Shown: piece after piece, positions 1 to 4,605 of the stretch
How the letters are laid out: each line of letters starts with the position of its first letter
Numbering within the stretch: position 1 is the stretch's first letter
Translations under genes and position numbers: made by a program
Notes under the pieces: model-generated
Told to the model about the DNA's origin: nothing
The model's input: the letters and a program-made list of their open reading frames with translations, nothing else
Databases searched by the model: none
Virus record (IMG/VR): IMGVR_UViG_2579778778_000001
Direction: 5' to 3' (one strand)
DNA from: a virus
Lineage: Duplodnaviria; Heunggongvirae; Uroviricota; Caudoviricetes
DNA length: 4,605 nucleotides

Positions 1-1997
1 CGGCAAAGAAATCCGAAACTGCAGCGGCATCATCGAAGAACGCGGCGAAAACCTCAGAAACGAATGCAGCTAACAGCGCACAGGCGGCAGCGACCTCACA
101 GACTGCATCGGCAAACTCCGCGACAGCAGCCAAAAAATCAGAAACCAACGCGAAAAACAGTGAGACAGCCGCAAAGACGAGCGAAACCAACGCAAAGTCC
201 AGCCAGACGGCAGCGAAAACCAGCGAAACGAATGCTAAAGCCAGTGAAACTGCGGCAAAAAACAGCCAGGTTGCAGCAGCCCAAAGCGAGAGCGCGGCAG
301 CCGGTTCTGCGACTTCAGCAGCTGGATCAGCAACTGCTGCGGCTAACAGCCAGAAAGCTGCGAAGACGAGTGAAACTAACGCAAAGTCCAGCCAGACGGC
401 AGCGAAGACCAGCGAAACGAATGCCAAAGCCAGTGAAACTGCGGCGAAAAGCAGTCAGGATGCAGCGGCTCAAAGCGAGAGTGCCGCAGCCAGTTCTGCA
501 AGCGCGGCGGCTGCTTCTGCCACTGCATCAGCTAACAGTCAAAAAGCAGCAAAAACCAGTGAAACCAACGCAAAGGTGAGCGAAACAGCGGCTGCGAACT
601 CAGCGAAAGCATCGGCAGCAAGCCAGACGGCAGCTAAAGCAAGCGAAGATGCAGCCAGAGAGTACGCAAGCCAGGCTGCGGAGCCGTATAAATATGTCTT
701 ACAGCCGCTGCCTGATGTGTGGATACCATTTAACGATTCGCTGGATATGATTACGGGCTTTTCGCCGTCATATAAAAAAATTGTTATTGGTGACGATGAA
801 ATAACGATGCCTGGCGACAAGATTGTTAAGTTTAAACGTGCATCGAAAGCAACCTATATTAACAAATCTGGTGTGCTGACAGAGGCTGCCATTGACGAGC
901 CACGATTTGAACGTGATGGCCTGCTTATTGAGGGGCAAAGAACAAACTACATGCTCAATTCGGAAAGCCCTGCCAGTTGGGGGCGATCGTCAAATATGGA
1001 TGTGCCCGAAACAGGGACGGATAATTTTGGTTTTACCTATGGAAAGTTTGTCTGCAACGATTCTCTGATTGGGCAAACCTCAGCCATTAATATGGCATCA
1101 ATTGCTGCAACAAAGTCAGTTGATGTCTCAGGCGATAATAAACACGTGACAACCTCATGTCGTTTTAAAACAGAACTGCAGGTAAGGTTGCGTATCCGGT
1201 TTGATAAATATGACGGTAGCGCAACAACTTTTCTTGGTGATGCGTATATTGATACACAAACGCTTGAAATTAATATGACAGGCGGTGCTGCCTCAAGGAT
1301 TACAGCGAGAGTCAGAAAGGACGAAGCTACCGGATGGATTTTTGCAGAGGCAACAATTCAGGCAATTGATGGGGAGTTAAAAATAGGCTCTCAGATACAG
1401 TATTCTCCTAAGCAGAGCGGGGCAACCGTATCTGGTGACTATATTTATCTGGCCACCCCACAAGTAGAAGATGGGCCTTGTGTATCATCTTTTATTATAT
1501 CAGGAGCGACGGCGGCGACCCGCGCAAGCGATATAGTTACAGTTCCAATTAAGAATAATCTTTATAATCTTCCTTTTACGGTTCTTTGTGAGGTACATAA
1601 GAACTGGTATAAAACGCCAAATGCAGCGCCACGTGTTTTTGATACCGGCGGTCATCAAACCGGAGCGGCTATTATTCTTGGCTTCGGTCGTTCAACAGAT
1701 TACGACGGATTTCCTTATTGCGATATTGGAGGAGCTAACAGACGGGTAAACGAAAACGCATCGCTTGAAAAAATGGTTATGGGGATGCGTGTAAAGTCAG
1801 AGCAGTCTACGTGCTCAGTAAGTAACGGGCATATATCCAGCGAAACAAAAACCACATGGTCCTGTATTCAGAACACCGCAATTATCCGTATTGGAGGCCA
1901 GACTACAGCCGGGTTACGTCATTTATTTGGTCATGTCAGGAATTTCAGAATATGGCACAAGGCATTGACTGATGCTCAGGTGGGGGAGTCAATCTAA
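1..1997 (+). CDS. stf: Side tail fibre protein, lambda Stf-like, 5'-partial (first full codon at nt 3; stop TAA 1995-1997). Repeat-rich Ala/Ser/Thr/Lys shaft, then a C-terminal putative receptor-binding domain with a LamG/ConA-lectin-like terminal motif.
   Basis: The frame of track ORF 576..1997 is open without stops back to nt 3. Translation of 3-660 gives repeats such as AKTSETNAKSSQTAAKTSETNAKASETAAK, which match from memory the AKTSETNA-type repeats of the lambda Stf N-terminal shaft. The track start at 576 is an internal GTG, not the true start. The C-terminus ends ...GLRHLFGHVRNFRIWHKALTDAQVGESI, resembling the terminal strand motif of LamG/ConA-like jelly-roll domains. It is followed by a coupled downstream gene (TAATG overlap). 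Confidence 0.85.
   Translation, partial: AKKSETAAASSKNAAKTSETNAANSAQAAATSQTASANSATAAKKSETNAKNSETAAKTSETNAKSSQTAAKTSETNAKASETAAKNSQVAAAQSESAAAGSATSAAGSATAAANSQKAAKTSETNAKSSQTAAKTSETNAKASETAAKSSQDAAAQSESAAASSASAAAASATASANSQKAAKTSETNAKVSETAAANSAKASAASQTAAKASEDAAREYASQAAEPYKYVLQPLPDVWIPFNDSLDMITGFSPSYKKIVIGDDEITMPGDKIVKFKRASKATYINKSGVLTEAAIDEPRFERDGLLIEGQRTNYMLNSESPASWGRSSNMDVPETGTDNFGFTYGKFVCNDSLIGQTSAINMASIAATKSVDVSGDNKHVTTSCRFKTELQVRLRIRFDKYDGSATTFLGDAYIDTQTLEINMTGGAASRITARVRKDEATGWIFAEATIQAIDGELKIGSQIQYSPKQSGATVSGDYIYLATPQVEDGPCVSSFIISGATAATRASDIVTVPIKNNLYNLPFTVLCEVHKNWYKTPNAAPRVFDTGGHQTGAAIILGFGRSTDYDGFPYCDIGGANRRVNENASLEKMVMGMRVKSEQSTCSVSNGHISSETKTTWSCIQNTAIIRIGGQTTAGLRHLFGHVRNFRIWHKALTDAQVGESI
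171..548 (+). repeat. In-frame tandem duplication of a 189-bp (63-codon) unit inside the stf shaft (copy 1 171-359, copy 2 360-548), with degenerate partial copies on both sides and a ~14-15 codon sub-periodicity.
   Basis: Direct comparison: gcaaagacgagcgaaaccaacgcaaagtccagccagacggcagcg at 171 versus gcgaagacgagtgaaactaacgcaaagtccagccagacggcagcg at 360 (offset exactly 189). The first ~100 nt of each copy are near-identical and the remainder more diverged. Protein units are AKTSETNAKSSQTAAKTSETNAKASETAAKNSQVAAAQSESAAAGSATSAAGSATAAANSQKA and AKTSETNAKSSQTAAKTSETNAKASETAAKSSQDAAAQSESAAASSASAAAASATASANSQKA. Confidence 0.85.
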
Positions 1998-2278
1998 TGA
2001 AAGATTTAACACTCAAATTTGAAGACAGGGCCGACTTTTCGGCCTTTATGGAGAGTATTGGCTATTATGATGACGAGTCGATGCAGGATGATATTCTTAT
2101 CGACGTGATAGGTAACGTGTACAAAGAAACCGGAGAACTGACTGAAGATGGCGAACCGGTATGTGTTAAGGAAGACGGATATTTTGTAAACGTGCGCATC
2201 ATTAATGATTCGCAAATATCGTCATTATTCGATGAATACGTGGTTGCTGTTGAGCATCAACTTCGTGGCTGGATGTGA
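1997..2278 (+). CDS. Hypothetical small acidic protein (93 aa), function unknown; candidate fibre chaperone or adaptor.
   Basis: ATG at 1997 overlaps the stf stop (TAATG). GGGGGAG Shine-Dalgarno at 1983-1989, 7 nt upstream. Uninterrupted ORF to TGA 2276-2278. Asp/Glu-rich, no hydrophobic segment. Low GC like the flanking genes. I do not recognise a family. Confidence 0.7.
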   Translation: MKDLTLKFEDRADFSAFMESIGYYDDESMQDDILIDVIGNVYKETGELTEDGEPVCVKEDGYFVNVRIINDSQISSLFDEYVVAVEHQLRGWM

Positions 2279-2287
2279 GGAAGAAAA

Positions 2288-3328
2288 ATGGCTACATCGA
2301 CAGTAATTCCTGATGACATCAAAACGCTAAAATCCGACGTTAGCAAATTAAAAAACGATCAAGGAAGCTACGCAACAAAATCTTATGTAGACAATAAAAC
2401 AACATGGAATGGTTATTGCAATGTAATCTATGATCAAAAAACATTGCCAACAACTGGAACTATATTCAGCGGTAAGCTGCATTTGTCAAATAAGACTGGT
2501 GAAACGGAAAACGCTTATAGTGACATATATACCAGAAAAAATATTGATGGTACTAAAGATACAATGACGAGGATCGTCACACATAACGGGACAAAAGGTA
2601 TCTTTTGGGACTTTAGTGATCTTTACGGAGGAACTTTAATTTTTCCAGGCAGTGATGGTTACCTTAAGATGGGGAACTGTCTCATGTCGTATGGTGTGCG
2701 GGGAAGTAACGCGCTTATTAAGTTTGATAATACAGACTCATTGCAGATCAAATATGCTAATCACGGGTCGACCATGACACTAAACACGCAAGGTACGGCG
2801 TATTCTGGTGTGTCGACGTTATTATGGGGAAATTCCAGCCGTCCTGTTGTTTATGAAGTCGGTGTTGATGGTGGCGCTTATATGTTCTATGCGCAGAAAA
2901 ATACCGATAACACCTATATGTTAAGCGTTAATGGTGCATGTCATGCCACCGCATTTAACCAGCATTCCGACCGGGATCTGAAAGACAACATTCAGGTGAT
3001 CGATAATGCAACCGACCGCATCCGTAAAATGAACGGCTATACATACACGCTTAAAGAAAACGGTATGCCCTATGCTGGTGTCATTGCACAGGAAGCTCTG
3101 GAAGCAATCCCAGAAGTTGTAGGTTCCGCAATGAAATATCAGGACGGTGCGAGCGGATCGGAAGGTGAAGAAGGTGAACGTTATTACACAGTAGATTATT
3201 CTGGTGTTACTGGCTTGCTTGTTCAGGTAGCCAGAGAGTCAGACGACAGAATAACAGCACTGGAAGAAGAAAACGCAGAATTAAGACAAAGATTATCTGT
3301 AATTGAGGCGGCGCTTGCGTCTAAATAA
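2288..3328 (+). CDS. Short tail fibre or tailspike-like protein (346 aa) with a C-terminal peptidase S74-type intramolecular chaperone auto-processing domain.
   Basis: GAGGAAG Shine-Dalgarno at 2277-2283, then ATG 2288. The C-terminal ~120 aa (from nt ~2966) carry the S74/endosialidase-chaperone hallmarks: Ser227 and Lys232 in NQH-SDRDLKDNI (Ser/Lys spaced i and i+5, as in the endosialidase CTD), then GYTYTLKENG, GVIAQEALEAIPEVV, YYTVDYSGVTGLLVQVARE and a terminal coiled-coil-like ITALEEENAELRQRLSVIEAALASK. The N-terminal ~226 aa are Gly/Thr/Asn/Tyr/Ser-rich and beta-like, typical of fibre tips. Confidence 0.85.
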   Translation: MATSTVIPDDIKTLKSDVSKLKNDQGSYATKSYVDNKTTWNGYCNVIYDQKTLPTTGTIFSGKLHLSNKTGETENAYSDIYTRKNIDGTKDTMTRIVTHNGTKGIFWDFSDLYGGTLIFPGSDGYLKMGNCLMSYGVRGSNALIKFDNTDSLQIKYANHGSTMTLNTQGTAYSGVSTLLWGNSSRPVVYEVGVDGGAYMFYAQKNTDNTYMLSVNGACHATAFNQHSDRDLKDNIQVIDNATDRIRKMNGYTYTLKENGMPYAGVIAQEALEAIPEVVGSAMKYQDGASGSEGEEGERYYTVDYSGVTGLLVQVARESDDRITALEEENAELRQRLSVIEAALASK

Positions 3329-3331
3329 TAT
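3303..3331 (+). promoter_or_regulatory. Candidate sigma70-like promoter inside the 3' end of the fibre gene: TTGAGG (3303-3308), 17-bp spacer, TAATAT (3326-3331).
   Basis: Pattern match only. The -35 is 4/6 and the -10 is 4/6 to consensus with ideal 17-bp spacing. A start near 3338-3340 would fall inside the 5' arm of the downstream hairpin. Confidence 0.2.
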
Positions 3332-3334
3332 TAA

Positions 3335-3357
3335 GGGGCCGAGCGCCCCGTTTTATT
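3335..3357 (+). terminator. Rho-independent terminator candidate: GGGGC (3335-3339), loop CGAGC, GCCCC (3345-3349), then G and TTTTATT (3351-3357).
   Basis: A perfect 5-bp all-GC stem followed immediately by a T-rich tract, starting 7 nt after the stop of the 2288..3328 CDS. The stem is short, so strength is uncertain. Confidence 0.55.
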
Positions 3358-3370
3358 GGGTAGGATGAAA

Positions 3371-3664
3371 ATGGATATAACACCTTTCCTTCATGCGCTT
3401 TGTGCTGTGGCTGCGCAGCTACTGATTGGTCTTTTTACCGGGAACTGGGCTTACGGGGCGATAGCCGGTTGTACGTTCTTCATTGCGCGTGAACACACCC
3501 AGGCAGAATATCGCTGGATCGAAATGTTCGGGCATGGCAAGCGAATGAATATGCCGTGGTGGGGCGGTTTTGATACACGTGCATGGGATGTGGCAAGCCT
3601 GATGGATTTTGCTGTGCCGGTGGTGGCGTGTCTGCTGGTCTGGCTGTTGGTTAATCGTGGGTGA
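3371..3664 (+). CDS. Small predicted inner-membrane protein (~98 aa from ATG 3371; alternative ATG 3365; track TTG 3356), two hydrophobic segments, function unknown.
   Basis: GGTAGGA Shine-Dalgarno-like at 3359-3365, 5 nt before ATG 3371. Hydrophobic stretches ALCAVAAQLLIGLFTGNWAYGAIAGCTFFIA and VASLMDFAVPVVACLLVWLLV flank a Trp/Gly-rich loop (MPWWGGFDTRAWDV). No lipobox or cleavable signal peptide evident. GC is visibly higher (~53% in a sampled line) than genes 2-3. Stop TGA 3662-3664. Confidence 0.65.
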   Translation: MDITPFLHALCAVAAQLLIGLFTGNWAYGAIAGCTFFIAREHTQAEYRWIEMFGHGKRMNMPWWGGFDTRAWDVASLMDFAVPVVACLLVWLLVNRG

Positions 3665-3674
3665 AAAAAGGTGA

Positions 3675-3803
3675 GCTGTATATGCAACGGAGGAAGAAAC
3701 CCCGTTGCTGGAAGCCTGGAAAAAGTATCGGATGCTGCTGAACCGTGTTGATACATCAACTGCACCTGATATTGAGTGGCCTACGAACCCTGTCAGGGAG
3801 TAA
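3675..3803 (+). pseudogene. tfa: 3' remnant (~41 codons) of a tail fibre assembly gene (lambda Tfa family); no start codon and no N-terminal part.
   Basis: The frame open from 3675 to TAA 3801-3803 translates to [42 protein letters not shown]. From memory this closely matches the C-terminus of lambda Tfa and E. coli prophage Tfa proteins (...[30 protein letters not shown]...). An in-frame TGA lies immediately upstream at 3672-3674, only 8 nt after the stop of the membrane protein gene. Confidence 0.65.
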
Positions 3804-3811
3804 TCATTGGG

Positions 3812-3881
3812 ATTATGCCGCAGCACGTCTTAAGCAAGACCATTATGCCGCAGAAACGTTGTATGCAATAACGTTCTGCGG
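3812..3881. repeat. Intergenic repeat cluster: 12-bp direct repeat ATTATGCCGCAG at 3812-3823 and 3842-3853, the second forming an imperfect inverted repeat GCCGCAGAAACGTT (3847-3860) / AACGTTCTGCGG (3870-3881) around a 9-nt spacer.
   Basis: Read directly from the sequence. The arms are complementary apart from a 1-nt bulge. No flanking T-tract on either strand, so not a classical terminator. Confidence 0.5.
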
Positions 3882-3888
3882 TTGGCTG

Positions 3889-3908
3889 ATGCACTTTCGA
3901 GAGTGCAT
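3889..3908. promoter_or_regulatory. Near-perfect 20-bp palindrome ATGCACTTTCGAGAGTGCAT (18/20 symmetric); possible protein-binding site or hairpin.
   Basis: Reverse complement is ATGCACTCTCGAAAGTGCAT, so two mismatches. It lies in the 380-bp non-coding gap between the tfa remnant and the convergent permease gene. Confidence 0.35.
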
Positions 3909-4045
3909 GTATTGAATTATTTCCAGCTATTATCGATTTTACGTATTTTTTGCATGAGAGAATTTGTACCTCCTCCCAACAACGACCTTCCATGACTTTC
4001 CGGACTTCTGTGGGCCAGCGGACGATGCTGCCCTCGGATGTTGTG

Positions 4046-4605
4046 CTAATTGGGTGATGACAAATCCTGTGTATGGGTGTTTCCCTTTGTGCGTGCGTTG
4101 ATGCTGGTAACGGTGAACGTCATGATGAACACAACCGCGAATAAGACGACAATCGTCGGAGCTGGTGCACTGTCGATAAAAAAGGACAACCAGACACCAG
4201 TCATTGACACTATTACCGATATGCCAATCGCCAGTAGGAGCGCAATATGAAAGCGTTGTGTCAGGAGTACCGCAATGGCGCCAGGCGCAATGAGCAGAGA
4301 AATGGAGAGAATGATACCTACCGCTTTCAGCGTCGCCACAATGGTCAGAGAGACCATGCACAGCAGCCCATAATGCAGACATCTCGTATGCAAACCGCTT
4401 ACCTGCGCCTGTTGATAATCAAAGCTGAACAGCAAAAAATCCCGCCATTTTACGCTAATAACAAGTGTAACCAGCCCGGCAATAATCACCGTCTGGATTA
4501 TATCGCCGATGGTTACCCCGAGCATGTCGCCGAAAAGAATATGGTCAAGATGTACGTCTGGTTTGACTGCAATATACAAGATCAGACCTGCGGCAAACAT
4601 GCCAG
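4046..4605 (-). CDS. ABC-3 family (ZnuB/MntB/SitD-type) metal ABC transporter permease, C-terminal ~185 aa; the 5' end of the gene lies beyond the window. Possibly a sitD-like Mn/Fe permease.
   Basis: Minus-strand ORF open to the window edge, stop TAG (revcomp of 4046-4048). The translation is multi-TM and aligns by eye with the C-terminal half of E. coli ZnuB as I recall it, including the LFGD-L-V motif (here DHILFGDMLGVTIGD) and the following helices. Assignment within the family is from context, not sequence. Confidence 0.8.
   Translation of the reverse strand, partial: GMFAAGLILYIAVKPDVHLDHILFGDMLGVTIGDIIQTVIIAGLVTLVISVKWRDFLLFSFDYQQAQVSGLHTRCLHYGLLCMVSLTIVATLKAVGIILSISLLIAPGAIAVLLTQRFHIALLLAIGISVIVSMTGVWLSFFIDSAPAPTIVVLFAVVFIMTFTVTSINARTKGNTHTQDLSSPN

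Follow-up and report, generated by a model that had tools for sequence, protein, structure and literature searches.

An Stf-like side tail fibre encoded by a lambdoid Escherichia coli prophage carries, within a shaft of 36 heptads, a block of nine heptads that in all likelihood was duplicated long ago, with both copies held under purifying selection and with continuing recombination between them changing their number. We put the probability of this reading at about 85%. The fibre gene lies in a 4,605-nucleotide stretch, taken on one strand (the window), from a Caudoviricetes virus in the IMG/VR record IMGVR_UViG_2579778778_000001.

The fibre gene and its tandem repeat

Positions 1-2000 of the window are identical to positions 12001-14000 of a record of the same locus (L001), where they fall within a coding sequence (L001:11622-13997) annotated as 'prophage tail fiber N-terminal domain-containing protein'. 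The full gene has 791 codons; the window opens in codon 127, and frame 3 starts with codon 128 at nucleotide 3 and runs to a stop codon at 1995-1997. The N-terminal collar domain (PF08400, phage_tail_N) matches amino acids 3-132 of the full-length protein (E 7e-67, 224 bits against a cut-off of 26.6). It is encoded upstream of the window in the same gene, as seen in L001, and a Pfam search with the window-encoded part of the fibre returned no match. The tail protein family phrog_1419 matches the fibre over its entire length, and the 'Tail fiber protein' chain of PDB 9e7m matches amino acids 3-95 (E 8e-49), as does that of 9mgh, with about 88% identity to this solved chain over the N-terminal 93 residues.

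The gene order in L001 is J, lom, stf, a 93-aa ORF, a 346-aa fibre, a 97-aa ORF and a tfa remnant, followed by sitD. The order J-lom-stf is annotated or called in L001-L009, L011, L015 and lambda, while some loci are devoid of lom and have stf directly after J, so that the gene occupies the position 3' of J/lom that is typical of the lambdoid tail module. The 93-aa ORF and its neighbours keep the same order in L002-L016. We identify the gene as an Stf-like side tail fibre within a lambdoid (Rac-like) E. coli prophage remnant adjoining sitABCD, and the sitD region is chromosomal DNA flanking that remnant.

Several further features accompany the fibre (Table 1). Its C-terminal part matches NCBIfam NF048003 (GTA_spike_fiber; E 3e-13, 50.5 bits against a cut-off of 36) in a domain akin to the head spike fibre of gene transfer agents (gene amino acids 435-635, window about 924-1526), and the C-terminal block as a whole (window about 660/702 to 2000) is 80-96% identical in phages that lack a match to the shaft region of the window. 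The start ATG of the 93-aa ORF shares one base with the fibre stop codon. The 346-aa protein contains a Peptidase_S74 domain (PF13884) at amino acids 227-278 (E 6e-14) and belongs to the tail fiber family phrog_4563. The 97-aa protein appears in the list of open reading frames as a 102-aa ORF with a TTG start at 3356. The tfa remnant corresponds to a 120-nt segment (L001 17020-17139) annotated as 'tail fiber assembly protein, incomplete', and its coordinates were transferred through an offset of 13336 nt measured at the 346-aa gene.

The shaft follows the heptad pattern x-T-A-A-K/A-x-S, with Ala at the fourth position in 32 of the 36 heptads and Ser at the seventh in equally many, and all its internal repeat spacings are multiples of 21 nt. 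In sequence alignment it is collinear with the coiled coil that makes up the proximal part of Ur-lambda gpStf, a trimeric side fibre in which this domain is described as spanning residues 102-393 (PMC12617516). Homology and heptads together suggest that the shaft is a trimeric alpha-helical coiled coil, in which each 63-aa unit would contribute approximately 9 nm of fibre length (63 residues at about 0.15 nm). A single-sequence AlphaFold2 monomer of the 791-aa protein, of low confidence (pLDDT 39.7, pTM 0.23), places helices at 96-217, 263-276 and 298-356, covering most of the shaft, and leaves the Ala/Gly/Ser-rich tails of the units unstructured.

Table 1. Positions of the fibre gene, its repeat units and neighbouring features in the window
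Feature	Position	Strand	Basis
Stf-like side tail fibre gene, 3' 1995 nt	1..1997	+	identity to L001, PF08400, phrog_1419, PDB 9e7m
Shaft, window part of 36 uninterrupted heptads (gene aa 104-355)	1..686	+	heptad table; lambda collinearity
Repeat unit A, 63 codons, nine heptads (gene aa 184-246)	171..359	+	Tandem Repeats Finder, offset identity
Repeat unit B, 63 codons (gene aa 247-309)	360..548	+	offset identity
Partial third copy, head only	549..588 (about)	+	offset-189 identity
Crossover interval of the CB209 one-copy allele	188..218 in unit A, counterpart 377-407 in unit B	+	marker bases of L005
C-terminal, presumably receptor-binding, fibre part	687..1997	+	NF048003; block shared with phages unmatched in the shaft region
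93-aa ORF, function unknown	1997..2278	+	phrog_1361; conserved 3' of this fibre type
Second tail fibre protein, 346 aa, with C-terminal S74 intramolecular chaperone domain	2288..3328	+	PF13884, phrog_4563
Hydrophobic 97-aa protein, function unknown	3371..3664	+	phrog_1443; 294-nt hypothetical CDS in L001
tfa (tail fibre assembly gene) remnant, C-terminal end	3684..3803	+	annotation of L001 17020-17139
sitD 3' part (iron/manganese ABC transporter permease)	4016..4605	-	PF00950 ABC-3, E 1e-40; L001 annotation

A preliminary description of this DNA had placed two in-frame 189-bp units in the shaft of a prophage tail fibre, and our analysis recovers both of them in frame 3 as a head-to-tail direct repeat whose unit is a multiple of three and whose similarity is above chance. 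Tandem Repeats Finder reports a period of 189 with 2.2 copies and no indels at 156-575, the repeat extending about 15 nt 5' of unit A (156-170). Units A and B are identical at 159 of 189 positions (84%), as against 49-62% for the best 189-nt identity at other multiples of 21 nt, and 300 shuffles of the 21-nt blocks gave a mean best score of 117/189 and a maximum of no more than 132/189. Identity at an offset of 189 is 16/21 and 15/21 for 358-399 and drops to background thereafter. The similarity is graded along the unit: 92 of the first 100 nt (the head) are identical, as are 67 of the remaining 89 (the tail), so that 8 of the 30 differences lie in unit nt 1-100 and 22 in nt 101-189. Seven of the eight head differences are synonymous and one is a replacement. 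The units had been called near-identical over their first 100 nt or so; identity is indeed higher there, but at 92% with eight differences this is not a recent identity. Two long ORFs in other frames (64..579 on the plus strand and 539..820 on the minus strand), which had been held to be artefacts of the repeat, behave as such, with the differences between A and B altering 24 of 62 residues in either of these frames versus 7 of 63 in the fibre frame.

Age and spread of the duplication

Between units A and B, codons 1-33 show a pS of 0.33, a dS of 0.44 and a dN of 0.013, and codons 34-63 a pS of 0.68, a dS of about 1.7 (saturated) and a dN of 0.096, giving dN/dS ratios of about 0.03-0.06 that are low in both halves. 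The A units of different prophages differ from one another by just 2-7 nt. The same A and B units are attached to different fibre C-termini and lie at different chromosomal sites, and they recur in isolated phages as well as in proteins named Escherichia marmotae by their sources. The two-copy form is also the usual one: 110 of the best 120 homologues are 790 or 791 aa long, the exact fibre protein of the window is found on 472 contigs, and nine of 14 matches in an evenly spaced sample of two-anchor matches have the two-copy spacing. One-piece matches of 98-99.6% come from the isolated phages HannyBb, Tritos, PhiR63_1 and 2G7b, and direct checking confirmed two units in HannyBb. Thus, the two-copy state predominates in E. 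coli. A 'short' class of two-anchor matches, with a span shorter by 315 nt, was considered as a further deletion product, and turned out to be a different shaft cassette of 22 heptads that lacks the A and B units.

The synonymous divergence, taken with the wide distribution of the two-copy form across loci, C-terminal types, isolated phages and E. marmotae-named proteins, implies that the duplication is not recent, contrary to what had been proposed at the outset. The proposal that the units arose recently, their 5' near-identity being what remains before divergence, does draw on the closeness of the heads and on the single protein-altering change among their eight differences; it is nevertheless hardly credible, as one third of the synonymous sites in the head differ, those of the tail are saturated, and A units are only a few nucleotides apart between prophages that share the same A and B units in such varied settings. 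A check on the lambda shaft meant to date the duplication did not find the 63-aa periodicity there (offset-63 identity of 0.32 versus 0.62 here).

Copy-number alleles and recombinant junctions

Near-identical genes carry alleles that differ by whole units, with fibres of 728, 791 and 854 aa, of 735 and 798 aa, and of 738 and 801 aa. The 735- and 738-aa proteins share 90% clusters with the 798- and 801-aa forms, the difference being exactly 63 aa in each case. The units at the junctions of gain and loss are hybrids, joining an A head to a B tail (L005), a B head to an A tail (L002) or a B head to the partial third copy (L008).

One-copy alleles encode fibres of, for example, 728 aa, and one-copy single-piece matches among 5,426 complete genomes come from four strains only. 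The clearest case is L005, from strain CB209 and the same sit locus as the window. Its single unit has A-type bases at positions 3, 12 and 18 and B-type bases from 48 on. Outside the repeat this allele and that of the window are a single nucleotide apart in 1998 nt of the gene (1 of 549 upstream, 0 of 1449 downstream), and they are identical over the 600 nt preceding the gene. In the one-copy allele L008, a complete unit A leads into B-head markers, which are fused to the partial third copy. The isolated phage IdasGreatGrand also has one copy. A protein search with a three-copy N-terminus and shaft as query retrieved many one-copy clusters of 727-736 aa, with variants 2 or 4 heptads apart; this search missed the known three-copy proteins, and provides no basis for frequencies or for excluding more than three units.

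Three proteins of 854 aa (P0001-P0003), from the three draft assemblies GCA_016595135.1, GCA_016108505.1 and GCA_036902485.1 with one contig each, have the units A-A-B. In L002 the middle unit has B-type bases at 3, 12 and 18 and A-type bases from 87 on, and by these markers it is the reciprocal product that an unequal crossover should yield. The last base of the first unit in L003 and L004 is the one usually found just ahead of unit A, giving an A tail, then C, then an A head. Queries diagnostic of these junctions found no single-piece A-A-B or A-B-B match among the 5,426 complete genomes, returning only joined two-piece matches or one-piece matches at 91%. Copy change is rare.

Two-copy alleles are themselves mosaic, with A and B differing at 30, 27, 25 or 19 sites. 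Unit B of L014 contains a tract of 122 nt identical to A with a B-type head and tail on either side, and L011 (Ecol_545), the one inspected among the 91% one-piece matches to the junction queries, has two copies with a tract of A type inside unit B. Exchange among different fibre alleles, instead of between the two copies in one gene, could account for part of this mosaicism. The suggestions that exchange between the copies is ongoing and that repeat number is a substrate for length variation are both borne out, the former by the recombinant junctions and the varying A-type extent of B among two-copy alleles, and the latter by one-, two- and three-copy alleles set exactly 63 aa apart with recombinant junctions. 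It had also been reasoned that an old, fixed structure would be indicated if all relatives had two copies of equal divergence. Most relatives are indeed two-copy, but the divergence is unequal (19 to 30 differences) and the copy number is not fixed.

Mechanism, implications and related systems

We propose an ancient duplication of a nine-heptad block (189 bp, 63 aa), with purifying selection acting on both copies since then. As the copies are adjacent, direct and similar in their 5' parts, they would still misalign and recombine, either by unequal homologous crossover or gene conversion or by replication slippage. Such exchange would homogenize the copies in patches, generating an identity gradient whose extent varies between alleles, while the occasional loss or gain of one unit would yield the 728-aa and 854-aa fibres, respectively. 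Since 189 is 9 x 21, each event keeps both the reading frame and the heptad phase, and a continuous coiled-coil fold should be retained in the products. What the sequences demonstrate is the repeat, the heptad pattern and the alleles of different copy number with their junctions; the coiled coil, the enzymology of the exchange and any influence on adsorption are inferred.

The data could also be viewed as reflecting an old fixed repeat, in which the one- and three-copy forms are assembly errors and the gradient results from stronger protein constraint on the first half of the unit. The overwhelming frequency of two copies, the restriction of three-copy forms to singletons in draft assemblies and the low dN/dS in both halves agree with this, and in principle an assembler passing twice through a 68-nt exact repeat could have produced the arrangement of L002. 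Yet one-copy forms are present in the complete genomes of four strains and in that of an isolated phage, the CB209-type protein occurs on 3 contigs and the 735-aa forms on 3 and 14, and the junction of L003 and L004 is a novel sequence that could neither occur in a two-copy genome nor arise from its misassembly. Neither can protein constraint explain a two-fold lower synonymous divergence in the head or conversion tracts whose ends differ between alleles. Hence, we regard a fixed repeat as very unlikely. A different alternative retains the same dynamics and attributes them to RecA-independent replication slippage or to annealing by a phage recombinase (Red/RecET) at short heptad-level homologies, instead of unequal homologous crossover. 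The identical stretches at the junctions measure just 3 nt in L003 and L004 and 9 nt in L008, which fits slippage or short-homology annealing better than a classical RecA crossover. Variants 1, 2, 4 or 7 heptads apart (proteins of 783, 742 and 749 aa; shafts of 205, 226 and 240 aa) are likewise as expected from misalignment of 21- or 42-nt sub-repeats. On the other hand, the junctions of L002 and L005 fall in the head, where near-identity is extensive (intervals 18-87 and 18-48), as would be expected of homologous exchange. Slippage and homologous exchange are not separable by sequence alone, and we consider slippage or annealing as the driver possible, though not probable.

The proposed mechanism of an old duplication with continuing exchange is textbook concerted evolution of a tandem repeat, of which the fibre repeat is a new example. 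A literature search of limited coverage found no description of the 189-bp repeat or of copy-number variation in Stf shafts, which is a weak negative. The alleles constitute a natural series of one-, two- and three-unit side fibres on otherwise near-identical genes that can be used to test fibre length against adsorption, with members in viable isolated phages (HannyBb and Tritos with two units, IdasGreatGrand with one). For the engineering of lambda-type fibres, they indicate that nine-heptad blocks can apparently be added or removed with frame and heptad phase intact. They also hold a warning for annotation and assembly, as the repeat gives rise to long spurious other-frame ORFs, and the fibre protein is represented in databases by many partial entries. 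It is unlikely, if conceivable, that shaft length is a selected, tunable trait, with gain and loss of the 63-aa unit adapting how far the side fibre extends to a thicker or thinner O-antigen or capsule layer on the host. If so, the preserved similarity of the unit heads would give lambdoid phages an inbuilt 'length switch', much like a contingency locus.

Of the known systems the closest is gpStf of Ur-lambda (orf-401/orf-314; PF08400, 'Prophage tail fibre N-terminal'), which has the same position after J and lom and an Ala/Ser-rich heptad shaft of about equal length, residues 2-352 of the lambda protein aligning without gaps to 3-353 here. However, the lambda shaft has heptads without the 63-aa periodicity, and its C-terminus is a gp37-like tip that needs Tfa, in contrast to the GTA head spike fibre-like domain and the downstream 93-aa ORF and second fibre with an S74 chaperone domain seen here. 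A gp37-like distal tip with a cognate Tfa was not found in the present fibre locus, where the C-terminus matches NF048003 and only the tfa remnant survives, pointing to a different distal module on a lambda-type proximal part.

Repeat number also varies in the pseudo-repeats of the adenovirus fibre shaft, again in a fibrous attachment protein, and the repeats of the T4 long tail fibre proteins gp34 and gp37 are altered by unequal recombination. In these fibres, as presumably in ours, the number of in-phase repeats sets the shaft length, and recombination between repeats keeps the protein foldable. Theirs are, however, beta-structured (triple beta-spiral or beta-helix), unlike the predicted alpha-helical heptad coiled coil of the present shaft, in which a single higher-order unit of 63 aa is naturally polymorphic within the species. 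Among bacterial coiled coils of variable length, the heptad number of Lpp reportedly sets a physical distance, and streptococcal M proteins are likewise length-variable. Though these are different proteins with a different biology, they share with the side fibre the in-frame gain and loss of whole heptad blocks that alters the length of a rod while leaving its fold undisturbed.

Fibre gene, locus and shaft repeat

The first 2000 nt of the window are found at 100% identity in many E. coli chromosomes. In strain AMSCJX02, whose locus holds the full-length gene, the gene order is a J remnant, lom, the fibre gene, a small ORF, a 346-aa fibre protein, a 97-aa ORF, a tfa remnant and sitDCBA; trkG, ynaK and lysis genes, the remains of a Rac-like lambdoid prophage in decay, lie 5' of this module. 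The full-length protein matches PF08400 over residues 3-132 and phrog_1419 from end to end, and over residues 1-93 it shares ~88% identity with 9e7m/9mgh, a 'Tail fiber protein' chain of solved structure. The prophage remnant adjoins the genes of the iron/manganese transporter sitABCD: the tfa remnant spans 120 nt, and the 3' end of sitD lies ~200 nt beyond it on the opposite strand (window 3684-4605). The fibre module is also found at other chromosomal sites, adjoining pin/ynaE, a Mn-catalase gene, dacD and appY. Insertion sequences are frequent in it: AMSCJX02 carries an IS3 downstream of the 93-aa ORF, ahead of the second fibre gene (L001 14344-15572), other genomes have IS3 or IS1 within the fibre gene, and in strain 510016 the gene is split by an IS66-family element. 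In strain EFF60 it is fragmented. These insertions and fragmentations indicate that the fibre gene is decaying in many prophages.

Features of the fibre module (window positions)
Feature	Coordinates	Strand	Remarks
Fibre ORF	open at left end; stop 1995-1997	+	
791-codon CDS of strain AMSCJX02 (L001)			annotated 'prophage tail fiber N-terminal domain-containing protein'; contains window 1-2000
Shaft	1-686		residues 104-355; 36 unbroken heptads
Unit A	171-359		189 nt, in frame with fibre ORF
Unit B	360-548		189 nt, in frame with fibre ORF
Partial third copy	beyond 548		~40 nt
Distal part	687-1997		
NF048003 domain	~924-1526	+	aa 435-635; NCBIfam match
93-aa ORF	from 1997	+	ATG overlaps fibre stop by one base
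Second fibre protein, 346 aa	to 3328	+	C-terminal S74 intramolecular chaperone domain

The region had been labelled a fibre shaft, and this agrees with a gap-free alignment of residues 2 to 352 of lambda orf-401, which makes up the N-terminal part of Stf, to the fibre protein, and with the layout of the trimeric Ur-lambda gpStf, in which a linker joins the collar domain (1-91) to a proximal coiled-coil domain (102-393) (PMC12617516). Alanine occupies one heptad position in 32 of the 36 heptads and serine, three residues on, likewise in 32 of 36. From this pattern and the lambda homology the shaft is probably an alpha-helical coiled coil; an AlphaFold2 single-sequence model renders most of it helical at low confidence. 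A match of the shaft (E ~0.002-0.003) leads to the 'Depolymerase' chains of PDB 7lzj, 7vyv and 7vz3 (907-928 aa), which have a heptad-like stretch at ~130-173 ('...AKTSEDNAKSSENAAKNSE...'), and the same motif may serve as a stalk in tailspike-type proteins.

Each unit comprises exactly nine heptads. Units A and B are identical at 159/189 positions, 92/100 over the first 100 nt and 67/89 over the remainder, and Tandem Repeats Finder reports 156-575 with a period of 189, 2.2 copies and no indels, besides weaker 21- and 42-nt periods. A 21-nt periodicity runs throughout the shaft region; however, at other multiples of 21 the top 189-nt identity is 49-62%, and 300 shuffles of 21-nt blocks gave a mean best of 117/189 and a maximum of at most 132/189. 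The 189-nt match thus exceeds the heptad background, and the in-frame tandem duplication noted in the preliminary description stands.

Age of the duplication

The same description took the duplication to be recent, a reading that the divergence of the units does not support. Over codons 1-33 the proportion of synonymous sites differing between A and B is 0.33 (dS ~0.44) with dN 0.013, and over codons 34-63 it is 0.68, i.e. saturated, with dN 0.096. By contrast, A units compared between prophages differ at only 2-7 nt. Two copies are the usual state: among the 120 best protein matches, 110 are 790/791 aa long, including some that their sources assign to E. marmotae, and the exact window protein is present on 472 contigs. 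With a two-anchor query made of the unique sequences flanking the shaft, run over an evenly spaced sample of matches, two-copy spacing was seen in 9 of 14 both-anchor matches, the remaining five being of another fibre type, whose 22-heptad shaft is unrelated. Window 1-2000 also has a single-piece match, at 98-99.6%, in each of the isolated phages HannyBb, Tritos, PhiR63_1 and 2G7b, the two units being confirmed directly only in HannyBb. The duplication is therefore old, and both units are under purifying selection.

The two ORFs in other frames, previously regarded as artefacts of the repeats, are present in the window. The A/B differences alter 7/63 residues in the fibre frame, whereas they alter 24/62 in either alternative frame; selection thus acts on the fibre frame, and these ORFs are by-products of codon composition. 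Lambda 'orf206b' (L017 1248-1868, minus strand; NC_001416 20147-20767), annotated opposite the Stf shaft in the reference, has a low-complexity, Ala/Ser/Leu-rich translation like theirs and probably arose as a similar artefact.

Exchange between units and change of copy number

Alleles with one, two and three units exist, bearing out the suggestion that repeat number is a source of length variation. In strain CB209 the fibre gene at this sit locus encodes 728 aa, and outside the repeat it differs from the window allele at 1/1998 nt in the gene and 0/600 nt upstream. Its sole unit is A-type at positions 3, 12 and 18 and B-type from 48 on, a hybrid attributable to a crossover between positions 18 and 48 after A and B had misaligned. 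In a second one-copy allele, that of strain FFFEB2, unit A is intact, and the B-type head after it runs directly into the partial third copy, the exchange point being an identical stretch of 9 nt. Likewise, one-copy proteins of 735 and 738 aa, with two other C-terminal types, share 90% clusters with forms of 798 and 801 aa, the length gap being exactly 63 aa, and a single unit is present in IdasGreatGrand, an isolated phage.

Three proteins of 854 aa, all singletons from draft assemblies, have the units A-A-B. In the L002 allele the middle unit is B-type at 3, 12 and 18 and A-type from 87 on, and thus reads as the reciprocal product of a CB209-type exchange. This arrangement could also be an assembler artefact, arising from two passes through the 68-nt stretch common to A and B there. 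Such a double pass cannot yield the junction in L003 and L004, where the last base of the first unit is that normally lying 5' of unit A, giving an A-tail/A-head junction absent from two-copy genomes. Both A copies of each three-copy allele bear substitutions peculiar to that allele, and the marker of one of them (P0002) occurs in two-copy alleles too. The simplest reading of these sequences is a minimum of two independent gains, and probably three.

Exchange between the copies, the other proposal of the preliminary description, is evident from the hybrid junction units and from allele-specific conversion tracts. Four two-copy alleles differ between A and B at 30, 27, 25 and 19 sites, and in L014 unit B equals A over positions 19 to 140 and keeps B-type bases at both ends. 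The near-identity of the first ~100 nt in the window allele is a single instance of a conversion pattern that varies between alleles. Smaller steps also occur: a 783-aa allele (L009 3102-5453) lacks one heptad inside unit A, other proteins have shafts differing by 2, 4 or 7 heptads, and among P0265, P0273, P0282, P0226 and P0232 those of 742-752 aa have unit A and only two unit-B heptads, others missing 2 or 4 heptads upstream. As all these variants are multiples of 7 aa, they point to misaligned 21/42-nt sub-repeats.

The sequences show direct repeats, hybrid junction units, reciprocal gain and loss products and allele-specific conversion tracts; the probable cause is misalignment of A and B in recombination or replication. 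The L002 and CB209 junctions, within the long similar head, fit homologous exchange. The 3-nt (L003/L004) and 9-nt (FFFEB2) junctions, with the heptad-scale variants, agree with slippage or with annealing at short homologies, lambdoid recombinases being candidate enzymes for the latter; the sequences are compatible with either route. Change of copy number is seldom seen: searches of 5,426 complete genomes gave single-piece matches in four strains with a synthetic one-copy query and in none with A-A-B or A-B-B queries. One-copy proteins (727-736 aa) form many clusters in a search of the larger protein collection, which sampled non-randomly and yields no frequency.

Since the unit is nine heptads, frame and heptad phase are kept in every product. 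With a continuous coiled coil along the whole shaft, a unit would add ~9 nm, and one-, two- and three-copy shafts would have ~27, 36 and 45 heptads. In Ur-lambda the side fibres exceed the central fibre in length and are probably the first to touch the cell (PMC12617516), so fibre length could affect adsorption.

Modular architecture and relation to lambda Stf

The distal part matches the gene transfer agent family NF048003, 'phage head spike fiber' (E 3e-13). From window ~660/702 onward there is 80-96% DNA identity to phages without a match to the shaft region (vB_EcoS_ESCO3, VogelGryff, tunus and a record named Campylobacter phage C13), and the module boundary lies directly at the shaft's end. 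A 674-aa fibre type from strain B771 (L018 2381-4405) and from L019, making up ~1/3 of two-anchor matches in complete genomes, shares the collar and the distal start 'PLPDVWIPFND...' and has a shorter, more charged shaft of ~22 heptads without A/B units; the shaft thus behaves as an exchangeable cassette. The second fibre protein has 234 aa (705 bp) in other loci. Together with the 93-aa ORF, the two fibre genes suggest a putative two-protein fibre, branched or extended.

Repeat-number variation by unequal exchange is already known in fibrous attachment proteins; our literature search found no description of Stf shaft-repeat polymorphism. These alleles are chiefly useful as a natural length series of fibres, ready for experiments. 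By its collar domain and gene position the proximal two-thirds of the protein belongs to the lambda Stf family; the distal part is a different module, with neither the gp37-like tip nor a functional tfa.

What the first reader, a model, noticed from the sequence alone, without database searches (positions are those of the whole stretch)
1997..2278. Unrecognised 93-aa acidic protein translationally coupled between two fibre genes
Start overlaps the stf stop (TAATG) and the next gene starts 10 nt after its stop, so it is co-expressed stoichiometrically with both fibre proteins. It is strongly acidic, has no membrane segment, and I cannot place it in the Tfa/gp38/Caudo_TAP chaperone families. Candidate roles: dedicated chaperone or adaptor docking the short fibre onto Stf, or an acidic DNA-mimic-type anti-restriction or anti-defence protein.
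Basis: inference. Interest (0 to 1): 0.55.

Follow-up and report, generated by a model that had tools for sequence, protein, structure and literature searches.

The report
Small acidic partner of lectin-tipped tail fibres
This is a real, conserved 93-residue phage protein of unknown function that is always encoded right behind one kind of sugar-binding tail-fibre tip, so it is most likely a helper for assembling that tip; this matters modestly for understanding and engineering phage host range.

Summary
The ORF at 1997-2278 is real. Its ATG overlaps the stf stop (TAATG), it has its own Shine-Dalgarno, and the next gene starts 9 nt after its stop. It evolves under purifying selection (dN/dS about 0.2), it folds confidently in AlphaFold2 (pLDDT 87), and it is acidic (pI 4.05, net -15). 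It has no Pfam, NCBIfam, PADLOC or PDB match. It belongs to phrog_1361 and phrog_18574, both of unknown function.

Context is the main evidence. In lambdoid, T1-like, T5-like, Seuratvirus, Dhillonvirus, rV5-like, P2-like, Mu-like and high-GC phages, the gene always sits directly after, and overlapping, a gene whose product ends in the same domain. That domain is a carbohydrate-binding-module-like sandwich homologous to the RcGTA head spike fibre Rcc01080. The downstream gene varies. About 90 prophage loci and phage 21 keep the small gene intact with no second fibre.

Within E. coli prophages the protein stays 94-100% identical while the fibre tip varies from 41% to 100%.

Best reading: a fold-specific assembly chaperone or cap for the upstream fibre tip. 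Docking of the second fibre is a weaker, possibly added role. A DNA-mimic anti-defence role is not supported. This is an uncharacterised family of a known kind and is of moderate interest.

The parts
3..1997 (+). 3' part of the side tail fibre gene stf. The full gene encodes 791 aa and starts upstream of the window. It comprises an Ala/Ser/Thr-rich repeat shaft followed by the distal domain.
   Evidence: RefSeq WP_000741769.1, 'prophage tail fiber N-terminal domain-containing protein'. phrog_1419 tail protein, E=1.7e-257. Translation of the shaft.
708..1994 (+). Distal domain of Stf (about 429 aa). It is a carbohydrate-binding-module-like beta-sandwich of the RcGTA head-spike-fibre (Rcc01080) type. 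It has a conserved framework and hypervariable loops, and it is the constant partner of the small gene.
1875..1994 (+). Conserved last 40 residues of Stf (IGGQ..G.RHLFGHVRNFRIWHKALTD...). This is part of the conservation island around the small gene.
   Evidence: Mean pairwise column identity is about 0.8, against 0.3-0.7 for the rest of the distal domain, over 58 unique prophage loci. The motif is found upstream of the small gene in 100 of 101 further loci.
1982..1988 (+). Shine-Dalgarno (GGGGGAG) of the small gene, lying inside the end of stf.
   Evidence: Read from the sequence.
1997..2278 (+). The 93-aa acidic protein (phrog_1361 family). Predicted secondary structure in order: strand, two helices, four strands, one helix. 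The C-terminal tail is flexible and ends in the family motif P-x-R-x-W-[AM].
2277..2283 (+). Shine-Dalgarno (GAGGAAG) of the downstream fibre gene. It overlaps the small gene's stop codon.
   Evidence: Read from the sequence. The 9-nt spacing is kept in all 78 prophage loci where a downstream gene could be called, and in IrisVonRoten.
2288..3328 (+). Second (distal, short) fibre of 346 aa. It is an exchangeable receptor-binding cassette with a C-terminal intramolecular chaperone. The Peptidase_S74 domain covers aa 227-278, which is nt 2966-3121.
   Evidence: Pfam PF13884, E=6.3e-14. phrog_4563, E=7e-209.
2288..2362 (+). Conserved N-terminal anchor of the second fibre (MATSTVIPDDIKTLKSDVSKLKNDQ).
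   Evidence: Column identity is 0.94 over the first 20 residues, while the rest of the protein varies. The motif M-[AV]-T-x-T-V-I-P-x-D-I-x-x-L-K is shared with Drexlerviridae, Tequintavirus, Seuratvirus and Dhillonvirus distal fibres.
3335..3349 (+). Terminator-like hairpin that closes the stf / small gene / second fibre unit.
   Evidence: GGGGCCGAGCGCCCC followed by GTTTTATT.

Best explanation
The 93-aa protein is a dedicated accessory protein of the upstream fibre's distal domain. That domain is a carbohydrate-binding-module-like beta-sandwich of the RcGTA head-spike-fibre type.

Proposed mechanism:
- It is made by translational coupling, directly after each Stf chain.
- It binds the conserved framework of the lectin-like domain. 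The framework comprises the N-terminal FKRAS...PRFE..GLLIEGQRTN strands and the C-terminal IGGQ...HLFGHxRNxRxWHK strands. Binding probably uses the small protein's beta-sheet and its conserved flexible C-terminal P-x-R-x-W tail.
- It acts as a fold-specific, not allele-specific, assembly chaperone or transient cap. It keeps the domain soluble and correctly folded, or masks it, until the fibre is assembled.

What is shown: the gene is real, the synteny with the upstream domain is invariant, the gene is independent of the downstream gene, and it tolerates very different tip alleles.

What is inferred: physical binding, the surfaces involved, and whether the protein leaves the fibre or stays in the virion.

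In the enterobacterial lineages that carry a second fibre with the conserved N-terminal anchor, the protein may additionally sit at, or help form, the branch point.
For: 1. Invariant upstream partner.
- In six annotated phages of six lineages the small gene overlaps the stop of a fibre gene whose last 420-550 aa are 44-83% identical to the window's Stf, while the N-termini follow the phage type.
- IrisVonRoten, PeterMerian, PhiR40_1, Ioannina and AZ21 show the same arrangement.
- At distant IMG/VR loci (P2-like, Mu-like, high-GC), 17 of 25 upstream ORFs match the Stf distal-domain profile, against 0 of 327 other ORFs of 150 aa or more.
- The stop/start overlap is 1 or 4 nt in 78 of the 80 prophage loci scored.
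- 100 of 101 further loci have the HLFGHxRNxRxW end just upstream.

2. Independence from the downstream gene. The following gene is variously:
- a second fibre;
- a 97-aa membrane protein, in phage 21, 4A7, PhiR40_1 and about 91 prophage loci;
- a baseplate hub, in Mu-like L087;
- a second fibre plus Tfa, in P2-like loci;
- unrelated genes.

3. Not matched to a tip allele. Over 58 unique prophage triples the small protein has mean column identity 0.96, while the Stf distal domain falls to 41-43% identity with only its framework conserved.

4. Real and constrained. dN/dS is 0.20, AF2 pLDDT is 87, and the C-terminal motif and the G-[YW]-[FH]-V-N-[VL]-R motif are conserved across phrog_1361 and phrog_18574.

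6. A small gene immediately after a fibre gene and co-transferred with its distal domain is the established arrangement for fibre chaperones such as lambda Stf/Tfa, P2 H/G and Mu S/U. This point rests on established knowledge.
Against: - There is no direct evidence of binding. No multimer prediction could be run, and no proteomic or genetic data for this family were found in the papers searched.
- Carbohydrate-binding sandwiches usually fold without a helper, so the need for a chaperone is not obvious.
- RcGTA's own Rcc01080 is reported to sit directly upstream of capsule genes, with no small gene mentioned (PMC5026251).
- No Rosetta-stone fusion of fibre and small protein was seen among 122 long proteins.
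- The conservation island (end of Stf, small gene, anchor of the second fibre) would also fit a connector role.
- rV5-like phages replace the C-terminal third, including the conserved tail. The tail therefore cannot be indispensable for every version of the module.
Confidence: 0.55

Rival explanations
1. The small protein is a structural connector. It stays in the virion at the end of Stf and forms the docking site for the conserved N-terminal anchor of the second, exchangeable fibre. The result would be a branched fibre.
For: - In E. coli prophages, the only conserved stretch between two hypervariable receptor-binding cassettes is the last 40 aa of Stf, the small protein, and the first 20-25 aa of the second fibre.
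- The 9-nt spacing to the second fibre is fixed in 78 of 78 loci and in IrisVonRoten.
- The anchor motif is shared by five phage lineages that all have the small gene.
- The homologous IrisVonRoten locus is modelled as a distal T-shaped fibre, Gp24, attached to the proximal fibre (PMC11990801).
- The small gene bas32_0023 is annotated there as 'tail fiber protein'.
- rV5-like phages lack the anchor-type fibre and have a different C-terminus in the small protein.
Against: - About 91 prophage loci of two different small-gene allele classes, plus phage 21, 4A7 and PhiR40_1, keep an intact 92-aa gene with no second fibre at all.
- Mu-like and high-GC homologues have no fibre downstream.
- AZ21 has a downstream protein with a different N-terminus.
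- The C-terminal tail motif is conserved in lineages without any second fibre.
- The published text attaches Gp24 to the proximal fibre and does not discuss the small protein.
Confidence: 0.2
2. The small protein is an acidic DNA-mimic or other anti-defence protein that merely rides in the fibre operon.
For: - It has a strongly negative charge: pI 4.05, net -15. The acidity is conserved across the family, pI 4.0-4.6.
- It is small.
- It has no assigned function.
Against: - It is locked by overlapping stop and start codons to one fibre domain, in late structural operons of unrelated phage families and in standalone two-gene modules.
- Pfam at E<=1 gives no match to any family, Ocr and ArdA included.
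- Anti-restriction genes are typically early genes. This point rests on established knowledge.
Confidence: 0.03
3. The protein has some other fibre-linked role that is neither folding nor docking. One example is a transient inhibitor that masks the glycan-binding site so that progeny virions are not trapped on debris of the lysed cell. Another is a trimerisation clamp that holds three lectin domains together.
For: - It is associated with a lectin-type domain.
- It is allele-independent.
- There is a precedent for chaperones proposed to act as transient caps on fibre tips in Alteromonas phages (PMC10579305, cited in PMC11990801).
Against: - A mask over the binding site would be expected to co-vary with the hypervariable loops. 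The protein instead is nearly invariant across tips that are 41% identical.
- There is no direct evidence.
Confidence: 0.12

Closest known systems
bas32_0023 of Escherichia phage IrisVonRoten (Tequintavirus), between proximal lateral fibre Gp22 and T-shaped distal fibre Gp24; also CPT_21_23 of phage 21
   Same: These are true homologues, 39-54% identical. The layout is the same: the gene overlaps the stop of a fibre with the galectin/CBM-like end, and in IrisVonRoten a 9-nt gap leads to a distal fibre with the same N-terminal anchor motif.
   Different: Neither protein has been characterised. The IrisVonRoten protein is annotated 'tail fiber protein' without evidence, and the paper does not discuss it. 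In phage 21 no second fibre follows.
Tail fibre assembly chaperones Tfa / P2 gpG / Mu gpU (Pfam Caudo_TAP, PF02413) and T4 gp38
   Same: Each is a small gene placed immediately after the fibre gene, inherited with the fibre's distal part, and needed (for those families) to fold the tip. The proposed way of working is the same.
   Different: There is no sequence or profile similarity. The client here is a CBM-like sandwich, not a trimeric beta-helical or knob tip. The protein is nearly invariant across very different tip alleles, whereas Tfa-type chaperones are matched to their tips. P2-like loci carry this small protein and, in addition, a Tfa for the next fibre.
Intramolecular chaperone domain, Peptidase_S74 (endosialidase / T5 pb1 type)
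   Same: It is a dedicated folding aid for a fibre tip and is present in the very next gene.
   Different: It is covalently attached and self-cleaving, and its fold is unrelated. The Stf distal domain has no such domain, which leaves room for a helper acting in trans.
Chaperone 'caps' of Alteromonas phages V22/A5 (Gonzalez-Serrano et al. 2023, PMC10579305)
   Same: It is a separately encoded small partner proposed to cover the fibre tip transiently. The host-recognition module is shared between unrelated phage families.
   Different: The family is different and resembles intramolecular chaperone domains (abstract). No homology to it was tested or found here.
Branch adaptors of multi-RBP phages (DT57C LtfA/LtfB, G7C gp63.1/gp66, CBA120 TSP N-termini)
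   Same: A second receptor-binding protein is attached to a first one through a conserved N-terminal anchor, and the cassettes are exchangeable.
   Different: In those systems the docking site is a domain of the first fibre, not a separate 93-aa protein (PMC4728585 abstract for DT57C; the others rest on established knowledge). Here the small gene persists without any second fibre.
RcGTA head spike fibre Rcc01080 (PDB 6tb9), a relative of the client domain
   Same: The Stf distal domain is homologous to it. In RcGTA the fibre is a single subunit and binds capsule polysaccharide (PMC7296036).
   Different: RcGTA's fibre is anchored by a 10-residue N-terminal peptide to a pentameric base, Rcc01079. 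No small downstream partner is reported.

Membership tests
phrog_1361 / phrog_18574 (phage protein families of unknown function) | Full-length match to the family profile | tested here: met
   phrog_1361: E=2.5e-46, residues 1-93 on profile 1-92/92. phrog_18574: E=5.2e-8. Distant homologues hit phrog_18574 at E down to 2e-19.
phrog_1361 / phrog_18574 (phage protein families of unknown function) | Family motifs: N-terminal M-[KR]-D-x-x-L-[KR]-F strand, D-x-I-G, G-[YW]-[FH]-V-N-[VL]-R, and a C-terminal P-x-R-x-W-A end | tested here: met
   Alignments A1 and A4. The window protein has MKDLTLKF, DVIG, GYFVNVR and QLRGWM. The last is a variant of the C-terminal motif, with Q for P and M for A.
Tail fibre assembly chaperone Tfa / Caudo_TAP (PF02413) | Match to the Pfam / NCBIfam profile | tested here: not met
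   There were no Pfam or NCBIfam families at E<=1 for the window protein, and no PF02413 among 23 family members scanned.
Tail fibre assembly chaperone Tfa / Caudo_TAP (PF02413) | Gene immediately downstream of, and co-inherited with, the distal part of a fibre gene | tested here: met
Tail fibre assembly chaperone Tfa / Caudo_TAP (PF02413) | Required for folding or trimerisation of the fibre tip; binds the tip | not testable with these tools
   This needs co-expression, pull-down or a multimer prediction.
T4 gp38-type adhesin/chaperone | Profile match; hypervariable glycine-rich receptor-binding segments | tested here: not met
   There is no profile match. The protein is nearly invariant, with 0.96 column identity, while the fibre tips vary.
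DNA-mimic anti-restriction proteins (Ocr, ArdA and the like) | Profile or fold match to a known mimic | tested here: not met
DNA-mimic anti-restriction proteins (Ocr, ArdA and the like) | Strongly acidic surface | tested here: met
   pI 4.05, net charge -15. This feature is not specific.
DNA-mimic anti-restriction proteins (Ocr, ArdA and the like) | Early expression, with a location in early or leading regions | tested here: not met
   The gene lies inside the late tail-fibre transcription unit and overlaps the stf stop in every lineage examined.
Anti-phage defence system components (PADLOC) | Match to any PADLOC model | tested here: not met
   No families at E<=1.
Structural branch adaptor of a two-fibre complex | Always accompanied by the fibre it would dock | tested here: not met
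   The small gene is intact without a second fibre in phage 21, 4A7, PhiR40_1 and about 91 IMG/VR loci, and in Mu-like and high-GC loci.
Structural branch adaptor of a two-fibre complex | Present in the virion, bound to both fibres | not testable with these tools
   No proteome data were found for a phage that carries the gene.

The most novel reading that the evidence does not exclude
The protein is a universal, allele-independent plug on lectin-tipped fibres. It stays on the virion and turns the end of the first fibre into a standard socket. Any second fibre carrying the conserved M-x-T-x-T-V-I-P-x-D-I-x-x-L-K anchor can then be plugged in. This would be a separate, transferable connector that lets unrelated phages (lambdoid, T1-like, T5-like, Seuratvirus, Dhillonvirus) swap second receptor-binding proteins. 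In phages with no second fibre it would simply cap the socket.
Probability: 0.15. Interest if true: 0.65.

Novelty: new variant of a known kind. Interest (0 to 1): 0.42.

Why it matters
This allele alone is in 988 of 5426 complete E. coli genomes. Relatives are found in T5-like, T1-like, rV5-like, Seuratvirus and Dhillonvirus phages, groups that include model-collection (BASEL) isolates. Everywhere the gene is annotated as hypothetical.

If it is needed to make the lectin-type fibre tip, or to attach a second fibre, it becomes a required part in any attempt to transplant these receptor-binding modules. Examples are chimeric lambda Stf delivery particles and host-range engineering of T5-like phages.

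It would also add a fourth, unrelated solution to the fibre-folding problem, beside Tfa, gp38 and intramolecular chaperones. This one would serve a domain that is monomeric in its one structurally studied relative, RcGTA.

The finding does not overturn anything. It names a testable gap in a well-studied locus.

Tried and rejected
- **Profile searches on the small protein.** Pfam, NCBIfam, PADLOC and PDB sequence searches, with the single sequence and with a 23-sequence profile, found nothing meaningful.
- **Fold searches on the small-protein model.**
  - BFVD returned only uncharacterised phage proteins.
  - The afdb50 library was not available.
- **Complex prediction.**
  - The small gene and the second fibre are in the same frame.
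  - stf and the small gene are in different frames.
  - So no prediction of a complex was possible.
- **Search for fibre-small fusions.** None were found among 122 long proteins. The 1840-member profile hit list could be seen only for its top 120 entries.
- **Locus retrieval.**
  - The single genome-contig scan, run with alignment A5, returned only 11 loci, mostly Cupriavidus.
  - tblastn of a high-GC homologue against phage records found a single cyanophage.
- **Literature.** The two BASEL papers, the RcGTA papers and the BF23 T5-like LTF paper were consulted. None characterises the small protein.
- **Co-variation analysis.** I considered correlating the small protein with the Stf end or the anchor, and dropped it. 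Tight physical linkage and phylogeny would confound it.
Full report
**Where the window comes from.** The window is 100% identical to a stretch of many E. coli chromosomes, for example NZ_CP019256. It is the right end of a defective Rac-like lambdoid prophage. The gene order is Lom, a 791-aa side tail fibre (Stf), the 93-aa ORF, a 346-aa fibre, a 97-aa membrane protein, a Tfa remnant, and then sitDCBA on the other strand. Phage 21 has the same layout, including sitABCD, but lacks the 346-aa fibre.

- The ORF is at 1997-2278 on the + strand.
- The stf stop TAA (1995-1997) overlaps the ATG (1997-1999), and a GGGGGAG Shine-Dalgarno lies 8 nt upstream of the ATG.
- The small gene's stop is at 2276-2278. 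The next gene starts at 2288 behind GAGGAAG.
- The protein is acidic: pI 4.05, net -15.
- It is not a chance ORF:
  - RefSeq annotates it as WP_000654166.1, hypothetical.
  - It matches phrog_1361 at E=2.5e-46 over its full length.
  - Median dN/dS over 37 alleles is 0.20.
  - AlphaFold2 with a 23-sequence alignment gives pLDDT 87 and pTM 0.74. The predicted secondary structure runs strand, two helices, four strands, one helix, followed by a low-confidence C-terminal tail.
- No promoter-like or terminator-like site above chance separates stf, the small gene and the 346-aa gene. A terminator-like hairpin follows at 3335-3349.

**What it is not.**
- Pfam, NCBIfam and PADLOC give nothing at E<=1.
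- PDB sequence searches give nothing meaningful.
- BFVD returns only uncharacterised phage proteins.

**Size of the family.**
- A full HMMER scan found only 51 representatives at 50% identity among 1.84 billion proteins.
- A profile that includes distant members reaches 1840 clusters at 90% identity.
- That profile joins phrog_1361 to phrog_18574, which is also of unknown function.
- The family hallmarks are a G-[YW]-[FH]-V-N-[VL]-R motif and a C-terminal P-x-R-V-W-A end.

**The constant neighbour is the upstream fibre tip.**
- tblastn finds the gene in 181-211 phage records covering lambdoid phages, Drexlerviridae, Dhillonvirus, Seuratvirus/Nonagvirus, Tequintavirus and Vequintavirus.
- In every annotated context I opened, the gene overlaps the stop codon of a fibre gene. 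The one exception is 4A7, where an IS element interrupts stf.
- Those fibres have N-termini typical of their own phage type. Their last 420-550 residues are 44-83% identical to the window's Stf.
- At 24 distant IMG/VR loci (P2-like, Mu-like, high-GC), a profile of the Stf distal domain hit 17 of 25 ORFs that end at the small gene's start, and 0 of 327 other long ORFs. Several of these are standalone proteins of about 405 aa consisting of just this domain.
- In 101 more prophage loci fetched with two other small-gene alleles, 100 have the HLFGHxRNxRxW fibre end immediately upstream.
- No fusion of fibre and small protein was seen.

**What that upstream domain is.**
- It matches NCBIfam GTA_spike_fiber and the RcGTA head spike fibre Rcc01080 in the PDB at E=1.2e-7. 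It ends with a Laminin_G_3-like stretch.
- In RcGTA the fibre is a single subunit that binds capsule polysaccharide (PMC7296036).

**The downstream gene varies.**
- In 78 of 78 window-type prophage loci where a downstream gene could be called, a second fibre follows after exactly 9 nt. It has a conserved start (MATSTVIPDDIKTLK...) and a variable body.
- The same anchor motif opens the downstream fibre in tunus, PeterMerian, VogelGryff and IrisVonRoten. It is also present, frameshifted, in VSe12 and Ioannina.
- Phage 21, 4A7 and PhiR40_1 have an intact small gene followed directly by the 97-aa membrane protein. So do about 91 of the 101 additional prophage loci, which cover two distinct small-gene allele classes.
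- In a Mu-like contig the next gene is the baseplate hub. In P2-like contigs it is another fibre with its own Tfa. In high-GC contigs it is unrelated genes.
- AZ21 has a 705-aa downstream protein with a different N-terminus.
- rV5-like phages keep residues 1-71 of the small protein but replace its C-terminus, and they have no anchor-type fibre.

**The pattern of conservation.**
- Over 58 unique prophage triples, the small protein has mean pairwise column identity 0.96.
- The Stf distal domain falls to 0.3-0.7, except for its last 40 residues (about 0.8) and its entry strands.
- The second fibre is 0.94 over its first 20 residues and 0.35-0.6 afterwards.
- Loci with a 100% identical small protein carry Stf tips that are only 41-43% identical. 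In those tips only the framework is kept: FKRAS..ATYI.KSG, EPRFE..GLLIEGQRTN, TPQ.E.G..SSFI, IGGQ..G..HLFGH..N.R.WHK.
- Between phage families the opposite holds. The tip stays 64-83% identical while the small protein drops to 39-54%.
- The tip cassette and the small gene therefore exchange independently, and the small protein is not matched to a tip allele.

**Interpretation.** The evidence points to a two-gene module, made of a lectin-type fibre tip and a small partner, that moves between very different phages.
- The best-supported function is a dedicated accessory protein for that tip. It would be synthesised by translational coupling and would recognise the conserved framework of the fold rather than the variable loops. 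It would act as an assembly chaperone or transient cap.
- The gene arrangement mirrors that of the classical fibre chaperones, but the family is unrelated to them.
- Binding itself, the surfaces involved, and whether the protein remains in the virion are all inferred.
- I put 0.55 on this reading.

**Rival readings.**
- The connector reading (0.2) is kept alive by the conservation island, the fixed 9-nt spacing, the shared anchor motif and the branched architecture proposed for IrisVonRoten. It cannot be the primary role, because the gene persists in about a hundred loci with no second fibre.
- A masking or clamping role is possible (0.12).
- The DNA-mimic or anti-defence idea rests on charge alone and conflicts with the location and the co-inheritance (0.03).

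**Known or new.**
- The gene is in the databases as hypothetical: RefSeq, phrog_1361 and VOG7707.
- In one record it is labelled 'tail fiber protein' without evidence.
- The papers I could search do not characterise it. The 2025 BASEL paper models the two flanking fibres of IrisVonRoten and never mentions the small protein.
- I therefore class it as a new variant of a known kind: a fibre accessory protein of an unrelated family, with an unusual client domain.
- Interest is moderate. It is widespread, with this allele in 18% of complete E. coli genomes. It is relevant to transplanting receptor-binding modules. It is not surprising in kind.

Noticed in passing
window 3371-3664 (+): A 97-aa protein (phrog_1443, unknown function), annotated in phage 21 with two transmembrane segments. 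It follows the second fibre here. In phage 21, 4A7, PhiR40_1 and about 91 prophage loci it follows the small gene directly. It may be a lysogenic-conversion or exclusion gene.
   Followed up: partly
window 3684-3803 (+) and 4046-4600 (-): A Tfa C-terminal remnant (a RefSeq pseudogene), then sitD on the other strand. Phage 21 and 4A7 carry sitABCD at the same place, so the sit iron/manganese transporter here looks like phage cargo rather than a chromosomal neighbour.
   Followed up: partly
window 156-575 (+): The Stf shaft contains a 189-nt tandem repeat (2.2 copies, 83% matches) with 21- and 42-nt sub-periods. It encodes Ala/Ser/Thr-rich heptad-like repeats (AAKTSETNAK...).
   Followed up: partly
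window 2288-2362; L006 4292-; L111 4789-; L002 4279-; L004 about 4289-; L115 about 3769-: The second fibre's N-terminal anchor, M-[AV]-T-x-T-V-I-P-x-D-I-x-x-L-K, is conserved across five phage lineages. In the VSe12 and Ioannina records it is cut off from the rest of the gene by a frameshift. That could be a sequencing error or a real inactivation.
   Followed up: partly
L005 4001-4333 (Escherichia phage nomo and other rV5-like phages): The small protein keeps residues 1-71 but has a different, longer C-terminus without the P-x-R-x-W-A end. The downstream gene there is unrelated to the anchor-type fibres.
   Followed up: partly
phage collection records MG065635/52/54/76/92 ('Campylobacter phage') and OR847733/OR848352 ('Listeria phage'): These records carry T5-like or rV5-like coliphage sequence that is 70-98% identical at the small gene. 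They are probably mislabelled or contaminated assemblies.
   Followed up: no
H1/H2 (NZ_CP097198, NZ_OY754392) and L112 917-3333: IS elements are inserted inside stf in some genomes and in phage 4A7. The small gene downstream stays intact.
   Followed up: no
window 3335-3349 (+): A GC-rich hairpin followed by a T-run lies 7 nt after the stop of the 346-aa gene. It is a plausible terminator for the fibre unit.
   Followed up: no
PMC11990801, Fig 12 legend versus main text: The paper names IrisVonRoten's proximal fibre Gp22 in the legend and Gp23 in the text. In the GenBank record, bas32_0023 is the 92-aa small protein.
   Followed up: yes
L088-L090 (P2-like IMG/VR contigs): A P2 gpH-type fibre ends in the same lectin-type domain. 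It is followed by the small protein, then a second fibre-like gene with its own Tfa. Two different helper systems therefore sit side by side in one locus.
   Followed up: partly

Follow-up and report, generated by a model that had tools for sequence, protein, structure and literature searches.

What takes the place of the distal part of the side tail fibre Stf, and of Tfa, in a lambda-type locus that has kept the Stf shaft and a mere stump of tfa? The question is raised by a 4,605-nt stretch of DNA (the window; coordinates refer to it, and all features named below lie on its + strand), in which a preliminary description had seen a low-GC, three-gene, horizontally acquired candidate host-range module. 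Our reading, which we consider likely, is that the product of 702–3328 is the outer half of a side tail fibre that is branched and made of two parts, and that this half is a Tfa-independent, glycan-targeting adhesin, probably of dual specificity. As part of the same reading, the cassette would have entered the lambdoid stf–tfa locus by recombination, out of a pool of genes on which low-GC virulent coliphages also draw.

Composition and boundaries of the cassette

The window is 100% identical to an Escherichia coli chromosome, where it lies between trkG/lom and sitDCBA–uspF–ompN (the Rac position). It forms the right end of a defective, Rac-type cryptic prophage: the prophage in the matching chromosome has no head, tail-tube or intact J genes, which are replaced by trkG as in K-12 Rac. 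With lambda stf–tfa and K-12 Rac stfR–tfaR it has in common the position downstream of lom, a repetitive shaft, the tail-attachment N-terminus and the last 39 codons of tfa, whereas its distal receptor-binding part is unrelated and a functional Tfa is missing. Alignment with these two loci is limited to the Stf N-terminus and the last ~100 nt of tfa, and blastn against lambda and K-12 gives no match within 702–3682, in agreement with the suggestion that a horizontally exchanged host-range module stands where Tfa and the usual distal part of Stf would be.

Positions 1–701 encode the shaft of this 791-aa side tail fibre, an Ala/Ser/Thr-rich, repetitive coiled coil with a 189-bp tandem repeat across 156–575. 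The annotation of the matching chromosome places the Stf N-terminus 379 nt upstream of the window. The full-length protein carries the phage_tail_N domain (PF08400, aa 3–132; 223.9 bits against a cutoff of 26.6) and shares 88% identity with K-12 StfR across aa 3–124, past which BLASTP against StfR returns only low-complexity shaft matches.

The block that follows is compositionally distinct from the GC-rich shaft, as had been proposed: GC content is 55.3% for 1–701, 42.9% for 702–3334 and 50.9% for 3350–3803 (z = 5.9 and 3.2), with the lowest stretch inside the cassette, ~34%, at about 2344–2644. GC drops at about 686–702 and climbs back near 3335–3394, and the maximum-likelihood change points are 686 and, for a second one sought within 2650–3803, 3394. 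The expectation that breakpoints would coincide with these shifts holds on the left, where the homology breakpoint seen with ESCO3 and IrisVonRoten, at the QPLPDVW motif, falls at 702. It fails on the right, where homology to K-12 tfaR and to lambda tfa begins at 3683, not at ~3335, and this junction is common to the window, the lambdoid phage Tritos and phage 21. The unit exchanged in lambdoid phages thus includes a membrane-protein gene of 53.6% GC, making the cassette itself composite.

The low-GC block ends in a terminator-like, GC-rich hairpin followed by a T run (3335–3349), which travels with the distal-fibre gene: it is kept in Tritos and PhiR46_1 and is missing in phage 21, which has no distal fibre. 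Beyond it, at 3371–3664, comes the gene for a 97-aa predicted membrane protein (PHROG 1443), placed after the module and before the tfa stump, as in Tritos and phage 21. This protein occurs in 73 phage records; the listed matches above 75% identity come from lambdoid, N15-like, Stx-type and ~39-kb phages, and T1-, T5- and 9g-like phages are absent from the 45 matches listed. Within this set, the module is joined by the membrane protein only where the phage is temperate.

The tfa remnant itself (3684–3803) is a right-hand recombination scar, annotated in RefSeq as a pseudogene; it consists of the last 39 codons, with an in-frame stop just 5′ and no start codon, and lambda-like sequence of the kind lying downstream of tfa follows at its 3′ side. 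The functional gene has been lost, as the preliminary description held, and the relatives that were to overturn this view, with the same arrangement plus an intact tfa, do not include Tritos: this complete, plaque-forming lambdoid phage has the same arrangement and no annotated tfa anywhere in its complete genome. Because side fibres are dispensable on K-12, the viability of Tritos is no proof that the module works without Tfa.

The tip, the small acidic protein and the distal fibre

The exchangeable Stf tip comprises 431 aa (702–1997). It opens with a conserved junction segment (~702–960, beginning QPLPDVWIPFNDSLDM), whose PLPDVW motif is present in all six phages compared. A core with the predicted fold of a concanavalin-like lectin/CBM β-sandwich spans ~969–1466, and a β-rich C-terminal part closes with an invariant RHLFGH–RNFRIWHK motif where stf ends, at 1997. 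The model of the tip is of moderate confidence overall (mean pLDDT 64.8; residues 1–85 below 50). NCBIfam NF048003 (GTA head-spike fibre) matches Stf aa 435–635 with 50.5 bits against a cutoff of 36, and the tip matches the PDB 6TB9 chain with E = 1.2e-7. The RcGTA head spike fibre Rcc01080 (NF048003; PDB 6TB9) thus has a homologous domain (E = 1e-7 over ~245 aa), and its binding to capsular polysaccharide has been shown in the literature. Rcc01080 differs in being a single subunit on the capsid vertices of an alphaproteobacterial gene transfer agent, whereas the window domain is the C-terminus of a presumably trimeric tail fibre; further, since Rcc01080 is resolved experimentally at residues 2–10 only, it provides no solved fold for comparison. 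The RcGTA homology and the ConA/CBM-like predicted fold suggest that the Stf tip binds a surface glycan.

The stf stop codon overlaps by one base (TAATG) the start of the next gene, which is translationally coupled to stf and encodes a 93-aa acidic protein (1997–2278; PHROG 1361; pI 4.05). In each locus examined, the start of the ~90-aa gene coincides with the end of the fibre gene or lies one or two bases from it. The protein was considered as a Tfa-type assembly protein (Tfa/Caudo_TAP), and sequence and profile comparison gave no such similarity; it is unrelated to TfaR (hhalign probability 0.06%). A homologue is kept without the distal fibre in phage 21-type and rV5-type phages, which ties the 93-aa protein to the tip, and we propose from this gene context that it may be a tip-specific assembly or accessory protein.

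The third gene, with its own ribosome-binding site, encodes a 346-aa distal short fibre (2288–3328) that matches PHROG 4563 over its full length. A conserved N-terminal anchor (aa 1–32, nt 2288–2383) is followed by a swappable variable segment (aa 33–120, nt 2384–2647), a conserved distal region (aa 121–226) and a Peptidase_S74 intramolecular chaperone (aa 227–346, nt 2966–3325). In comparison with Tritos, ESCO3 and PhiR46_1, the anchor is 97–100% identical and aa 33–120 are ~41% identical, and allelic replacement is limited to this segment. The anchor motif, M-x-T-x-T-x-IP-x-DI-x-x-LK, recurs in T1-like, T5-like and Seuratvirus homologues, and the anchor-bearing gene starts 10–20 nt past the small gene in every checkable record among those listed. 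Pfam PF13884 matches aa 227–278 with 52.4 bits against a cutoff of 22 and over model positions 1–57 of 58, with Ser227 at model position 1 and DRDLKDNI after it; self-cleavage is predicted at this residue (NQH-S-DRDLK). The C-terminus matches the S16 gp37 chaperone (6F45). Like other S74 fibres and spikes (K1F endosialidase, T5 pb1 and S16 gp37), the protein has the PF13884 domain, its Ser-Asp-x-x-Leu-Lys start and a coiled-coil tail as in S16 gp37, but those proteins attach directly to baseplate or collar, whereas the window fibre has an anchor specific to the Stf-tip module and a very short predicted mature form (~226 aa).

These profile matches, together with the low pI of the small protein, bear out the earlier listing of a lectin-like tip, an acidic ORF and a self-chaperoning fibre. 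The accompanying view that not all components could be assigned to known families survives for the role of the 93-aa protein only. All four proteins are already in PHROGs.

Related fibres and distribution

A two-fibre architecture was already predicted in 2025 for the lateral fibre of the T5-like phage IrisVonRoten (Bas32), which comprises a proximal Gp22 with a galectin-like C-terminal domain, Gp23 and a distal Gp24 (Humolli et al. 2025, PMC11990801). There, AlphaFold-Multimer modelling of Gp22 and Gp24 predicted the distal fibre to be attached to the proximal one (PMC11990801), and the phage infects O16-expressing K-12 (PMC11990801, PMC8594841). Gene order and spacing are identical in the window. 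Over 431 aa, the window tip shares 63% identity with the C-terminus of Gp22, the identity between the 93-aa protein and Gp23 is 39%, and the distal fibre has in common with Gp24 the anchor (MATSTVIPDDIKTLK versus MVTKTVIPTDITKLK), the S74 chaperone and a region aligned to what the authors term a T5-like RBD2. The window differs in having a lambdoid backbone (PF08400 N-terminus), not a T5-like one, and in the membrane-protein gene and tfa stump that come after its distal fibre. That fibre is also shorter (346 aa versus 574 aa), without the ~240-aa Gp12-like RBD1 and hence not T-shaped, and it aligns with Gp24 only at aa 1–17, at aa 29–92 (Gp24 264–324) and in the chaperone. Synteny, anchor conservation and the published prediction for the 63%-identical homologue suggest that the distal fibre docks on Stf.

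The branched, L-shaped LtfA/LtfB fibres of the T5-like phages DT57C and DT571/2 are an analogy, taken from the papers' descriptions: in the passages drawn on here, a tail-fixed fibre bears a second fibre of other specificity, both fibres are O-antigen-directed host-range determinants, an S74 chaperone forms the end of LtfA itself, and the joint between LtfA and LtfB resembles phiEco32 gp14/gp15, whereas a lectin tip or a ~90-aa protein is not mentioned in those passages (PMC4728585, PMC10713586). A further related locus is that of the lambdoid phage 21/Perceval type, which consists of stf, a 92-aa gene, a membrane-protein gene and sitDCBA. It has the same tip family (82% nucleotide identity over 676–1644), a 92-aa homologue of the small protein (54% identity), the membrane-protein gene (95%) and the same tfa junction and sitD flank; unlike the window, it has neither distal S74 fibre nor hairpin, the C-terminal part of its tip has diverged, and a deletion joins the tfa stump straight to the sitD flank.

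Whether the same cassette occurs in unrelated phage backbones, a question left by the preliminary description, has a positive answer. The trio of tip, ~90-aa protein and anchor-bearing S74 fibre is syntenic in seven phage groups, namely lambdoid, N15-like, Nonagvirus, Seuratvirus, T1-like (Drexlerviridae) and T5-like (Tequintavirus) phages and a phage on a 145-kb metagenome contig; the match of Nonagvirus ESCO3 to 702–3264 is 89%. The distribution in phage records is nested (230 for the tip, 181 for the 93-aa protein and at least 60 for the anchor). Near-identical copies reside in the functional phages Tritos, HannyBb, PhiR63_1 and 2G7b, and the cassette is found at a query coverage of at least 80% in 364 of 5,426 complete E. 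coli genomes. Cassette GC, at 41.6–44.5% versus 54–55% in lambdoid tail genes, matches that of the flanks of virulent carriers (38.5–44.2%). The cassette is a horizontally exchanged host-recognition module that is common and already present in many coliphages, not a new type of system. In other strains, IS3 or IS1 insertions lie in or near it.

Proposed assembly, alternatives and meaning

Building on the observed homologies, synteny, breakpoints and composition, we envisage the following assembly. The trimeric Stf shaft would end at the conserved QPLPDVW junction, after which each chain would fold as a concanavalin-like lectin domain that, as a homologue of the RcGTA spike, would recognize a glycan of the cell surface, for instance O-antigen or capsule. 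The 93-aa protein, made in step with Stf via the one-base stop/start overlap, would most likely fold, cap or complete the tip in Tfa's stead, though it is unrelated to Tfa. The 346-aa protein would trimerize through its own C-terminal S74 chaperone, which would then cut itself off at Ser227, and would dock by its invariant N-terminal peptide onto the Stf junction or tip, with aa 33–120 as a second, swappable binding segment. As a whole, the module would serve as primary adhesin and set host range, independently of Tfa and probably with two specificities.

Two points of this scheme could be otherwise. The 93-aa protein might be a structural connector on the Stf tip, a socket for the distal-fibre anchor rather than a folding helper, which we hold to be rather unlikely: phage 21-type lambdoid and rV5-like phages keep an intact homologue with no anchor-bearing fibre downstream, where a connector would be useless, and in the published prediction it is to Gp22 that Gp24 is attached, the small protein being given no role (PMC11990801). 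The 346-aa protein might also be an independent short fibre elsewhere on the tail tip, so that Stf is unbranched and the adhesins merely share an operon; direct attachment to the baseplate is seen in many phages for S74 fibres whose N-termini differ. That would leave it surprising that the anchor is kept across unrelated tail tips (lambda-like, T1-like, T5-like, 9g-like and N15-like), that the tip and the ~90-aa protein are the only partners common to these anchor-bearing phages, and that the short spacing between small gene and anchor gene is so constant in the checkable records; we judge an independent fibre very improbable.

A further alternative, to which we give even chances, concerns the host context and not the nature of the module: in this chromosome the cassette may be a passive fragment of a dead prophage, with no current function and with frames left intact by recent acquisition rather than selection. 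The matching locus has trkG in place of head, tail-tube and intact J genes, tfa is cut down to a stump, and the IS insertions in other strains fit such a state, whereas the near-identical copies in functional phages speak against it. Lambdoid phages can reportedly pick up tail-fibre genes from defective prophages, which also counts against it. As the prophage in the matching genome is a Rac-type remnant that makes no particles, the intact cassette genes there can serve only as recombination material for lambdoid phages that enter the cell.

The range of O-antigen or capsule types open to a phage is set by its side and lateral tail fibres, and it is by exchanging swappable modules of this sort that engineers retarget lambda-based particles. 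Biologically, the branched-fibre cassette proposed here is an ordinary case of tail-fibre mosaicism. It moves between virulent and temperate coliphages and has clean, reusable breakpoints, with the PLPDVW junction as the left one and either the tfa stump or the hairpin as the right one. Judged by the order and layout of the genes, Tfa is unneeded, because one fibre has its own chaperone and the lectin domain has a dedicated ~90-aa partner. The practical use is modest, a ready-made candidate Tfa-independent retargeting unit, and the small ~90-aa family is flagged as a candidate player in fibre assembly. It is possible, although on balance doubtful, that PHROG 1361 is an undescribed fibre-accessory class, found only beside concanavalin-like tips in enterobacterial phages of several families, that both finishes the lectin tip in Tfa's absence and forms the site at which the self-chaperoning second fibre docks. 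If so, a side fibre of the lambda type would become a branched adhesin whose two specificities can be swapped independently.

Borders of the low-GC block

The proposal, made in the preliminary description, that a low-GC block of three genes replaces the canonical distal end of stf and tfa is borne out by base composition, gene layout, a hairpin and a tfa remnant. GC content is 55.3% over 1–701, 42.9% over 702–3334 and 50.9% over 3350–3803 (z = 5.9 and 3.2), and likelihood analysis places the change points at 686 and 3394. Little space separates the ORFs: the stop codon of stf, at the end of the lectin-like tip (702–1997), shares a base with the start codon of the 93-aa gene (1997–2278) in TAATG, and the gene for the 346-aa distal fibre (2288–3328) begins at an ATG (2288) behind a GAGGA ribosome-binding site. 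A GC-rich hairpin and a T run come next, at 3335–3349. Of tfa, 39 codons remain (3684–3803), preceded by an in-frame stop. The minus strand of 700–3330 holds no ORF longer than 69 aa, and the window has no Rfam match to a non-coding RNA. Its lowest-GC stretch (2344–2644, about 34%) covers the end of the conserved N-terminal peptide of the distal fibre, here called the anchor (aa 1–32), and a variable segment, aa 33–120.

The left breakpoint coincides with the compositional shift, as had been suggested: blastn matches to Nonagvirus ESCO3 (702–3264, 89%) and to T5-like IrisVonRoten (702–2019) both begin at 702. Phage 21 matches 676–1644, 3362–3740 and 4026–4605, K-12 tfaR matches 3683–3781, and lambda tfa with the sequence downstream of it matches 3683–3883. 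The right boundary has two tiers, and the suggested coincidence holds for one of them. The unit found in virulent phages ends at the hairpin, where low GC stops, whereas the lambdoid unit replacing the distal part of stf and tfa extends to 3683, taking in a membrane-protein gene of 53.6% GC. Alignment shows the right junction, ...GTGAGCTGTAT/ATGCAACGGAGG..., to be common to the window, the lambdoid phage Tritos and phage 21; in N15-like PhiR46_1, similarity breaks off within the final codons of the membrane-protein gene, and there is no tfa stump. Beyond the junction, the window continues lambda-like (3683–3883, the tfa stump and following sequence, which match lambda at 78% across 201 columns and share the GCCGCAGAAACGTTGTATG.AATAACGTTCTGCGG palindrome found downstream of lambda tfa), and Tritos is K-12 Rac-like, running into pinR. 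One left junction is thus joined to differing right-hand contexts.

Farther right, the intergenic stretch 3864–3999, between the tfa stump and sitD, is related to segments in two annotated loci (L004, 9599–9730; L003, 9539–9635). The homologous sequence of phage 21 (86%) is found beyond sitABCD, and Tritos has a related piece close to int. A deletion in phage 21, moreover, puts the sitD flank right after the tfa stump (window positions 3740 and 4026 are fused). These relocations and the deletion suggest rearrangement around the sit operon. The operon, annotated in phage 21, is a lambdoid moron known from Perceval and is phage-borne in both; our literature search returned no papers on the side tail fiber and sitABCD of phage 21, nor any under the protein accessions.

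Tip, small protein and distal fibre

In Stf, PF08400 marks a lambda-type attachment domain; identity to K-12 StfR is 88% for aa 3–124, and beyond this stretch the two proteins are unrelated. Its shaft (122–575) contains 21-, 42- and 189-bp tandem repeats (189 bp × 2.2 copies, 83% matches). Total Stf length is about 650–800 aa among relatives, and because these lengths differ, the shaft probably varies through repeat gain and loss; out-of-frame ORFs within it (for example, 64–579, 171 aa) look like by-products of repeat composition. The AF2 model of the tip, built from a shallow alignment and confident only in its core, has pLDDT below 50 at aa ~1–90 only (702–960), a segment that may be a separable joint requiring trimerisation or a partner to fold. 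These ~90 residues also occur apart from the rest of the tip, attached to different C-terminal domains, in the T5-like phage IME178 and in AhP_Mru1, a phage of Aeromonas (41.7–44.3% identity). Four proteins (P0217, P0220, P0274 and P0282) bear tips 95–97% identical to that of the window on P2-type fibre N-termini, which contain PF03406 (P0217 also PF12571) and not lambda-type PF08400. The tip module has thus spread to another class of tail fibre too.

The 346-aa protein belongs to PHROG 4563 and has a Peptidase_S74 domain at aa 227–278, by virtue of which it should be self-chaperoning and self-cleaving, at a predicted Ser227. Across anchor-bearing fibres, 221 to 586 aa long, the sole universally conserved part is the N-terminus, M-[AVT]-T-x-T-[VN]-IP-x-DI-[KT]-x-LK, and the remainder is unrelated or shuffled. 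Among close relatives, the anchor is 97–100% identical, aa 33–120 exist as two alleles about 41% identical, a window type and a Tritos type, and the rest is 80–99% identical. Such a constant anchor beside variable remaining parts reads as the mark of a fixed peptide for docking, joined to a binding part that can be exchanged. Across these differing tails, the only partners in common are the tip and the ~90-aa protein.

The 93-aa protein is acidic (pI 4.05) and a member of PHROG 1361, with no match in Pfam, NCBIfam or PADLOC and matches to only 51 clusters among 1.8 billion representatives. Its predicted fold is a small α/β domain (pLDDT 88.6), for which structural searches returned no informative relatives. 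Phage 21-type lambdoids and rV5-like phages keep the small gene while lacking the distal fibre, which ties the product of that gene to the tip. Because of this persistence, we favour a role as a tip-assembly or accessory factor that would be functionally Tfa-like and non-homologous to Tfa. The main rival is that the protein is a connector. As the tip, the 93-aa gene and the anchor lie adjacent, recombinational linkage alone would make the three correlate. No fusion of the protein to a fibre gene occurs in the 51 representative clusters. A Tfa-like chaperone by homology was rejected (no Pfam or NCBIfam match; TfaR hhalign probability 0.06%), as was a role in defence or exclusion, PADLOC being negative for the 93-aa protein, the fibre and the membrane protein.

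Distribution and origin

Of 5,426 complete E. coli genomes, 364 match the cassette (700–3330) across 80% or more of the query and 1,807 contain parts of it; some copies are plasmid-borne. Records in the phage collection number 230 for the tip, 181 for the 93-aa protein and at least 60 for the first 40 aa of the distal fibre, and the organism-name tallies of the first two are nearly equal. Occurrence in unrelated phage backbones, raised in the preliminary description, is confirmed by constant gene order and spacing in the annotated loci of seven backgrounds: Tritos, PhiR46_1, ESCO3, T1-like KarlJaspers, T5-like IrisVonRoten and SelmaRatti, and Seuratvirus SA126VB. The tips of SelmaRatti and SA126VB are only ~35–37% identical to that of the window. 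Two metagenome look-ups of anchor-bearing fibres found a 92-aa gene beginning at the last base of a 646–671-aa fibre gene, and one of these loci is on a 145-kb contig whose virion genes are a different set.

The cassette genes have 41.6–44.5% GC, near the flanks of virulent carriers (ESCO3 44.2%, KarlJaspers 43.2%, IrisVonRoten 38.5%, nimi 44.2%) and below lambdoid J, lom and the stf N-terminus (51.6–55.4%); the Tritos head–tail region has 54.3%. From this proximity in composition, we infer that the tip–93-aa–fibre unit reached lambdoid phages from the low-GC virulent coliphage pool. The gene at 3371–3664 (+ strand; PHROG 1443), encoding a 97-aa predicted membrane protein without a Pfam or PADLOC match, would instead be a temperate-pool gene: it follows the fibre module in temperate coliphages and, among the matches listed, is absent from the examined virulent phages carrying the module. 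The protein occurs in 73 records, and temperate coliphages among the matches listed include lambdoid, N15-like, Stx-type and ~39-kb phages. Distant homologues adjoin tail-fibre assembly genes in Halomonas phage phiHAP-1, and others occur in Aeromonas phages.

Prophage setting and known relatives

E. coli chromosomes match all 4,605 bases at 100%, except for one 30-bp indel. In strain 13TMH22, annotation gives lysis genes, trkG, a ynaK fragment, a truncated J-like gene, lom and the fibre genes: a 791-aa ‘prophage tail fiber N-terminal domain’ protein, a 93-aa hypothetical and a 346-aa ‘tail fiber domain’ protein, followed by a 97-aa hypothetical, a tfa pseudogene, sitDCBA, uspF and ompN. The corresponding K-12 site reads trkG-ynaK-...-lomR-stfR-tfaR-pinR-...-uspF-ompN, and by this correspondence the window is the right-hand end of a cryptic prophage of Rac type whose fibre end differs. 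The matching 13TMH22 prophage lacks head and tail-tube genes and cannot be induced to particles; a tailocin reading is likewise unsupported, as no tail-tube gene is present. At ~3811–3852, the window has 30 bp extra relative to both lambda and the otherwise identical 13TMH22 locus, and the 12-bp direct repeat ATTATGCCGCAG bounding this segment suggests a slippage-type indel. In some E. coli strains, IS3 or IS1 has inserted in or beside the cassette (genome matches H1, H13, H14 and H241); strain 2-1 has IS3 inside it and two annotated ‘tail fiber domain’ fragments. These insertions show ongoing decay of cryptic copies.

Tritos, a prophage of strain LF82, yields virions and plaques on K-12, and its genome has the same four genes. 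The phage HannyBb carries the module as well. The preliminary description had tied the cassette to loss of functional tfa, and in keeping with this, the Tritos genome has no annotated tfa. IrisVonRoten, among the few siphoviruses of the original BASEL collection infecting O16-expressing K-12 (PMC8594841), encodes Gp22, Gp23 and Gp24, homologous to the tip, small protein and fibre of the window, although the window fibre lacks the Gp12-like domain of Gp24. AlphaFold-Multimer predicts that Gp24 attaches to the proximal fibre Gp22, whose C-terminus has a protruding galectin-like domain, maybe an extra receptor-binding domain (Humolli et al. 2025, PMC11990801). The branched LtfA/LtfB fibres described for DT57C (PMC4728585, PMC10713586) are a functional analogue. 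The original reading as a host-range module is largely right and the finding real, but the module is an ordinary one: a frequent, already catalogued mosaic lateral-fibre unit, here in a dead prophage.

Follow-up and report, generated by a model that had tools for sequence, protein, structure and literature searches.

We propose that a 346-residue protein encoded at positions 2288 to 3328 of a 4,605-nucleotide stretch of Caudoviricetes DNA (IMG/VR virus record IMGVR_UViG_2579778778_000001; hereafter the window) is probably the distal, exchangeable receptor-binding segment of a two-part side tail fibre, folded by its own Peptidase_S74 domain and docked by an N-terminal plug onto the fibre apparatus encoded upstream. 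The fibre operon, with its signals and encoded domains, lies entirely on the plus strand. The distal fibre gene starts with ATG six nucleotides downstream of a Shine-Dalgarno sequence read from the DNA (GAGGA, 2277 to 2281) that overlaps the stop codon of the preceding gene (2276-2278), and a hairpin resembling an intrinsic terminator (GGGGCCGAGCGCCCC, 3335 to 3356), followed by a T-run, closes the operon. This is an ordinary and common prophage tail-fibre gene that has already been annotated: its 38.0-kDa precursor matches phrog_4563 ('tail fiber protein') over the full length (E=7e-209), the RefSeq entry is WP_001326214.1 ('tail fiber domain-containing protein'), and residues 87-341 are homologous to the C-terminal tips of fibres of 1200-1567 aa. 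The protein itself is an additional member of a fibre type already described.

The preliminary description of this gene had placed an S74 domain at the fibre C-terminus, and a Pfam scan bore this out. Peptidase_S74 (PF13884) matched at E=6.3e-14 and 52.4 bits against a cutoff of 22, with model positions 1-57 aligned to residues 227-278 and the model beginning exactly at Ser227; the intramolecular chaperone domain comprises the last 120 residues (227-346, 13.2 kDa; 2966 to 3325). The catalytic positions named at that stage, Ser227 (TCC, 2966-2968) and the general base Lys232 (AAA, 2981-2983), also held up: together with Asp228 and Leu231 they are invariant in 11- and 45-sequence alignments of homologues, and they have the same +5 Ser-to-Lys spacing as the T5 pb1 dyad Ser1264/Lys1269 (PMC4690869). 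Profile searches of the PDB matched the domain to the S16 long-tail-fibre structure 6F45 (E=2e-8), with Ser227 and Lys232 aligned to the SSDRRIK segment of S16 gp37, and to the MYRF ICA domain 7DC3 (E=0.003). Sequence and profile searches of the PDB reached neither the K1F endosialidase (endoNF) nor T5 pb1, similarity being too low, so the pb1 comparison rests on spacing and literature.

With the Pfam model starting on Ser227, the Ser227/Lys232 pair invariant and the spacing that of T5 pb1, we infer from the sequence that the chain would cleave itself at the predicted scissile bond His226/Ser227 (2963 to 2968; His226 is CAT, 2963-2965), giving fragments with predicted masses of 24.8 kDa (residues 1-226) and 13.2 kDa (residues 227-346). 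The domain resembles the T5 pb1 and K1F endosialidase chaperones in its C-terminal placement, its +5 spacing and the predicted cut N-terminal to the serine (PMC4690869), but T5 pb1 is one 1396-aa polypeptide anchored by its own N-terminus, whereas here the chaperone part belongs to a separate 346-aa gene. An AF2 model of the fibre monomer had a pLDDT of 62 overall and below 50 over residues 226-300; in it the chaperone domain ends in a long helix (residues 304-345, pLDDT 84-91) that fits the trimeric coiled coil of the T5 pb1/K1F-type chaperone. A Foldseek search of the PDB with this weak monomer gave nothing at E<=0.001 and did not recover the endosialidase (K1F, 3GW6) or pb1 chaperone structures; its top match was T4 gp34, at a non-significant E=0.06.

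Ahead of the cleavage site the fibre divides into a stalk, a variable region and a conserved region. Residues 9-24 (2312 to 2359) form a predicted short coiled-coil stalk of about two heptads, with hydrophobic a/d positions at I11, L14, V18 and L21 and a weak profile match to T4 fibritin; AF2 predicts a helix over residues 9-29 at low confidence, in keeping with the short N-terminal helix described before, and the number of heptads differs among homologues, reaching about eight. Next comes a hypervariable beta-domain (residues 31-115; 2378 to 2632), the candidate receptor-binding surface, in which mean pairwise identity among 39 distinct 346-aa alleles is 0.58-0.74 compared to at least 0.9 in the flanks; AF2 places beta-strands at residues 58-118 with a pLDDT of about 80. 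The conserved beta region before the cleavage site (residues 157-226; 2756 to 2965) contains a T4 gp34-like motif: W180, G181, R185 and E190 are invariant in the alignments, the PDB profile search matched T4 gp34 structures 4UXE/5NXF (E=2e-5), and AF2 pLDDT is 80-90. At least two unrelated bodies fill this one slot behind one N-terminus, and because unrelated bodies of 346 aa and 227-234 aa share it, the earlier idea of an exchangeable tip gains support.

The most conserved part of the whole fibre system is the N-terminal connector motif at residues 1-15 (MATSTVIPDDIKTLK, 2288 to 2332; consensus M-x-T-x-T-x-I-P-x-D-I-x-x-L-K). It heads distal fibres with unrelated bodies of 98-586 aa in lambdoid, Nonagvirus, T1-like, Dhillonvirus and T5-like phages, and it holds 9-11 identical residues out of 15 among fibres whose bodies have no BLAST similarity, while identity drops to 23% in the small protein encoded upstream and to 26-40% in the C-domain of the Stf homologue. 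All 120 pattern matches to the motif in IMG/VR are fibre N-termini. In every one of the 119 loci with enough upstream sequence, the motif ORF starts 2-12 nt after a homologue of the small gene (9-12 nt in 118), the small gene itself being preceded by a proximal fibre with a homologous C-domain; the 9-nt gap between small-gene stop and fibre ATG seen here recurs in 97. The protein had previously been described as lacking an obvious virion anchor. That stands as far as domains are concerned, as the Pfam scan of the fibre found no attachment domain, but the conserved connector had been overlooked. The accompanying expectation, a docking partner from a neighbouring upstream gene, is strongly supported by the recurrence of the gene triplet in five lineages and by the position of every motif-bearing fibre directly behind the small-protein gene. 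Most likely, the N-terminal peptide is a plug by which the distal fibre is joined to the fibre protein whose gene lies upstream.

That fibre protein is an Stf homologue, the proximal fibre, whose 3' part fills positions 1 to 1997 of the window (the full gene encodes 791 aa). An Ala/Ser/Thr-rich repeat shaft (about 1-650) leads into a conserved C-terminal domain (about 650-1997), and the full gene carries phage_tail_N (PF08400, E=7e-67). The C-terminal part matches phrog_1419 (E=2e-257), the NCBIfam model GTA_spike_fiber (E=1e-13) and PDB 6TB9, the head-spike fibre of RcGTA, which is the gene transfer agent of Rhodobacter capsulatus (E=1e-7), with a weak C-terminal Laminin_G_3 signature from Pfam. 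The domain resembles the RcGTA head-spike fibre and concanavalin-A-type lectins. A branched, dual-receptor fibre, as first suggested for this locus, is plausible because the proximal fibre ends in this lectin-like, RcGTA-spike-homologous domain. We considered the last 130, divergent residues of the Stf homologue as a determinant of distal-fibre presence and rejected them, as both C-terminal types accompany distal fibres.

Between the two fibre genes, here as in all five phage lineages, lies a small gene (1997 to 2278), its start codon and the stop of the Stf homologue overlapping (ATGA). It encodes an acidic 93-aa protein (10.7 kDa, pI 4.05) that may serve the fibre joint as adaptor or as assembly factor. 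The protein belongs to phrog_1361, of unknown function, and has no match in Pfam, NCBIfam or the PDB; a Tfa-like identity was discarded, since no family match backs it. We collected 310 homologues, all carrying the label hypothetical, and the family, kept in 162 phage records, forms 69 clusters at 50% identity, every one a stand-alone protein. AF2 modelled the isolated protein at a pLDDT of 45.6, too poor for a fold search, with disorder from residue 61 onward that includes the invariant GYFVNVR strand. Among phage 21-type cassettes, 46 of 51 loci pair the Stf homologue with the small protein but have no distal fibre, and the small protein is intact there and under purifying selection (pN/pS 0.34). 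Because these cassettes have no distal fibre, the upstream module functions without one, and for the same reason docking, as first suggested for the 93-aa protein, is no more than a candidate role.

The N-terminal variant of the distal fibre matches the variant of the small protein without exception (95/95, 18/18 and 3/3). The fibre of the window and that of locus L252 are 95.6% identical over residues 9-346, and residues 2 and 4 change (ATS to VTK) along with an upstream module of the 89-aa type; in L177, which represents that type, identity to the window's counterparts is 32% for the small protein and 30-60% for the Stf C-domain. JenP1 shows the same switch of N-terminus with upstream module. 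As the fibre and the small gene are only 9-12 nt apart, this association could be mere physical linkage, and the conserved IPxDIxxLK codons could be simply a recombination site.

These observations bear on two other arrangements of the joint. It is possible, though less likely than not, that the 93-aa protein is a structural socket in the virion that bridges the trimeric distal N-terminus to the Stf C-domain, with no contact between the distal fibre and Stf. The invariable position of the small gene directly upstream of the fibre and the tracking of variants speak for such a socket, BASEL authors annotated small-protein homologues as 'tail fiber protein', and the disorder from residue 61 in the AF2 monomer would suit folding on a partner. 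However, covariation is confounded by gene adjacency, the small protein is maintained in phage 21-type cassettes lacking a distal fibre, and a profile search of 1.8 billion representatives found no fusion of the small protein to a fibre protein. The few long matches to this profile were unrelated repeat proteins.

With the same degree of doubt, the 93-aa protein could instead be a non-structural assembly factor that replaces Tfa for the Stf C-domain, the distal fibre docking directly on that domain. Its gene occupies the classical tfa position, with the start overlapping the fibre-gene stop, and the annotated cassette has no intact tfa downstream of the fibre, only a 120-nt 3' remnant (3684-3803, annotated pseudogene). 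The persistence of the small protein in phage 21-type loci, the label 'putative lateral tail fiber chaperone' given to one HMD-P4 homologue by its depositor, and the distal fibre's own chaperone domain, which leaves it in need of no other, point the same way. Yet the 93-aa protein is dissimilar to the Tfa, gp38 and gp57A families, and its coupling to the N-terminal variants would go unexplained except by linkage.

Five siphovirus lineages have kept the same three-part arrangement: proximal-fibre C-domain, ~90-aa protein, distal fibre. Plaque-forming phages that carry the cassette include Tritos, HannyBb, 2G7b and PhiR63_1, for which a literature search by phage name returned nothing relevant, and likewise JenP1, ESCO3 and T1-like, Dhillonvirus and T5-like phages. 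Some other phages have short fibres fixed straight to the tail tip, and the 346-aa protein, a complete trimeric-fibre type with its own chaperone, might be an independent fibre of this sort, attached to the tail tip or baseplate and bypassing the Stf homologue. We consider this very improbable: the five lineages with the motif have unrelated tail-tip proteins and unrelated proximal N-termini (phage_tail_N in lambdoids, T5 pb1/LtfA type in T5-likes, others in T1-likes), and the only neighbours they have in common are the proximal-fibre C-domain and the small protein.

Docking on the upstream module is also the arrangement modelled for a homologous three-gene cassette, Gp22/Gp23/Gp24 of IrisVonRoten (Bas32, Tequintavirus), in which the AlphaFold-Multimer model of the BASEL authors attaches a T-shaped distal Gp24 to the proximal Gp22, with a galectin-like domain of Gp22 protruding at the joint (PMC11990801). 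The Stf homologue is 52% identical to Gp22 over 744 aa and the 93-aa protein 39% identical to Gp23 (annotated 'tail fiber protein'), and Gp24 starts with the same motif (MVTKTVIPTDITKLK, 10/15 identical) and ends in an S74 chaperone. Past the N-terminus, however, BLASTP found no similarity between the 346-aa fibre and Gp24 (574 aa), and the T-shaped architecture, composed of a Gp12-like RBD1 and a T5-like RBD2, does not extend to our fibre, which has no Gp12-like RBD1: the connector is the same and the body another. The virion anchor of the proximal fibre differs as well, being lambdoid phage_tail_N here and T5-type in IrisVonRoten. The IrisVonRoten paper is silent on both the small protein and the N-terminal motif (PMC11990801). 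IrisVonRoten-type fibres have their first ~26 residues only where the phage carries the split cassette; in DT57C a homologous body sits inside LtfA, in one polypeptide with the proximal fibre, and is without the motif-bearing N-terminal 26 residues.

In the LtfA/LtfB fibres of DT57C and DT571/2, a second S74 fibre, its N-terminus short and conserved, is carried by the first and adds a receptor specificity (PMC4728585, PMC10713586). That joint differs from ours in being phiEco32 gp14/gp15-like, with LtfB docking mid-shaft on LtfA and no ~90-aa gene described, whereas the anchoring of DT57C LtfA in LtfC sets a precedent for attachment by a peptide plus coiled coil (PMC10713586). The locus is like lambda Stf/Tfa in its position downstream of J and lom and in the PF08400 N-terminal domain of its proximal fibre. 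In lambda, though, the receptor-binding tip is part of Stf and is folded by another protein, the chaperone Tfa; here the Stf homologue terminates in a different domain, a lectin-like one, the tip has a gene of its own and chaperones itself, and tfa is only a remnant.

We infer that the 346-aa fibre trimerises and binds a receptor, and the proposed assembly would run as follows. Three fibre chains would trimerise with the aid of the chaperone domain, which would then cut itself off at His226/Ser227 to leave a 24.8-kDa mature subunit. The plug, made of a probable beta-strand at residues 2-8 and then the two-heptad coiled coil, would form a non-covalent joint with the module at the C-terminal end of the Stf homologue; the 93-aa protein would either belong to the socket or help to assemble it. 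Contact with the host surface would fall to the hypervariable beta-domain, whose target there is probably a glycan (O-antigen, for example), and a second binding site may lie in the proximal fibre's lectin-like C-domain.

The prophage around the gene is defective and lies at the Rac site; it has no head and tail genes, and J is broken into pseudogenes. We see even chances that the gene in the window is a decaying relic of this cryptic prophage, with no present function, a reading to which the truncated J, the downstream tfa remnant and the IS elements that split the neighbouring Stf gene in some strains all lend weight. Against decay, the ORF is unbroken and retains every catalytic and invariant residue, 717 of 5426 complete E. 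coli genomes (13%) have the gene in identical or near-identical form, and close alleles are found in plaque-forming phages. Defective prophages are moreover proven donors of fibre genes, which phages capture from them by recombination (PMC3945230). The relic reading concerns the host context and is compatible with the molecular explanation. Because the gene lies in a defective Rac-site prophage, it is probably a stored allele open to infecting lambdoid phages by recombination, rather than a functioning component of a virion.

Side and lateral tail fibres determine which O-antigen or capsule types a siphovirus can penetrate. We think it nearly an even prospect that the motif, the ~90-aa acidic protein and the lectin-like C-domain together constitute a universal and so far undescribed plug-and-socket joint, used by temperate lambdoids and by virulent Nonagvirus, T1-like, Dhillonvirus and T5-like phages. 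Were this so, any self-chaperoning fibre with a ~15-residue plug would be mountable on any of these phages, which would account for distal bodies being shuffled so freely, even between temperate and virulent phages, and would provide a minimal tag for host-range engineering. If the 15-residue peptide alone can fix a self-folding receptor-binding module to the shaft in lambdoid, T1-like, T5-like and Nonagvirus phages, it would offer a simple handle to re-target phages and lambda-derived delivery particles, and it would explain how the cryptic prophages that bear this gene, in 13% of complete E. coli genomes, serve as a store of fibre tips.

The open reading frame at 2288-3328 (+), encoding 346 aa, is real, with an ATG at 2288 and GAGGA six bases upstream. 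Its product matches phrog_4563 'tail fiber protein' in PHROGs over its full length (E=7e-209), aligns there through residues 87-341 with the C-terminal tips of 1200-1567-aa fibres, and is labeled 'tail fiber domain-containing protein' in RefSeq. The preliminary description had placed an S74 auto-cleavage dyad at His226/Ser227 and Lys232 and proposed a Pfam scan as a check; in that scan Peptidase_S74 scored 52 bits (cutoff 22; E=6.3e-14), its model positions 1-57 lying on residues 227-278, and the coordinates are exact, CAT/TCC at 2963-2968 encoding His226-Ser227 and AAA at 2981-2983 Lys232. Ser227, Asp228, Leu231 and Lys232 are invariant in 45 homologues with identity down to 34%. A profile built from the family hits the tip of the S16 long tail fibre that bears the chaperone (6F45, E=2e-8), with SSDRRIK there aligned to HSDRDLK, and also the MYRF ICA domain (7DC3). 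In T5 pb1, the cut bond is Thr1263|Ser1264 with Lys1269 as the base (PMC4690869), and the Ser-to-Lys spacing is the same as in the 346-aa protein. We infer that the fibre cleaves itself, with predicted products of 24.8 and 13.2 kDa from a cut at His226|Ser227. The fibre is an ordinary, already annotated class member, a distal segment that carries its own chaperone within a side or lateral fibre made of two parts in siphoviruses, and the preliminary description was essentially right apart from one correction, which concerns the anchor.

An AlphaFold2 monomer model of the fibre, of only moderate quality (pLDDT 62), shows four distinguishable parts: a helix (residues 9-29), a beta-domain (58-118, pLDDT about 80), a second beta region (151-214, pLDDT 80-90) with a sequence-level match to a T4 gp34 fibre motif, and a long terminal helix (304-345). 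Across 39 distinct 346-aa alleles, most of the variation lies in residues 31-115, where identity is 0.58-0.74 compared with at least 0.9 outside them, which makes the beta-domain there a likely candidate for the receptor-binding surface.

The fibre had been described as having no obvious N-terminal virion anchor. The anchor is not an absent feature: it is a conserved peptide of about 15 residues followed by a short coiled coil. The peptide, M-[AV]-T-x-T-[VIN]-I-P-x-D-I-[TK]-x-L-K, is kept in homologues only about 40% identical overall, and the number of heptads after it varies. The first 15 residues are 9-11/15 identical even where the small acidic protein encoded just upstream (93 aa, 1997-2278, +) is at 23% and the C-domain of the proximal fibre, the Stf homologue, at 26-40%. 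In a reverse test, IMG/VR was scanned with a degenerate DNA pattern encoding the motif, which gave at least 120 matches; among those listed, 120 of 120 were fibre N-termini, and all 119 with enough upstream sequence started 2-12 nt past a small-protein gene (118 of them at 9-12 nt).

Distal bodies behind this peptide are mutually unrelated and range from 98 to 586 aa. In phage PhiR49_1, a 234-aa protein occupies the same slot; its first 15 residues are identical, its body is unrelated, and it has an S74 domain of its own. This mini-fibre allele (224-234 aa; L004 5293-5997 in PhiR49_1, L155 4792-5466 in tonn) is present in 26 of 80 IMG/VR loci and joins the same 15-residue N-terminus to about 8 heptads, a head of ~45 residues and an S74 domain from Ser116; its predicted mature product is only ~115 aa.

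The N-terminal variant of the fibre tracks the small-protein variant without exception among the matches listed: MATSTVIP with a 93-aa protein ending GWM or SWM (95/95 loci), MVTKTVIP with 89 aa ending RTWA (18/18), and MTTYTNIP with 87-88 aa ending RKWA (3/3). Both lambdoid variants carry 346-aa and 227-234-aa bodies. The fibre of L252, a locus with the 89-aa module type, is 95.6% identical to that of the window over residues 9-346; in L177, which represents this type, identity to the window counterparts is only 32% for the small protein and 30-60% for the Stf C-domain. JenP1 likewise combines a body of the window type (85% identical) with an N-terminus and small protein of the Nonagvirus type, in this case across lineages. 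It follows that what is exchanged comprises Stf residues ~320-791 together with the small protein and roughly the first 8 codons of the fibre, and that the fibre body forms a unit of its own. Such covariation is what co-adapted contact partners would give; adjacency alone could also produce it, making it supportive rather than decisive. Further support for contact partners comes from the IrisVonRoten-type distal body, whose first ~26 residues occur only in phages with a split cassette: in DT57C, LtfA contains a homologous body as a fusion with the proximal fibre, and Wifcevirus and Gordonclarkvirinae carry the body with other anchors.

IrisVonRoten itself has a homologous cassette (bas32_0022/0023/0024; 52% over 744 aa, 39%, and motif 10/15). 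Using AlphaFold-Multimer, the BASEL authors predicted attachment of its Gp24 to the proximal fibre Gp22, and they described a galectin-like domain that protrudes from Gp22 and might serve as an additional receptor-binding domain; neither the small protein nor the motif is discussed in their paper (PMC11990801). For such anchoring, DT57C offers a structural precedent in which short beta-strands at the N-terminus lead into a trimeric coiled coil (PMC10713586). LtfA and LtfB of that phage meet in another type of joint (PMC4728585).

Searches of Pfam, NCBIfam and the PDB found no relatives of the 93-aa protein, which is always stand-alone among the homologues searched and is poorly modeled by AlphaFold2 (pLDDT 46). 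In phage 21 and 46 of 51 related IMG/VR loci, the Stf homologue and small protein are followed directly by a membrane-protein gene, without a distal fibre; in this cassette (L101 1444-4085; L103-L152) that gene lies 12 nt past the small-protein stop (46/51 loci). The small gene is still under purifying selection there (pN/pS 0.34; window type 0.21), so its role is tied to the proximal fibre and independent of the distal one. The protein may act as an assembly factor like Tfa or cap the fibre joint permanently, the adaptor and chaperone readings being about equally likely.

The proximal C-domain matches NCBIfam GTA_spike_fiber and the solved head-spike fibre of the Rhodobacter capsulatus gene transfer agent (6TB9, E=1e-7) and has a Laminin_G_3-type C-terminal signature, making a second, glycan-binding site at the fibre joint plausible. 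That this domain (576-1997, +) is homologous to the head-spike fibre Rcc01080 unexpectedly connects a siphovirus side fibre with the capsid decoration of a gene transfer agent. The shaft of the Stf homologue (122-575, +) is made up of Ala/Ser/Thr/Lys-rich SETNAK-like units, encoded by tandem repeats whose periods are 21, 42 and 189 nt. Many ORFs in other frames and on the opposite strand arise there as by-products of the repeats, and phages differ in shaft length (686-812 aa).

The window corresponds to the right-hand end of an E. coli chromosomal lambdoid prophage, adjoining sitD (4016-4605, -). At least 80% of it is present in 116 of 5426 complete genomes, and the fibre gene in 717 of 5426 complete E. 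coli genomes. Strain 13TMH22 has, in order, lysis genes, trkG, truncated J pseudogenes, lom, the 791-aa Stf homologue, the 93-aa and 346-aa ORFs, a 97-aa membrane protein, a 120-nt tfa remnant and sitDCBA; its prophage has no head or tail-shaft genes and is therefore defective. The two-TM membrane protein (3371-3664, +; phrog_1443, unknown function) lies just past the fibre-operon terminator, is kept in lambdoid phages with or without a distal fibre (phage 21, ev207, 4A7, Lambda_4C10), and is possibly a moron or superinfection-exclusion gene. The 3' remnant of a tail fibre assembly gene (tfa; 3684-3803, +), a pseudogene in RefSeq, is the scar of an older Stf/Tfa-type module replaced by the present cassette. 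In the sequenced phage 21 (Jouyvirus; L101 4177-7276), which has sitABCD as cargo, sitD stands in exactly the same place after the fibre cassette as it does here, so the sit iron/manganese transporter beside this prophage is probably phage-borne cargo and not flanking chromosome. IS3- or IS1-family elements interrupt the Stf-homologue gene in several strains (E. coli H1, H2, H13-H15), which fits ongoing decay of a cryptic prophage. A defective prophage with a fibre gene can donate fibre alleles by recombination (PMC3945230).

The same four-gene cassette occurs in the plaque-forming lambdoid phages Tritos, HannyBb, 2G7b and PhiR63_1. Traced via the 93-aa protein in public data (162 phage records), one architecture recurs in five siphovirus lineages. 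A proximal fibre whose ~430-aa C-domain is conserved is followed by an acidic protein of 85-93 aa and then by a distal fibre. The lineages are Nonagvirus (JenP1, ESCO3), T1-like Drexlerviridae, Dhillonvirus (KarlBarth), T5-like phages (T5_ev219, SelmaRatti, AKFV33, IrisVonRoten) and lambdoids. The cassette of ESCO3, a virulent Nonagvirus (L003 4912-8354), is about 87% identical in nucleotides to window 1-3328, with 91-95% protein identity in the Stf C-domain and small protein. This similarity indicates that virulent and temperate coliphages have engaged in exchange fairly recently, of a kind reported as not found in PMC3945230. What is modestly new is the breadth and precision of the connector, comprising motif, small protein and C-domain, across temperate and virulent lineages.

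Follow-up and report, generated by a model that had tools for sequence, protein, structure and literature searches.

Several phages encode proteins near their receptor-binding genes that protect against re-adsorption or superinfection; among these, Cor of phi80 and N15 and Llp of T5 are outer-membrane lipoproteins specific for FhuA. At the inner membrane, the small prophage-encoded proteins P22 SieA and DicB reportedly block DNA entry, and T4 Imm, P22 SieA and HK97 gp15 (83, 164 and 62 aa, respectively) are all small phage inner-membrane proteins that are not part of the virion and act alone. P22 sieA has its own promoter and lies on the opposite strand, and the moron HK97 gp15 carries a terminator of its own. 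Two further accessory loci lie in comparable slots: P2 fun(Z), encoding a protein of 528 aa on the opposite strand between G (tfa) and FI, and P22 gtrABC, on the opposite strand between tailspike and int with its own promoter and terminator. Finally, the class I holins, including lambda S and P22 gp13, are late-expressed proteins of about 100 aa with three hydrophobic helices.

The gene that we compared with these systems, hereafter the target, lies in a stretch of 4605 bp (the window, i.e., the whole of the DNA analyzed), which forms the distal part of the tail region in a lambdoid E. coli prophage resembling phage 21 and is present at full length and 100% identity in many complete E. coli chromosomes. 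In order, the window contains:

1 to 1997, plus strand: 3' part of stf (side tail fibre), its frame open at the left end of the window.
1997 to 2278, plus strand: acidic 93-aa ORF of phrog_1361 (E 2.5e-46), function not assigned.
2288 to 3328, plus strand: second tail fibre of 346 aa with a C-terminal intramolecular chaperone domain (Peptidase_S74, E 6.3e-14; phrog_4563 tail fiber, E 7e-209).
3335 to 3356, plus strand: terminator-like hairpin, GGGGC-CGAGC-GCCCC, with a T-run (dG -10.1 kcal/mol).
3361 to 3365, plus strand: weak Shine-Dalgarno-like TAGGA, putatively assigned here, 5 nt before ATG 3371.
3371 to 3664, plus strand: the target gene, encoding a predicted three-helix inner-membrane protein of 97 aa (phrog_1443; based on the ORF, homologs, dN/dS and AlphaFold).
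3675 to 3803, plus strand: 3' remnant of tfa (tail fibre assembly; Caudo_TAP, E 1.5e-13 for 3705 to 3800).
4046 to 4605, minus strand: 3' part of sitD (iron/manganese ABC transporter permease), from phage 21 and RefSeq annotation.

The first-pass annotation placed the target right after the fibre genes, and this position is correct: stf ends at 1997 and is followed by the 93-aa ORF, the start of which overlaps the stf stop by 1 nt; the 346-aa fibre then extends to 3328 and the target begins at 3371. In phage 21, the equivalent of the 93-aa ORF (CPT_21_23) directly precedes the target gene, and the 346-aa fibre, which that phage lacks, is an optional low-GC cassette located between the two.

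The ORF ending at 3664 has three candidate in-frame starts (ATG 3371, ATG 3365 and TTG 3356). ATG 3371, which yields a protein of 97 aa, is favoured as the probable start because alignments of the homologs begin with 'MD' and because the phage 21 annotation agrees. Using 85 E. coli-type copies, which represent 40 distinct nucleotide sequences and 19 proteins, we determined a dN/dS of 0.11 for the target frame versus 1.66 for the frame of an overlapping antisense ORF of 135 aa. The target is a genuine coding gene under purifying selection. Antisense ORFs of 135 aa and 104 aa were also considered as genes and were rejected, the 135-aa frame being the one tested.

The target protein matches phrog_1443 over its full length (E 2.8e-58, residues 1–96 on positions 1–96 of the 97-position profile), a profile that was also matched by all 51 of the 51 distant members submitted to it. 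There were 453 homologs in the 90% database, none of them informatively named, and 428 clusters in the 50% library, nearly all of which are stand-alone proteins of roughly 60–146 aa; the exhaustive profile search covered 1.84 billion cluster representatives. The only name found in any source was 'Ybl63', which some members carry in UniRef. Copies from Aeromonas, Comamonas, Leclercia and Citrobacter are about 60% identical to the target, and 1,900 of the 5,426 complete E. coli genomes (35%) carry the gene, in one to seven copies (median 2). Among 200 representatives sharing less than 80% identity, twelve positions are conserved in at least 90% of sequences (H8, R40, E41, Q44, A45, E46, R48, I50, R58, W72, D79 and P83), and an NMPWWGGFD motif is also strongly conserved. 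Conservation is concentrated at one end of the helices and in the loop described below.

No significant match to the target was obtained in Pfam, NCBIfam or PADLOC, and a profile search of PDB sequences returned no matches; no fold match was found. A weak similarity to the Pfam PhoR N-terminal family (E 0.066 for the target; 4 of 51 members, with a best E of 0.0032) stayed under the cut-off and is only a resemblance of a transmembrane hairpin followed by a Trp-rich segment. Likewise, hhalign comparisons with T4 Imm, Sp and gp40, with P22 SieA, SieB, GtrA and holin, with HK97 gp15 and with P2 Fun(Z) all gave probabilities below 1%, and literature searches on phage 21/sitABCD/tail fiber, lambdoid exclusion, ECOR13, Ybl63 and OL657228 retrieved no functional data. 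We conclude that phrog_1443 is a genuine family of common, strongly conserved and uncharacterised phage and bacterial membrane proteins. In kind, the target is a phage accessory membrane protein, with no homology to the characterised examples. The suggestion that it could represent a new type is borne out to this extent: it belongs to no characterised family, and a role in exclusion or at the envelope would make it a factor of a new type.

The target had been described as occupying its own terminator-delimited position, a description that did not survive closer analysis. The only terminator near the target is the upstream one (3335–3356), and between 3664 and sitD at 4046 no terminator-like site was found on either strand, the sole structure being a 10-nt palindrome at 3889–3908. 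The 346-aa fibre and the terminator form a cassette that 37 of the 86 E. coli-type loci contain. Phage 21 is devoid of both; only 12 nt separate its 93-aa ORF from its copy of the target, and AAGGAGG serves as the ribosome-binding site where the window has TAGGA. This comparison shows that the terminator belongs to the 3' end of the optional fibre cassette and is not owned by the target. In the 14 nt between the end of the T-run (3356) and ATG 3371, which would offer no room for a promoter, a consensus scan, the scope of which is canonical promoters, found no promoter-like site, and the number of promoter-like sites in the whole window (7, compared to 7.7 expected) is at chance level.

On the other side of the target, a tfa remnant is found in 57 of the 86 E. 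coli-type loci, and 21 of the other 29 end at a contig edge. Since this remnant begins about 10 nt past the target stop, the arrangement suggests that an older stf-tfa module gave way to a receptor-binding cassette in which the target moves along as the final gene, the tfa remnant probably being the scar of this exchange. Base composition had also been cited as a peculiarity of the target. A difference from the fibre genes does exist (GC of 0.51–0.545 for the target versus 0.345–0.46 over 2201–3300), but the target itself matches the 51% average of the phage 21 genome, and it is therefore the low-GC fibre cassette that is the outlier.

In elements of the sipho-, myo- and podovirus types, homologs occur in a similar position after the receptor-binding gene, the gaps being -4 to +16 nt. 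The siphovirus phage 21 has stf, the 93-aa ORF and then the homolog (+12 nt); a Comamonas lambda-like prophage has a giant GpJ, a 72-aa ORF and the homolog; and an enterobacterial prophage has a homolog that comes after GpJ, a fibre and small ORFs and overlaps the preceding ORF by 7 nt. In an Aeromonas P2-like prophage, the first base of the homolog is the final base of an S74 fibre gene (-1), and in the P2-like Halomonas phage phiHAP-1 it has a 4-nt overlap with the tfa stop, the sheath gene FI coming next. The homolog of the P22-like JEP4 overlaps the tailspike stop by 4 nt, with int next. A Desulfovibrio prophage carries it between a tailspike and another tail protein, and in a Halomonas prophage its neighbours are fibre genes on one side and an internal virion protein on the other. 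The slot after the receptor-binding gene, last or near-last in the cassette, is systematic across morphotypes. The receptor-binding proteins beside it come from many families that are unrelated to one another. No conserved small partner ORF was found upstream of the homologs, the 93-aa ORF being confined to E. coli-type loci. Exceptions to the slot are true members in Aeromonas phages of about 235 kb, which lie after a helicase/terminase gene and away from tail genes, and a member among small ORFs in a 44-kb Aeromonas phage. The overlap or abutment with late genes, together with the position in the structural cluster, points to late co-expression and not to lysogen-specific expression.

The phiHAP-1 and JEP4 copies occupy the very slots of P2 fun(Z) and P22 gtrABC. 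However, Fun(Z) is unrelated to the target, and the homologs, unlike fun(Z) and the gtr genes, are co-oriented with the late gene that they overlap. GtrA is likewise unrelated (hhalign 0.2%), and no gtrB- or gtrC-like neighbours were found in the window, in phage 21, in 2G7b or among the most frequent families at related loci.

Homologs also exist outside any phage context. Members of Sphingomonadales and other Alphaproteobacteria carry the gene on the chromosome, where phage neighbours are absent; no phage genes were found within 7 kb of the stand-alone Sphingomonas copies, which upholds the proposal that the protein has no plausible virion role. The nearest upstream co-directional gene encodes an NAD-dependent DNA ligase in four loci and is another housekeeping gene elsewhere; in complete Sphingomonas chromosomes, the order secDF-bamD-recN-...-ligA is followed by the homolog, starting on the last base of ligA, and in other strains the gene is solitary. 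Annotation of 112 neighbours within 1.7 kb at 29 loci identified LigA, FtsZ, COX1, PrmA, a KdsD-like SIS+CBS protein, UDP-GlcNAc 2-epimerase and outer-membrane proteins among the frequent families, and no phage family among the 25 most frequent. The Sphingomonas-type clade comprises 622 database matches, all of them unnamed. Because the contexts vary and the distribution in Alphaproteobacteria is sporadic, the homolog looks like an accessory gene there too. As the gene exists alone, its function cannot rely on phage structural proteins.

An AlphaFold2 model of the target, computed from a 30-sequence alignment, has a mean pLDDT of 91.9 and contains helices at 4–23, 26–53 and 74–96. It confidently predicts a tight helical hairpin, a compact juxtamembrane loop and a C-terminal transmembrane helix. 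Mean Kyte-Doolittle values are 1.65 for residues 4–23, 1.47 for 26–39 and 2.84 for 80–94, and -1.26 for the polar segment 40–73, a loop of 34 residues that is nearly invariant. The gene had been taken to encode a protein with two transmembrane segments; the assignment to the membrane stands, while the predicted arrangement is one of three helices, namely the hairpin and a single transmembrane helix. The protein had also been said to lack a lipobox, which is literally incorrect, as a lipobox-like tetrad, I31-A32-G33-C34, is present. It is located in the middle of helix 26–53, however, and in a comparison of 263 members the cysteine is found in 136 and the whole tetrad in 52, while the first eight residues have a mean net charge of -0.41. 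On these grounds (a mid-helix tetrad, an ill-conserved cysteine and a negative N-terminus) we rejected the reading as a lipoprotein, in agreement with the original view that the target is not of the Cor/Llp type. It further differs from Cor and Llp in that it is an integral membrane protein conserved irrespective of the type of receptor-binding protein.

Charge counts give conflicting signals on topology. By the positive-inside count, a cytoplasmic N-terminus and loop and an external C-terminus appear favoured, the loop containing 5.2 K/R per sequence versus 1.2 in the hairpin turn and C-tail combined. Against a cytoplasmic loop, (i) net charge is positive in the C-tail and negative in the N-tail; (ii) the charges of the loop are those of conserved functional residues; (iii) the 45-residue loop inserts found in three members are strongly acidic; and (iv) TMHMM, as run by the annotators of phage 21, placed the loop outside. 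A periplasmic loop would fit interference with an incoming phage, and a cytoplasmic loop would fit action on a process at the cytoplasmic face.

The reading that we prefer, tentatively and by analogy, although it falls short of being probable, is that the target is a self-sufficient accessory inner-membrane factor that acts on a conserved envelope component, most plausibly by post-adsorption exclusion. Q-modified RNA polymerase reads through terminators in lambdoid phages; with no promoter of its own found in this prophage, the target would most likely be read together with the late tail-fibre genes by such Q-antiterminated polymerase, and the upstream terminator would insulate it in the lysogen, so that lysogen expression would be low. 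The invariant cluster of H8, R40, E41, Q44, E46, R48, R58, W72 and D79, predicted to lie at one membrane face, might bind or modify an envelope component conserved across Proteobacteria. Incoming phage genomes could then be excluded at the inner membrane after adsorption, whereby the infected cell and its progeny would be protected. Usefulness on its own and a patchy spread, both in E. coli, with its variable copy number, and in Alphaproteobacteria, are typical of protective accessory genes, and SieA and DicB may serve as precedents for a small prophage-encoded protein acting at this site. In being small, non-virion and solitary in action, T4 Imm, P22 SieA and HK97 gp15 all resemble the proposed factor, but they show no homology to the target (hhalign 0.1–0.3%; no PADLOC match) and are without a conserved long loop such as the target has.

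A number of observations argue against exclusion. Similarity to the known exclusion proteins that were compared appears to be absent; a loop placed in the cytoplasm by the positive-inside count would fit poorly with periplasmic interference with DNA entry; and the invariant H/E/D/R pattern resembles a catalytic or ion-binding site as much as it does a protein-binding surface. Moreover, the members in the large Aeromonas phages lie away from tail genes, and a factor that protects the lysogen is not usually coupled so tightly to late genes. The extreme conservation across hosts, whatever the kind of receptor-binding protein next to it, predicts that its target in the host is conserved, which would offer a tractable way into a step of the envelope or of phage DNA entry. 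If the protein blocks infection or remodels the envelope, it would be among the most widespread uncharacterised prophage functions of E. coli and would bear on host range in phage therapy and on prophage-prophage competition. More specifically, and this we regard as doubtful, phrog_1443 might constitute a new minimal membrane fold of about 95 aa, the interfacial H/R/E/Q/D/W cluster of which acts on a universal inner-membrane component of Proteobacteria, and thereby a receptor-independent class of exclusion or envelope-conditioning proteins.

The pattern of invariant residues leads to the first of the other explanations, that the target is a minimal membrane enzyme, with a lipid or a polyprenyl-linked compound as its substrate, or a protein that binds an ion or metal; the composition of the envelope would then be altered without DNA entry being blocked. 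H8, R40, E41, E46, R58 and D79, together with the aromatic residues Y47, W49, W63, W64 and W72, are near-invariant from phage to chromosomal copies, and such near-invariance is commoner in active or ligand sites than in fast-evolving phage-phage interfaces. The three hydrophobic segments are only about 14–15 residues long, with the polar layer as a cap, the gene stands alone in bacteria, and some of its chromosomal neighbours are envelope-related (the KdsD-like SIS+CBS protein, UDP-GlcNAc 2-epimerase, cyclopropane fatty acid synthase and outer-membrane proteins). These neighbour associations are weak (2–4 loci each) and inconsistent, however, no enzyme family or fold was matched, and 97 aa would be very small for an enzyme. 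We consider an enzymatic or ion-binding role rather unlikely.

A classic lysogenic-conversion moron, which the prophage would express from a dedicated promoter to the protection or benefit of the lysogen, is unlikely. It is true that the target lies at the end of the late region beside cargo (sitABCD here, and OmpT and a methyltransferase in 2G7b), that the JEP4 and phiHAP-1 copies share the slots of P22 gtrABC and P2 fun(Z), and that many membrane-protein morons have been reported in these lambda-like phages (PMC6969025). Nonetheless, the first-pass view of the gene as an independent moron is not supported by its transcription signals, with no promoter-like site found between terminator and start, the window as a whole at chance level and no terminator found downstream. 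In most annotated contexts, across three morphotypes, the start overlaps or abuts the preceding late gene, and the GC content of the target is that of the phage average. By contrast, P22 gtrABC and sieA, like P2 fun(Z), are encoded on the opposite strand, and for the P22 genes separate promoters are annotated.

Probable late expression and the overall size of the target are shared with the class I holins, and a role in the lytic cycle as a late factor in membrane physiology or lysis timing (holin-, antiholin- or channel-like) would also be consistent with the presence of members in apparently lytic phages and with a weak match of one distant member to Phage_holin_8 (E 0.0036). We regard this as quite improbable. 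The target resembles holins in its three hydrophobic helices, its length of about 97 aa and its probable expression with the late genes. The charged C-terminal tail of holins is absent (the C-tail has about 8 residues and about one K/R), the invariant loop of 34 residues is unlike holins, and hhalign against P22 gp13 gave a probability of 0.2%. Nor is there an adjacent endolysin or lysis gene; the lysis genes of phage 21-type phages form a cassette of their own, and lysis partners are missing from the chromosomal loci in which a stand-alone copy follows ligA. Were the target a late-cycle factor all the same, it would represent a new conserved accessory function of tail-fibre cassettes.

Adjacency and translational coupling to fibre, spike and Tfa genes in three morphotypes could also indicate a membrane-anchored factor for assembly or maturation of the adjacent fibre or spike. 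This is very improbable, as the target is hyper-conserved while the receptor-binding proteins beside it are unrelated to each other, and as copies exist both on chromosomes with no phage genes near and, in the jumbo Aeromonas phages, away from tail genes. Masking of an outer-membrane receptor in the manner of Cor and Llp, which had been offered as an alternative to exclusion and is suggested by nothing other than the position beside receptor-binding genes, is extremely improbable for a non-lipoprotein predicted to be integral to the inner membrane and conserved whatever the receptor-binding protein or host genus (about 60% identity between E. coli and Comamonas, next to unrelated receptor-binding proteins).

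Two other parts of the window were examined. The sitD gene is convergent prophage cargo and lies outside the target unit; the sit operon is a Fur-regulated moron in phages of this kind (PMC6969025). A functional link between the target and sitABCD was considered and rejected, given that 2G7b, which carries the homolog, has no sit operon and has its OmpT and methyltransferase cargo in that place. At the opposite end of the window, the stf product matches phrog_1419, a tail protein family (E 1.7e-257), and contains a GTA_spike_fiber domain (E 1.2e-13); in RefSeq, it is named 'prophage tail fiber N-terminal domain-containing protein'. A 189-nt tandem repeat is located inside stf, at 156–575.

The ORF encoding the 97-aa predicted inner-membrane protein (phrog_1443) lies between tail fibre genes and convergent prophage cargo, and the features that flank or overlap it in the window are as follows:

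1997-2278, acidic ORF of 93 aa (phrog_1361)
2288-3356, gene for a 346-aa fibre with an S74 chaperone, together with its terminator, an optional low-GC cassette
3419-3826, minus strand, antisense ORF of 135 aa, overlapping the membrane-protein ORF
3451-3765, minus strand, antisense ORF of 104 aa, likewise overlapping it
3675-3803, 3' remnant of the tail fibre assembly gene tfa (42 codons)

The cassette formed by the S74 fibre gene and its terminator, the GC content of which ranges from 0.345 to 0.46, forms an insertion that separates the 93-aa ORF from the membrane-protein ORF; it is present in 37 of the 86 related loci, and phage 21 lacks it. On the other side, the tfa remnant begins about 10 nt past the membrane-protein stop codon, and such a remnant comes after the ORF in 57 of the 86 E. 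coli-type loci. This remnant is probably a recombination scar, the block extending from the fibre to the membrane-protein ORF having taken the place of an stf-tfa module. In the AT-rich spacer that leads from the remnant to sitD, we also observed a perfect-adjacent palindrome of 10+10 nt (3889-3908; ATGCACTTTC/GAGAGTGCAT, 90% complementary).

In phage 2G7b, the cargo past the membrane-protein ORF (L002 5558-9389) consists of a SAM-dependent methyltransferase, an alpha/beta hydrolase and an OmpT-like omptin, while sitABCD is not there. Therefore, the cargo region 3' of this ORF is highly exchangeable.

Upstream of the cassette, the start of the 93-aa ORF coincides with the final base of the stop codon of stf. 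This ORF is found only in E. coli-type loci, no Pfam or NCBIfam matches were obtained for it, and it may encode a fibre chaperone serving the Stf that carries a spike fibre domain. Within stf itself, a tandem repeat with a 189-nt unit (156-575; 2.2 copies, 83% matches), in which 42- and 21-nt periods are nested, has a higher GC content (0.54-0.57) than the remainder of the fibre genes and encodes 'AAKTSETNAK...' repeats rich in Ala, Ser, Thr and Lys.

Homologs of the membrane protein were also detected directly 3' of the NAD-dependent DNA ligase gene in several Sphingomonadales, including the Sphingomonas sp. LY29 chromosome (L171 4977-7294), as well as in a single Burkholderiales MAG (L154). 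The homolog abuts or overlaps the end of ligA in L171, L152, L154 and L155; in L137, an 89-aa ORF separates the two. It closes a secDF-bamD-recN-ligA block, near which no phage genes were found. Three metagenomic family members (P0147, P0200 and P0257) carry, within the conserved loop, an acidic, aromatic insert of about 45 residues that separates 'FGK' from 'R-x-N/K-MPWW', and thus this loop accommodates an additional soluble module.

As to the antisense strand, the 135-aa ORF was ruled out as a gene, since dN/dS in its frame is 1.66.

Follow-up and report, generated by a model that had tools for sequence, protein, structure and literature searches.

How did the 3′ end of a tail fiber assembly gene (tfa) come to lie alone behind a small membrane protein gene, and does it do anything there? 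The question is raised by a stretch of 4,605 nucleotides from a virus of the class Caudoviricetes (IMG/VR record IMGVR_UViG_2579778778_000001). We refer to this whole stretch as the window and use its coordinates throughout; features lie on the plus strand unless stated otherwise. A first-pass annotation, made from the letters alone, had read positions 3675 to 3803 as 41 codons of the conserved Tfa C terminus, left behind as the right-hand scar of a cassette replacement.

Except for 30 bases described below, the window is base-for-base identical to Escherichia coli 13TMH22 (NZ_CP019256.1) and to many other genomes. The host prophage there belongs to the Rac family, is degraded, and occupies the Rac site of the chromosome (NZ_CP019256.1 positions 6300 to 19674, compared with K-12 Rac). 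Its trkG and ynaK genes are 99% identical to those of K-12, and uspF-ompN-ydbK follow on its downstream side. In place of the K-12 Rac interval from stfR codon ~117 through tfaR-pinR-ynaE-ynaM, to just before attR, it has a fiber cassette and the sitDCBA operon.

Results

Identity of the stranded tfa end

Translation of positions 3675 to 3803 gives 42 sense codons and a TAA stop (3801 to 3803). The frame opens immediately after an in-frame TGA (3672 to 3674) and 10 nt past the stop codon of the membrane protein gene (3662 to 3664), in agreement with the 8 to 10 nt given earlier. The peptide matches the Pfam family Caudo_TAP (PF02413; E = 1.9e-16) over profile positions 95 to 130 of 131, as well as several PHROG tail fiber assembly families (E values down to 3e-17). 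TBLASTN of Tfa proteins against the window, which had been proposed as a check, returned only the same C-terminal residues: 156 to 194 of the full-length PhiR26_1 protein (window 3684 to 3800; 94.9% identity, E = 1.4e-20) and 156 to 191 of K-12 TfaR (83% identity, E = 2.7e-15). No tblastn match to Tfa residues 1 to 155 (profile positions 1 to 94) was found in any frame of the window. The conserved C-terminal segment of the PF02413 family (profile positions ~95 to 131) is thus present, and the N-terminal part of the ~190-residue protein is not. At the DNA level, the remnant is 97.4% identical to the 3′ end of intact tfa over 156 nt. These matches lie far beyond chance and uphold the reading of the segment as a Tfa C terminus without its N-terminal region. 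The codon count was revised: only 39 of the 42 codons (3684 to 3800) are clean tfa, the first three (AVY, 3675 to 3683) being out of the tfa register. The remnant of tfa accordingly spans 3684 to 3803 and comprises the last 39 codons and the TAA of a gene for a lambda-type tail fiber assembly protein (Tfa residues 156 to 194).

The remnant contains no in-frame ATG or GTG. The earlier statement that it lacks a start codon holds to that extent, with the qualification that an in-frame TTG at 3705 provides the sole mechanical start, opening a 32-residue open reading frame (3705 to 3803). A translatable tfa gene would have a start codon and ribosome binding site behind a Tfa-dependent fiber gene of the lambda or T4 gp37 type; here, the gene upstream encodes a membrane protein. 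The first-pass annotation had also expected ORF callers to miss the remnant. Most phage records do leave it unannotated, unlike RefSeq, in which the homology step of PGAP annotates exactly this segment as pseudogene BWI85_RS21830 (NZ_CP019256.1 locus positions 15684 to 15803, equal to window 3684 to 3803; "tail fiber assembly protein, incomplete, missing N-terminus"). With residues 1 to 155 absent, no ATG or GTG, an in-frame stop just upstream, and the pseudogene call, the claim of a truncation remnant rather than a gene is well founded. Judged from its sequence, segment 3684 to 3803 is a noncoding relic of tfa, not a functional gene, and it is presumably untranslated. Given the PGAP annotation and the K-12 orphan pieces tfaX and tfaD already catalogued in prophage DLP12, the kind of object is known: an annotated pseudogene, real but ordinary.

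Breakpoint and junction anatomy

The breakpoint was mapped with three pairs of loci that differ essentially only by the fiber cassette. The first pair set the window locus (NZ_CP019256.1) against SPF_0923, a Salmonella/E. coli phage with a lambda-type stf gene and an intact 585-nt tfa followed by the same sitDCBA operon. The left match (lom plus stf nt 1 to 350) ended 26 nt before the start of the window, and the right match began at 3683, with 99.2% identity over 1.3 kb. In the second pair, PhiR49_1, which carries the cassette and the stub, matched PhiR26_1, which carries intact stf-tfa, from the same base (99.5% over 4.1 kb); both continue into ybcY, tfaX-like DNA, and ompT. In the third, HannyBb (cassette and stub) matched tfaR-pinR-ynaE-ynaM of K-12 Rac, again from the same base (98.9% over 1.9 kb). 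Intact loci matching both flanks were therefore available, and homology started abruptly inside tfa, at 3683/3684, in three of the three pairs, the pattern of a pseudogene made by module replacement. In-register alignments with SPF_0923, PhiR26_1, and K-12 tfaR showed mismatch noise up to 3683 and clean DNA homology from 3684.

Alignment with intact stf-tfa loci, as had been suggested, thus placed the breakpoint at 3683|3684, inside the interval of about 3665 to 3685 to which the right junction had been assigned. The description of the remnant as the right-hand scar of a cassette replacement was borne out by SPF_0923, which matches both flanks and retains intact stf-tfa. On the left, the replacement begins beyond the window, at stf codon ~117, where the conserved N-terminal domain ends.

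The bases between the membrane protein gene and position 3684 suggest that the physical join may lie slightly farther to the left. They consist of an AAAAA spacer (3665 to 3669), read from the sequence, at the join of the membrane-gene module to tfa-derived DNA, and of 14 bases, GGTGAGCTGTATAT (3670 to 3683), which contain the in-frame TGA that closes the remnant frame. When aligned manually with GTTGAGCTGGAGATC from the tfa remnants of phages Ayreon and mEp460, these 14 bases gave 11 matches and one gap, and blastn carried the Ayreon match to window position 3672. Segment 3670 to 3683 is therefore probably a degenerate continuation of tfa with a 1-nt deletion. Because GGTGAGCTGTATAT resembles the tfa codons that precede this point in Ayreon and mEp460, the physical join may be the AAAAA itself, which also falls within the interval proposed earlier. 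The A run was 1 nt shorter in one IMG/VR copy of the junction. The native 3′ flank of the membrane protein gene was sought in distant homologues from Aeromonas, Comamonas, Pantoea, Silvania, and Leclercia, but the flanks there were unrelated, these homologues being too diverged to reveal it.

The fiber cassette and its relation to Tfa

The side tail fiber gene stf occupies window positions 1 to 1997, with its 5′ 378 nt outside the window (RefSeq coding sequence 11622 to 13997 of NZ_CP019256.1). Ala-rich repeats (1 to ~700) are followed by a distal domain unlike that of lambda. Part of it (window ~920 to 1530; residues 308 to 508 of the partial protein) matches the RcGTA phage head spike fiber domain (NCBIfam NF048003, E = 2.4e-13) and PDB entry 6TB9, the Rcc01080 protein of the Rhodobacter capsulatus gene transfer agent (E = 1e-7). 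By these matches, the distal domain is a receptor-binding fold different from that of lambda Stf. The Ala-rich shaft contains internal direct repeats (156 to 417 versus 345 to 608; ~81% identity, offset 189 nt). Elements of the IS3 or IS1 family interrupt stf in some genomes that are otherwise identical (H1, H13, and H14).

Overlapping the stf stop codon (ATGA) is orf93 (1997 to 2278; phrog_1361, function unassigned), a conserved partner that always accompanies the new stf distal domain and is present in phage 21, PhiR49_1, HannyBb, and E. ruysiae. Searches of Pfam, NCBIfam, and PDB gave no match to its product (the PDB sequence search returned noise), and a single-sequence AlphaFold model was unusable (mean pLDDT, 47.7); we regard orf93 as a candidate fiber chaperone or adaptor. 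It is followed by a second tail fiber gene encoding 346 residues (2288 to 3328; phrog_4563) with a C-terminal Peptidase_S74 domain (PF13884, E = 6.3e-14). This second gene is an optional one: HannyBb has it, as does the window, whereas PhiR49_1 has a shorter version and phage 21, Lambda_2E9, and PhiR49_2 have none. The DNA of its S74 region is 74 to 77% identical to that for the C terminus of the one large Stf encoded in Ayreon and mEp460.

In the complete phage 21 genome, the only trace of tfa is a 20-codon piece at the same junction. Together with the gene transfer agent spike-like distal domain of Stf and the S74 domain of the second fiber, this suggests that Tfa can be lost and would be dispensable for the fibers of this cassette. 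Lambda PaPa, which lacks stf and still grows, shows that side fibers are dispensable for growth; that phage 21 is viable is therefore no proof that its side fibers assemble. Because the fibers of the new module belong to types expected to do without Tfa, we propose that the remnant has no chaperone role.

The membrane protein gene and a possible small peptide

The gene adjoining the remnant (3371 to 3664) encodes a 97-residue small membrane protein (phrog_1443, function unassigned; PHROG E = 2.8e-58), to which the phage 21 annotation gives two transmembrane domains. Homologues with 53 to 63% identity occur in Aeromonas, Comamonas, Pantoea, Silvania, and Leclercia, and no tfa stub adjoins them. 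A terminator scan detected an intrinsic-terminator-like hairpin (3335 to 3349) with a T run (3335 to 3357 together) between the second fiber gene and the membrane protein gene. IMG/VR prophage contigs retrieved with a 21-mer across the junction, together with phage and genome loci carrying it, made up 92 loci, and in 52 of the 92 upstream similarity to the window ended at about 3363 to 3367, just 3′ of this hairpin. The pairing of the membrane protein gene with the stub was more constant than that with any gene upstream, and the pair travels with several different fiber genes. With a terminator-like hairpin in front of it, the membrane protein gene looks like a separate cargo unit (a "moron").

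Could the remnant nevertheless be a small gene, whose 32-residue peptide, begun at TTG 3705, acts as a mini-chaperone or competes with resident Tfa proteins? The mechanical ORF exists, a GGAGG (3689 to 3693) sits 11 nt before the TTG, and most remnant copies keep the frame open to a stop. However, intact tfa has both the GGAGG and the TTG within its ordinary coding sequence (TEEETPLL), so that neither is a specific signal, and the apparent conservation of the remnant is explained by its recombination with intact genes (see below). Viable phages carry stubs cut to 20 codons (the phage 21 type, which ends at 3740), cut at 3781, or fitted with other 3′ tails, and frameshifted copies exist. The intrinsic terminator upstream of the membrane protein gene also argues against expression, as does a promoter scan of 3250 to 4100, which found no promoter-like site. 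We consider a functional small gene very improbable and retain the reading of a noncoding relic.

Distribution and age of the junction

An 81-mer spanning the junction (3645 to 3725) was present at 95% identity or more in at least 1,705 of 5,426 complete E. coli genomes (~31%), among them CFT073 and BL21 derivatives; in all, the 5,426 genomes hold ~2,330 or more copies. The membrane protein gene lay directly upstream in all 92 retrieved loci carrying the 21-mer. The junction is also carried by viable, plaque-forming phages (21, 2G7b, ev243, PhiR49_1, HannyBb, and Tritos). Apart from local decay, all copies examined had one junction sequence, which points to a single origin. Since homologues of the membrane protein elsewhere lack the tfa stub, the distribution fits import of the membrane protein gene and a junction formed once, in the lambdoid pool of Escherichia.

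This distribution bears on whether the replacement took place in this very prophage, as a recent local event in a Rac-family element beside sitABCD. The position of the locus at the Rac site, with the interval from stfR codon ~117 to just before attR replaced relative to K-12, is what such an event would leave. Against it, the identical junction occurs in those 1,705 or more genomes at several chromosomal sites and in up to four copies per genome, in phages and prophages with other integrases and cargo (phage 21, which integrates at icd; a dusA prophage; HannyBb), and, as a membrane gene-remnant pair, behind several different upstream fiber genes. We rejected a local origin on this basis and regard it as extremely improbable; as far as sequence comparison can tell, the scar is old and widely shared and not the record of an event in this prophage.

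The few apparent exceptions were examined and discarded. In L133 (IMGVR_UViG_2563366942_000013), TGAGCTGTATAT is preceded by GTTCAG, as might be expected of an ancestral intermediate, but the arrangement is an insertion: an IS3-family element lies exactly at the junction of membrane protein gene and tfa stub (3671 to 3673) with a 3-bp target duplication. Genomes H183 and H184, which seemed to carry the membrane protein gene without the remnant, both proved to contain decayed fragments. In the literature searched, neither this junction nor a tfa remnant of phage 21 or of phages with sit genes was described, and tail fibers go unmentioned in the genome announcement of phage 21.

Crossovers within the remnant

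What follows the single junction differs among copies: at least three unrelated contexts (sitDCBA, ybcY-ompT, and pinR-ynaE) were seen, and a version of each, ~99% identical, is found after an intact tfa. To the right of the junction, the contexts share only the tfa 3′ end and ~20 to 36 nt past its stop codon. Because this patch is all that they share, the cassette, on the comparative evidence, must have moved by homologous crossovers inside these ~100 to 150 bp of remnant. The alleles agree with such movement. Compared with the intact tfa of the same context, each remnant differed at two to five sites within 3684 to 3735 and was identical from about 3736 on, including context-specific tails (e.g.,...PALP* in the pin context). 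Some 110 stubs and 65 intact genes showed the same assortment of C-terminal and 3′ tail alleles, and two 120-nt sequences were shared exactly. Variable sites fell at codon positions 1, 2, and 3 in numbers of 13, 10, and 17 in the remnants and 8, 8, and 15 in the intact genes, a comparison confounded, like the synonymous and nonsynonymous counts made to gauge selection on the stub, by recombination of the remnants with selected intact copies. Recombinants between lambda and Rac are known to cross over in stf and, in one-third of cases, in the tfa region of 95% identity (De Paepe et al., 2014; PMC3945230).

A Din-family DNA invertase (Pin, Gin, or Cin), acting at its crossover site, could have made the junction and moved the cassette instead of homologous recombination. 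Invertase genes do adjoin tfa in some contexts (pinR in Rac, a DNA invertase in HannyBb), and in one other type of orphan tfa junction the immediate neighbor is a truncated invertase gene. The crossover site, which we take to be a 26-bp imperfect palindrome with the core AAACC-NN-GGTTT, was sought with the consensus AAACCNNGGTTT; this weak test gave no match in the window at up to two mismatches or in the 28.6-kb locus at up to one. No invertase gene lies near the sit and ybcY contexts, and the gradient of single-nucleotide differences across the remnant is the expected product of homologous crossovers. Although a passage of the De Paepe et al. article (PMC3945230), citing Sandmeier, proposes invertase-driven exchange of stf genes, we give an invertase origin of this junction next to no credence and favor homologous crossovers.

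Crossovers in the remnant raise the further question of whether selection has kept it as a dedicated recombination "linker" for swapping host-range cassettes. The remnant is demonstrably used for crossovers and persists in viable phages, and IMG/VR prophages contain at least five different truncation junctions that keep the last ~100 to 190 nt of tfa. A census of tfa 3′ ends, however, sees only those events that kept the 3′ end, an ascertainment bias under which no preference is shown. Furthermore, phage-21-type phages keep only 57 nt of the remnant, each context has its own trimming of the 3′ end, and it is hard to show that second-order selection of this sort has acted. Selection as a linker is thus unlikely, and the stub would more simply be a passive right-hand homology arm, not selected for that role.

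Sequences downstream of the remnant

Downstream of the remnant, alignment identified native post-tfa sequence common to loci with intact tfa and with the remnant (3804 to 3823). The 30 private bases that are the only difference from NZ_CP019256.1 follow at 3824 to 3853 (equivalently 3812 to 3841), bounded by a 12-nt direct repeat, ATTATGCCGCAG (3812 to 3823 and 3842 to 3853). They create a hybrid of two alleles of the post-tfa hairpin, in which the left arm and loop of the ybcY/DLP12 allele come first and the sit-context copy then resumes. No copy of the hybrid was found in 5,426 complete E. coli genomes, IMG/VR, PLSDB, or JGI metagenome contigs; either prophage copies underwent a private ectopic recombination or the hybrid is an artifact of assembly.

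The hairpin itself, CCGCAGAAACGTT...AACGTTCTGCGG (3848 to 3881), is stable (fold z = −3.0) and lies downstream of tfa. In the allele of the ybcY context, both arms are changed, the stem is kept, and a T run follows. The hairpin is probably the terminator of the late or fiber operon. A scan of the window with Rfam 15 gave no match at the gathering score.

The 3′ part of sitD lies beyond the hairpin on the minus strand (4046 to 4605; RefSeq annotation). It belongs to the sitABCD iron/manganese transporter operon, a prophage cargo, and is 97.8% identical to sitD of phage 21. The operon is a known common cargo of lambda phages of the infant gut (PMC6969025). Phage-21-type sit phages (21 and Lambda_2E9) lack window positions 3741 to 4025, with a 5-nt overlap, TGCTG, at the join (phage 21 positions 7950 to 7954), and this loss leaves a tfa stub of only 57 nt there. 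A 136-bp block (3864 to 3999) lies on the sitD side here and on the sitA side in phage-21-type phages (phage 21 positions 11599 to 11730; 86% identity). The sit operon therefore occupies two positions relative to this block.

Discussion

We propose the following account for the remnant's identity and breakpoint, the one junction sequence in the copies examined, and the multiple contexts with context-matched 3′ alleles, all of which are established here at the level of sequence comparison. In an ancestral lambdoid phage, illegitimate recombination would have joined the end of a foreign module, which now ends in the gene for the 97-residue membrane protein, to tfa ~117 nt before the stop codon, removing the lambda-type distal part of stf and the first ~155 codons of tfa. 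Most E. coli prophages have an intact tfa, and what was left would be a short patch that nearly equals the 3′ end of those genes. With the conserved stf 5′ end and lom as the left arm and the remnant as the right arm, the whole cassette could then swap among lambdoid phages and prophages, and homologous swaps would have put the same scar beside sitDCBA (here), ybcY-ompT (DLP12-like), and pinR (Rac-like). Taken whole (tfa relic, origin by illegitimate recombination, Tfa-independent fibers, and passive homology arm), we hold this account to be very probable.

The closest relatives of the remnant are lambda Tfa and K-12 TfaR, TfaQ, and TfaE (PF02413), to which its last 39 residues are 83 to 95% identical and its DNA 97% identical, with the same native post-tfa sequence; it differs in lacking residues 1 to 155, a start codon, and the cognate lambda-type stf distal domain upstream. 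The K-12 DLP12 orphans tfaX (61 residues) and tfaD (beside a fragment of aaaD) are likewise C-terminal tfa pieces stranded by prophage rearrangement, and tfaX-like DNA matches window positions 3684 to 3758 at 83%; the window remnant differs from them in its truncation junction, at the membrane protein gene, and in its downstream context, sitDCBA.

Orphan tfa 3′ ends are also found in Ayreon, in mEp460, at the invertase-fragment junction, and elsewhere in IMG/VR, and in these, too, the same terminal ~100 to 190 nt were kept after replacement of the fiber gene. They differ in their neighboring genes, with an S74-type fiber upstream of the remnant in Ayreon and mEp460, and in their breakpoints, which lie 12 to 60 nt farther upstream or 27 nt farther downstream. 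At least four further independent orphan tfa 3′ ends were observed in IMG/VR, in classes with, e.g., 39, 90, 177, or 66 nt of open frame upstream of the motif. Of these four, one is the join to a truncated invertase gene, one is the Ayreon/mEp460 type behind an S74-type stf, and two have breakpoints 40 to 60 nt upstream of that in the window.

As in the lambdoid mosaicism described by De Paepe et al. (2014; PMC3945230), exchange here has as its limits conserved sequences at the stf 5′ end and the tfa 3′ end. The differences are that the right-hand homology is a pseudogene stub of ~100 to 150 bp rather than a full gene and that exchanges were deduced from comparison, not measured. Accepted ideas of phage mosaicism are thereby confirmed rather than changed, and the feature itself matters little. 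What the locus adds is an exact breakpoint, one old shared junction, and comparative evidence that a stub serves as a recombination arm.

The stub might instead be a maintained "docking sequence" for cassette exchange with tfa-bearing prophages or, less likely still, encode a 32-residue peptide that interferes with resident Tfa; we judge this distinctly unlikely beside a passive arm. If the docking reading were true, phages that swap in Tfa-independent fibers would keep the last ~100 nt of tfa and thereby preserve cassette exchange. In either case, a fixed junction in ~31% of complete E. coli genomes marks a widespread tail fiber module that is seemingly Tfa independent, and the mismatch gradient across the stub is nucleotide-level evidence that host-range cassettes move by homologous crossovers within ~100 to 150 bp. 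The junction may thus be of use in tracing the flow of fiber modules and in choosing homology arms for engineering side tail fibers.

Follow-up and report, generated by a model that had tools for sequence, protein, structure and literature searches.

A sitD permease gene as probable cargo at the tail-fiber end of a Rac-like prophage in Escherichia coli

Introduction

At the right-hand end of the 4605-nucleotide stretch of DNA analyzed here (hereafter, the window), a reading frame on the minus strand converges on the tail-fiber genes of a prophage. Does this gene travel with the phage as cargo, or does it mark the bacterial chromosome beside it? An earlier note on the same DNA called the gene a metal-uptake ABC-3 permease and left both readings standing: sitD of a prophage-associated sit operon, or a core permease of the host.

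SitABCD is well known to promote the fitness and virulence of Shigella, avian pathogenic E. coli (APEC), and extraintestinal pathogenic E. coli (ExPEC). The transporter imports Mn2+ and Fe2+ and is repressed by Mn-bound MntR (reviewed by Porcheron et al., PMC3852070). In Shigella, experiments support Mn/Fe import by Sit and an advantage in intracellular growth, a strain without both Sit and MntH is more sensitive to H2O2, and the system aids colonization in vivo by both Shigella and APEC (PMC3852070). For APEC strain chi7122, Mn and Fe transport by Sit was measured by Sabri et al. 2006, as cited in PMC3852070. Carriage of sitABCD at the tail end of lambdoid prophages has already been published for prophage 042p3 of enteroaggregative E. 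coli (EAEC) 042, for Perceval of strain LF82, and for the Shigella sit island. Chaudhuri et al. (PMC2808357) described sitABCD as cargo of 042p3.

Results

Organization of the window

The features of the window are as follows.

1-3328, plus strand: prophage tail-fiber module (Pfam, NCBIfam, and RefSeq annotation)
up to 1997, plus strand: C-terminal part of the side tail fiber (RefSeq annotation)
1997-2278, plus strand: open reading frame of 93 amino acids
2288-3328, plus strand: tail-fiber protein of 346 amino acids with an S74 intramolecular chaperone domain (Pfam Peptidase_S74, E=6e-14; NCBIfam spike-fiber domain)
3335-3349: terminator after the tail-fiber gene (terminator scan)
3371-3664, plus strand: gene for a 97-amino-acid hydrophobic protein; in phage 21, Perceval, 83972, and ST131, too, the sit cassette follows it directly
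3684-3803, plus strand: tfa remnant, last 39 codons only (translation)
3824-3853 (placement ambiguous within 3812-3853): 30-bp insert found in the window and not in otherwise identical genomes
3847-3882, plus strand: stable hairpin CCGCAGAAACGTT-GTATGCAAT-AACGTTCTGCGG without a T-run
3864-3999: 136-bp phage segment, here called segment X, between the hairpin and the cassette; its homologue lies across the cassette in phage-21-type contexts
4026-4605, minus strand: window part of a sit cassette of ~3.65 kb (sitDCBA plus promoter) with ends identical in phage 21, Perceval, and the prophages of B2 strains
4046-4605, minus strand: sitD from codon 101 to codon 285 and the TAG stop, the 3' two-thirds of the gene (open reading frame list, Pfam ABC-3, 100% identity to annotated sitD)

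Positions 1-2393 of the tail-fiber module match phages HannyBb and Tritos at 99% identity, and it is this module that locates sitD at the tail end of a lambdoid prophage. The 97-amino-acid protein that follows has no match in Pfam or NCBIfam; in phage 21, where the corresponding DNA (L003 10574-10954) is 94.8% identical to window 3362-3740, it is annotated as a 'putative membrane protein, 2 TMDs'. The tfa remnant shares 90% identity with the 3' end of tfaR from K-12 and 96% with tfaD of DLP12; its RefSeq label reads 'tail fiber assembly protein, incomplete, missing N-terminus'. Across this remnant Rfam returned a sub-threshold, partial match to IS009 alone (62.8 bits against a cutoff of 117). 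We take this match as homology to a tfa-remnant region, perhaps one like tfaD of K-12 DLP12, and reject an RNA gene at the site.

The permease reading frame as sitD

The reading frame ends with a TAG codon at 4046-4048, contains 0 internal stops, and remains open through the last base, 4605. It holds 185 complete codons, which correspond to residues 101-285 of the 285-amino-acid SitD; the fragment of 184 amino acids described earlier is the same frame counted from an internal ATG. Pfam ABC-3 (PF00950; gathering cutoff, 20.1 bits) matches the fragment with 141.3 bits (E=5.3e-41), aligned from position 93 to position 257 of its 258 positions, which bears out the earlier call of a minus-strand ABC-3 permease. 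A Kyte-Doolittle scan, which is crude and no topology prediction, shows several hydrophobic stretches in the fragment, each 19 residues or longer and peaking at 2.0-2.5. These stretches are long enough to cross the membrane and suggest that SitD is a polytopic membrane protein.

DNA 100% identical to the fragment occurs in E. coli 13TMH22 and many other strains. There it is annotated as 'sitD: iron/manganese ABC transporter permease subunit SitD' in RefSeq and lies beside a partial 'tail fiber assembly protein'. At the amino acid level, SitD is 98% identical to a chromosomal copy of S. flexneri, 96.8% identical to that of phage 21, and 94.0% identical to that of a ColV-type plasmid; the S. flexneri and plasmid proteins stand as proxies for the strains actually assayed in the literature. 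Outside E. coli and Shigella, close relatives are found in Phytobacter (92% of amino acids; 88.5% of nucleotides over the coding region only, with no homology in the flanks) and in Enterobacter, Buttiauxella, and Pluralibacter (~80% of amino acids); the values for Salmonella and Klebsiella are 72% and 69%.

A check of SitD against ZnuB, proposed with the earlier reading, came out in favor of SitD. Full-length SitD scores 73.1 bits against the ZnuB equivalog NF007089, the fragment 58.1 bits, and SitC 78 bits, all against a cutoff of 284, and ZnuB was rejected as the identity of the gene. The solved structure closest to SitD is that of the manganese permease PsaC (PDB 7KYO/7KYP; E ~1e-39 over residues 5-266), far ahead of the ZnuB structure 9OKO (E=2e-14). 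PsaBC of S. pneumoniae is built from a single permease type. Sit differs in using two different permease genes, whose products, SitC and SitD, are 36% identical to each other. SitB passes the NCBIfam equivalog for Mn/Fe ABC ATPases (NF011630) with 589.6 bits against a cutoff of 393, and SitA matches models of both Mn/Fe and Zn binding proteins. SitC and SitD reach no NCBIfam equivalog cutoff, and NCBIfam holds no model specific to either; the permease call therefore leans on the Pfam match, the surrounding operon, and the near-identity with copies that already carry the name.

A Rac-like prophage in ttcA

Our reference locus, L001 from E. coli 13TMH22, is identical to the window apart from the 30-bp indel: window 1-3823 corresponds to L001 20001-23823, and window 3842-4605 to L001 23812-24575. 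For what lies beyond the window, sitCBA and attR, we rely on inference from genomes with a 100% match to the window outside this indel, not on the window's own genome.

In these genomes the next genes after sitD are sitC, sitB, and sitA, which supplies the ATPase and periplasmic binding protein that the earlier note had proposed to look for. The operon is complete in L001, and none of sitC, sitB, and sitA is marked as a pseudogene. The gene order at the locus is recE...trkG-lom-stf-hyp-tail fiber-hyp-tfa'-sitDCBA-(phage arm-att core-ttcC)-uspF-ompN-nifJ. The prophage is of the Rac type, with recE, racC, kilR, sieB, ydaT, lysis genes, trkG, pseudogenized structural genes, lom, and the side tail fiber; recT, ralR, xisR, intR, and an intact ttcA lie at its opposite end. 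It shares with Rac of K-12 the integration site ttcA/ttcC, the att core, the attR-proximal arm (99%), and the early region (recET, kilR, sieB, ydaT, trkG). The right end of K-12 Rac differs, reading stfR-tfaR-pinR-ynaE-ynaM with no sit operon.

Between sitA and uspF, L001 has 586 bp. They contain the attR-proximal arm of K-12 (GGCAAAAATGGGGCAAA...), the 26-bp att core TTGTTCAGGTTGTATTGTTCTTTCTT that is common to attL and attR in K-12, a fragment of ttcC, and the uspF flank. Over L001 27674-28500, identity to the corresponding arm, ttcC, and uspF of K-12 is 99.2%. The Rac-specific phage arm accounts for ~150 bp, to which the att core is added; the cassette ends ~24 bp from this conserved arm and ~170 bp from the core. 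Because arm, core, and uspF flank all lie beyond sitA, the sit operon is inside the prophage ends. The earlier note's suggestion that the window captures a phage-cargo junction holds for the junction between tail fiber and cargo, which lies within the prophage; that between phage and chromosome is ~3.8 kb further on.

A query running from the 5' end of sitA to uspF sorted 5426 complete E. coli genomes into three classes. The whole sitA-attR-uspF junction is present in 495 of them. Genomes with Rac but without sit, such as K-12 and BL21, match from the phage arm onward only, and prophage-free genomes match from the att core onward only and have ttcA beside uspF. Such an empty site was viewed directly in strain 602354 (dbpA-ttcA-uspF-ompN, no sit). 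In prophage-free strains ttcA abuts uspF and sit is lacking, which favors cargo; a comparison with such strains had been proposed in the earlier note. The carrier can dispense with sit: Rac of K-12 and BL21 is without it, and K-12 has pinR-ynaE-ynaM instead. These observations support the conclusion that a defective lambdoid, Rac-like prophage integrated in ttcA carries sitDCBA as cargo (a 'moron') in the genomes that are identical to the window. The prophage has no head genes and lacks most tail genes, so that on its own it can no longer package or spread sit.

Specialized transduction, which would have given the locus an origin like that of lambda bio phages, was rejected, since sit is placed to the phage side of both arm and core and does not occupy the interval from core to int.

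The cassette in phages, plasmids, and other genomes

Among the 5426 complete E. coli genomes, sitD is present in 2343, in 1646 chromosomal and 1009 plasmid places, and is absent from 57%, K-12 included. A junction of the phage-21 type was found in 739. In the phage collection, sitD occurs in five viable phages, namely the classic lambdoid phage 21, Perceval, ev017, PhiR57_1, and PhiR63_2, and in all five sitDCBA follows the side tail fiber and precedes attP/int. For phage 21 and Perceval (OL657228, OV696612) the order is J-(lom)-side tail fiber-92-amino-acid open reading frame-97-amino-acid membrane protein-sitDCBA (opposite strand)-small open reading frames-icd fragment/attP-int, and B2 strains 83972 and ST131 have the same type of layout at icd.

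The likeness of our locus to phage 21 and Perceval is close. The cassette is 97.9% identical in nucleotides (L001 23996-27650 against L003 10950-14604), agrees with theirs in position and orientation, and has the same MntR and Fur boxes; sit is convergent with the side tail fiber, an open reading frame of ~93 amino acids, and the 97-amino-acid membrane-protein gene, as here. The prophages differ in that phage 21 and Perceval are complete and reside at icd, whereas ours is of the Rac type, at ttcA, and without head genes. Moreover, our locus has an additional 346-amino-acid tail-fiber gene, a longer tfa remnant, and, between the membrane-protein gene and sitD, the hairpin and segment X, the last of which lies on the opposite side of the cassette in the two phages. 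Among the papers searched, none mentions both 'phage 21' and sitABCD.

Other copies sit in other surroundings. In ColV/ColBM plasmids of APEC and ExPEC the operon and its regulatory region are alike, and the ColV-type copy matches L001 23987-27680 (the window from 4017) at 96.5% of nucleotides. It differs in its flanks, which are Tn3 and IS1 remnants with aerobactin genes adjoining, and plasmid copies form a distinct allele group at ~94% of nucleotides. S. flexneri, whose sit island is called 'PAI sit', has segment X, cassette, and attR-proximal Rac arm in a block collinear with ours at 97.6%. The Shigella island occupies several chromosomal sites according to Fisher et al. 2009, as cited in PMC7545054, and in the account given by that review it lies at aspS/yecN, with rearrangements and IS elements. 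In Salmonella Typhimurium, the founding member of the family, SitABCD is linked to SPI-1 and has the same four-gene architecture. It is described as an alkaline Mn2+ transporter under repression by both MntR and Fur (PMC3852070). The closeness is limited: SitD of Salmonella (subsp. diarizonae) is only ~72% identical to ours. To our knowledge, the Salmonella sit copy is not phage-borne.

The junction between tfa and sitD

The permease gene and the tfa remnant converge and are exactly 242 bp apart, as claimed earlier, with the tfa remnant ending at 3803 and the sitD stop codon at 4046-4048. The 30-bp insert in this interval is bounded by a 12-bp direct repeat, ATTATGCCGCAG. The best match to the junction among the 5426 complete genomes covers 97% of it in two pieces, the 30 bp are missing from all genomes listed, and a scan of viral contigs for exact matches to the insert yielded none.

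The hairpin has a folding energy of -21.4 kcal/mol (z -4.3), and the corresponding K-12 copy one of -20.9. This homologue lies in K-12 Rac ~40 bp from the attR-proximal arm, and the alignment contains one compensatory pair, C-G to A-T. The hairpin (3847-3882) was not called by the terminator scan. Indeed, a scan of 3300-4200 for terminators and promoters called the terminator at 3335-3349 only; from sitD to the tfa remnant it found no intrinsic terminator and no promoter. The cassette is thus not cleanly insulated in the manner of textbook morons.

Segment X (3864-3999) corresponds to L003 14599-14730 at 86.8% identity, and 26 bp separate it from the start of the cassette. The homologue of segment X lies across the cassette, upstream of sitA, in phage 21, Perceval, 83972, and ST131. 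Put another way, the cassette lies to the right of segment X in Rac-type prophages and S. flexneri and to its left in phage 21, Perceval, and the prophages of B2 strains. Short microhomologies occur at the joints: GATGCTGC is found in the tfa remnant and again just before the cassette, AAT is shared by the hairpin loop and one cassette end, and TGGCAAA is shared by the cassette end and the Rac arm. Two reading frames in this region were rejected as genes. One is a minus-strand open reading frame of 66 amino acids at 3793-3993, whose frame and start codon are unconserved across the window, phage 21, and PEC1013; the other is a homologue, within segment X, of the 41-amino-acid CPT_21_29 of phage 21, again with frame and start codon not conserved.

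Regulatory region of the operon

An exact MntR-type palindrome, AACATAGCNNNNGCTATGTT (AACATAGC-N4-GCTATGTT), lies at L001 27499-27518, 34-53 bp upstream of sitA, and is present in 5 loci. A predicted Fur box with 2 mismatches in 19 positions lies at L001 27542-27560, 77-95 bp upstream of sitA, where shuffled sequences give an expectation of 0. Regulation by Fur is suggested by this predicted box and by the title that PMC3852070 lists for Ikeda et al. 2005.

Discussion

The permease frame at the end of the window is, with high confidence, sitD, the final gene of sitABCD, carried as cargo by a Rac-like prophage in ttcA. The possibility that the gene is a housekeeping permease of the ZnuB or MntB kind, marking the chromosomal flank, has in its favor that ZnuB is also an ABC-3 protein and gives a weak match. 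This match, 73 bits, is far from the equivalog cutoff of 284, and the gene is missing from 57% of complete genomes, K-12 among them. Empty ttcA/uspF sites without the gene, its position inside the att boundaries, and its presence in phage and plasmid records likewise contradict a core permease, and we regard the alternative, which the earlier note had kept in view, as extremely improbable. An independent genomic island that arrived by a non-phage route and lies beside the prophage, outside its ends, would fit the GC content of the cassette (0.499), which is nearer to that of the chromosome (0.497) than to that of the prophage (0.453), and would fit the plasmid copies, which are flanked by IS remnants and not by phage genes. 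Such an island is nevertheless very unlikely, given the ~150 bp of Rac arm plus att core between sitA and uspF, the matches that begin at the arm in Rac prophages without sit and at the core in empty sites, and the location of the cassette within the packaged genomes of phage 21 and Perceval, between tail fiber and attP. Prophage-associated sit cargo is the reading supported by the attR beyond sitA and by the same cassette in these two phages.

A further alternative concerns history only. It is possible, if somewhat doubtful, that sit entered a Rac prophage already in residence by recombination with another lambdoid phage carrying sit, or with a plasmid, through homologous sequences of the tail-fiber/b region and short microhomologies. 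The tail-fiber ends of lambdoid phages are highly mosaic (HannyBb and Tritos are 99% identical over window 1-2393, and sit was not seen there), the three microhomologies mark the joints, many Rac prophages, including those of K-12 and BL21, lack sit, and the left junction at this site differs in PEC1013. S. flexneri has the block of segment X, cassette, and Rac arm, and the review cited above places the Shigella island at aspS/yecN, not at ttcA. A phage that already carried sit when it integrated at ttcA would explain the data equally well, however. A donor of the phage-21 type is excluded, since the Rac-type cassette is longer at both ends (23987/27680 against 23996/27650) and so was not derived from one.

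The permutation of cassette and segment X is the one slightly unusual point at the locus, and we regard it as normal lambdoid mosaicism. A tandem duplication followed by deletions could convert one arrangement into the other. It is tempting to see in the permutation the trace of an intermediate, circular or duplicated in tandem, by which sit passes from one lambdoid phage to another as one 3.65-kb unit whose ends are fixed, as opposed to ordinary piecemeal mosaicism, but we consider this unlikely.

How cargo in this position would serve the lysogen can be outlined from the literature on near-identical copies, from which we infer transport specificity, regulation, expression in the lysogen, and fitness benefit. 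SitA acts as the periplasmic binding protein, SitB as the ATPase, and SitC and SitD as the two permease halves of an Mn2+/Fe2+ ABC importer. The operon occupies the place of the b region of lambda, past the tail-fiber genes and ~170 bp short of the att core, and is transcribed against the late genes of the phage. The cassette carries its own MntR and Fur boxes, so that the metal sensors of the host may drive sit whether or not the prophage is induced; through this promoter region, with its MntR palindrome and predicted Fur box, the host would switch sit on when Mn or Fe is scarce, independently of phage repression. The lysogen would thereby gain metal uptake and resistance to peroxide, a case of lysogenic conversion. 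Transcription of the sit moron operon of Perceval in an LF82 lysogen was reported by Misson et al. 2023 (PMC9928086).

The finding is correct and ordinary, and it opens no new question; it matters little beyond correct annotation. Our contribution is the placement of the cassette, at the level of single bases, in the Rac/ttcA context, together with the rough proportions of its contexts among 5426 genomes (495 at Rac/ttcA, 739 of the phage-21 type, and ~1000 plasmid places). These data can be used in the typing of sit contexts, and the locus illustrates neatly how a metal importer can bring about lysogenic conversion.

Variation at the junction between the tail-fibre genes and the sit cassette

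The cassette of manganese/iron importer genes (sitDCBA) and its flank occur in two arrangements. A 136-bp segment that lies between a hairpin and the sit cassette in the window (3864-3999) corresponds to positions 14599-14730 of the phage 21 locus (L003). In Rac-type prophages and in S. flexneri, this segment is located downstream of sitD, whereas in phage 21, the LF82 prophage Perceval, and the B2 strains 83972 and ST131 it is found upstream of sitA. The order of cassette and flank is thus permuted between the two groups, with microhomology at the joints. At this junction and in the genes that lead up to it, the window has:

2288-3328: tail-fibre protein of 346 aa whose C-terminus bears an S74 intramolecular-chaperone domain (E=6e-14)
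3371-3664: gene for a 97-aa hydrophobic protein with no family assigned
3847-3882 (29732-29765 in the K-12 Rac locus, L002): stable hairpin without a T-run, close to the right end of Rac-type prophages

The hairpin is conserved between the window and K-12 and differs at one compensatory pair, in which C-G is replaced by A-T. Phage 21 retains only the right arm of the hairpin, fused to the cassette end. Beside the hairpin, window 3812-3853 includes 30 extra bp composed of CACGTCTTAAGCAAGACC and a second copy of ATTATGCCGCAG. This stretch is absent from all complete E. coli genomes among the matches listed that otherwise match at 100%. The 18 bp unique to it are similar to part of the neighbouring hairpin in its K-12 version, namely the left arm plus the loop. 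Three origins are possible for the 30-bp difference: other lineages may have lost the stretch by deletion between 12-bp repeats, recombination may have left a scar, or the assembly may be at fault.

A third version of the tail-fibre/sit junction is found in E. coli PEC1013, where the prophage occupies the same Rac/uspF site. There, two genes (L008 6250-6948), one DinI-like with a frameshift and one coding for a hypothetical protein of 140 aa, separate sitD from the 97-aa membrane-protein gene and take the place of both the tfa remnant and the hairpin. The 97-aa gene, which is 94.8% identical to that of phage 21, directly precedes either the sit cassette or the tfa remnant in all phage and prophage contexts examined; the gene may be an accessory of the tail fibre or, alternatively, small cargo carried in addition to sit.

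The tfa remnant itself is overlapped by a match to the Rfam family IS009 (3662-3760; 62.8 bits, below the gathering score of 117; E=5e-13). The matching stretch is 96% identical to tfaD of the K-12 prophage DLP12. Judged from sequence, the match most likely reflects homology with a tfa-remnant region, and an RNA gene at this position is disfavoured.

Tail-fibre genes and cargo

The Rac-type prophage that carries sit also contains trkG, which encodes a K+ transporter (13TMH22 L001 14882-16339); the gene is at L002 18783-20240 in K-12, whose Rac lacks sit. Ion-transport cargo is therefore found at two separate positions in this element.

The first ~700 bp of the window encode tandem repeats rich in Ala, Ser, and Thr. 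Window 1-2393, comprising the C-terminus of the side tail fibre and the following 93-aa ORF, shares 99% identity with phages HannyBb and Tritos, the latter an LF82 prophage distinct from the sit-carrying Perceval. In contrast, identity to phage 21 across this region is just ~86% and patchy, which indicates that tail-fibre modules were swapped recently and independently of the sit cargo. The 346-aa tail-fibre protein is present in the window and in PEC1013 but missing from phage-21-type sit prophages. Several genomes otherwise identical to the window carry insertion sequences in their tail-fibre genes, belonging to the IS3 family (genome hits H1, H2, and H13) or IS1 (hits H14-H16). These insertions are consistent with phage functions that are still decaying while sit is retained.
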